This document shows, in pieces, positions 1 through 64,000 of a stretch of 64,000 bases of DNA (position 1 is its first letter; the number at the start of each line of letters is the position of its first letter). This DNA is from Macrostomum lignano (lineage: Eukaryota). Under the pieces are notes generated by a model. That model made no database searches, was not told where the DNA came from, and saw only the letters and a list, made by a program, of their open reading frames with translations. Position numbers and translations under genes: made by a program. Where the stretch lies: contig NIVC01000142.1 in the NCBI GenBank assembly GCA_002269645.1, positions 682,001 through 746,000 on the forward strand, read 5' to 3'.

Positions 1-2270
1 TCAGTGTCTTCTGATCCTTCAGGGTGTCCATCAGTGTTGTCTGATCCTTCACGGTGTCCATCAGCGTCTTCTGATCCTTCAGGGTGTCCATCAGTGTTGT
101 CTGATCCTTCACGGTGTCCATCAGTGTCTTCTGATCCTTCTGGGTGTCCATCGATATCTTCTAATCCTTCTGGGTGTCCATCGATGTCTTCTAATCCTTC
201 TGGGTGTCCATCGATATCTTCTAATCCTTCTGGGTGTCCATCGATATCTTCTAATCCTTCTGGGTGTCCATCGATATCTTCTAATCCTTCTGGGTGTCCA
301 TCGATATCTTCTAATCCTTCTGGGTGTCCATCGATATCTTCTAATCCTTCTGGGTGTCCATCGATGTCTTCTAATCCTTCTGGGTGTCCATCAGTGTCTT
401 CGGATCCTTCAGGTTGTCCATCAGTGTTTTCTAATCTTTCTTGGTGTCCATCAGTGTTGTCTGATCCTTCACGGTGTCCATCAGCGTCTTCTGATCCTTC
501 AGGGTGTCCATCAGTGTTGTCTGATCCTTCACGGTGTCCATCAGTGTCTTCTGATCCTTCACGGTGTCCATCAGTGTCTTCTGATCCTTCAGGGTGTCCA
601 TCAGTGTCTTCTGATCCTTCTGGGTGTCCATCAGTGTTGTCTGATCCTTCACGGTGTCCATCAGTGTCTTCTGATCCTTCAGGGTGTCCATCAGTGTTGT
701 CTGATCCTTCACGGTGTCCATCAGTGTCTTCTGATCCTTCAGGGTGTCCATCAGTGTTGTCTGATCCTTCACGGTGTCCATCAGTGTCTTCTGATCCTTC
801 ACGGTGTCCATCAGTGTTGTCTGATCCTTCACGGTGTCCATCAGCGTCTTCTGATCCTTCAGGGTGTCCATCAGTGTTGTCTGATCCTTCACGGTGTCCA
901 TCAGTGTCTTCTGATCCTTCTGGGTGTCCATCGATATCTTCTAATCCTTCTGGGTGTCCATCGATGTCTTCTAATCCTTCTGGGTGTCCATCGATATCTT
1001 CTAATCCTTCTGGGTGTCCATCGATATCTTCTAATCCTTCTGGGTGTCCATCGATATCTTCTAATCCTTCTGGGTGTCCATCGATATCTTCTAATCCTTC
1101 TGGGTGTCCATCGATATCTTCTAATCCTTCTGGGTGTCCATCGATGTCTTCTAATCCTTCTGGGTGTCCATCAGTGTCTTCGGATCCTTCAGGTTGTCCA
1201 TCAGTGTTTTCTAATCTTTCTTGGTGTCCATCAGTGTTGTCTGATCCTTCACGGTGTCCATCAGCGTCTTCTGATCCTTCAGGGTGTCCATCAGTGTTGT
1301 CTGATCCTTCACGGTGTCCATCAGTGTCTTCTGATCCTTCACGGTGTCCATCAGTGTCTTCTGATCCTTCAGGGTGTCCATCAGTGTCTTCTGATCCTTC
1401 TGGGTGTCCATCAGTGTTGTCTGATCCTTCACGGTGTCCATCAGTGTCTTCTGATCCTTCAGGGTGTCCATCAGTGTTGTCTGATCCTTCACGGTGTCCA
1501 TCAGTGTCTTCTGATCCTTCAGGGTGTCCATCAGTGTTGTCTGATCCTTCACGGTGTCCATCAGTGTCTTCTGATCCTTCACGGTGTCCATCAGTGTTGT
1601 CTGATCCTTCACGGTGTCCATCAGCGTCTTCTGATCCTTCAGGGTGTCCATCAGTTTTGTCTGATCCTTCACGGTGTCCATCAGTGTCTTCTGATCCTTC
1701 TGGGTGTCCATCGATATCTTCTAATCCTTCTGGGTGTCCATCAGTGTCTTCTGATCCTTCAGGTTGTCCATCAGTGTTTTCTAATCTTTCTTGGTGTCCA
1801 TCAGTGTTGTCTGATCCTTCACGGTGTCCATCAGCGTCTTCTGATCCTTCAGGGTGTCCATCAGTTTTGTCTGATCCTTCACGGTGTCCATCAGTGTCTT
1901 CTGATCCTTCAGGGTGTCCATCAGTGTTTTCTAATCTTTCTTGGTGTCCATCAGTGTTGTCTGATCCTTCAGGGTGTCCATTAGTATCTTCTACTTCTTG
2001 TAGGTGTCCATCAGTGTCTTTGGATCCTTCAGGGTGACTATTAGTGTCTTCTAATCCTTCAGGGTGTCCATAAGTGTTGTCTGATCCTTCAGGGTGTCCA
2101 TTAGTGTCTTCTGATCCTTCAGGGTGTCCATAAGTGTTTTCTGATCCTTCAGGGTGTCCATTAGTGTCTTCTAGGTGTCCATCAGTGTCTTTGGATCCTT
2201 CAGGGTGACTATTAGTGTCTTCTGATCCTTCAGGGTTTCCATCAGTGTCTTCCGATTCTTTAAGGTGTCC
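1..2270. repeat. 30-bp minisatellite (consensus TCAGTGTCTTCTGATCCTTCAGGGTGTCCA) with a 780-bp higher-order duplication
   Basis: 30-bp periodicity from base 1. The variant order of 1-780 recurs at 781-1560. Units decay from about 1980 to 2400. Confidence 0.95.
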
Positions 2271-2894
2271 ACCACGAATTTCTTCTGATCTTTTTGTTTG
2301 TCCACCACTCTATCTTATCCTATCAAGGTGTCTAGCAGTCCCCTCTTACCGTCCTTAAAGGGGTGTCCACCAGTGCGTTCCTATCATTCTGGGGTGTCCA
2401 TAGGGCCATCACCTGCATTCCATCTATCAATTTCCTTCAGCCTCAGCTAGCTAGTTTCAGAGCAGCCACAGTTGCACTTGTCTTCCAAGTCTCAGCCCAG
2501 CTAAAAACAGTCAGACACCGTAGTTCAGCCAGATTTTGATGATGTATTCTAAAAATAGCTCCCTCAGTTCTACTGCCATGCACCGTGCAGCGTATTTTGG
2601 GCAGATAAGTTTTTGTTCTATAAAAGGCAACTTCGCCTCTAGCTAAATTAATACTATATTTGGACATTTTCTCTCGACTCTACTCTTCTTTTCGCCATTT
2701 ATAGATGTGGGATTTAACTTAAGTCACATACTAAATTAGTACATGCATATCATTTTAAGACTTGTATGGTATCTTTTATTGTAACTTTTCAAAATGCTAA
2801 TCAAGCAGACGGGTACGCAGGAAGCTGCAGGTCGTGGGAACCGCATCTGATTATGCAGTTAGTGCGTAATTAGTATGAGTATACTGTGATAGTG

Positions 2895-2946
2895 AGTAGA
2901 TAGATAGATATATAGACAGACAGACAGATAAATAGATATAAAGATG

Positions 2947-3029
<83 letters not shown>

Positions 3030-3040
3030 GATAGATAATG

Positions 3041-3083
<43 letters not shown>

Positions 3084-3106
3084 GATGGATAGATAGATAG
3101 ATAGAT

Positions 3107-3148
<42 letters not shown>

Positions 3149-3183
3149 GATAGATAGACAGATAGATAGATAGATAGATAGAC

Positions 3184-3219
<36 letters not shown>

Positions 3220-3339
3220 GATAGATAGATAGATAGATAGATGATAGATAGATAGATAATGGATAGATAGATAGATAGATAGATAGATAGACAGATAGAT
3301 AGATAGATAGATAGATAGATGATAGATAGATAGATAATG

Positions 3340-3378
<39 letters not shown>

Positions 3379-3389
3379 GATAGATAGAC

Positions 3390-3421
<32 letters not shown>

Positions 3422-3440
3422 GATAGATAGATAGATAATG

Positions 3441-3494
<54 letters not shown>

Positions 3495-3495
3495 G

Positions 3496-3538
<43 letters not shown>

Positions 3539-3568
3539 GGATAGATAGATAATGGATAGATAGATAGG

Positions 3569-3613
<45 letters not shown>

Positions 3614-3687
3614 GATAGATAGATAGATAGATAGATATAGATAGATAGATAGATAGATAGATGATGGATAGAAATAGATAGATAATG

Positions 3688-3726
<39 letters not shown>

Positions 3727-3753
3727 GATGGATAGATAGATAGATAGATAATG

Positions 3754-3793
<40 letters not shown>

Positions 3794-3797
3794 CATG

Positions 3798-3855
<58 letters not shown>

Positions 3856-3859
3856 CATG

Positions 3860-3891
<32 letters not shown>

Positions 3892-3905
3892 CAAATAGAT
3901 AGATA
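2895..3905. repeat. (GATA)n microsatellite
   Basis: About 1 kb of AGAT/GATA units; the IYLS-repeat ORFs here are artefacts. Confidence 0.97.
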
Positions 3906-4467
3906 AACAGAAGCAAATATAATTTTTAATTAATAATTGTGTTGTATAGTCAAAATTAAGTAAACTATGCATCAGGGTTCTTAATTCGGTCAAATAAAAG
4001 TACGCTCGCATACTGCTGACAGTCAAGCACTGGACTGCTATAAGTACAATCAGTGCACCGCAGACCGGAAGATAGAGAGAGTGAGCAATGCGCCACTGTG
4101 CAATCAGCTGGGTATTTGAGGCTCGCGCACTGACCTTTGAAAAGCGTAAAACTTTAAGAAATTCAGTTTAGAGTCGCTTTAACTCGGTTGACTGATTAGA
4201 TAGCGGCTTTTTTACTGCGAGCTTTGACAAATTTGCCTGTTGTCTTCTGCGATTCTCACCCATGCGGGTCCGTCCCCAAGGCGCAGAGACTGTACCTGAC
4301 GATGAGATAGTCAAAGACAGCTGTGCACCCTGTATAAGCGTGCGCCTTGTTGCCGCGACGGTGGCAAATCAACAACAGTTCTTGTGCTTGACAACAGGTG
4401 TATAAGATCCGAGAATTTACCCGATGAAGAGTCGTTACAGATGATGTATTCTAAAAATATAGATATA

Positions 4468-6424
4468 CCCGTCGAACGTTTCACCCGGAATATTTCCCGG
4501 AATTTTGTGATCCGGGCCCGATTTTTAATTGATTTCCGGGTGAAGGCCCGATCAGCTTTTTTGGCCCGGAACAGCCCCCTGTTCCGGAAAAAGATCCGGA
4601 AATATGATCCGGAAAATTTTCGGGAAAAGGAAAGCTGTTCCGGTCTGATTTTCCGGAATTTTTCACCCGGAACACTATGGAATTCTGGGTGTAGACCCGA
4701 ATTTCAGTAGTGTTCCGGGTGAAAATGTTCCGGGTGAGATTTCGGGACTTGAGTCGGAATTCTCCAGTGATCCGGACCAAATGATCCGGAAAATTCACCC
4801 GGATCAGCTCCCCTGACCCGAATTTCAGCCAAGTTCCGGGCGAAGCTGATCCGGGAAAATTTCGGGACTTGAGTCGGAACTCCCTAGTGATCCGGACCAA
4901 CTGATCCGGAAAATTCACCCGGATCAGCTCGCTTGACCCGAATTTCAGCCAAATTCCGGGCGAAGCTGATCCGGGAAAATTTCGGGACTTGAGTCGGAAT
5001 TCCCCAGTGATCCGGACCAAATGATCCGGAAAATTCACCCGGATCAGCTCGCTTGACCCGAATTTCAGCCAAATTCCGGGCGAAGCTGATCCGGGAAAAT
5101 TTCGGGACTTGAGTCGGAATCAATCCGGCATCCATTATATAAGTTCCATGGGGATTTTGAGAGGAAGCCTCCGATGGAAAACCGCTGAATACAGACCCCA
5201 GCAAATGGCTATCCCATCAGGCAATCCCTGGCATCCATTTGGTCAACGGCGCTAATTCCTCTTGGAAAGCGAGGGGTAATAAAGCCTCGAAATTGCAATG
5301 TGAATTGATCTGCTTTTCGGCGGCTCTGTAGCGTCCGTAATGTGAGGCTGAGCCCATCCTCCGTACAGGTGACAATTGAAAAATTGTTGCGCCCTGTTTG
5401 TGTGCGAGAGGTTTGACTTCCACTGGCATGTAGTCTATCACAGCTGCTTAGTGTGTCAACGGGCTGAATGATTCTATCGTCATATTTGACGCTTAGAAGC
5501 ATAAAATCAGCCAACCATATTGTTTGGCACAACTGGGTGTCTAGACGGAGACTGTGGCATGCTACTGTGATAAGCCCAAGATTTGGCTGCAAATCCGGTT
5601 CAATCATCCAGAATTCACCTGGATTCGTGTGCTAATCCGGTTCACTCTCCCGGAATTCGCCCGGATTTGTGTGCTGATCCGGTTCACTCGCTCGGAATTG
5701 TGTGCTGATCCGGTTCACTCGCCCGGAATTGTGTGCTGATCCGGTTCACTCGCCCGGAATTGTGTGCTGATCCGGTTCACTCGCACGGAATTAGCCGCGG
5801 ATTTGTGTGCTGATCCGGTTCACTCGCCCAGAATTAGCCCGGATTTGTGTGCTGATCCGGTTCACTCGCCCGGAATTAGCCCGGATTTGTGTGCTGATCC
5901 GGTTCGCTCGCCGGAATTAGCCCGGATTTGTGTGCTGATCCGGTTCACTCGCCGGAATTTAGCCCGGATTTGTGTGCTGATCCGGTTCACTCGCCCGGAA
6001 TTAGCCCGGATTTGTGTGCTGATCCGGTTCACTCGCCCGGAATTAGCCCGGATTTGTGTGCTGATCCGGTTCACTCGCCCGGAATTTAGCCCGGATTTGT
6101 GTGCTGATCCGGTTCACTCGCCCGGAATTAGCCCGGATTTGTGTGCTGATCCGGTTCACTCGCCCGGAATTTAGCCCGGATTTGTGTGCTGATCCGTTCC
6201 ACTCGCCTGGATCTCACCCGGAACAGTCACCGGATTTTTTTTAGCGATCGCGGGTCTATTTTCCGGAATTTTTCTTTTTGATCCGGAAATTTCGCCCGGA
6301 TTCTGTAAACTTTCGTTACAGATCCGGAATTTCCACCCGGATCAGATTGCATTACTGGAATAAGAAAAAATTCCGGGTGAACGCAAAAATTCCGGGCGAA
6401 ATTCCGGGTGAAAAGTTCGACGGG
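4468..6424. mobile_element. Non-autonomous TIR DNA transposon (CCC...GGG ends, TA/TATA target duplication) with internal 120-bp and 31/42-bp arrays
   Basis: Left end TATA|CCCGTCGAACGTTTCACCCGGAAT; reverse complement of right end TATA|CCCGTCGAACTTTTCACCCGGAAT. 120-bp repeat at about 4741-5120 and 31/42-bp repeats at about 5620-6200. No transposase recognised. Confidence 0.75.
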
Positions 6425-6464
6425 TATAGAGAATAGATATATAGAGAATCCATCGATAGATTGA

Positions 6465-6873
6465 TTGATTGATAGATAGATAGATTAGATAGATAGAAGA
6501 TAGATACTGGTAGATAGATAGATAGATAGATAGATAGACAGACAGATAAATAGATAGATAGATTATATTGTATAGTCAATCTCTAGAGCGTTATGGACAA
6601 GCAAACATACAAACCTTAGAGATTTAGTATATTTAGATTATATTGTATGGTCAATCTATCTATCTATCCATCTATCTATCTATCTATCTATCTATCTGTC
6701 TGTCTATCTATCTATCTATCCATCTATCTATCTATCTATCTATCCATCTATCTATCTATCTATCTATCTGTCTATCTATCTATCTATCCATCCATCTATC
6801 TATCTATCTATCATCTATCTATCTATCCATCTATCTATCATCTATCTATCTATCTATCTATCTATCCATCTAT

Positions 6874-6918
<45 letters not shown>

Positions 6919-6955
6919 CATCTATCTATCTATCTATCTATCCATCTATCTATCC

Positions 6956-7014
<59 letters not shown>

Positions 7015-7089
7015 CATCTATCTATCATCTATCTATCTATCTATCTATCTATCCATCCATCTATCTATCTATCTATCCATCTATCTATC

Positions 7090-7120
<31 letters not shown>

Positions 7121-7205
7121 CATCTATCTATCATCTGTCTATCTATCCATCTATCTATCATCTATCTATCTATCTATCTATCTATTTATCTATCTATCTA
7201 TCTTA
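6465..7205. repeat. (GATA)n tract (about 6465-6565) followed by an oppositely oriented (TATC)n tract (about 6655-7205)
   Basis: Direct reading of the sequence. Confidence 0.95.
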
Positions 7206-7643
7206 TCTATCTTGCCTGATGACACAGGTAAAATAGGAAAGAAGTGCCTGTAAATGACAAAAAAAGTACGAGACGTCACGGTACAAGTCGCCAAAAAAGT
7301 CGTCACAGAGTCACCTAAGAGTCACATTTTAGAGTTTTCTTTCCTGCTCTTACTCTGAATCGAGTCTGGGGCAGTAGATTCGTATCCAAGGCGTGCCGGA
7401 GTCGCTGAGTTGCGTCTGAAGCACATTTGCGTCGCTTGATGAATTTGAGTCCTTATCTCTAGCGACTCTTGCAAGTACAAGTACAATCTTCAAGTACAAC
7501 GATTCTTGGACGACTCTTTCGCGACTTTTTTTACGATTCTGCAACTCGGGTGACACAATAGGTCGACCCAGAGTCGCTTAGAGTCACTTAGTAAGCGGTT
7601 TGCAATGATTTTTTAGCAATTCTTGTCACGGGTTAGTCTGGAT

Positions 7644-7706
7644 CAAGGGGCGGCCCTCAAAGCCTCTCTATCTGGCCCTTGAGGTAAAAAAGTTTGCCCA
7701 TCCCTA
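7644..7706. mobile_element. 63-bp hAT-like remnant
   Basis: Ends in AAAGTTTGCCCATCCCTA, which resembles a hAT TIR. Flanked by GTCTGGAT at 7636-7643 and 7707-7714. Shares a CTCTATCYGGCCCT motif with the hAT fragment at 53852. Confidence 0.45.
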
Positions 7707-7856
7707 GTCTGGATAGCGATTTCCCGTGTTTTGAATAGACCAACAGGTTAAATTTCGTTTTGTCCGCGAACCCCTGACTCAACCCTCCTATGAGCTGTAT
7801 AGATGATGAAGTGCAGGAATCTGACCACGAATTGGCAATCGCTTGCCGCCTCCCAG

Positions 7857-9143
7857 GTGTCCAGCTCTGCGGACGCCGCTGTCCGCGCCGATTCGCCGGC
7901 GCCGCGCAAACTCGACAGCCAGCCAGTTGACGCCAGCGCCGCCGCCGACCTGGTGGCCATCGCCTGTCGCCAGCATCTGGTGTTGCTGCGCTCACCGGGC
8001 GCCGTTGTTGCCACGGTAGCCGCTTCGGCTCTGACCTGCTGCGCTTTGTCCCCGGACGGCGCCACTCTGGCAGTTGGCGGCGCCGACGCTAAGGCGCCAA
8101 TTCGGTTGCTATCGACGCCTCAGCTGGCCGAGATTCAATCGGTGGCCGAGCACCAGGCCGAGGTGACGGCGCTGGCCTATTCGCCCGACGGAGCCAATTT
8201 GGCCGCCGGATTTGCCGACAGATACGTGCGCGTCTACTCCGTTGCCAATGGTTACGGGCTGGCTAACACTGAGGAATGGTGCTTCCACACGGCCAGGGTG
8301 AACTGTTTGGCTTGGACACATGACTCTAAATATTTGGCTACCGGTTCTCTGGACTGCTCCATCATTGTGTGGAGTCTGGACTCGCCTAGGAAGAGAATTG
8401 TGGCTAAAAGTGAGTGGCGTTATTGCTTTCTGGGTATTTTTGTATATATTAGTTACTTTGGCGTAACTTCACTAGCTGTTGGCTTTGGCATTAGCTTCAG
8501 TATTAGCTTTTGCATTAGCTTCAGTATTAGCTTTGGCATTAGCTTCAGTATTAGCTTTTGCATTAGCTTCAGTATTAGCTTTGGCATTAGCTTCAGTATT
8601 AGCTTTTGCATTAGCTTCAGTATTAGCTTTGGCATTAGCTTCAGTATTAGCTTTTGCATTAGCTTCAGTATTAGCTTTGGCATTAGCTTCAGTATTAGCT
8701 TTTGCATTAGCTTCAGTATTAGCTTTGGCATTAGCTTTGCATTAGCTTCAGCATTAGCTTTTGCATTAGCTTCAGTATTAGTTTTTGCATTAGCTTCCAT
8801 ATTAGCTTTGGTATTAGCTTTGCATTAGCTTCAGTATTAGCTTTCGCATTAGCTTCAGTATTAGCTTGTCATTAGCTTCATTATTAGCTTTGTCATTAGC
8901 TTCAGTATTAGCTTGTCATTAGCTTCAGTATTAGCTTCAGTATTAGATTTTGCATTAGCTTCAGTATTAGTTTTTGCGTTAGCTTCAATATGAGGAAAAC
9001 ATCGGCAGTTATTACATCCATCCCATCCCGCAGACGCCCACCCGATGAGTCAGATCACAAAGCTGACTTGGATTGACGCCAATCACTTGGTCTCAACTGG
9101 CCAAGACTCCAACATCAAGGTGTGGAATGTGTCCTTCGACTAG
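7857..9143 (+). CDS. WDR1: WD repeat-containing protein 1 / actin-interacting protein 1, last two exons (7857-8409, 9034-9143); upstream exons not identified in this window
   Basis: WD40 repeats ending FHTARVNCLAWTHDSKYLATGSLDCSIIVW. The GTGAGT donor at 8410 and CCGCAG acceptor at 9033 join in phase 1 to give KNAHPMSQITKLTWIDANHLVSTGQDSNIKVWNVSFD*, matching the AIP1 C-terminus. Confidence 0.88.
8478..8990. repeat. 24-bp intronic minisatellite (TTAGCTTTGGCATTAGCTTCAGTA)
   Basis: Tandem units fill the last WDR1 intron. Confidence 0.93.
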
Positions 9144-9769
9144 ATCCATTTATTAAACAAATTTTTGCGCTTAAGCATATTTAAACTGGAACTGTTATGC
9201 TGGCAAAGTTTTTCTGTGACTACAGCAATCCAGATTCTATTGCTACTGAAGTTCATTAATTAATCAACGGTGGCCAGCTCTTGCTCACGTGTGCTACCCA
9301 GTGAGACTGTTGTTATTTATATCTATTCAATATAATCCAGTTTTGCCAACCTATTTTATTGTTGTTAGTGTATTGTTGGCACTAGAGTACAAGTAATACT
9401 TGCATGCAATTCATTGTTACACGGCAAAGCCTTATTGTATTCATATCTATGAATATGTTTTCTGCAGACTGGGTCATTATTCAAGCCTAATTATAGTTCT
9501 TTATTTATACATTTACAGTAAAACTATTTAAAAATCACTTTCTACTTCTGATAGATCGATTCTTGATCGATTTTTTCAACTTTTTACTAAATTATTCAAT
9601 CAGTCAGTCGCTGTTTCTAAAAAATTAACAAATTCTCCAATTTTTGTTATAGTTGCACTATCGTTTGTTTGTTTAAATTCCGCCGCTATTAGTTGAAGTT
9701 TTTCAATAAACAAATCGGTTTTTATTAATATGCTGAATTCTGTTTTTATTCTGATTTTTACTTAAGCCA

Positions 9770-10243
9770 CCTAGTTTGGACACAGTTTGAGACAGGTGAG
9801 CTGAGACACATAGTTTGGGACATATGAGCTGAGACACCTAGTTTGAGACAGGTGAGCAGAGACACCTAGTTTGAGACAGGTGAGCTGAGACACCTAGTTT
9901 GAGACAGGTGAGCTGAGACACCTAGTTTGAGACAGGTGATCTGAAACACCTAGTTTGAGACAGGTGAGTTGAGACACCTAGTTTGAGACAGGTGATCTGA
10001 GACACCTAGTTTGAGACAGGTTATCTGAAACACCTAGTTTGAGACAGGTGAGCTGAGACACCTAGTTTGAGACAGGTGAGTTGAGACACCTAGTTTGAGA
10101 CAGGTGATCTGAAACACCTAGTTTGAGACAGGTGATCTGAAACACCTAGTTTGAGACAGGTGAGTTGAGACACCTAGTTTGAGACAGGTGATCTGAAACA
10201 CCTAGTTTGAGACAGGTGATCTGAAACACCTAGTTTGAGACAG
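9770..10243. repeat. 28-bp minisatellite (GAGACAGGTGAGCTGAGACACCTAGTTT)
   Basis: Tandem units between WDR1 and ETHE1. Confidence 0.93.
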
Positions 10244-10500
10244 TTGGCCCTGTTGGTGTGAATGCCAATTTTTGTGCGCAAGCCCCAAATTAATGTGGCC
10301 GAAAACCAGGGGTTCACGGCGCCAGAGCCAGACGTGCTTACCGCTGAGCAGCTCTGCCCCGATTGCAAAGATCAAGGGCTGCGGCAGGACGCACCAGCTT
10401 GCTGTTAGATAAGCTTGGCTGGCAAAGCACTATAAATTAATAAAGGCACGAATTGTGGGCTCAACATTGCAGCCTGTGCTCAAAAACTGCCCTTGCCGCC

Positions 10501-11628
10501 ATGCGCCTGTTCCGCCCGCTCAGCCTCCTGCTTGCCACTCGGCGCTTCTGCTCAGGCGGAGGCGGCGGCAGCGGCAGCGATCGCATCATATTTCGTCAGC
10601 TATTCGAGCCTAAGAGTTGCACCTACACCTATCTGATTGGTTGCCAGGCAACGCGAAACGCTGTTTACATTGATCCGGTCATTGAAACAGCCGAACGCGA
10701 TGCCAATTTGGTTAAGCAGCTGGGCCTGAATCTGGTGTACGCCATCAATACGCACCTGCACGCTGATCACGTGACTGGCACCGGCCGACTCAAAGCGCTG
10801 CTGCCTGGCTGTCGTAGCGTTATTTCCGGTGCTTACAAAGCCAGAGCTGATGTGCACATTGAGGACGGGACCAAGGTGAGATCTCCCGTTGTCAGCCTAG
10901 TCTCTGGGCTAAGATTAAGCCTACAGTAGAGTCTGCCACAAACAGTGCAGTAGAGTCTGCCACAAACAGTGCAGTAGAGTCTGCCACAAACAGTGCAGTA
11001 GAGTCTGCCACAAACAGTGCAGTAGAGTCTGCCACAAACAGTGCAGTAGAGTCTGCCACAAACAGTGCAGTAGAGTCTGCCACAAACAGTGCAGTAGAAC
11101 CCCCCTTTGAATAGTTCCAGAGAGTTAGAAATAAATTTCTCAACAGCGCAGCGTTAATCATCACAAAGCGGAAGTTGCGCTTTTTGTCCTACTATCAGTA
11201 GCTTTCATCGCCCATTTTAACATCCGCAGATTGACTTTGGCCGACTGCAGCTGGAGACGCGGTCAACTCCCGGCCACACGGACGGCTGCCTCACCTACGT
11301 GTTGCACAGCCACGCCATGGCTTTCACAGGCGACGCGCTTCTCATTCGCGGCTGCGGCCGAACCGACTTCCAGCAGGGCTCGCCTGATCGCCTGTACGAG
11401 TCGGTGCACAGCCAGATATTCAGCCTGCCTGAGCACTACCTGCTCTATCCTGCTCACGACTATACGGGTCAGTCTGTCACCACCGTAGCCGAGGAGAAGA
11501 AATACAACAGCCGGCTGACCAAATCCAAAGCTGAATTCATCAATATTATGAATAACTTGAACCTGCCCTATCCTAAACAGATTGATACGGCCCTGCCGGC
11601 CAATATGATCTGCGGAATGCAGGACTGA
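10501..11628 (+). CDS. ETHE1: Mitochondrial persulfide dioxygenase ETHE1 (exons 10501-10875, 11230-11628)
   Basis: Arg/Leu-rich N-terminal targeting-like peptide, FRQLFE..S.TYTYL, metallo-beta-lactamase motif [37 protein letters not shown] and C-terminal LPYPKQID. The AAG|GTGAG donor and CGCAG|ATT acceptor join in phase 0. Confidence 0.95.
10921..11099. repeat. 24-bp intronic minisatellite (AGTAGAGTCTGCCACAAACAGTGC)
   Basis: About 7 units in the ETHE1 intron. Confidence 0.92.
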
Positions 11629-14600
11629 GTGAGGCCGGATTGAATGATTTCATTATTTGTTGTCATCTTTCATCTCACCAAAGCAGGCTGCGTGCCCGGG
11701 CTCACTAGAGAAGTGTAGATCGAAGGATGAGAAGGGAATACAAGAATTCAATCTGTTAACAGAAACTTTTGAGCACAAGGATTCTGATTCAGAGCTTAGT
11801 TTTTATAGAAACAGAGTACCCGGTGTCCTTAATAATTACAGCTGTAGTGGTTGTTGTCGCGGTTCAGCAAGTTTTAGTCACTTCACATCTGTCTTAAAAA
11901 AGGTTTCCGAGGACGCCGTCAATTGAACAAAGTCAATGTCAAAGTCAAAGTCAATAACAAAGTCAACATTCGCTCCCAAAGTCCCTTACAACTGAGATAT
12001 ATCATTAGTGTCTGGTCCCTGTCAGAGGCGTCGCCATGGATTTTATGGTGGAGGGGACAAAGCCAGGAATTCTACATGTACATGTACATTATTCTCAGAA
12101 TCGGTGGTGTTTTCATAATTCTAGATTTTTTAAATCTGATATGGTACCTGACTGACTTTTTGCATGTTTCTAATTAATTGTGCTTGTTTTTTTCAATCAA
12201 GTCAAAATGATTATTTATACTAGTTGCTAGAGCTTTGCTATTGAAAATTCAGATCGCGCAGTGAATATAGAGTTCTCTGCTCTGTTCCTCGTGTCAAATC
12301 AGAAATCACCGATGTATCGCTTCCTGTTGAAAATAATTGATGTTATTGTACTTATACACACAATTGGTCTGATGCTGCTGCGTCCGCATTCACAATAAAT
12401 ATACTCAATTGTTTGTTTTGATTTCATATTGTTTAATTGAAAACCGATCGATTGATTTAATAATCTATAAATTATATAAATGTGTAACTTTTTAGCTTTT
12501 CAGAAAAGGGAACTAATCATCAGGCTCTATAAATGTACGAGCTATATCAACGGCATCTCATTTTTCATTTATACATATTATACAGTAAACACGAATTAAG
12601 CTATTTAACCTGTAATTGAGATGTGGACTAAAGTCAGCTCCGCCCATAAACAGTCAAATGAAGACGACTTCCAATATCATTTTAATTAACTATCGACATC
12701 ATTAGTAATACAAATCTACTCAAGCTCTGATACGTATACCAATAATACCATTATGATGGCATGCATATGTTGCAAACCGATGTACAGCTCAAGGTAGCCG
12801 ACCAGCTCATTAATTTATTTTAGCGAGTTAATTCCAAAATATATATATTGTCTAAATATATATAGACAAAATATATTTGTTTTCAATTTAAAAATACTTT
12901 ACCGGAGCTCAGATAGTATTGTATAGGGCCAAGGGGTCTCCAGATTTTGAATTTGTTAGAATTTGATTGTTGCACATGAATAAAATTTAAATATAAAGTA
13001 AATAAATTTGACTATAGATCCGAGTACGTTCTGCGCAAGTTTTTGCTTTTCACTGTGTTAATAGGGCTATTCATTCTTTCTTAGAACAATACCCGATGTG
13101 GTCACCAATGCTGTTACATGCACTTACACTATACAGCAATCGTTTATATTTATAATATCTTAACTTCTTAAGAGCTTTCGACGTTGGTTGATATATAAGT
13201 TATGTATAAGTTATAACTACACGATTACATTAGCCTTGAACTTGGCTATTTTTTGTACGCCGACTGTGTACACTTCATGTTGAACCTGAAAATTCCATAC
13301 GCCAAGTCGTGTACGTCAAGATTGTCAGCGAGAGCAAAAATACGCCGGAATTTTCCGGCGTAAAGGCCACCTTCCAGACTATGGGCTATTAGTGCTCTTA
13401 GTTTTTGTATTTCATTTTCTTCTACTCTACTAGTAACTAGTAGTGTCTTATATGTTTCTGGTAGCATTGTATTATGTTTTATAGGCCCCTAGGCATAGCT
13501 GTATGGCTATGGCTCCAGTGAAATTTTATAAGTTATTTTTTAGTAGGCCTAGGTTAATTTTTCTAGCAATGGTGGCCTAGTAAATTATTAATAAATTAAT
13601 AATATTAATAAATTATTTTGATCTGTTTTCTTTATTTTTAGAATAAATTAGGGCCTATGGCTGGATAAGATTAAGCATGTACTACTATTTACATTACTAT
13701 AGTACCTTCTAGGCCTACCAAGTTGCAGCTATTAGCCAACCTCTAATACTTAGAGTTAGACATCACCTACTGCAATCTAGTACTTATAATAGTATATAGA
13801 TACTATTACTAATTCAATTATATAATCAGTTTGCCAAAATTTAATCAAATACTAAATCGTAATTATAGGCCTACTGATTTGGGCTTCAATAGTAGGGACT
13901 CTAATATAGTGAATACAACCTATTTCAACAATATATTAATAGCCACTTCAGTAATTCTAATTGCCATTTCTTGTAATATGTGCTAGGGGTTAGTTTCTTT
14001 CCCTACAAATAATTCCACAATGTCACCAAAGTTGTCATAGGGCTTAATTTCTATTTTTATAAATTTTGGTAGCTGCCACCAAGACTATAGTATATTCTAT
14101 TAATAAATAATGAGTTTATTAATCTTAAAATAAGTTTGAAAAATGTTTTTATAATAAGTCTAAGTACATATCTGAGTATTTGTCAAAATATATATTTGAG
14201 AATTTGTCTGAGTATAAAGAATACTATTTAGCCCTTACAAGTATCATTCTCCTGTTATTCCGATAGCATTTACTATTTTTCTTTCTAGTAGTGTTCTATT
14301 AATAATTTGGCCTGAATGGTATATTTCTTTCTTAAGGAACCAGGATGCGCAAGGTTTGTATCTCCTCCTTCAAAAATGCTTCTGTTTATACTAAAATTTA
14401 CTGCTAGTTTAAACAAAAATAGTTTGCATAAAATATTATTAAAAATACGTATAGTATAACAAATGTGTTTTCCTAGATTTGACATGCATTCAAAATGAGT
14501 TATACAATTACCAATGTTATAAAATAATCAGGAGGGGCCCTGCACAAATAACAAAAAAATGACCATTGGTAATTGCCACTTCAATAACAAAGCAGATTCA

Positions 14601-15784
14601 TGACTGTCAAATTTGAAAGCAAAGAAAATTAGGCCTAGGCCTAAGCAAAGTACATTTTGAAAATTAAAATTTTATAAGTAATTGATGAAGAAGAAAGTAG
14701 ATTCTGTAACTCAGAGATTCTAATGTTTAAAATATTTGGTCAATTTATAAGACATCTTTTGTAGCTAGTATATGCATCTGGTACACTCAGTAATTTAAAA
14801 ATATTTGTTAAAATACTTAAACAAATTGTTTTCTGCATAAATAAAAATCTCTCAAAGTGTACAAGAATATATCTTAATTATTTTTTGTTTTTCCTTCAAG
14901 TTCATTTGCATATTCTTTTGGAGTATATTAATAAATATATACTATTATCAGTGTTATTCTCATTTGTTATCAAAATGGCTATTATGCAATATGCAACAAC
15001 TATTTTTTTTGTCTTTTAGGCTGTGTAATAGAACCAATATATGTATTTAAAAGATTTCAATTTTTCAATAAATTATGCAAGTGCACATGCACAACCTTGG
15101 GAATCACTTGGTTGTTTCTATTGGCAACACACACATGTAAATTGCTATTGGCTGAGAACAGTCATGTGACTACTATTCCATCCAATGCCTTACTATACTG
15201 AGATTAGCAAAATATTTATCTTGTATTGTGGCATAAAGAAGACACAAAAAAGCAAGTATAAAAATTACAAGGTAAAAGTACAATTAAACTAAAGTTTACA
15301 TTTTAATTATTAATAGCTGATCAAAATAAGATAGTGACAAAATCGTTTTGTCCAAAGTAAAGTTAAATAAGTCTTGAAACTTGTGTAAGTTACAAAATTG
15401 ATGACCAAAGAATAAAAAAGACAAGAATGGGCAGAAAGGAAAGAGGGGGAAGCAGTACAGGGAAGCTAGAAAGTGTTAAGCCAGTTTAAAAACTTAAATG
15501 GCATTTTTAGTCAAATATAACTAATTTGCATAGACAGTGTAATTTCAATGCTGTTTAATAGTTTCTTTCTACATTATTAGTTAGCTAGATAAAAAATTGT
15601 GAAATAAAAATCTCAATTGGTCAGAAAAACTCTTTTTAACCTTGATTTCTCACTTGGTGGTTGGCTTTGCCAGTTCCTGTTTTCTTTAATTTCATTCCAA
15701 TATGCAAATAGTTAGCATAAAGTCTGTGGTACTCTGTGTTTTCATTTTTTCAGTAAATTTTGTCATCTAGCAAAAAAGTTTTTA

Positions 15785-18700
15785 ATGGCTGTCAGAACCG
15801 ACTTTGAGGGCAGTAGCGATGTTGGCGTTTTCGCCACCCTGACTAACAAATACTGCCTGGTTGCTATTGGTGGCTCCGAGAATTTCTACTCAGTATTCGA
15901 AGGCGAACTCGAAGAGATTCCCGTGATTCACACCTCCATTGCCGGGATTCGCAGCATTGGCCGGATGACTGCCGCTAACAGCCATGGCCTCATTGTGCCA
16001 TCCAATACCACAGACCAGGAGCTGCAGCATCTGGTCAATTCTCTGCCAGATGGTGAGTCTGTGCAATAATGCCATTTGTCATTTTTAGCTGTGCAATAAT
16101 GCCATTTGTCATTTTTAGCTGTGCAACAATGCCATTTGTCATTTTTAGCTGTGCAACAATGCCGTTTATCATTGTTAGCTGTGCAACAATGCCGTTTATC
16201 ATTGTTAGCTGTGCAACAATGCCATTTATCATTGTTAGCTGTGCAACAATGTCATTTGTCATTTTTAGCTGTGCAATAATGCCATTTGTCATTTTTAGCT
16301 GTGCAACAATGCCATTTGTCATTTTTAGCTGTGCAACAATGCCATTTGTCATTTTTAGCTGTGCAACAATGCCGTTTATCATTGTTAGCTGTGCAACAAT
16401 GCCGTTTATCATTGTTAGCTGTGCAACAATGCCATTTATCATTGTTAGCTGTGCAACAATGTCATTTGTCATTGTTAGCTGTGCAACAAAGCCATTTGTC
16501 ATTTTTAGCTGTGCAACAATGCCATTTGTCATTTTTAGCTGTGCAACAATGCCGTTTATCATTGTTAGCTGTGCAACAATGCCATTTGTCATTTTTAGCT
16601 GTGCAACAATGCCATTTGTCATTTTTAGCTGTGCAACAATGCCATTTGTCATTTTTAGCTGTGCAACAATGCCATTTGTCATTTTTAGCTGTGCAACAAT
16701 GCCGTTTATCATTGTTAGCTGTGCAACAATGCCGTTTATCATTGTTAGCTGTGCAACAATGCCATTTATCATTGTTAGCTGTGCAACAATGTCATTTGTC
16801 ATTGTTAGCTGTGCAACAAAGCCATTTGTCATTTTTAGCTGTGCAACAATGCCATTTGTCATTTTTAGCTGTGCAACAATGCCATTTGTCATTTTTAGCT
16901 GTGCAACAATGCCGTTTATCATTGTTAGCTGTGCAACAATGCCATTTGTCATTTTTAGCTGTGCAACAATGCCATTTGTCATTTTTAGCTGTGCAACAAT
17001 GCCGTTTATCATTGTTAGCTGTGCAACAATGCCATTTGTCATTTTTAGCTAAGCAACAATGCCGTTTATCATTGTTAGCTGTGCAACAATGCCATTTGTC
17101 ATTTTTAGCTGTGCAACAATGCCATTTGTCATTTTTAGCTGTGCAACAATGCCATTTGTCATTTTTAGCTGTGCAACAATGCCATTTGTCATTTTTAGCT
17201 GTGCAACAATGCCATTTGTCATTTTTAGCTGTGCAACAATGCCATTTATCATTGTTAGCTGTGCAACAATGCCATTTGTCATTTTTAGCTGTGCAACAAT
17301 GCCATTTGTCATTTTTAGCTGTGCAACAATGCCATTTGTCATTTTTAGCTGTGCAACAATGCCGTTTATCATTGTTAGCTGTGCAACAATGCCATTTGTC
17401 ATTTTTAGCTGTGCAACAATGCCATTTGTCATTTTTAGCTGTGCAACAATGCCGTTTATCATTGTTAGCTGTGCAACAATGCCATTTGTCATTTTTAGCT
17501 AAGCAACAATGCCGTTTATCATTGTTAGCTGTGCAACAATGCCATTTGTCATTTTTAGCTGTGCAACAATGCCATTTGTCATTTTTAGCTGTGCAACAAT
17601 GCCATTTGTCATTTTTAGCTGTGCAACAATGCCATTTGTCATTTTTAGCTGTGCAACAATGCCATTTGTCATTTTTAGCTGTGCAACAATGCCATTTATC
17701 ATTGTTAGCTGTGCAACAATGCCATTTGTCATTTTTAGCTGTGCAACAATGCCATTTGTCATTTTTAGCTGTGCAACAATGCCGTTTATCATTGTTAGCT
17801 GTGCAACAATGCCGTTTATCATTGTTAGCTGTGCAACAATGCCATTTGTCATTTTTAGCTGTGCAAAAAAGCCATTTGTGATCATTGAAGAGTGAAATTA
17901 TGACGAATACAAAACTACCAGAGCCCCTGTCTGTCCTCATCTTCAGGCGTTGTTGTCCAACGCGTTGAGGAGCGCCTGTCGGCCTTGGGCAACATAATCG
18001 CATGCAATGACTATTGTGCACTGGTTCACCCGGACTTGGATAGAGAGACAGAAGAAGTGATTGCTGATACGCTCAAGGTAAGTTGATACTTTTAGTAGCT
18101 TATTTAAACAAAAAAATTGATAGGTTTTCAATATTTTTTGTAAAGCACCGGTACGTAGAACGATAAGTTGAGCTTTAAACTTATCGATTTGAACCATTGA
18201 CTGAACGCGCTACTTGCAGTAGAAGTATTGAGGTAACCCGATCAGAGTCACATCTCGGGCGATTCCACTTGCATCGCTTGATGAATCTGAGTCACATCTC
18301 GGGCGATTCCACTTGCATCGCTTGATGAATCTGAGTCACATCTCGGGCGATTCCACTTGCATCGCTTGATAAATCTGAGTCACATCTCGGGCGATTCAAC
18401 GGCGTTCTCCAGTCGCTAAAAAGTCGCAGAAGAAGCGCTCGACCGTCACTGTAGAATCGTTATTGCGTCACTTCTGAGACGCTCTGGATGTGTTACAGAG
18501 TGAGGGTTGCCGTTGAGCAATCAACACCAAGTCTAGCGTACTCAGTAGTAAGTTAAGCGCCAACATAACGACTCTTTAACGACATTTTCGTGACCCTTAC
18601 GATTCTACAACTCACGTGATGCCCTTGTGACTCAACAGGTAATGGAGACATAATTGACAAGCTATCAATTTCCCAATAAACCAGGTGGAGGTGTTTCGCC

Positions 18701-19019
18701 ACTCAATCGGCGAGCACCTGCTAGTTGGCAGCCGGTGCGCCCTCACCAATCGCGGCGGTCTGGTGGACCCGATGACCCGAAGGCCAGCTTAGACGAGTTG
18801 GCCTCCCTGCTGCAGGTGCCGCTAGCCGCTGGCACAATTAACAAAGGCTCGCCAGTGATTAGTGCTGGTTTAGTTGTGAACGACTGGATCGGATTCTGCG
18901 GAGTGGACACCACGGCCACTGAGTTGGGCCTTGTTGAAAGCGTCTTTCAGCTGGGCGACAAGCTGCCCTCGTCTGTGGCTGCTAATATGCGCGACGCATT
19001 GATCGACACCATGGCCTAG
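15785..19019 (+). CDS. EIF6: Eukaryotic translation initiation factor 6 (exons 15785-16052, 17947-18077, 18685-19019) with an apparent 1-nt deletion near 18776-18791
   Basis: MAVR.. start, [62 protein letters not shown] and MRDALID. Splice phases are consistent. As written, exon 3 hits TAG at 18790-18792 unless shifted by one base. Confidence 0.9.
16059..17875. repeat. 30-bp intronic minisatellite (GTGCAACAATGCCATTTGTCATTTTTAGCT), about 60 units, with a 450-bp higher-order duplication
   Basis: Fills eIF6 intron 1. The rare AAGCAACAAT variant recurs at 17051 and 17501. Confidence 0.96.
18244..18395. repeat. 44-bp tandem repeat inside a dispersed element related to about 7240-7620
   Basis: GAGTCACATCTCGGGCGATTCCACTTGCATCGCTTGATGAATCT occurs about 3.5 times. 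TCGCTTGATGAAT.TGAGTC and TTACGATTCT.CAACTC motifs also occur near 7430 and 7530. Confidence 0.7.
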
Positions 19020-19118
19020 GAGGCTCTGATAATGTACGACTGATTTTCTTAAGTACAGCTTACTGATGACAAGTCTTCATTTGACAGGTTGTTGTTATTA
19101 ACTGGCGAAAATTCCACT

Positions 19119-19835
19119 GATTAATAGTGACACAGGTGAAATATTGGCTGATTAATAGTGACACAGGTGAAATATTGGCTGATTAATAGTGACAGGTGAA
19201 ATATTGGCTGATTAATAGTGACACAGGTGAAATATTGGCTGATTAATAGTGACACAGGTGAAATATTGGCTGATTAATAGTGACAGGTGAAATATTGGCT
19301 GATTAATAGTGACACAGGTGAAATATTGGCTGATTAATAGTGACAGGTGAAATATTGGCTGATTAATAGTGACACAGGAGAAATATTGGCTGATTAATAG
19401 TGACACAGGTGAAATATTGGCTGATTAATAGTGACACAGGTAAAGTATTGGCTGATTAATAGTGACACAGGTGAAATATTGGCTGATTAATAGTGACACA
19501 GGTGAAATATTGGCTGATTAATAGTGACACAGGTAAAGTATTGGCTGATTAATAGTGACACAGGTGAAATATTGGCTGATTAATAGTGACACAGGTGAAA
19601 TATTGGCTGATTAATAGTGACACAGGTGAAATATTGGCTGATTAATAGTGACACAGGTGAAATATTGGCTGATTAATAGTGACACAGGTGAAATATTGGC
19701 TGATTAATAGTGACACAATTAATAGTGACATAGGTGAAATATTGGCTGATTGATAGTGACACAGGTGAAGTATTGGCTGATTGATAGTGGCACAGGTGAA
19801 GTATTGGCTGATTAATAGTGGCACAGGTAAAGTAT
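19119..19835. repeat. 29/31-bp minisatellite (ATTGGCTGATTAATAGTGACACAGGTGAAAT)
   Basis: Tandem units start about 100 bp after the eIF6 stop. Confidence 0.94.
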
Positions 19836-20299
19836 TAACAAATGAGACCCCCAGTGCCTAATAAAATCAGTTCCTGTCAATGTAGTGATATTTTGTCACT
19901 GATTAATTTTGACTGTTGAAAGTACATCTGAGTAATAATGGCGCTGTAATTAAAGTAAGTCGATCCATTGCCCTCGGATAAACTCCATTGCCGCTTCCCT
20001 CATTGTTGCATTCACTCAACTTCAGTTAGGACAAAAAATGTATTTTTTTAAGAGCAGCCACGCGCATATGCTGTGCAACCGTATCATCAGTGTCCGGTTA
20101 TATTGTATGTGGCCCAAGCTTTAATAATACACATTATCCTATCTTTGAGCCAGCTGTCAAGAGTCAACGCTGAAAATTAATTCTACCGCTTGATGAAGAA
20201 CTTCACCGTTTTGAATTTTGTGTTTCGGTGTTTTTCAATATTTTTACGAGTGTACACGTTCGATGTTTGAATATTCGTATTTTCTCGGTGAAAAAACCA

Positions 20300-21060
20300 C
20301 CCCTTCACTGCCACCCCCTCCCACCTGTCTTCACTGCCATCACCATCATCCCCATCTGTCTTCACTGCCACCCCATCCCATCTGTCTTCACTGCCATCCC
20401 AGCATCCCCACCTGTCTTCACTGCCACTCCATCCCCACCTGTCTTCACTGCCACTCCATCCCCACCTGTCTTCACTGCCACCCCATCCCCACCTGTCTTC
20501 ACTGCTACTCCATCCCCATCTGTCTTCACTGCCATCCCAGCATCCCCACCTGTCTTCACTGCCACTCCATCCCCACCTGTCTTCACTGCTACTCCATCCC
20601 CATCTGTCTTCACTGCCACTCCATCCCCACCTGTCTTCACTGCCACCCCATCCCACCTGTCTTCACTGCCACTCCATCCCCACCTGTCTTCACTGCCACT
20701 CCATCCCCACCTGTCTTCACTGCCACTCCATCCCCACCTGTCTTCACTGCCACTCCATCCCCACCTGTCTTCACTGCCACTCCATCCCCACCTGTCTTCA
20801 CTGCCACTCCATCCCCACCTGTCTTCACTGCCACTCCATCCCCACCTGTCTTCACTGCCACTCCATCCCCACCTGTCTTCACTGCCACTCCATCCCCACC
20901 TGTCTTCACTGCCACTCCATCCCCACCTGTCTTCACTGCCACCCCATCCTCACCTGTCTTCACTGCCACTCCATCCCCACCTGTCTTCACTGCCACCCCA
21001 TCCCCACCTGTCTTCACTGCCACCCCAGCATCCCCACCTGTCTTCACTGCCACCCCACCT
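20300..21060. repeat. 27-bp minisatellite (CCACCTGTCTTCACTGCCACTCCATCC)
   Basis: Tandem units with small indel variants. Confidence 0.94.
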
Positions 21061-21684
21061 TACTGGGTCTCTCAGGGAAGTCTTCATCGGGACTGGTTGG
21101 CCGTAGTGCAGTGCTGTTGCACTACTCAAAATGCAGCTACAATGTCTATTCTGAGCATGCTAAGCTGCAAGCAGGAAGAGTGCGCCGCGCCTATTTGTCA
21201 AAACAAGCCCTCGACTGTCAGCTGGATCTCAGTCAGGCAGCAGAGCCGTTGCAACTGGCTTGGAGCACCATCATTAAGAGCTACAGGTCTATTTTCGAAC
21301 TATAATATCGGCTCTATTTCCTCCTCTTCTCGAGTTTGCTCACGTGCTTGCCTGATTGCCAGGGTCTGACTGATACTCCTAAGTCTCTCTGGCTTTACCC
21401 TGGGACGAGGCGGAGCGCATGTGTGTAATTAACCTGTTGCAGAAATTGCTAGTTTCTTGCCCGAGCGGATGACGTCTATGGCCGGGAAATTCTTAGCCCG
21501 GAGCTTCGCGCTTGCTTTTACTAAATCACTGCGGAGGAGGCAATGTGTAGTTGAGAGTGCCTGCTAATGCATGCGATTGCTGTTTGATTGTTTACTTTAC
21601 TGTGTAAGACCGTGCCAGATGTCTTTCTGCTCTCGTAATTTTTAATTTCTTTTATATTTACAATTTTTCTCTGTCTCATTCGCC

Positions 21685-22395
21685 CCCTTTCCCTCTCCTC
21701 TCTCCCTTTCCGTCTACCTCTCCCCTCTCCCTCTCTCCCTCTCTCCCTTTCCGTCTACCTCTCCCTCTCTCCCTTTCCGTCTCTCCCTCTCCCTCTCTCC
21801 CTTTCCGTCTACCTCTCCCCTCTCCCTCTCTCCCTTTCCGTCTACCTCTCCCTCTCTCCCTTTCCGTCTCCCCCTCTCCCTCTCTCCTTTTCCGTCTACC
21901 TCTCCCCTCTCCCTCTCTCCCTTTCCGTCTACCTCTCCCCTCTCCCTCTCTCCCTTTCCGTCTACCTCTCCCCTCTCCCTCTCTCCCTTTCCGTCTACCT
22001 CTCCCCTCTCCCTCTCTCCCTTTCCGTCTACCTCTCCCCTCTCCCTCTCTCCCTTTCCGTCTACCTCTCCCTCTCTCCCTTTCCGTCTCCCCCTCTCCCT
22101 CTCTCCCTTTCCGTCTACCTCTCCCACTCTCCCTCTCTCCCTCTCTCCCTTTCCGTCTCTCCCTCTCCTCTCTCCCTCTCCCCCTCTCCCTTTCCGTCTC
22201 TCCCTCTCCTCTCTCCCTCTCCCCCTCTCCCTTTCCGTCTCTCCAACTCCCCCTCTCCCTTTCCGTCTCTCCCTCTCCTCTCTCCCTTTCCGTCTCTCCC
22301 TCTCCTCTCTCCCTCTCCCCCTCTCCCTTTCCGTCTCTCCCTTTCCGTCTCTCCCTCTCCTCCTCTCCTTTTCTGTCTCTCCCTCCCCCCCTGCT
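21685..22395. repeat. Polypyrimidine-rich degenerate repeat (CTCTCCCTTTCCGTCTAC-type units)
   Basis: Strongly C/T-biased + strand. Confidence 0.9.
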
Positions 22396-23229
22396 CCCGT
22401 TCATCTTCCCCCGACCTCTACTAAGTATTTAATATCCCCAAGCAACATCTATCATTGATTAAAAATCACTTTGAATGTAAAACTTGCATCTCCCGGTACA
22501 GGTTTCCGCTGCGGCCACCCTCCGCCGCCGCAGCCGCTAGACTCATGGCGGGATCCCATGAGAATCCCTATGCGCGCGCGGACTTCGGACGCAAATCCCT
22601 GCCCGATCCGATCTTCAGAATCCCGCCGACACTCTTTGCCAACCTGAGCCAAACGCGGCCTGTGCTTCATGTCCCCCCTTCCTTGATGCAGAGGGTGATG
22701 ATACGGTTTGGAAGCGCATTCGAGCTCCTGAGTCCTGTCTCTCCTTCCCCGCAGCTCTGCAGTCCCGGGAGAGAAGCGCTGGCGTCAGACAGAGAGAGGG
22801 GGGCAGAAGAAGAAAGAGAGTTCTCATGTAATCCCTGCGGCAAAAATGCGGGGACACGGGCCGCAGGACGGAACGGGGGGCACTCTCGTCCATTGCCTTT
22901 TATTTTTCTTTTTTTGTTCCACTTCAGCTGCAGTGGCGAGTAAAAGCGAATGAAGGGAGGCAACTGCCGTTTGAGTTTTTGAAAAATCGGCTTGCCTGAG
23001 CGAGTTCTTTAACTAGCGGCCTCTCTGCTTCACACGATGCTTTCCTGTGCTTTCTTTATATGCGTTTTCGCCTCACCTAGCTTCGAATTGCTGCGTTTTG
23101 ACACTGTTAACGTAGCTGACCTTCTAAATTATTAACATGTGCACCTGTGTAACTATTCATCTGCGGCATCTGTTGTGTTTATATTCTATCTGTCTGACTT
23201 TTCGGCGGCTGCCTTGGTGCCTGTTCTAG

Positions 23230-23308
<79 letters not shown>

Positions 23309-23325
23309 GTGTCTGTCTGTCTGTG

Positions 23326-23360
<35 letters not shown>

Positions 23361-23454
23361 GTGTCTGTGTGTCTGTCTGTCTGTCTGTCCTGTCTGTCTG
23401 TCTGTGTGTCTGTCTGTCTGTCTGTCTGTGTGTCTGTGTGTCTGTCTGTCTGTG

Positions 23455-23493
<39 letters not shown>

Positions 23494-23518
23494 GTGTCTG
23501 TCTGTCTGTCTGTCTGTG

Positions 23519-23558
<40 letters not shown>

Positions 23559-23675
23559 CTGTCTGTCTGTCTGTGTGTCTGTCTATCTGTCTGTGTGTCT
23601 GTCTGTCTGTCTGTCTGTCTGTGTGTCTGTCTGTCTGTCTGTCTGTGTGTCTGTCTGTCTGTCTGTCTGTCTGTG

Positions 23676-23726
<51 letters not shown>

Positions 23727-23768
23727 GTGTCTGTCTGTCTGTCTGTCTGTCCTGTCTGTCTGTCTGTG

Positions 23769-23820
<52 letters not shown>

Positions 23821-23833
23821 CTGTCTGTCTGTG

Positions 23834-23884
<51 letters not shown>

Positions 23885-23950
23885 TTGTCTTTCTGTCTGT
23901 CTGTCTGTCCTGTCTGTCTGTCTGTGTGTCTGTCTGTCTGTCCGTCTGTC
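23230..23950. repeat. (GTCT)n microsatellite
   Basis: Direct reading; the VCLS/TDRQ ORFs are artefacts. Confidence 0.97.
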
Positions 23951-25755
23951 CTTCCATCAGTCAAATCAAAATATCTAGTCCATTTTTCACCAAGCAGCTT
24001 TCTAACTATTTTAGCTACAGTAGTAACTATTATCCAAAAGTTGAAATTTCTGTAAAAAAACTTCTCAAACTCGAGCACAGGCTCGGTCAATGGCCAGCGA
24101 GACGCCAGCGCAGGCCGCACCTGCTAAAATGCGTGAGCACGCCTTGAACCGGAGCGAGGTGGGAGAGAGAGAGAGAGAGAGAGAAAGTGATCGGGGCTGA
24201 GAGAGGCGGAGGTGCCAGGCCCGCGCGCGCAGGCTGGGGATGAAAAGCTCTCGAGGTTCTCCCTATAGCTTGTTGCAAAATTCGGCGCTGGACGGGGGGC
24301 CCATTAGCCAATTATGCGCAAATGACCGAATAATCACCTGCAGGCAGGTGAGCCCTCTCCTTTTCTAAGCCGTGCGCTAAGCCCGGGGAGCGGGGTTGCA
24401 GATTGCCATCTACCTACCTTTATTATTTCGTCTTCCCCTCTTCTCTGTCTTTCGCCTCTTTTCCCGGGAGGCGAAAGGTCTCCCTCATCCAGCTGTCTGA
24501 CTGCGCTCCACCCCTTCATTTCCAGTGCTGCAGGAGGCCGGTGTGTGTGTCTGTGTAAGTTGAGCTCCGAGTGCATGCATGTTGCGTGTGTGAGAGGCGG
24601 GGAGGGAGACATCTTAGGTAACGTCAGGCAGCCGGCACCTAGAGGGGCTGCTTGCGACGGCAGCTTTGAAGTTCGCGGCACACACAGTGGGGGGGGGGTT
24701 GGCGGGCAGACAGACAAACGCGAGGAGCAGCGCAGAAGCGGCCGCAGCTCTTGAGGGAGCAGCCAGTCGAAGAGAGCCGAGCAAGGCGGCTCAAAGTCGT
24801 CGCATAACAGACTCACACAGAGATTGGGAGCGGGCAGCGGCCCTCCTTGCCCATCGCCGGCTCTTCTCTCTTTAGATGTTGCATTCCCCCAGCTTCCTGC
24901 TCCCAATCGGGACGGGCCAATCGCTCGCTACAGATGGCCAGCCTCCTGCGCGATGAAGGAGGAGCTGTGGAAAATAAATAGAGGCCAGCGCCTGGCAACA
25001 CGGGCAGGGATAACAGACTGGAGAAGTTTGTCCCGGACCCGTGCCGGACCCCTGAGCTTAATTAGCCGAGTTTGACTCGCCATTTGCACCCATCACCCAT
25101 TTGACGGCAGCGGCCGAGCAGTCTGCCCGGGAGTTCCGCTTCCTGTCTCGACTCGATCGAGAATTAATGAAGGCAGCGCGAGCCTGACCGCAGCACTCAT
25201 CTGAGCAGCGGGGCGCCAATTTATCCAAAGGTTTGAGCAGACTCTCGCAGTTTCTGGGTCCCGCTGGACTTTGCATAAACGGATTAGGCGGCCATGCAGC
25301 GGGCAGGCAATCCACGCGGCCTCGGCCAGTGCGGGTTGCTCGTATGGATAGATAGATTTCAAATCGCAAACAAACTAAGCCGCTGAGACGCTGTAGCACA
25401 CGTGATCACGTGACCCCGTGTCCTGTACCTTCTCACTGCCCCCCCCCCAGTCTGGTCAGCTCCTCCTTGGTTGCTAATTATTTCTCTGCCCCGGCTCGCC
25501 TCAGCGTCTTGCTGGGACAAAGCGGGCTTTTGCTTTTAGAAAAGAAGAAGCTGGCAAGAGCAAAATCGCCGCTCCCCAACCCCCCCCCCCTCTTCGCGAA
25601 AGCCGAGCCGCTCCGGGCAGGCCAAATCTTCACTTTGCTGTCCCTCTCTTCTAATGCGGCTTTAAGCCACGGCTGAAGCAGTGAGCTCGGCCGAGGTCTA
25701 ACTGCTCACTCGCCGCCTGCCTCCCCCCACCCCGGGGCAGATCTCGCCGAGCACG

Positions 25756-28700
25756 ATGAGCTTCGCCAGCCAGGAGGCGAGTCCCGTCAAGCCCAGCCTG
25801 CTGACCGTGGTGAACTCGCACAAAATTCTGCGGGCTCGTCAGTCCACTTTCACGCCAGACGGCCTGCAGCGCCTGCGCCAGTTCGGGCTTGAGGCCGCCT
25901 GCGGCTGCGCCCGCTGCTGCGGCGCCAACGGCGGCTTCGCTTCCCCCGGCGACAATGACAGCTGCGAGAAGTCGCGGGCGAAGTGGCAGCTCCAGCTGGA
26001 GCCGCGCGACATTCAGCTGCCCGACTTCGCCTGCGAGGTACGACAGCAGCCGGTGGATGAAGATGATGAAGACAACCATGCTGACATCGGCGAGGACGCC
26101 GACGTGGACGCGGAAGTCGCTGATAGCCGCCGACTCGCCGTCCTGGCCGACTGCTTTCTGCTGCTGCTGCGCGCCGGTCCCCGCGCCGCGGCTGCCGTCG
26201 GGGACCTCGCCGAGCAGGCCGAGCTGGGACTCTGCCGGGCGCACTGGACGGCCATCGTTGCCTCGGCGGATTCCGTCATGCACGAGGCCACCGTCTGCCT
26301 TCGAGGGGTTCGGCTTGAAGCTGCCGACGGTCCCCTCGGCGGCTGGGTTCGCCTGGCTTGGCCCGGCGAGGGATGCCAGCCTGGGGTGCAGCTGGAGCCG
26401 CTGTCCTGCAGTGCGGCCACCCTGCTGGAGCTGCTGCTGGCCGCCAGCCAGCTGGACGCCCGCGGCCTACTGGCCCAGCTGCCGCCCGAGCCCGGCCTGA
26501 TGGCCCTCGCCGCCGCTGAATTCCAGGCCGGCAGCAGCTCGCAGCCGCACTCGCCAGTTTCGATGCCGCACCCGCCGACGCTGATGCTGCCGTTGGTCAG
26601 CCAGCAGTCGGCGCAGGCCGCATCGGCCGCCGGCCAGCTGCCGCCGCAGTCGCCGCACGCGCAGGCCTCGACGCTGCTGCAGTCGCCTCTTGGCCAGCAG
26701 CCGCGGTCGCCGCGGTTTTTCAAGCGCAAATTCGACTCGCTGTGGGCCTTCTTCGGCACCGGCGGGGCGCCGGTCGCCCAGCCGTCGCGGATGTTCTACG
26801 CGGCGCTGAGCCGGCCGGAGCTCGAGTCCTGCCTGCACGTGGCGCGGAAGCCGCGGGCGCGCCGGCAGAAGCTCTGGTCGGTGCTGCACACCCGGACGCT
26901 GTACTTTTTCAAGCAGCGCTCCGCCGCCTGCAACGCCGAATTCGAGGTTGACCTGGAGAACCTCACCGGCCTGGAGGTCACCGAGGACGCGGCGGCCAAG
27001 GATGCGGCCAGGCGGGACCCGCTCTCACCCTGCGGCCTGCGCACGGTCACCCTCCGGTTCTCCAACTCGAAGAAGTGCGTCTACCTGACCCCGCTGGACA
27101 AGTTCGACCTGCGCCGCTGGGTTGACAGCTTTGAGCGTCTGTTGAACGGCGCTAGCGGCGGCGGCGGCTCGGTTGGCACCCCGGATGAGGACGCGGCCGG
27201 CCGCCTTCAGGCGCGGCGATTGTCCGGCCTGAGCAACTCCTTCCACAATCTGTCCTCGGCCGGGGCCAGCCGGCCGGCTTCTCCGCCGTCCATGGCGGCC
27301 GGCGGCACGGCGGGTGCGGGCGGCGGGGCTGGAGGCGGCGGGGCTGGAGGCGGCGGAAAAGTGGCTGGCAAGGACGGCCGGCTCGGGGTGCCCTCGGTGA
27401 GGAGGGCAATCAGGCCTGTAAACTTTTGACAGATTAGCGTTAATCCGGTATAATTAAGGTCTTAAAAAGAGCCGGGGGTAAACGACGAGAGTAACTGTGA
27501 CCGTAATTGGTTTGTACGAGCGTAAAATGCTTCTTCATCCAATGTTTTCAACGGTAATTTTTTTGCAGAATCTGAACAATCGAGAAATGATGGCTTCCTG
27601 CAACAATTTAGATGAGCTGAGCGGCCGGCGTGAGTTACAATAATACCTGCGTAGTTTTTATATTTCGATATGTTTCGTATTCTACTTAATGGGCTGTAAA
27701 ACTAACACTTCTAGTAAAACTGAGCATAGGATACCCCGGATATCCCACAGCGCATGTAATGAACCAATACCCCATCTCATGGAATACCCAGCTCTTGGAA
27801 TACCCCATCTCATGGAATACCCCAGCTCGTGGAATACCTCATCTCATGGAATACCCCATCTCATGGAATACCCCAGCTCGTGGAATACCCCATCTCATGG
27901 AATACCTGAGCTCATGGAATACCCAAGCTCGTGGAATACGGCACCGGCTCGAGAAATACCCCAGCTCATGGAATACCCCAGCTCGAGAAATACCCCAGCT
28001 CATGGAATACCCCAGCTCGTGGAATACCCCAGCTCATAGAATACCCCAGCTCATGGAATACCCCAGCTCATAGAATACCCCAGCTCATAGAATACCCCAG
28101 CTCATGGAATACCCCAGCTCGAGAAATACCCCAGCTCATGGAATACCCCAACTCGAGGAATACCCCAACTCATGGAATACCCCAGCTGGTGGAATACCCC
28201 AGCTCATGGAATACCCCAGCTCGAGGAATACCCCAGCTCATGGAATACCCCAGCTGGTGGAATACCCCAGCTCATGGAATACCCCAGCTCGAGGAATACC
28301 CCAGCTCATGGAATACTCCAGCTCGTGGAATACCCCAGCTCATGGAATACCCCAGCTCGAGGAATACCCCAGCTCATGGAATACCAACAGTTCAGAGTTT
28401 GCCGCCTCCGCAGAGTCCCCAGTCCGCAAGTTCAGTCCTGTCGGCCAGGCCGCCCTGCTGAGCCATCCGGACGGCGCCATGGCGGGCATGCCGATGCCCA
28501 TCATCACGGTGAACTGCAGCGATGATCTCAGCCCGCAGAGAGACTGCGACGATGAGGAGCAGGGAGAGGAGGACGCCGACTGCCAGGTCGGTTGGGGATC
28601 GGCTGCCGCGAACTCGATTCTACTCTCCCATCTACTCTCCCATCTACTCTCCCATCTACTCTCCCACCTACTCTCCCATCTACTTTCCCATCTACTCTCC

Positions 28701-30569
28701 CATCTACTCTCCCATCTACTCTCCCACCTACTCTCCCATCTACTTTCCCATCTACTCTCCCATCTACTCTCCCATCTACTCTCCCATCTACTTTCCCATC
28801 TACTTTCCCATCTACTTTCCCATCTACTCTCCCATCTACTTTCCCATCTACTCTCCCATCTACTCTCCCATCTACTCTCCCATCTACTCTCCCATCTACT
28901 CCCCCATCTACTTTCCCATCTACTCTCCCATCTACTCTCCCATCTACTCTCCCATCTACTCTCCCATCTACTCCCCCATCTACTTTCCCATCTACTCTCC
29001 CATCTACTCTCCTATATACTCTCCCATCTACTCTCCTATTTACTCTCCCATCTACTCTCCCATCTATTCCCCTATCTACTTTCCCATCTACGAGTACTCT
29101 CCCATCTACTCTCCCATCTACTCTCCCATCTACTCTCCCATCTACTCCCCCATCTACTTTCCCATCTACTCTCCCATCTACTCTCCTATATACTCTCCCA
29201 TCTACTCTCCTATTTACTCTCCCATCTACTCTCCCATCTATTCCCCTATCTACTTTCCCATCTACGAGTACTCTCCCATCTACTTTCCCATCTACTCTCC
29301 CATCTACTCTCCTATATACTCTCCCATCTACTCTCCCATCTACTTTCCCATCTACTCTCCCATCTACTCTCCTAAATACTCTCCCATCTACTCTCCCATC
29401 TACTCTCCCATCTACTCTGCTATTTACCCTCCCATCTACTCTCCCATCTATTCCCCTATCTACTCTCCCATCTACTCTCCCATCTATTCCCCTATCTACT
29501 CTCCCATCTACTCTCCTATTTACTCTCCCATCTATACTCCTTCCATCTATTCTTACCATCTACACTCCATCTAATCCTCTCATCTACTCCTCCCATCTAC
29601 TCCTCCCATCTACTCTTCCTATCTAAACTCCCATCTAATTCGTAATCTTCCCGTGGGTTTATACTTTTCTGTCGTGGTGTTATATCACTCAATTCTACCA
29701 CTCTACCACCATACTTTCGCTCTGCTAACCCAATGATATAAAAAACAATGCCAGTTTTTGTACCCCTTCTATACCCCTTCATCTGCAGCTAAAGAAGCTG
29801 GAAATCTGGCGTTCCTCATCCGAATCGGTCGACCAGCTCACGCCGGAGGAGATCGCCGAGCTGAGACGGCGTCGAATCTCCACGGAAATTCAGGTGAAAG
29901 ATGGGTCAGAGTGATGAGTCAGAGTGATGTGTCAGAGTGTTGGGTCAGGAAGATGGGTCAGAGTGATGTGTCAGAGTGATGTGTCAGAGTGTTGGGTCAG
30001 GATGATGAGTCAGAGTGATGGGTCAGGAAGATGAGTCAGGAAGATGAGTCAGAGTGATGTTCAGAGTGATGGGTCAGGAATATGGGTCAGGAAGATGGGT
30101 CAGAGTGATGGGTCAGAGTGATGGGTCAGAGTGATGGGTCAGAGTGATGTTCAGGATGATGGGTCAGAGTGTTGGGTCAGGGTGATAGGCCAGAGTGATG
30201 TTCAGGATGATGGGTCAGAGTGTTGGGTCAGAGTGATGGGTCAGAGTGATGGTCAGAGTGATGGGTCAGAGTGATGGTCAGAGTGATGGGTCAGAGGGAT
30301 GGTCAGGATGATAGGCCAGAGTGACAGGCCCTAGCCTCCATGAGCACCCACCTAAGACAATGCAACAATTATTGCAGCTGCAAAGCCTGCAGTCGGAGAT
30401 CAAGAAGCGCGAAGAGCACCTGTCAGCGAAGCAGCTGCAGGCCTTGAACGTGCAGATGTCGGACATGTACGAGGACATCCAAGAGCTCAGCACCACGCTG
30501 GCCAAGGTGCAGAGAAAGCGGGGATCGGGTGGCGGCTTCTTTGCTAACTTGAAAAAGAAAAGCTTCTAA
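25756..30569 (+). CDS. Unassigned PH-domain protein with C-terminal coiled coil (exons 25756-27396, 27569-27629, 28396-28586, 29789-29893, 30378-30569)
   Basis: GC3-rich 1.6-kb exon with a PH-like signature ([27 protein letters not shown] ... [22 protein letters not shown]). Four further exons with GT/AG sites join in frame (phases 0,1,0,0) and end ...[12 protein letters not shown]. An AG at 25739-25740 means the start may lie in an upstream exon. Confidence 0.75.
27740..28385. repeat. About 20-bp intronic minisatellite (GGAATACCCCAGCTCRT core)
   Basis: Intron 2 of the PH gene. Confidence 0.9.
28620..29635. repeat. 12-bp intronic minisatellite (CTACTCTCCCAT)
   Basis: Intron 3 of the PH gene. 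Confidence 0.93.
29900..30325. repeat. About 13-bp degenerate intronic repeat (GGGTCAGAGTGAT)
   Basis: Intron 4 of the PH gene. Confidence 0.88.
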
Positions 30570-31659
30570 AACTGTCAGAGTCACTCTGCCGCTCACTCCG
30601 GCTGTCATTCCGATAGTCACTCTGACAGTCACTCCAAAGAATTGAGGTGAAGAGAGGCATTGGGTGTACAAACAAATATACAGGCAGCAGTTAGATGGAG
30701 GAGGGAATGGTGGAATTCACAGACATACATGCAAGTAATTTAAAGACATGCACACATTAGAAAGAGATTCTATATAGCTATGTATACACATACATAATTG
30801 AGGGAATTTATCGGCATAAGATAGACACAGATAGACATTAGGGACAGACAGGCATTAGACACAGATGGACATTAGAGACAGAAAGGCATTAGACACAGAT
30901 GGACATTAGAGACAGACAGGCATTAGACACAGACAGACATTAGACTCAGATAGACATTAGGGACAGGGGCAGACAGACATCAGACACAGGAATATATAAG
31001 CATAGCCGCAGATGTATATATTGAATATATGGACAGTCGGACATTCGATCAAGGCAGACAGGCATTACATGCAGAATCAGATAGACTTTATACGAAGATT
31101 CCAGTGAAGAGATCGAAAGCAAGAGAAGGCCGGCATGGTTCAGTATGATTTATCATGCTCTATACTGTGTCGCGAGCCTCTCTCTTTGACAAGTCGGCTC
31201 AAAGCGCTGCACGACTGAGGACTCTTGGGATGGGATGCCAGAAGGGGTGCGGGAGGTTCCTTGACTTCTCTTGCTGCTTCTGTGAGCAGAATCTGAAGTG
31301 GGAGCAAATATAGCGCTGATCCTGCCCTATCCCAGTCCTCTCTCCCACTGTGGATACCGACTCAGTCTGCTCACTCATGCTGTGCCGGATCTAAATGAAT
31401 TGACACTTTCTTTGTCTTAATTCTACTGCGAATATACGTTCGTACATGTTACAAGCTCCCTTACCCTAAAACTCTTGTCTTGCACTGTTATAAATACACA
31501 ACCGCATTGCGAACAAAGTAATATTAAGTATTAATACTATCATTGTGAGTTAATCACGATATACTAAATTTCAGTGTTTGATTCGTATTAAATTTATCTG
31601 TGATTTAGCACGTATGTGATCAACATCTAGCATGTACATGTACTACATGTACATGTATG

Positions 31660-32175
31660 TTATCCAGCATGTCCCTGGCTCCCATCCAGCATGTCCCTGG
31701 CTGCCATCCAGCATGTACCTGGCTCTCCAGCATGTCCCTGACTCCCATCCAGCATGTCCCTGACTCCCATCCAGCATGTCCCTGACTCCCATCCAGCATG
31801 TCCCTGACTCCCATCCAGCATGTCCCTGACTCCCATCCAGCATGTCCCTGACTCCCATCCAGCATGTCCCTGACTCCCATCCAGCATGTCCCAGACTCCC
31901 ATCCAGCATGTCCCAGACTCCCATCCAGCATGTCCCTGGCTCCCATCCAGCATGTCCCTGGCTGCCATCCAGCATGTACCTGGCTCTCCAGCATGTCCCT
32001 GACTCCCATCCAGCATGTCCCTGACTCCCATCCAGCATGTCCCTGACTCCCATCCAGCATGTCCCTGACTCCCATCCAGCATGTCCCAGACTCCCATCCA
32101 GCATGTCCCTGACTCCCATCCAGCATGTCCCTGACTCTCATCCAGCATGTCCCTCTTACCTGACTCTCATCCAGC
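31660..32175. repeat. 22-bp minisatellite (CATCCAGCATGTCCCTGACTCC)
   Basis: Tandem units. Confidence 0.93.
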
Positions 32176-32639
32176 CTGATCATGACTCATCTCGGAGACA
32201 CACTGTGCCCCCAGGCAGTTTAAAAGTGGCCTGTTAGGCATTGATGCCCCAAGCTAATATTTATCTTTTGTTAGACCAAAAAAATTTACATTCGTTGTCT
32301 CTATTTGCAGTAGTATAGCGCGGTATCTCGAACCAATCTACCAATGTTATTTAATATTTATTTAGGTTTCCCAAAGTCATTTGAATTCATTTTTGCAATG
32401 GATTCTTGATAGTACTCTCGAAGAAGTTCTCAATTGAGCTGCCAAATAAATTATTTCAACCAGCCTGAAATCTGCATCATGCAAACTGAAGTTGCTGGGA
32501 CTGCAGAGTTGTGACTTTCGTGAAGCACAATAACTCATTGTGACCTGGTGAGTGGCGCGAAATTCATACTTCATTTTATTAGTGTTAATGCCGAGCCATC
32601 ACCAGGCTTCCGTGAAGGTTTAGATATTTCATCTATACT

Positions 32640-33670
32640 TTTACATTTACATCTAGCTGCCGTCTCATTTATATCTAGCTTCCGTCTAATTTACATATAG
32701 CTGCCGTCTAATTTACATCTAGCTACCGTGTACTTTACATCTAGCTACCGTCTCATTTACATCTAGCTGTGATCTCATTTACATCTAGCTTCCGACTCAT
32801 TTACATCTAGCTACCGTCTCATTTACATCTAGCTACCGTCTCATTTACATCTATACTAGCAGCTACCGTGTACTTTACATCTAGCTACCGTCTACTTTAC
32901 ATCTAGCTGTCATCTCATCTACATCCAGCTGCCGTCTAATTTACATCTAGCTGCCGTCTACTTTACATCTAGCTACCGTCTACTCTACATCTAGCTACCC
33001 TGTACTTTACATCTAGCTACCCTGTACTTTACATCTAGCTACCGTGTACTTTACATCTACCATCTAATTTACATCTAGCTGCCGTCTTATTTACATCTAG
33101 CTGTCATCTCTTCTACATCCAGCTGCCGTCTAATTTACATCTAGCTGCCGTCTCACTTACATCTAGCTGTCTTCTCATTTAAGTCTAGCTGCCATCTCAT
33201 TTACACCTAGATACCGTCTCAGGTGTTAAATTGTGGACAAGAGTCAGTGTGTAAGGCTAGTCAAGAACTCTCATGGCTTAAACTGGCCCAGCCCCGATTT
33301 ATATTTAACTAAGTGAGCGATGTACATTGTAGAACGTACACAAAGCCAGTGCACATAAATGAAGCATTTTAGCATTATTGAATGGATGGATTGAGCTCTC
33401 AGTAAAACCAAATCGCCCGATATATCGATACACAATGCAATACACAACATCAAGGTTCATCTAGCTACCGTCTTATTTACATCTAGCTACCGTCTCATTT
33501 ACATCTAGCTACCGTCTTATTTACATCTAGCTACCGTCTCATTTACATCTAGCTACCGTCTTATTTACATCTAGCTACCGTCTCATTTACATCTAGCTAC
33601 CGTCTAATTTACATCTAGCTACCGTCTAATTTACATCTAGCTACCGTCTAATTTACATCTAGCTGCCATC
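32640..33670. repeat. 22-bp minisatellite (TTTACATCTAGCTACCGTCTCA) interrupted by about 240 bp of unique sequence (about 33222-33458)
   Basis: The same unit lies on both sides of the interruption. Confidence 0.88.
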
Positions 33671-34908
33671 TTAGAGCAGTTAGCATTAAGTATTAAGTAA
33701 GACAATAAAAATAACAAAGGCCAAAAAGACAGAATTTGCGTTTGCCAGATTTGCAGTTTATTCAGAGATGTTAATTAGCGAATTATTTGTTGCTGTTTGT
33801 CCTCACAAGAGCAGATTTCTCTTTTTTAGAAAACTCGCACGGGAACAGAAATTTCTTGCCAGTTCTGCTTTTAGTAATTCTCGCTTCAACGCTCGCGTCC
33901 TTATAACTTCCGCATCGGAGCGGCTATATCAAATAGGTCCATTTGAATGAGGGGGGCAGGGGCGGATCGACAGAAACACGAGAGATGATTCACACATACT
34001 CGACACAGACAAGGAGCGGCCACATCTAAGCCAAATAGTAAGACGAATAACAATTTTTGAATCTTAAATAATAACAAAAATAAAGTTCAGTTATCACATT
34101 GACTGACGGATTCCGGGGTGCGCTGGGCGGGGCGAACGCCTCAAGTTCATGCGCTACACAACAAGGCGACACAAGATAGGAACTGTTTAATCTAGACTTT
34201 GCTTAAAAATAGACACGGCTACGGGAAATCTGGGAGAAGTTAAGAATTGCGCAAATAATTCTACATAAGCGCCTTTCCCGCGATCACCACGTGCAGATAA
34301 TTTTACGAGTAAATGATTTTGATTTTGATTTTGATTTTCCAGCTCTACTAAGAGTGTTATTAATTTTCTGATTTTTTAAATCTATTTCTGCAGTGGCGCA
34401 AAAACATTTTTAAGGACCCAAATACAGACATCGCAAGCGGATAGAACGAGGACAGAGAGGCTGCGGTTGTGCTAAGTGCGCGTTAACATAAACCCGGAAA
34501 AGTGGTACATATAAATCTGATGGTAACAGTTACAGTAAAACAAAATAATAATATCAATAATATTTAGTTAGACGATTAGACAAATATTCGGAACAATAAA
34601 AATAGAATCTGCATTTCCATTCAGTTCTTTAATTTCCAAGTTCCTTGATCTGACAAGCGGGGCTGATCTAACAAAAATAGTTTCTTTTTCAAACGGACGA
34701 AAATGACGGAACAGCGACGAACAACACGCGAGCGACACGAATGACGAGGAGACAGAGTTGAGAGACTGGGCGGGAACGGAGAGGCCAGAATGAGGGCTGA
34801 CAGAGACAGATGCGGGGGCGTTAGAAATGAGAGCCAGATTCACTTGTCGGGGGCGTTCCAAAGGTCCGGTTATTTTTTTGCACAGCTGACGGTGCCGCTG
34901 GGCTCCGC

Positions 34909-37900
34909 TTACTCGGCGAGGCGGTGCCACTCGGCGATCTGCTTGCGCGGACAGTTCATGGCCTCCTGCCAGTGCTTGTCGGCCAGCTCGCCGCGGCCGA
35001 GGCCCAGCTCCAGGCGGCCGATCACTTCGTTCTTGGTGACTCGGTCCCAGTCCAGCACAAGCAGCTCCAGGGCCAGCTGGTGGAGGCCCTCGTTTGGCGG
35101 CACTTCAAACACGAACGATTCGTTGTAGACTGGATTCAGCGTGCGCTTCTTCACGTGGGTCTTCTTCTTGGCGATCCGCTGCCCGTTGTACTGCAGGTAG
35201 AGCTTCACGTAGGGGTCGCCTGGGGGGGATTTTCAGTTGGTTAATTCATTGTCAAACGGACTCGAACTACCCAAACTTGTCCTAAGCGTTTATAGCAACA
35301 ACGTTTCACGCAGATAGCATTCGAGAACGTTGCGATATCCAACGATAACCTCGGTATTATGTAAACCACCTGTGTTATTATATTTTCGCGCATATGCCTT
35401 TTCTGGCCTCCACCTGATTAAACACTATCAAATGTTCCTCTTCGAACCTATATGAAGTGGTGACTGTGTACATAATCTATGCGATGTGCCTGCCCGGATG
35501 TAGACTGCGGCTTCACTCGGTCTGACATCGCAAAGTTAAAAAGTGTCTCCCAAAAGCGTAGTATTGTACTGTCTGTTATCGAACTGTGTTGATTGATTGA
35601 TGCATCATCAATGTCTGTGGACAAAATGCTGTAACCAACCTTGAGCAGCACGACAGACTTAAATGGAACAAGGCCTGTCCAATGTATTTGTCATTTGTCG
35701 AATCAGCATCTATTCCGCCCGCCCAGAGGTGAACTGAAACCCCGAGGTCTTATGTTCAGATATATTTTATGCCTGCTGTTACACACAGAGCTAGAGGACT
35801 GAGCTAGACTCTGAGCCGGAGGCCGCTCCTGCAGCCCCTAGGGCATTCGATGTCGCTGTGAGGAGCCGCTAGAGCCAAAGGAAAGTGTATTAATAAAAGA
35901 ATATTATGTAAAGGCGACAGAAGCGGAAGAAGCGCTAAGATGCTGCACAGATCTAAAGTGAGAGGGGAGGCAGGCAGAAAAGAGGATTGTGGGGCAAATT
36001 AGAATAAGTGCGCTAGAGGGGAAAGCCGCAACGGAGATGGCAGAGTGAGTGGAGGCTGCACGCGCCCATTCAAGCAACTCTGGGGCTTCTGTCTCTCCTG
36101 ACCGCCGGCTTTATGCAGCCCCTCCCCCTCCCATGCTCCTGTCAGCTCCCCTTTGCCAGTTGCTTACTTCCACAGTGATCTGTTTCATAGCAAAGCATAT
36201 AGCAGAGCAGGTATTCTCGCTCAGCCCGCGCCCTCCCTTGCGTGCCTCACGCGAATTCGACTCGAGGCTGGACAAAACGCTCTCTCTGATCGCTTTTCGC
36301 TTAAAAGCGGCACCCACCCACTCAGCAATCAGCCCAATATCCGTTCGAGGGTCGCGTACCTTTCCTGATTGCAGTCTCAGGCCCTTCCTGTCTCACTCAG
36401 TCCCACTCACCAGCCAGTCCGGTCACGTCCATCTTCGGCAGGTTGCGGGCCTTCAGCACAACAACGGTCAGACGGTTAGCCGCAGGCTGGTGGCACAGGC
36501 TCACCAGCAGCTCGCCACGGTTCTGGTTCTTCACCTGGGTTTGGTGCGAAATTTCGGGAATTGAGGCTGGTTTCTTATAGTCCGACATAAGCGAGCGATA
36601 ATTATTTGCAGATCAGGCAAAATACAGCTTCAAAATCAGACACTCATAAAGAGATAATGATGCAGCGATAAGAGATAAGCGACGGTTAAATGGCTAAAGA
36701 TGCTCAGATAAGCGACGGTTAAATGGCTAAAGATGCTCAGATAAGCGACGGTTAAATGGCTAAAGTTACTGAGATAACCGCTAGGCTAAAGATGCTCAGA
36801 TAAGCGACGGTTAAATGGCTAAAGTTACTGAGATAAGCGACGGTTAAATGGCTAAAGTTACTGAGATAACCGCTAGGCTAAAGATGCTCAGATAAGCGAC
36901 GGTTAAATGGCTAAAGTTACTGAGATAAGCGACGGTTAAATGGCTAAAGTTACTGAGATAAGCGACGGTTAAATGGCTAAAGTTACTGAGATAAGCGACG
37001 GTTAACTGGCTAAAGTTACTGAGATAAGCGACGGTTAAATGGCTAAAGTTACTGAGATAAGCGATGGTTAAATGGCTAAAGTTACTGAGATAAGCGACGG
37101 TTAAGAGGCTAAAGTTACTGAGATAAGCGACGGTTAAATGGCTAAAGTTACTGAGATAAGCGACGGTTAAGAGGCTAAAGTTACTGAGATAAGCGACGGT
37201 TAACTGGCTAAAGTTACTGAGATAAGCGACGGTTAAATGGCTAAAGTTACTGAGATAAGCGATGGTTAAATGGCTAAAGTTACTGAGATAAGCGACGGTT
37301 AAATGGCTAAAGATGGTTCAAGATCGCTCGTACTGAGAAAAGGAATAAACTATGGAGTTCAGAGAACGCAACAAGCCAAGCACCTTGAACTGCCTCGGCT
37401 GAATCTCCCTGGTCACGCTCAGTAGGTCGTCCGTCTCCGTCTCGCCCATGGGGAACAGGACCTCCCCGATGATGTGGTCGCGCGAGAACCTGTCGAAGCT
37501 CAGCACAACAAAGTGCAGGCTGGCGGACTTCACCTGGGCCGGGCGCATCCCGTAGAAGCTGAACGTCTCCTCGTACACAGGGCTGCAGGTCTTGCGCAGC
37601 ACGCGGGTCTTCACTTTGTGCCGCTTCTCCGGCAGCAGCTGCAGCTTCACGTAAGGATCCGAGGAGCCCAGGTGGGCGTCCTTGGCCGGCAGGTCCTCGC
37701 AGCGGACGATGGTCACCAGCAGAGTTTGCTTGCACTTGTCGTACAGAACAGAGAAGGTCAAACTGCCCAGATTGCCGGCCGCCTCCTCCGCCTGCGGTCC
37801 CGTGTCGGACACCGGCGAGTTGCCCTCGGACATCATCTGCAGCGCGTCCGGGGTTGTCGGCGACTCGCCCTGCCGCTGCTGCTGCTGCTGCTGGCGCTGC

Positions 37901-38901
37901 TGCTGGTTGTGCAGCGAAAGGTTCCGGCTGATCTTCTGGGCCCGGCCCTCCTCGGCCAGGCTGCGCTTGATGACGCTGGACAGGCGGAAGCCGGGCGACT
38001 CTTCGCGACGGCGTTTCAGCGACTTGTAGCCGTAGGTTGCCAGCCCGGCGACGGCGAACACGGCGCCAACGGTCAGGGCCACGACCGCGCCGATGCTCAT
38101 GCCGCCCAGACTCACTGCGGGATGGGGTAGCGCGACTCTCAGCTGTTACATGTAAGCCCCCTGAGCACTGGCCATGCCACAGCCAAACTCAACTAATCGA
38201 TACAGTCCCATTTACAGACCTCACTTGAGCCCGAATACAAAGTAAAGGTTTAGGAACCCATTTTCAGGGACAGTGACGACTAACTAACAAACTATATATC
38301 TCGTAAAAGACCTGCAAGCTCTAGAACAGGGGTCGGCAAACTTTATTAGCTCAAGAGCCGGATAGAGAATCTATAGCTCATTACTGCGGGCCAGCGGAGT
38401 GGAGAGAAGAGACGGCATAGAGAAGAGAGAAGAGAGATAGGAGAAAGTAGAGACGAAGGTATAAGGGAGAAGAGAGGAGATACGAGATGAGAGATGAGAG
38501 ACGAGAGACGAGAGGAGAGAAGAGGAGAGAGGAGATACGAGAGAAGAGAAGAGAGACGAGTGAGGAGAGAGAGAAGAGAAGAGAGACGAGTGAGGAGAGA
38601 GAGAAGAGAAGAGAGACGAGTGAGGAGAGGAGAGAAGAGACGCGAGACGAGAGATGAGAGACGAGAGGAGAGAAGAGAAGAGAAGAGGAGAGAAAAGAGA
38701 GGAGATTATTAGAGAGAAGAGAGCTGAGAAGAGACGCAAACCTGGAGCGGGCCGGATTGCTGTTGTAAATTTCAAAGGACCCGAGGAGGTTTAGCGGGCC
38801 GGGAGTTGCCGACCCCTGCTCTAGAATACGAGCTATCTCTTATCTCCCAACCAACTACCCAGAGCTGAATGTCACTAAACTTGAAACTCACCTGGTTGCA
38901 T
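34909..38901 (-). CDS. SYT4: Synaptotagmin-4/11-like protein (coding exons 38901-38892, 38114-37384, 36534-36411, 35219-34909)
   Basis: N-terminal TM segment ([23 protein letters not shown]). C2A carries the Syt4/11 Asp-to-Ser hallmark [10 protein letters not shown]2B has [31 protein letters not shown] and [13 protein letters not shown], ending IAEWHRLAE*. All junctions are GT/AG and in phase. Confidence 0.9.
36660..37312. repeat. 33-bp intronic minisatellite (GATAAGCGACGGTTAAATGGCTAAAGTTACTGA)
   Basis: Located in synaptotagmin intron 2. Confidence 0.94.
38327..38818. mobile_element. hAT (Charlie/Buster-type) MITE with a perfect 8-bp TSD
   Basis: TIRs CAGGGGTCGGCAA and TTGCCGACCCCTG. CTCTAGAA lies at 38319-38326 and 38819-38826, fitting the NTCTAGAN target consensus. 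The interior is an AG-rich repeat. Located in synaptotagmin intron 1. Confidence 0.9.
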
Positions 38902-40079
38902 AGCGGAATCAGCTGATCCGTGCATAGGCCGAATCACTGGCGCCATAATTTGTTAAACAGCTTCAGTCGCCTCAGCTGCTGCTGCTAAATGACGCGCGAT
39001 CGGCTACTGGGCTCGCTCACTCACGGTGAGATCTCCAGAACATGCAGGCAGGTAGAAGCAGGGTAGAAAAACTCGGCAACAAGATGTAAAAGATGTAAAA
39101 GATGCGGCAGAATCAGCCGGGAGTCAACTCCTGGCTGCTCGATTTTTTGCTATCGTTTCTTCTCCTCTCTCTCTCTCTATCTCGCCCCGAATCTGTCTGC
39201 AGGCCGGAGCACAGCGAGTGCGCGCGCGAGAGAGAGAGCCTCCTTGGGGCGCCGGGCGGGAACTTATAGAGATCCCCCTTCCCCGCATGCGTCGATCTCT
39301 GCTGGCCCTCCGCGGCGGCGGGGAGAGGCGGGAACGGAAGGAAAGATGGAGAGAGCGACAGAGAGAAAGAGCCTCGCTGCGTACGGTGCACGGAGGGAGG
39401 AAAAGTGTGTGGGATAAAAATAGAAGTAAAGCCTTCATACAAGGATGCTGGTACCGCGACTCAATCCGAAGGGATTATGGAGATGGAGAAGACGGCCGAG
39501 GGATAGAGAAAGAGGATAGAAATGCTGGGGCAAGGAAATGCGGCCAGCGCTCAGAATGGCCGAGCCACGTTGCACAGCCTGAGCTGTACTCAACCCAGCC
39601 TTCAGGCCTGCGGCTTAACGTCTCCCTCCCCCCATCTCGTTGCCTCCTACGCAGAATGAGAGGCTGGCGTCCTACGCTCCCTAAACTCCCCACTTTCTGT
39701 GGGCCTTGCTGAGTCTTTTTCATCTTTTCTCCGCTGCCTGCCTGCTTTTGCAGTCCCCCCCCATTTCCTGCCAAAGGCCAGCCAGGCTGCAGGGAGTTGC
39801 CGGACGCCTCCTGCTTGACTATCGGAGCAAGAGATTGGCGTAGGATGGGGCGGGCATCGCAGAGAGTCCTCTCCTCCCTCCCGATCCCGATGTCCCGAGC
39901 CCGGCGGGCTGACTCGGCTGACTCGGTAGGCTATGGGAGCAGCTGAGCCCCCCCCCCTCCCTCGGGCAGCTGCAATCTGGGATGGGGCATCCGGGCTGAG
40001 GGCTCACAAATCAACGAGAGATGAGCCGCAGCACTGCGATGCAGGGCGGAGGCTGGAGGGGCTGGAGAAGAGGCTTGTG

Positions 40080-40134
<55 letters not shown>

Positions 40135-40142
40135 ACACACAT
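40080..40142. repeat. (CA)n microsatellite
   Basis: Direct reading. Confidence 0.95.
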
Positions 40143-40820
40143 GCGCACCAAGCCTTCTTAGTTTCTGCTGTATGCACGGGGCGCCCTATAGAGGAGCCTC
40201 TATTTGTTCCCCCATCGGCCACCTTGCATTAGCGAGAGGATCGGGAGTGACTGGAGTGAAATCGGGAGTGAGTGGGAACGGGGAGGACAGGCCGGATCCC
40301 CCCTGTGCTCAATGCTCTGCCTAGCAACCAAGCCAGTCAGTTAATCACCGTGGAGGGACTGAAAACCGCCGTATCCCTTTCCCAACCTCAAATCCACATC
40401 CTCTCTGATGGCTGGCCAGGTGCGCTAGCGGAACTATCGGATAGTGAGGATGCGAACATCGCCTGCCTGCAGACTCTCATTGTTGCACTTTTTCATACGA
40501 ACGAATCGCCAAATCCATTTATTTGCGTCTTCAAGCTCAGGACAGGAGAAGCAAAGCTTTCGTGGTCTGCTTCATTTTCACCCCGAAGACAAATAAACTT
40601 CCCAGAAATAGTCTCTTCGTTTAGGATTAAAAAACCTTTGTAGCTTCGTGTAATTTCATGCGCGTGAAAAATCGATATTTATGCAAAAAGCAAATTACAA
40701 AACATAATAGGCCCGAGTCACTTGTTTTCTGTTAATATGGAGCAGTCTATAAATAAACATTAATATTCGAACACAGGTAACAATGATGGGTTTAAGCATT
40801 CGCAGCAGGGCCCGCTCTGC

Positions 40821-49820
<9,000 letters not shown>

Positions 49821-51806
49821 CGTTATTTTATTTTTGGATTAATACGGTTTGGTTAATAAAAAAAATTGAATCAGTTTTCAATTCAGTAAAGTTTATTTAA
49901 TATCGTGCGGATTTCAACTGAATCCTAAAAAAAATATAACTGTTAAACGGTACAGATTTATCCGAAAAAATGTTATGAAGTTCTTTCAAATAAAATAAAA
50001 CTATTTACATTAGTTTTGAAATACTGATTTGTTTTTAGAAAAATTATTTTTGATTGAATAACAAAATTAACTGCGCAGCTGTGTAAGAACTATTATTAGC
50101 ATGAATAGTTTAACTTACTACATCTTAAGTTTTGTTTTACTACTACATTAACGTCAAGGTTTTAACATTAAAAACTTCCAGATACCGGGACCTCAGCTTA
50201 AAATTAGTAGGCTTAATTGTAGGCTTAATTACTTGTCATATATACATGGCACTAAAAAGTAAAAAATTAAAATTCGTTGCTCTCATATACTGTTAACTCA
50301 ATCGGAGCACGATCTTTGACTTGTTGGCAGAACTCCCCGGCCCGAAGAATTCAGAATCAGAATAGAAACAGGGCAAAAATAAAAATGCCTGCAGATGAAA
50401 TTTACCCGTCTTATTTGCACATGCTTGTCATGTAAATTTTGTATTTGGATTTTGCATCAATAATTCTTCAATTCTACAATTTGACTGCATCATCATCGCT
50501 TCGCGCGGCGTCAATTTACAGTGTATATATACTGCATGTAACCATGGGTTTCCTAGTGTAAGTTAGTAGGGATGTTCATTATATTAAATCTGCTTGGTTA
50601 GGGAGCTAGTGCATATAGTTTTGATATCATTTGTGTACGAAATAATTAAATAATAATCATAACACATTTTAATGTATATCTCGCATGAGGGCTAGGGATC
50701 TCGTAATTATACGGTTGAATTTTTTAGCACTTTTTTACCTTATTCTGTAAATACTATATTAGGCGATGGTGAAATTCGCGCAGGTGGCAACATTACACAC
50801 GCCTGCTGTTGTCCACCGTTAATTACATGTATGAACCGCTGGATTTCCCCCTACCCGAAGTTCAGATACACAGCTGTATGCATGGGTTTTATCCCGCATG
50901 CACGAGCTGAATGTCATACAGCAGTCGTATTTTAACGGATCGACTGCATGAGAAAAGAGCCATACGGGGCTTGAAGAAGTCGTACAGCAGGTTGGCAGCT
51001 GCATAGGCCAATTAGCTTCAAGCACCAGCATGATGTCAAACAGCTCAGTGCAGTATTTGCCCAGGTGACACCATATATAGTTTCTGTTGCTGCTGCACAG
51101 GATGAAAAAAATGAATGTTTGACTTGAGACAAAGCGGAGGCGTTTTAGGGGTTTGTGAGGAAGCAATGAAACTGTCGCAATTTTTTCTTCATTAAAGAGC
51201 GCGCATGCTCAAAAATGCTTGCTGCTATTAGGAGAAGCAAAACTTCTATGAGGTAGAATCCACAGGAGCGCCTCTATGACGATCGATGAATACTTTTTTT
51301 TCTTCAGAAAGCAGATTTTAATTGCGTGAAAAATGATGATACATTTAAGGTCCCCTAGCTAGCTGTATCAATTTTCTCAGTTGAAAAATCTGCTTATGCA
51401 AATCAATAAAGCTTAAACACATAGTTTTTGGTCATTTTAAATGGGCCTCTCATTCGTGTTCTATATATATTTCCAGAAAAACTTTGTTGCGTCAAAGAAT
51501 CGAATTTTACAATTAGGAGCATTTATTTATTTTCTTATTATGAAAGGTGTCATAGCTATTACATGTATATAATCATCATACGATATCTAGTATGTCGATA
51601 TGAAATTTGTTATAACTAACTAGCTACATGTACATGTAAATAATTATCGTACTTGCAGCCAAAAGTACAGAAGAATGAAAAAAGCAAATGGAAAAAAATT
51701 AGTGCGGAGAATCAATTTGTATGATCGAGTATCTTTACTACTGTACACGTTTCAAAATTTCAAACAATCGCGAACGTCTGGTCAGTGTGAAGCTATAATA
51801 ATAGCG

Positions 51807-52217
51807 TCAATTCTGACTGTCCTGTCGACCAGCGACGGCCGTCATGTCGTTATTCCTAGAAACAATCTGCATCAGGTTGGTGAGGGTCGCCTTGACCAGG
51901 CAGGCCTGCACAAGGCTAAACGACAGCATAAACAGGATTCTCATTGTGCTGTGGTGCGTGACAATGTCCGGATAGCAGGTGACGAGTTTCTCATTGCGAT
52001 AATAGCTGTGAGAGCAGACGTCGCAGCAGTAGAGAAAGGGGTGGGGATAGGTGGTGGCCTCGCCGCAGCAGTAGGTCGGACACAGGTAGGACAGGTTCGC
52101 CTGGCCGAGGAAATTTTCGTAGCAAATCTCGTCGGCCAGACAGACGGACTTATTGAGAGTCTGGATAGCTGTCATGCAGATGATGATGAAGCTCTTCGAG
52201 TTACGTAATGACTTCAT
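51807..52217 (-). CDS. Small Cys-rich single-pass membrane or secreted protein, Shisa-like/WBP1-VOPP1-like pattern
   Basis: Single exon with GC3-biased codons. Hydrophobic N-terminus, then C-x13-CPTYCCG-x10-YCC-x2-C...C, an N-L-S sequon, a hydrophobic segment (ILFMLSFSLVQACLV) and a short tail. Confidence 0.6.
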   Translation of the reverse strand: MKSLRNSKSFIIICMTAIQTLNKSVCLADEICYENFLGQANLSYLCPTYCCGEATTYPHPFLYCCDVCSHSYYRNEKLVTCYPDIVTHHSTMRILFMLSFSLVQACLVKATLTNLMQIVSRNNDMTAVAGRQDSQN

Positions 52218-53028
52218 TTTTGTCCGTATTCCAATGAGTTCTTTCAACTGCAAACTCTAAACGTTTCGCTACTTTCTAGAGTATCTGTTTGACTTATATT
52301 TAGTTTTTAAGCTTTTTAGTCTGTGGCTCTAATTCTATTCGCTATTCACAGGAGGGCTGTGCATGAGTGCACCCGACTACCGAGCTCACACGCTCACACG
52401 GGGTGTACAGCTGGCGGCCCTGACTTTCTATAATCGTCATACATGATCTACTCTTCTTGTGCCTTGCGGGGGGTTGGCCTTCAATGGGTGTGAATCGCCC
52501 GATCGACAGCCCCGGACCAAATTTGGTGCACAATCCCAAATCAACGATCAGGCCGCGCGTGCACCCGGAATAGAAGCAGTAGGAGCGGGAGTCAGACGCG
52601 CTTAACGCTGAGTTGCTCTGCCCGGCCCTCCCTCATTCTATGTTGCAGATTGCTTATTTAGTCTTAGGGGTATTTTTATATCAATTTGAAGAACTTTCGC
52701 TCCAACCTAAAATCCAACAGACAAAAGCAATCATCTTATTAGAGGCAGGGGGGTTGTGTGCACCCTTGCGCACTTTAAGCGACATAGGCACACAACCGGC
52801 GAGAGGCATTACTGCCCATTCCGCCGACTCCCCTGAGCAGGCATACAAGCGCGCGGATACGTACGCAGGCACACACTCACACAAGAGTGTACAGCGGCCC
52901 TAACTTTATATTATCGTTAGGCATGTACACTTCACTGCGCCTTGGGGGGTTGGCTCTCAAGGCCGTTAATTGCACGAGCAGAGCCAAGCCGAGATTCCAA
53001 TTCAGCCCCAATTTATGTAACTGCACTT

Positions 53029-53091
53029 GGAATCGAGCCTGGGTCGCTGGCACACCAGAGCAGCTGCGCTACCGCTGGGCTACGGCCCCCC
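53029..53091 (-). mobile_element. tRNA-derived SINE head or tRNA pseudogene
   Basis: On the minus strand, A-box-like TAGCCCAGCGG (53082-53072) and B-box-like GGCTCGATTCC (53039-53029) at tRNA-like spacing. The cloverleaf stems are degenerate. Confidence 0.4.
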
Positions 53092-53178
53092 AAAAAGCAA
53101 TCCTCCCAATTGTTATTCCGAAATCAACAAGAAAGTCGGACGATTACTATATAGCTAGTTTACCTAATAGAGCAGGGG

Positions 53179-53849
53179 CAAGGACTACTCAAGTAACATA
53201 TATATAGGACGCAACACTCGAAATCTATGGTAAATGTTTTGAAGGCAAGCCGAAAAATACACTACAGAGATAGGAGGTTTTAATTTTTTCAGCACAAAAA
53301 TTGTTACTGCTTTCGATAGTAGAAAGACCCAATGTTCATCTTTTGATATGCTGTGCCTTTCTTTAGCTCTATTGATATTCATGAAGCTTCTTGTTCAGAA
53401 AATTAGGATTCTATGCTAATGTTTTATTCTACGTACATCCTGTACCTAAAAATAAAAAAATGCATGGCACTGCTCCAAACAGGTTCATAGGTTCTATGAA
53501 TCTATTTTATCATCTCTGTTACACATATTGTTACACAGTCAGCTAAGAATAACAAAATGGATTCATAAAACCAATGAGCTGAGCCGTGCCATTTTAATGA
53601 TTTTTAGGCACAGGAGACATGCAAATGTACGTAGAATAAGAATTGAACATTGAATCCTAATTTTCTGAACAAATGCTTTATGAATATCAATAGAGCAATA
53701 AGAAAGGCACAACATATTAAAAGATGAACATTGGGTCTTTCTCCTATCGAAAGCAATAACAATTTTTGTGCTGAAAAAATTAAAACCTCCTATCCCTGTA
53801 GTGTATTTTTCGGCTTGCCTTCAAAACATTTACCCTTGAGTTGTCCTTG
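53179..53849. mobile_element. Foldback-type non-autonomous DNA transposon with about 290-bp inverted arms and an 8-bp TSD (AGCAGGGG)
   Basis: Ends CAAGGACTACTCAAG and CTTGAGTTGTCCTTG. Inner arms about 53229-53508 and 53553-53834 are reverse complements. AGCAGGGG lies at 53171-53178 and 53850-53857. Confidence 0.75.
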
Positions 53850-53851
53850 AG

Positions 53852-53990
53852 CAGGGGTCGGCAAACTCCGGCCTGCGAAGCCGATCTCTATCCGGCCCTC
53901 GGGTCCTTTAAAACTTCATCAATATAGCAACCCGGCCCGCTCAAGATTGACATCTTTTTCTCAGCTCTCTTTCTGTTTCCTTCTCCATTG
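53852..53990. mobile_element. Truncated hAT MITE end related to 38327-38818
   Basis: Starts CAGGGGTCGGCAAAC and aligns to the reverse complement of the right end of the 38327 element (CTCGGGTCCTTT...CCGGCCCGCTC...TTCTCAGCTCTCTT). No second TIR found. Confidence 0.7.
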
Positions 53991-54176
53991 TCTTACATGT
54001 ATCGCTCTTCTCCGCTCTCGTCTTATCTTTTCTCTCATTCATTAATTCATATCTTATCTATCCGATCCTTGTTATTTCCTTTCTCCTGTAGAGCTTCTCA
54101 GCAGACAGCATCCAATGCGGATTCGAACTCCTGTGAGCTGCATTGTCCTCAGCTGCATCTGCATGACAGGTTGCAG

Positions 54177-54459
54177 CCAATCGGATTGCCGCCGATTTCT
54201 GTATAAATATCTAGCATTACCGTGCAGTCGGATTCCTGCTGCACTGCAGGTAGAGACAACTTCTATATGCAGAGGAGACCTCCGACTCAAGCTCCACTCT
54301 CAGTGCAACTCCTGTCGCTCGCTCTGATTCGGACCAGCACTCGCAAACGAAGACTGCCAGCTAGCTAAGTGAAAGAAGGGACGAAACAGAAGAGAACTAA
54401 AAGGAACAAATTGACAGTCAGCCATCCGTTCAGCCGCTGCACACGATCGCCTTGGCCCG
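54177..54459 (+). promoter_or_regulatory. Putative promoter and 5' UTR exon of the neuropeptide gene
   Basis: CCAAT at 54177-54181, TATAAAT at 54202-54208 and a strong donor CG|GTGAGT at 54460. A matching acceptor ATGCAG at 55450 lies 17 nt before the precursor ATG. Confidence 0.45.
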
Positions 54460-55467
54460 GTGAGTGCCCTAACGGCCCCGACGGAAATTATAACCGTAGA
54501 TGTCCCCAGCGGGTTCTTCGGTAGCTATGCGGTAGCAGATTGATTAATCCGCCTTATTTCTGGCAACGCGAGTTAATGTCCGCAAAACAGGACGCATTAG
54601 CCTCAATAATGGTGATAAAAATCACATTTATATCGAAGCCTACAGCGCGGCAACTTTTTTATGGTTGAGCAATGCCAAGAAATCAGAATGTTATTGCTTT
54701 CACTGCATCAGAACACGTGCATTTCCACCTTTGAATTATGAATATCCCGGATACCGAATCGGCCATAGCCTTGCATTTCTTCCTAAAGTTATGCCTTTGC
54801 TTTTCAATCAAAGCCACAGACAGAAGCAGATAATAAGATACCGTTATAAAATTCCATTTTGGAGTCATTTGGGCACAAGACAGCAATAACATCGCCAAAA
54901 CGACTTGGCTTCTTATGAATCATGCAGGTGTTGGGGCCGCGGGTACAGACTGCATGGCAGTCGACTCAAGATAGGCAGCAGCAGCAACTAGAGAGCGAGT
55001 TCTGCGAGCAAGGTTTCATTCGTACGAGTATAGACAATAGATATATTCAGGTGAAGCTCAGGTGGAGCTGCCTGCATGGGAAGTTATCCTACAGGTCACA
55101 GGAGGCATCCATACGGCAGACTGCAGTACCCAGTTGGCAGGAATGTTCCCAGGCAAGCAATCGCTGTTAAACAGCAGCAGTTGTTTGCTAGCAGAGCACG
55201 ACAGGATCGATTTTAAGAATTCTGCTAGCGGAACACTTATCCCGTATCCGAGCACAGCTCTAGATGAGGCTTTGATAGATAAGACACAGTTTTCTTTTCA
55301 TTCATCGCTCAAAAAATTGAGTGTAGCTAATACACTCGTTACAATATAGAAATGTTAAGAATCCACGGGATAAAAATATAAAACACAAGAGAAATCACAC
55401 CTCTACTAGCGTAGATTCTTACGAGCACATTGAACATTTCATCCATGCAGAGCCGGCCCCGTCTGCT

Positions 55468-56412
55468 ATGATGCTCAAGCTGTGCCTGTTTCTGCTAATG
55501 CCGATGGTCTGGGGAACTGGTGACGCGATGCCACAAAAATTACCGACTGACGAAGCCGGATCGACCAGCCGACGGAGCATTTTCTCTGGCGTTCTCGGCA
55601 AGCGCTCGGAGCCCATTGCTATCCCAATTAAAGCTTTGCTGCCGCAGGAGGAAGACGATTCAAAGCTAATTGAGGGATTGGAAGACGTCGCTATTGTTCC
55701 ACAACCGAAAAAGCGAGAAGCTAATTCTGGAAATAGAGATAGGTACTCTGGACTTCTTGGAAAGAAAGCAGTGTACTCCGGCCTGCTCGGGAAGCGAGCG
55801 ATGTACTCCGGGCTTCTTGGAAAGCGAGATATGTACTCTGGACTTCTTGGAAAGAAAGCAATGTACTCCGGCCTGCTCGGAAAGCGAGCGATGTACTCTG
55901 GACTGCTCGGAAAGCGAGCGATGTACTCTGGACTGCTCGGAAAGCGAGCGATGTACTCTGGACTGCTCGGAAAGCGAGCGATGTACTCTGGACTGCTCGG
56001 AAAGCGAGCGATGTACTCTGGACTGCTTGGAAAGCGAGCGATGTACTCTGGACTGCTCGGAAAGCGAGCGATGTACTCTGGACTGCTTGGAAAGCGAGCG
56101 ATGTACTCTGGACTGCTCGGAAAGCGAGCGATGTACTCTGGACTGCTCGGGAAGCGAGCGATGTACTCTGGACTGCTCGGGAAGCGAGATATGTACTCCG
56201 GACTTCTTGGAAAGCGAGATATGTACTCCGGACTTCTTGGAAAGCGAGATATGTACTCTGGACTTCTTGGAAAGCGAGATATGTACAACGGACTTCTTGG
56301 AAAGCGAGATATGTACTCCGGACTTCTTGGAAAGCGAGCTATGTACTCTGGACTTCTTGGAAAGCGAAGCGGCTCCTTCGCTTCAAGCAAGGAGAACAAG
56401 ATTCGTGACTGA
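55468..56412 (+). CDS. Amidated neuropeptide precursor (A/D-MYSGLLamide type)
   Basis: Signal peptide (MMLKLCLFLLMPMVWGTG), an acidic spacer, SIFSGVL-GKR, then 21 tandem 10-aa units ending G-K-R/K (amidation Gly plus dibasic convertase site). Synonymous variation between units. AATAAA at 56611. Confidence 0.95.
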   Translation: MMLKLCLFLLMPMVWGTGDAMPQKLPTDEAGSTSRRSIFSGVLGKRSEPIAIPIKALLPQEEDDSKLIEGLEDVAIVPQPKKREANSGNRDRYSGLLGKKAVYSGLLGKRAMYSGLLGKRDMYSGLLGKKAMYSGLLGKRAMYSGLLGKRAMYSGLLGKRAMYSGLLGKRAMYSGLLGKRAMYSGLLGKRAMYSGLLGKRAMYSGLLGKRAMYSGLLGKRAMYSGLLGKRAMYSGLLGKRDMYSGLLGKRDMYSGLLGKRDMYSGLLGKRDMYNGLLGKRDMYSGLLGKRAMYSGLLGKRSGSFASSKENKIRD

Positions 56413-56868
56413 ACAATATTCTTGGTTGCGTCCGAGAATTCGCAAAGATTTAGAATTAAAAAACGAATACGCTAAACTTAAAAACTTAAACTTAAGAACT
56501 TAAAAAAGCAAATAAGTCTAGCAAAAAGATAAGAACTTCGTCAAATATAGTCGCAAGAGCAGACCCGCTTTAGAAAATCAGACACCAGCGCACTGCGACG
56601 AATTCCCAAAAATAAACATTTATTTTACTTCTTGCAAAAAATTGAACAGGAGTTTTTCCAGTATTGACTCTGTTGAAATTAATTAATTTAAAATTTTTAA
56701 GCATGGCTGATTATAGCCAAAATCTCGGCAACGATGTGCATTGAAGCCGTGCCTATGCAGTGCACATATATTTATTAAACGATTAGACATACAATTTGAG
56801 ACAGGTGGCGATGCACTTATTGTTGCACACTCAGACAAGTTCTTCACTGGAATATAAGTTGGCAGGTA

Positions 56869-57862
56869 CGAGAGATGATCAAAAAGGTTGTCACTGCTAA
56901 ATTTTTCAGTACATGGAAGTTTTTAAAATTTGATTTCAGGTGTTACTACAAACACACATTGTTCCATACTTGGGAAAACTTTGTAGCTTTACCTTCTCAG
57001 CTCAAGATCTCGTAGTTCTTTTCATCTCGAAAGAAATCGAAGCCCATGGAAGCTGCGGCATCATCTGATGGATTGATGAACCACGCAGTGGGCGACTTAA
57101 GGACCTCTACCACCAGCCAGACTGCCGTTGAGCATGTCAGACGAAGACAGGCTGAAGTAGCAGAAGCCTGTGGCATCAACTATGGCAGTGCGCAGTCCAT
57201 CCTGACCATCCAACTTGGAATGTCAAAATTGTGCCAGGTTGGTGCCAAAAGTAGGTACAAGCATGCCAACAGCTGCTCCACCTGATGCAGTATCGCCGAG
57301 ACACAAGTTTCTGGACTCTATCTAGACTTTTGTTCTCATTTATTGTTATCCCTTCATGAGTCGGAGGCTAAAGTCTAGAGTATGCAGTGGAAGCGCTACG
57401 ATGAAGCCACTCTGCTGAAGGCCAAGACAGTGTAGTGTCATCGAGGAAGAAAATAATGAGCAATATTTTCTGGGATCGACAGAGTGCTGCAGATTGAGTG
57501 CACTACGCCACATTGCGCCAGCTCAGGGCCATCAAAGAGAAGAGGCTTGTGGTAAGGTCACCAAGGTCACCGTGCAATTTCCTTGCCTCCGTCGGATTTC
57601 TGTTTCCAACTTTAAAGAATTCGCTGCTGGGCCAACACTGAGCTCCAGTGACTGGGCTGGCTTCCTCAGTGAACCAGTGGTGCAAACACCTGGATGAGGA
57701 GTGGTATTTAGAAGGCAGTTAAGTGCCGCCAGATCGCTGCGTCAAGTACGTGTCAACTGCATGGAAACTTGGATGGAAATTTTCAGGACGTTTGACAATC
57801 GCATTGTTGTTTAATTTGTTTCCAGTTAATATTCCCAGTGACAGCTTTTTTATCGTCCCTCA
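56869..57862 (+). mobile_element. Degenerate mariner-family transposon relic
   Basis: TA-flanked degenerate TIRs (TACGAGAGATGATCAAAAAGG versus reverse-complement TATGAGGGACGATAAAAAAGC). Broken transposase fragments INYGSAQSILTIQLGMSKL, SMQWK...KAKTV and IFWD. Confidence 0.75.
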
Positions 57863-58559
57863 TAAAGCTAGCTTACATGCCAGCCGGTTTACAGCACAGA
57901 TACTAAAATAACCAGATGGGCCACTCAGGCATATATATCTTACATAGTATATCAGCTTTCTACTTTCAGTTCAGTAGCAAAGAAGAATGCATTTAGGCTA
58001 TTTTATAAAAAAGGCAGCTGAAACGACTAACAAGTTTAGAAGCCCAAGCTTGCAGTCGTAAAGAATTTGCTAATTGGTTTAGCAATAATGTACATTAGCC
58101 AGTCCATTGAAATCTACATGGCAGCTTTAGGCTGGAATTCCGAGGAATACAATAAAAATTGGGGCGAGGCGGGGGGCAGTGTAGAAAGGCGCGGTTTAAG
58201 GTTTTAAACTGGGGGGCCCATGAAGGGGGTAAGAGCCAATAAATGAGCCTTGGCTTTAAAAATACATTAAAATGCTTCTGTTTAACACACTTCTGAACTG
58301 AAAGTAGCTTACACGCAAATGTGCTGAGTGGCCCATCTAGTTATTCTAGTATGTGTGGTTTACAGATTCCTTAATAATATAATATTAATCTGGATAGCAA
58401 TGATGCTTAATTGATAAAAAAACAGTTCAACTTTAGGAGGCGATAAATATCGGGCACTAGTAGTGATCAACGGGTTTTTAAAGGAAAATTTATTAAACTG
58501 GACAGAATGAGGAACAGGGTGAACTAAAACATTATTTTTGCCACTAAATACATAAAATA

Positions 58560-59545
58560 CGAGGGGTGTCCAAAAAGTAGTGACACCTTCAACTGCAGCT
58601 CCCGTTCTACAGCTTCCTGTCATTTAAAATTTTAAGAACTAATAGCGGCAAATCTCTTCTATAGACTGCTTTTTTGAATTTTTAAAATTGATACCAGAGA
58701 ACAAAAGTTATACCCACAAAAGCAACAGCACCCGTATCATAGAGTTACACAAACTATATCAAAATTTATGATAGTCGACTTCTGCACTCATTCATTAAGA
58801 AGGCATCGATAAATGTCTTGTTTAAGCAATACCAAAGCCCAATTGCAAAATGATGCTCATTGTGACTGACTGAAATTTGTCTATGGACGGAATCATGCGC
58901 AGAAAAATAAAGCATTAAATTCATTACTTTACTTGCAAACAGAGGAGCTTGCATTTTTCAATTGATTTCATTGCCCATACTCGACAACACACATGGATGT
59001 GCACTCAGTTGTTGCTCAGCAAAGTACTATCTTCACTTTTTGGGGCACTGGCCATAGTGCCTCAGAAATTCACGCAAAACTTTGCTCTGCGCACGGATCC
59101 TCTGTGGTCAGCAAAATGACAGTTTATCGATGGATGGAGCAGTTCAGCGAGGGAAGGACTGACTTGGCAGATCAGCATCGGATGGGGTGGCCATACGTTC
59201 ATTGACCTGATGTACTGGCGGACTCCATTCTGGATCTTCTTGACGAGGACTCCCGAATGACCATTAGAGAGATCGCTGACAGGTTGGACAAGCCGAAATC
59301 AACAATTCATTGAAGCTTACTCAGCATGGATCTCGTGAAGCTCAGCCTATAATTTGTGTAACTCTATGATACAGGCACTGTCACTTTCATGGGTACAACT
59401 CTTGTTCCCTAGTATCAATTTTAAAAATTAAAAAAGCAGTCTGTAAAAGAGATTTGCCGCTATTAGTTCTTAAAATTTTAAATCACAGGAAGCTACAGAA
59501 CGAGAGCCACAGCTGAAAGTATCACTACCCTTTGGACACCCCTCG
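58560..59545 (+). mobile_element. Mariner-family relic with about 200-bp terminal inverted arms and a catalytically deleted transposase fragment
   Basis: TA|CGAGGGGTGTCCAAA at both ends, inverted. Arms 58558-58758 and 59348-59547. Internal HTH-region fragments SASEIHAKLCSAHG..VVSKMTVYRWMEQFSEGRTDLADQHR and LDEDSRMTIREIADRL; no DD34D domain. Confidence 0.88.
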
Positions 59546-59621
59546 TATAATCAGCAACGTTTTTCTCACACCCCTACTTCAAGTAGTTTTTCTACCATTA
59601 GTTGTAACATAATAATAATTG

Positions 59622-62600
59622 TTAGAGGACATAAAAGAGTTCGTGCCGCTTATAACTGTTCTTATCGTCGTCTGGTACGCTGGGATAGCCGCTGACCAAA
59701 CAGTCGGGATTGCCAATGTATACTGTGTTGTACACCTTCCACATCATGTCGCGCACCTTCCTAGCCGGATGGAACAGGCCAGCCAGGCAGTACTGCAGCA
59801 CCCGGGTGTGGCCCAGGCTGACCCGGCAGCCTTCAACAACGGACATGAATGCTTGCACAACGTGCGGCGATGTTTCAAACACGTTTGGCCAGGCAAAATT
59901 AAGCAGGTGAGTGAGCGCGTCCTCGCAGCCGAAACCGTACACACCCAGAGCCATGTGGCCGATGGTGAACATGGCTGTCTGCCTGTGCACGAGGTCCCTG
60001 TCCATCAGGGCGTCCTCCAGCAGAGGGACCACCGCGTAAACGTAGTCCTTGCCCATCTCGCCGATGTATTCAAACATGAATGAAAGCGATTTCAGTACAC
60101 CGTTTTGAACGTTGAGCTCAGGTACGCGGTACTCGTTCATTAGGCCAGGCAATACGGTGAACGGCGAGCAGTTCTCAGCGACAATAGCGATGGCCACTGT
60201 TGTGCAGACACGGTTCTGGCGTTCTTGCACCTGCGGATGGGTTGGATGGGGTTAAAACAGCGATTCTTTGATTCTGTTTTAAGACGAGATTTAAAGATGG
60301 CGATTCTCAACTACTCAGAAAAAAACCATATTTTATCAACTTACTACTTATTAAGTAGCTAGAAGACAACAAAAAACGGTGACACTCCAAGAAAATAAAA
60401 CTTAATGGTATGATTTAACATATATTAGCTACAGGAATTGAGTAGTCGTAGGCCTCGAGCTACATAATATTCAAGTACAAAGTGTCTCGGTAAGCAAGCA
60501 ATATCGGCCTCACCTTGAGATTATTGAGCAGAGTTGCCAGCACATCATGCGGACCAATAGCTTTGGCAATGTAGCCGAACGTGTTAACTGTGGCCCGTCT
60601 GATACTCTTCTTGTGCGCCTTGAGCAATTCGAGCAGCTCGAAGCAGATGCGCATCCACTCCTTGACGCTGACGAACTCGGAGCCGCGGTCGGCGATGCGG
60701 CCAACCAGGTCGATGCAGTTCTCCTGCACTTTCTCGTGCCGGTTCTTTAGAATAGGCGTCAGCCTAGGAAGCAGATCCTTGATTGGCGGCGTCATCTTGT
60801 TCATCCCGATGACATTCACGATGGCTTTCAATGCGCCTAGAATCGAGCCTAGGACCTCCGGGTACTCCTCGCCGAGGTACTCGTACAGCACAACGCCAAG
60901 ATGGCCCATCAAGCGCTCCTCCTGGCAGGCTTTCATAACGCCAGCTATGCGGCTAATGAGATCGGCCACCTGTTGGCGCACTTTGGCCGACTTGTTGTTC
61001 AGGCGCCAGAGAATGTTGCCGCAGATCTGGGGCAGGTAGGGCTTCACCCGCTTACCCAGAGCGTTCACCAGGGTGCCGAAGCCGTTCAGCATCACAGCGT
61101 CCTCGTTTGTCTGCTCCGAGAAGGCGAACATTACGCCATCGACTAGCTGTTCTTCGAGACGCGAGTCAACCTCAGTGGCACCCAGATTGTTGAGCACCTT
61201 CTCAACCGTATCCATGACCATTTTGCGATACTGCTCAGATGGCTCTTTGAGATCGTCCACAATTCGATTGAGAATCTCTGCCGAACCAACTTTGTTGGCA
61301 ATCTCGACTGTGGTGTCCACCAATTGGCGGTAGTTCCGCCTGTCCGAGGCCATCTTCTGGGTCCAGAAGTGCTTGAAAAATGACGGCAAAATGTCTTTCT
61401 TGATGTAAGCCGGCTCAACACCCTCGGTGGAGCAGCACTGTTTCACTACTTTGAGCACAATTTTCTTCATCTCTTCGTCAGGCGACTGGAACTCGCGGAT
61501 TAAGATGAGCATAACCTCGCGAGTATAATAATTGGCGTACTCGGCGTCCATTAAGGGAATGAGGTAGCCAATGGCTTTGAGAAAAGCGGCCAGACCTTTG
61601 CCTCGGTGGGTACGGATGCCTTTCCATAGCGGTTTGAGCACGGTATCAAACGACTCAATGCCGTAGGGCGTGGCGGACTCGGCCAGAGCTGCCAGAGCCA
61701 GAGCGGTGATAGTTCGCACCTTCTGCTGCTCGTCAACCAGGCCCAGTTCGATAATTTCAACCAGAGAGCGCAGATGCGGCAGCACAGCGCAGCCCATCAG
61801 GATGGCAATCTGTTGCACTATTTTGATACCAGTGTGCCTGGCCTGCCAGCTACGCTTCGACTTGCACACGGCCTTGAGAAACAATAGCAGACTGGGAATG
61901 CCTAGCGCTGAGGCCACCACAGCGAAAGCTCTGGCCGTGGTGTTACGCACGTATTCGTCCATGTTCTCCAGATCCGGACGCATTGTGGTGATCATGGTTG
62001 CCAGGCCGGCCGCTTTGGCCAGGTTAGAAATAATCTCGCGGCCTTCTACGCGAGCATAATAGTCTTCATCGATGAGCAGCGGCTCAATCACTACCAGGAT
62101 TTTGTGGACGAACGGCCGCACCAAATCGTCCAGCTTGTAGAGCACCCGGTCAATCACTTTCACAAGCAGGTGGCGCTCCTGATCCTCCAGTGTCGGCGAC
62201 ATCAACAGCGGCAGGATCTGATTGAAGAGCGGGCCGGCACCGAACTCTCTGGACTTCTCGGTGATCTGGCGGAGCGCGGATTTGCGCATCGGTGGCGTGC
62301 CGTTTTTGATCTTCAACAGCAGAGTCATAATACGACGCTCCCGCAGCTCATCGGCCGACAGGCTGTCCTCGTCAACATCGGTGAGCAGCTTGTCGAAGTA
62401 CTGCATATCGTCGGGCTTCAGCATTGGCAGATTGGTGCCTTTAGGCTGCATATCCGCCAAGGCTGTGCCCGTAGACGTCCGAACATCCGGCGTGGCCATC
62501 TTGAAGCCACCGGGCGTCGTCAGCGGAGTCGGCGTTGCAGTCAAACGACGCGGCGTTCGCAGCGGCACATAGCCGGCCGGCGGAGCCAGCACCTTGTAGC

Positions 62601-63912
62601 CTTCGGGCAGCATGGCATCCAGATCTTCGTCAGAGAGCGGCCGGTTGCGGTCATCCAGCTCCTTCTGCGCGGAGAATATCTGCATCTGCTCCGGGGTCAT
62701 GGCGGCGGCTGCAACTGCTGCACTGGGCGTGGCCATCTCCATTGCCTTCACGCCCATCGGAGTCACCCCGCTTGGGGTCATGACCCCGCCAGGTGTAAAA
62801 CCGCTCGGCGTGGCCGACGCCGGCGTTGCTACGCTCGGCGTTGCGTCGGCGACATTTGATGGCGTCTCGCCGGGCGTCTCGTCCCAACGCGAGCGCCGCT
62901 TGCCAGCCTGCGGCGTCTCCTGAATCAGGTCGGCGGCGGTCCGGTCCGCGCGCGGCGTCTCGCCCCAGCCACCGGGAGTCGCTTCGTCCCATCTATTTCG
63001 CCGGCCCATTGGTGTTGTAGCCGACGGCGTGGCGTCGAAGTGGCCGGGCGTTTCACCCCGAGTTGACATATGTACGGGCGTCTCCGCCCACTGCCGCTCG
63101 TTGAATTGCCCCGGTGCCGGCGTGGCGTCGCCGCCGCTGATGCGGCCGGGCGTCTCCGCCCACTGACGCACGCTGGCCGACGGGGTGGCGGCGCCGCTGG
63201 CCGACATGGCCGACGGGGTGCCGGCATCCGCCTCGAAGCCAGTCTGGAAGAATTACATGTTAGCGTTTATGTCATTTATTTGACATGAGCTTAATATCAT
63301 ATGATCAAACTTAAGTGTAAAAAGTGCCACCAATCCCTGAACACCTAGCAACCACCTCAGACACCTAACAACCAAACCCATAAACACCCTAGAAACCTAG
63401 AAACCACCTCAGACACCTAACAACCAAATCCATAAACACCCTAGCAACTACCGCAGACACCTAACAACCAAACCCATAAACACCTTAGCAACCACCGCAG
63501 ACACCTAACAACCAAACCCATAAACATCCTAGCAACCACTGCAGACACCTAACAACCAAACCCATAAACATCCTAGCAACCACTGCAGACACCTAACAAC
63601 CAAACCCATAAACATCCTAGCAACCACTGCAGACACCTAACAACCAAACCCATAAACACCCTAGCAACCATACTGAAATACAAAAATCTACCTTCTTGGC
63701 CTGCGGAGTGTCTCCGCTCTCGGCCGGGACGTCCCACCGACCGCGTTTCTTGGCCGGCGCAGCCTCCTGCTGCTGCGGCATCACTGTGCGCAGCTCGCCA
63801 GCCTTGAACTTCTCCGCCATTTGCTGACGCAGCTCGGCCTGTTGCCTGGTCAGCGCCTGTGACTGCATTATGTCTCGATACGTCTGCAGGCTGTTGTCCG
63901 GCGTTTTGCCGC
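59622..63912 (-). CDS. SF3B1: Splicing factor 3B subunit 1, last three exons (63912-63692, 63243-60514, 60230-59622); the 5' part lies beyond the window
   Basis: GKTPD, RWD/ETP (ULM and TP) motifs, [25 protein letters not shown] repeats with conserved [32 protein letters not shown] and [13 protein letters not shown], and C-terminal ELFYVL*. GT/AG junctions are in phase. Confidence 0.98.
63335..63672. repeat. About 44-bp intronic tandem repeat (CCTAGCAACCACYGCAGACACCTAACAACCAAACCCATAAACA core)
   Basis: In an SF3B1 intron. Confidence 0.9.
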
Positions 63913-64000
63913 CTGTAAATTTTGGACAATGTTGAGTTTCGGGGGCGGAGGGGAAAGGGGAGCAGAGGGGGGGGAGAGAAATGTAGTAAACAGATTGTAA

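What the first reader, a model, noticed from the sequence alone, without database searches (positions are those of the whole stretch)
58558..59547. Strand-asymmetric divergence of 200-bp inverted arms: 23 of 25 substitutions are G-U wobbles on the minus strand
Seen by hand alignment of 58558-58758 with the reverse complement of 59348-59547: 23 differences are left A/right G or left C/right T, 1 is the opposite transition, 1 is a transversion, and there is 1 indel. If transition direction were random, 23 vs 1 has a two-sided binomial probability of about 3e-6. All 23 keep pairing as G-U in a minus-strand RNA hairpin, but are A-C mismatches on the + strand. Several CA/TG doublets imply ancestral CpG with C-to-T on the minus strand in both arms, and non-CpG sites are affected too. 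Sampled mismatches in the foldback arms at 53179-53849 run in both directions. Inference: either selection to keep a long RNA stem while removing perfect dsRNA, or a strand-specific deamination process acting on this hairpin.
Basis: partly seen in the sequence, partly recalled or inferred. Interest (0 to 1): 0.75.

Follow-up and report, generated by a model that had tools for sequence, protein, structure and literature searches.

The report
RNA-editing footprint in a transposon hairpin
A broken mariner transposon sits in the 3' untranslated region of one copy of the flatworm (Macrostomum lignano) SF3B1 gene, and its two 200-base arms differ almost only by A-to-G changes on the gene's sense strand; this is the mark of ADAR RNA editing of a hairpin, and it most likely entered this reference because the assembly was polished with RNA-seq reads, not because the DNA mutated.

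Summary
The arms 58560-58758 and 59348-59545 differ at 25 positions. Twenty-three have one polarity, one is the opposite transition, one is a transversion, and there is one indel (binomial p = 3e-6).

The window is M. lignano assembly Mlig_3_7, NIVC01000142.1:682001-746000. The element is a fold-back, internally deleted mariner with a TA duplication. Two sister loci carry clean empty sites.

It lies inside the ancestral ~160-nt 3'UTR of SF3B1, 74 nt after the stop codon and 64 nt before the conserved AATAAA. The minus strand is the mRNA sense strand, and that allele's mRNA should carry the 200-bp hairpin.

Two outgroup mariners polarise 11 of 11 informative sites as A-to-G on the minus strand, in both arms. 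This is not C-to-T and not CpG decay.

The rate is about 20 times the lineage-specific flank rate. The loop shows no matching skew. A control foldback has a normal spectrum.

This is the ADAR hyper-editing signature. Mlig_3_7 was polished with Pilon using RNA-seq data (PMC5730564). My best reading (about 0.55) is real RNA editing written into the reference. Genuine DNA change is not excluded. Mapping genomic reads and RNA reads separately would decide.

The parts
58558..58559 (.). Left TA target-site duplication
   Evidence: The empty sites in L005 and L002 read AAAATA|TAAT..., with a single TA.
58560..58758 (.). Left arm. This is the native 5' end of the mariner (terminal repeat plus 5' leader) and forms the 3' half of the stem in the minus-strand RNA. 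It carries 12 plus-strand T-to-C changes, which are A-to-G on the minus strand.
   Evidence: Arm alignment. The terminal 27 nt are 96% identical to the end of the L008 mariner. The inner part is homologous to the leader upstream of the L007 ORF.
58759..59347 (.). Unpaired loop of 589 nt. It shows no G/C skew (G130, C128), whereas the arms have C greater than G.
   Evidence: Composition; fold.
58995..59346 (+). Remnant of the mariner transposase N-terminus (HTH_48/HTH_32) with two in-frame TGA stops. The DDE catalytic domain is absent.
   Evidence: Translation; Pfam. It is 86% identical to the M. lignano protein P0131, which has Arg where this copy has stops.
59348..59545 (.). Right arm. This is an inverted duplicate of the left 199 nt and forms the 5' half of the stem in the minus-strand RNA. 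It carries 11 A-to-G changes on the minus strand.
59546..59547 (.). Right TA target-site duplication
59548..59621 (-). Proximal 74 nt of the SF3B1 3'UTR, between the stop codon and the element
   Evidence: The same 74 nt are present in the empty alleles.
59622..60233 (-). Last coding exon of SF3B1; the stop codon is at 59622-59624
   Evidence: tblastn of P0001 (UniRef A0A1I8H332, M. lignano) residues 1002-1204, 99.5% identity.
58489..58494 (-). AATAAA on the minus strand, 64 nt beyond the left end of the element. It is the only AATAAA or ATTAAA on that strand between the stop codon and 58489.
   Evidence: It is conserved 138-139 nt after the stop codon in the empty alleles L002 and L005.

Best explanation
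Shown:
- The element is a non-autonomous fold-back derivative of a mariner transposon. Its native 5' 199 nt are duplicated in inverted orientation in place of the 3' part.
- It inserted at a TA inside the ~160-nt 3'UTR of one of several SF3B1 copies of Macrostomum lignano.

Inferred from anatomy:
- The element has no poly(A) signal on the sense strand, so mRNA from this allele must read through it to the original AATAAA.
- That mRNA therefore carries a ~200-bp, originally about 99% perfect, double-stranded RNA stem.

Shown by outgroup polarisation:
- The 23 one-directional differences are A-to-G on that sense strand: 11 in one arm and 12 in the other.
- No matching skew is seen in the loop.
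- This is what ADAR A-to-I hyper-editing produces. A-U pairs become I-U pairs, which sequencers read as G-U.

Inferred:
- RNA editing does not change DNA.
- The Mlig_3_7 reference was polished with Pilon using RNA-seq reads as well as genomic reads.
- At strongly edited sites of a well-expressed gene, RNA reads probably outvoted genomic reads, and G was written into the assembly.
- The other 2 substitutions and the indel would then be the only true differences between the arms (about 1%). That fits a young insertion.
For: - Organism and assembly: SF3B1 is 100% identical to M. lignano A0A1I8H332. The window is identical to GCA_002269645.1 NIVC01000142.1.
- Insertion status: L002 and L005 have clean empty sites with a single TA.
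- Position and strand: the stop codon is at 59622-59624 on the minus strand. The element starts 74 nt downstream of it. The conserved AATAAA lies just beyond the element, and there is none inside it.
- Polarity: 11 of 11 informative sites are A-to-G on the minus strand.
- Excess over background: 23 of 134 A in the arms against 2 of 244 in the flank, p = 2e-9. Transition:transversion is 24:1 in the arms, against 14:15 in the control foldback and 5:8 in the flank.
- Arm specificity: the loop has G130 and C128, while the arms are skewed. In 69 loop codons compared with P0131, only 2 differences have the T-to-C direction, and several CpG C-to-T changes lie on the opposite strand.
- Neighbour preference: it points in the ADAR direction, with 5' T13 A7 G2 C1 and 3' G at 7 of 23 against a background of 29 of 134. 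The motif is described in PMC4365171.
- Structure: the minus-strand RNA stem is nearly continuous.
- Editing in flatworms: ADAR2-dependent A-to-I editing is documented in a free-living flatworm (PMC8797187).
Against: - No reads could be examined, so it is not shown that genomic DNA has A at these sites.
- Transcription through the element is inferred from anatomy, not observed.
- The presence of ADAR in M. lignano was not tested.
- For Pilon to flip 23 sites, each needs majority G among mapped reads. Before editing the arms are near-identical reverse complements, so unpaired reads would map ambiguously.
- The AT-rich middle of both arms (about 58611-58694) has many A but only one change. This is not explained.
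- The outgroups are distant (about 73% identity, or only the terminal repeat) and AT-rich. A chance match would favour A/T (11 of 11 has p of about 0.007 even at a 0.64 bias). Twelve sites remain unpolarised.
- No second example was found in the ~170 kb of M. lignano DNA held.
Confidence: 0.55

Rival explanations
1. The changes are real germline DNA changes copied from edited RNA. In this reading the SF3B1 3'UTR hairpin was hyper-edited by ADAR. The edited transcript, or a cDNA of it, then served as a template for repair or gene conversion of the chromosomal copy. Alternatively, ADAR deaminated dA in a DNA:RNA hybrid.
For: It rests on the same evidence as the best explanation: sense strand, arm-limited, A-to-G, hypermutation-level rate. 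It explains why the bases are in the deposited sequence without invoking an artefact.
Against: No such event is documented for a DNA transposon hairpin in an animal germline. The last SF3B1 intron (60234-60507) is intact, so any cDNA conversion tract must stop within about 700 nt. In an R-loop the DNA strand paired with sense RNA is the plus strand, so editing it would give the opposite polarity. A documented technical route exists.
Confidence: 0.12
2. The pattern was inherited. The asymmetric arms were already present in the donor copy before it transposed into the SF3B1 3'UTR, so the link to SF3B1 transcription is a coincidence.
For: At 12% the arms are more diverged than the young age of the insertion allows for ordinary mutation. 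Pre-insertion divergence would be the simplest explanation if the DNA is real. At least one other family copy exists in the genome (P0131).
Against: It still needs a one-strand, transition-only, A-to-G process that acts on a DNA transposon. It leaves the orientation (a 50% chance) and the exact placement in a 3'UTR as coincidences. A 12% mismatch in a terminal repeat, including 2 changes in the conserved terminal 27 nt of one end, would not favour mobilisation. No other copy could be retrieved to test it.
Confidence: 0.1
3. Purifying selection keeps the RNA stem. Ordinary mutations occur on both strands, and only those that leave a G-U wobble in the minus-strand RNA survive.
For: All 23 changes preserve pairing in the minus-strand RNA. 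Transversions and A-C-forming transitions are nearly absent.
Against: Selection cannot raise the rate. About 0.7 A-to-G changes are expected from the flank rate, and 23 are observed. Among polarised sites 11 are A-to-G and 0 are C-to-T, although C-to-T also gives G-U and is usually the commoner mutation. There are no compensatory double changes. The element is absent from sister alleles that function without it.
Confidence: 0.05
4. Strand-specific cytosine deamination of DNA, giving C-to-T on the minus strand. This could be methyl-CpG decay, an APOBEC-like enzyme, or exposure of the non-template strand during transcription.
For: Under this polarity 9 of 16 CpG cytosines, against 14 of 68 other cytosines, would be hit. 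CpG is depleted in non-coding DNA here (observed/expected 0.57-0.64). Differences between element copies in the loop are mostly CpG transitions.
Against: The outgroups show A/T and not G/C at 11 of 11 informative sites, and TA and not CG at one doublet. CpG decay is strand-symmetric, and in the loop it is seen on the plus strand. There is no skew in the loop or the flank.
Confidence: 0.05
5. General transcription-coupled or replication-linked mutational asymmetry of the region, which becomes visible only because an inverted repeat lets it be measured.
For: An excess of A-to-G on the sense strand of transcribed regions is a known, mild asymmetry in mammals (background knowledge, not tested here).
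Against: Known asymmetries are below 2-fold, not 23:1. The lineage-specific changes in the flank and in the exon/intron show no bias. The loop shows no skew.
Confidence: 0.03

Closest known systems
ADAR A-to-I hyper-editing of inverted-repeat hairpins in 3'UTRs (inverted Alu pairs in human mRNAs, 3'UTR hairpins in C. elegans; hyper-edited clusters, PMC4365171)
   Same: A long, near-perfect intramolecular dsRNA built from a transposon-derived inverted repeat in a 3'UTR. Dense clusters of A-to-G on the expressed strand only, on both arms, none in the loop. About 17% of A are affected. G is rare 5' and commoner 3' of the sites.
   Different: Here the G bases are in the deposited genome sequence, not in RNA reads compared with DNA. 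The repeat is the two arms of a single fold-back mariner, not two separate elements. No editing data exist for this species.
Genomic footprints of nucleic-acid editing in retroelements (APOBEC G-to-A clusters and ADAR A-to-G clusters fixed in retrotransposon or endogenous retrovirus copies; recalled from memory, not checked here)
   Same: One-strand, transition-only hypermutation clusters that become visible by comparing related repeat sequences in a genome.
   Different: Those elements replicate through RNA or single-stranded cDNA, so editing can be inherited. A cut-and-paste mariner has no such stage, which is why a real DNA footprint here would be unexpected.
Repeat-induced point mutation (RIP) in fungi
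   Same: Transition-only, strand-biased hypermutation of duplicated DNA.
   Different: RIP is C-to-T (CpA context) in fungi. Here the polarity is A-to-G and the host is an animal.
Reference errors introduced by polishing with transcriptome reads
   Same: The assembly methods include RNA-seq in the Pilon step. The changes are confined to a transcribed strand and to the RNA-editing class.
   Different: I found no published description of editing sites imprinted in an assembly in this way, so the match is by mechanism and not by precedent.

Membership tests
Tc1/mariner DNA transposon (non-autonomous fold-back derivative) | TA target-site duplication and a precise empty site | tested here: met
   TA at 58558-58559 and at 59546-59547. 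L005 and L002 join the flanks with a single TA.
Tc1/mariner DNA transposon (non-autonomous fold-back derivative) | Terminal inverted repeats related to those of a known mariner | tested here: met
   The terminal 27 nt are 96% identical to the end of L008, a contig that encodes HTH_48, DDE_3 and Transposase_1.
Tc1/mariner DNA transposon (non-autonomous fold-back derivative) | Transposase with an N-terminal paired HTH domain and a DD(D/E) catalytic domain | tested here: not met
   Only the HTH part remains (HTH_48 at 1e-8, HTH_32 at 4e-9), with 2 stops. The catalytic domain is replaced by the inverted arm. The element is therefore a remnant and not an active member.
ADAR hyper-edited dsRNA cluster | A long dsRNA formed by the transcribed strand | tested here: inconclusive
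   A ~200-bp stem is predicted for the minus strand. The minus strand is SF3B1 sense, and the element lies between the stop codon and the conserved AATAAA. Transcription itself was not observed.
ADAR hyper-edited dsRNA cluster | Mismatches are A-to-G on the expressed strand only | tested here: met
   23 of 25 changes have one polarity. 11 of 11 outgroup-informative sites are A-to-G on the minus strand.
ADAR hyper-edited dsRNA cluster | Sequence motif: G depleted 5' and G enriched 3' of the site | tested here: inconclusive
   5' G is 2 of 23 against 17 of 134 in the background. 3' G is 7 of 23 against 29 of 134. 5' T is enriched (p = 0.035). The direction is right but the numbers are small.
ADAR hyper-edited dsRNA cluster | Genomic DNA has A where RNA has G, and the change depends on ADAR | not testable with these tools
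   No reads are available. ADAR in M. lignano was not checked. Planarian ADAR2 editing is known (PMC8797187).
Cytosine-deamination hypermutation (RIP, APOBEC-like, methyl-CpG decay) | The derived base is T (or A on the other strand) from an ancestral C (or G) | tested here: not met
   The outgroups carry A/T at all 11 informative sites.
Structured RNA maintained by selection | Compensatory double substitutions, and a substitution rate at or below the neutral rate | tested here: not met
   There are no compensatory pairs, only wobble-forming single changes. The rate is about 20 times that of the flank.

The most novel reading that the evidence does not exclude
The G bases are really in the germline DNA. 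An ADAR-hyper-edited 3'UTR hairpin of SF3B1 was copied back into the chromosome by RNA-templated repair or cDNA gene conversion. The result would be a heritable, strand-specific A-to-G hypermutation of a DNA-transposon inverted repeat, which means RNA editing hard-wired into an animal genome in a single step.
Probability: 0.12. Interest if true: 0.9.

Novelty: new member of a known kind. Interest (0 to 1): 0.45.

Why it matters
Two consequences follow if the best reading holds.

- It would be the first sequence-level indication that Macrostomum lignano hyper-edits transposon-derived dsRNA. The site is specific and easy to assay, because it sits in the 3'UTR of an essential splicing gene and edited and empty alleles coexist in the same animal.
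- The widely used Mlig_3_7 reference may carry RNA-editing events as if they were genomic bases wherever RNA-seq outvoted DNA in polishing. Editing scans run against this reference would then miss the strongest sites, and such regions would be misread as diverged or mutated DNA.

If the bases are truly genomic, the locus would be evidence for transfer of edited RNA sequence into germline DNA, which would be a major finding.

Tried and rejected
- No other copy of the element exists in the window or in five further M. lignano loci.
- Exact-pattern scans of metagenome, prokaryote-genome and viral collections found nothing, either with a conserved arm 28-mer or with the terminal repeat.
- A word-indexed protein search with the transposase remnant found nothing, although the exhaustive search later found P0131.
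- P0131 exists only in UniProt and has no contig. A search with P0131 returned no NCBI-anchored relative. Its tail does not map to this locus, so it is a different copy.
- An exact look-up of the SF3B1 ORF failed. Access to the assembly came through cluster members instead.
- Polarising by neighbour context alone was inconclusive. CpG enrichment under C-to-T and TpA enrichment under A-to-G are both driven by the palindromic doublets.
- Rfam found nothing in the window.
- Literature searches found no report of RNA editing in M. lignano and no report of editing imprinted by RNA-seq polishing.
- Rejected explanations: RIP or APOBEC-type C-to-T (polarity), selection for the stem (rate and polarity), regional transcription or replication asymmetry (flank and loop are unbiased), and native long terminal repeats of the family (in the relative L008, similarity to the arm ends after about 33 nt).

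Full report
**1. The observation.**
I aligned 58540-58780 with the reverse complement of 59330-59570. This gave 202 aligned columns and 25 substitutions. Twelve are left C/right' T, eleven are left A/right' G, one is left T/right' C, and one is a C/G transversion. There is one single-base indel. Ten of the 23 one-directional changes form five adjacent doublets. The repeat finder and BLAST agree on the arms. A 23:1 split has a two-sided binomial p of 3e-6.

The minus-strand RNA folds into an almost uninterrupted ~200-bp stem (MFE -478 kcal/mol). The plus-strand stem is broken by A-C mismatches (MFE -406).

The normal spectrum in this genome is thus about 1:1 and unpolarised. The 24:1 transition excess in the element is a second anomaly (Fisher p = 2e-4).

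**2. What the element is.**
Its ends read TA|CGAGGGGTGTCCAAA...TTTGGACACCCCTCG|TA. The interior, on the plus strand at 58995-59346, encodes the N-terminal HTH_48/HTH_32 DNA-binding part of a mariner transposase with two stop codons. There is no catalytic domain.

An exhaustive protein search found three relatives:
- a second M. lignano copy (P0131, 86% identical over 69 residues);
- a metagenome contig with a related leader and ORF (L007);
- a metagenome contig carrying a complete mariner (L008).

The end of L008 matches the first 27 nt of the arm at 96%, and similarity ends after about 33 nt. L007 carries sequence homologous to the inner left arm just upstream of its ORF. The left arm is therefore the native 5' end plus leader. 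The right arm is an inverted duplicate that replaced the 3' part. This makes the element a fold-back deletion derivative whose arms were presumably identical when it formed.

**3. Where it is.**
The 915-residue ORF next to the element is SF3B1, 100% identical to Macrostomum lignano A0A1I8H332. The cluster members gave access to the NCBI assembly GCA_002269645.1 (Mlig_3_7). Locus L001 (NIVC01000142.1) is identical to the window, which corresponds to NIVC01000142.1:682001-746000.

SF3B1 lies on the minus strand. Its exons are 63913-63698, 63249-60508 and 60233-59625, and the stop codon is at 59622-59624. The element begins 74 nt downstream of the stop codon.

Two sister loci (L002 and L005, 96-99% identical in the flanks) lack the element. 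They join the flanks with a single TA. In those empty alleles an AATAAA lies 138-139 nt after the stop codon. The same signal is present in the window at 58489-58494, 64 nt beyond the element. No AATAAA or ATTAAA occurs on the minus strand inside the element.

The element therefore sits in the middle of an ancestral ~160-nt 3'UTR. An mRNA from this allele should contain the whole hairpin, with the minus strand as the sense strand. This last step is inferred from anatomy. I have no expression data.

**4. Age and rate.**
Changes private to the window lineage, where L002 and L005 agree against it, number 13 in 866 non-coding flank columns (1.5%). Five are transitions and eight are transversions, with no directional bias. 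There are 3 such changes in 948 columns of UTR, exon and intron.

The insertion is no older than this split. Ordinary mutation should therefore have produced only a few arm differences, half of them transversions. The 1 transversion, 1 opposite transition and 1 indel fit that expectation (about 1%). The 23 remaining changes are an overlay at roughly 20 times the background: 23 of 134 minus-strand A in the arms against 2 of 244 in the flank (Fisher p = 2e-9).

Selection can only remove mutations. It cannot create this excess, which rules out the 'keep the stem' reading unless the divergence predates the insertion.

**5. Polarity.**
Neighbour context alone could not decide between C-to-T and A-to-G on the minus strand, so I used the two outgroups.
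- In the conserved terminal repeat, L008 has AA where the left arm has AA and the right arm has GG. It has T where the right arm has T and the left arm has C.
- In the inner arm, a 14-mer of L007 (AGAACAAAAGTTAT) is identical to the left arm and differs from the right arm at three variable sites.
- L007 has TA at the doublet 58723-58724, A at 58730, and T at 58695 and 58733.

All 11 informative sites give A (or T on the plus strand) as ancestral. The derived base is G on the minus strand, in both arms.

Caveats apply. The outgroups are distant and AT-rich (11 of 11 still has p of about 0.007 under a 0.64 bias). One or two T matches could be parallel CpG decay. Twelve sites remain unpolarised.

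**6. Restriction to the arms.**
The arms are skewed on the plus strand (C44/G30 and C41/G32), but the 589-nt loop is not (C128/G130). In the 69 loop codons that can be compared with P0131, only two differences have the T-to-C direction. Several are plus-strand CpG C-to-T changes, including both stop codons. This is the opposite strand from the arm changes. The evidence is limited, but it argues against a process that covers the whole transcribed or replicated region.

**7. Mechanism.**
The pattern has these features:
- A-to-G only;
- only on the expressed strand;
- on both halves of a long perfect duplex;
- not in the loop;
- about 17% of adenosines affected;
- A-U pairs turned into apparent G-U pairs;
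- 5' neighbours T13, A7, G2, C1, and 3' G somewhat enriched.

This is the signature of ADAR hyper-editing of dsRNA (motif as described in PMC4365171). Free-living flatworms have functional ADARs with A-to-I editing (PMC8797187).

RNA editing does not alter DNA, and a cut-and-paste mariner has no RNA stage. The methods of the Mlig_3_7 paper state that the Canu assembly 'was polished with Pilon v. [quoted passage not shown] 2.5.2b' (PMC5730564). Pilon takes the majority base. At strongly edited positions of a well-expressed gene, on an allele that holds only a fraction of the genomic coverage in this hidden polyploid, RNA reads could outvote DNA reads.

I therefore think the most likely account is real ADAR editing of the SF3B1 3'UTR hairpin, imprinted on the reference by RNA-seq polishing (about 0.55).

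**8. What this does not explain, and the rivals.**
I could not inspect reads, so the key claim (DNA = A) is untested. The AT-rich middle of both arms (about 58611-58694) is almost untouched despite many adenosines. Possible reasons are editing spread thinly below the majority threshold, or a mapping effect, but neither is shown. I found no second example in the ~170 kb of M. lignano DNA available.

The rivals are:
- a true RNA-to-DNA transfer of edited sequence (0.12);
- inheritance of the pattern from the donor copy (0.10), which needs the same unexplained chemistry plus coincidences of strand and place;
- stem-preserving selection (0.05);
- cytosine deamination (0.05);
- regional mutational asymmetry (0.03).

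**9. Comparison and novelty.**
Functionally this matches ADAR-edited inverted-repeat hairpins in 3'UTRs, with a single fold-back mariner providing both arms. It is not RIP or an APOBEC footprint, because the polarity test fails. It does not meet the criteria for a selected RNA structure, because there is no compensation and the rate is too high.

As biology it is a new member of a known kind, in a species with no editing data. As a property of the DNA it is probably not real. The practical point is a caution for anyone using Mlig_3_7 to call editing or to study repeat divergence. The test is simple: compare DNA-only and RNA-only pileups at NIVC01000142.1:740560-741545.

Noticed in passing
window 1-2037: An array of about 67 tandem 30-nt units (79-100% identical). 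It is read through by a 677-codon open frame on the plus strand that runs from the window edge. This could be a repetitive protein-coding exon or a minisatellite.
   Followed up: no
window 53221-53842: A second foldback with arms of at least 143 nt at 94% identity (about 290 nt at lower identity) and a short spacer. Its substitution spectrum is ordinary: 14 transitions in both directions and 15 transversions. I used it as the control.
   Followed up: partly
L002 12636-13504 versus window 58383-58510: In sister locus L002, the stretch just downstream of the SF3B1 3'UTR, which includes the AATAAA region, is present as about 9 tandem copies with a 106-nt period. The window and L005 have a single copy.
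   Followed up: no
window 56500-60507 versus 59622-63249: CpG is depleted in non-coding DNA (observed/expected 0.57-0.64 in the flanks and the element loop) but not in the SF3B1 exons (0.93-1.06). Differences between two copies of the mariner loop are all transitions, and most are at CpG. This suggests CpG hypermutability, possibly from methylation, of non-coding and repeat DNA in M. lignano.
   Followed up: partly
window 63250-63697: This SF3B1 intron has an extreme composition skew on the plus strand (C152/G36, A186/T74). It is probably a simple-sequence or CA-rich repeat.
   Followed up: no
L001-L006 (GCA_002269645.1): SF3B1 is present on at least six contigs of the assembly. L003 and L004 share the coding exon with the window but diverge completely 19 nt after the stop codon. 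L002 and L005 share the whole 3' flank. This is consistent with the hidden polyploidy of the DV1 line.
   Followed up: partly
window 57890-57928 and 58324-58362: A 39-nt inverted repeat, 87% complementary and 395 nt apart, just downstream of the SF3B1 poly(A) signal.
   Followed up: no
L007 (activated-sludge metagenome, ERZ937822) and L008/L009 (ENA metagenomes): Mariner elements closely related to this flatworm family occur in environmental metagenome assemblies. They presumably come from small invertebrates in the samples. L008 appears to hold a nearly complete element with HTH and DDE parts in two overlapping frames.
   Followed up: partly
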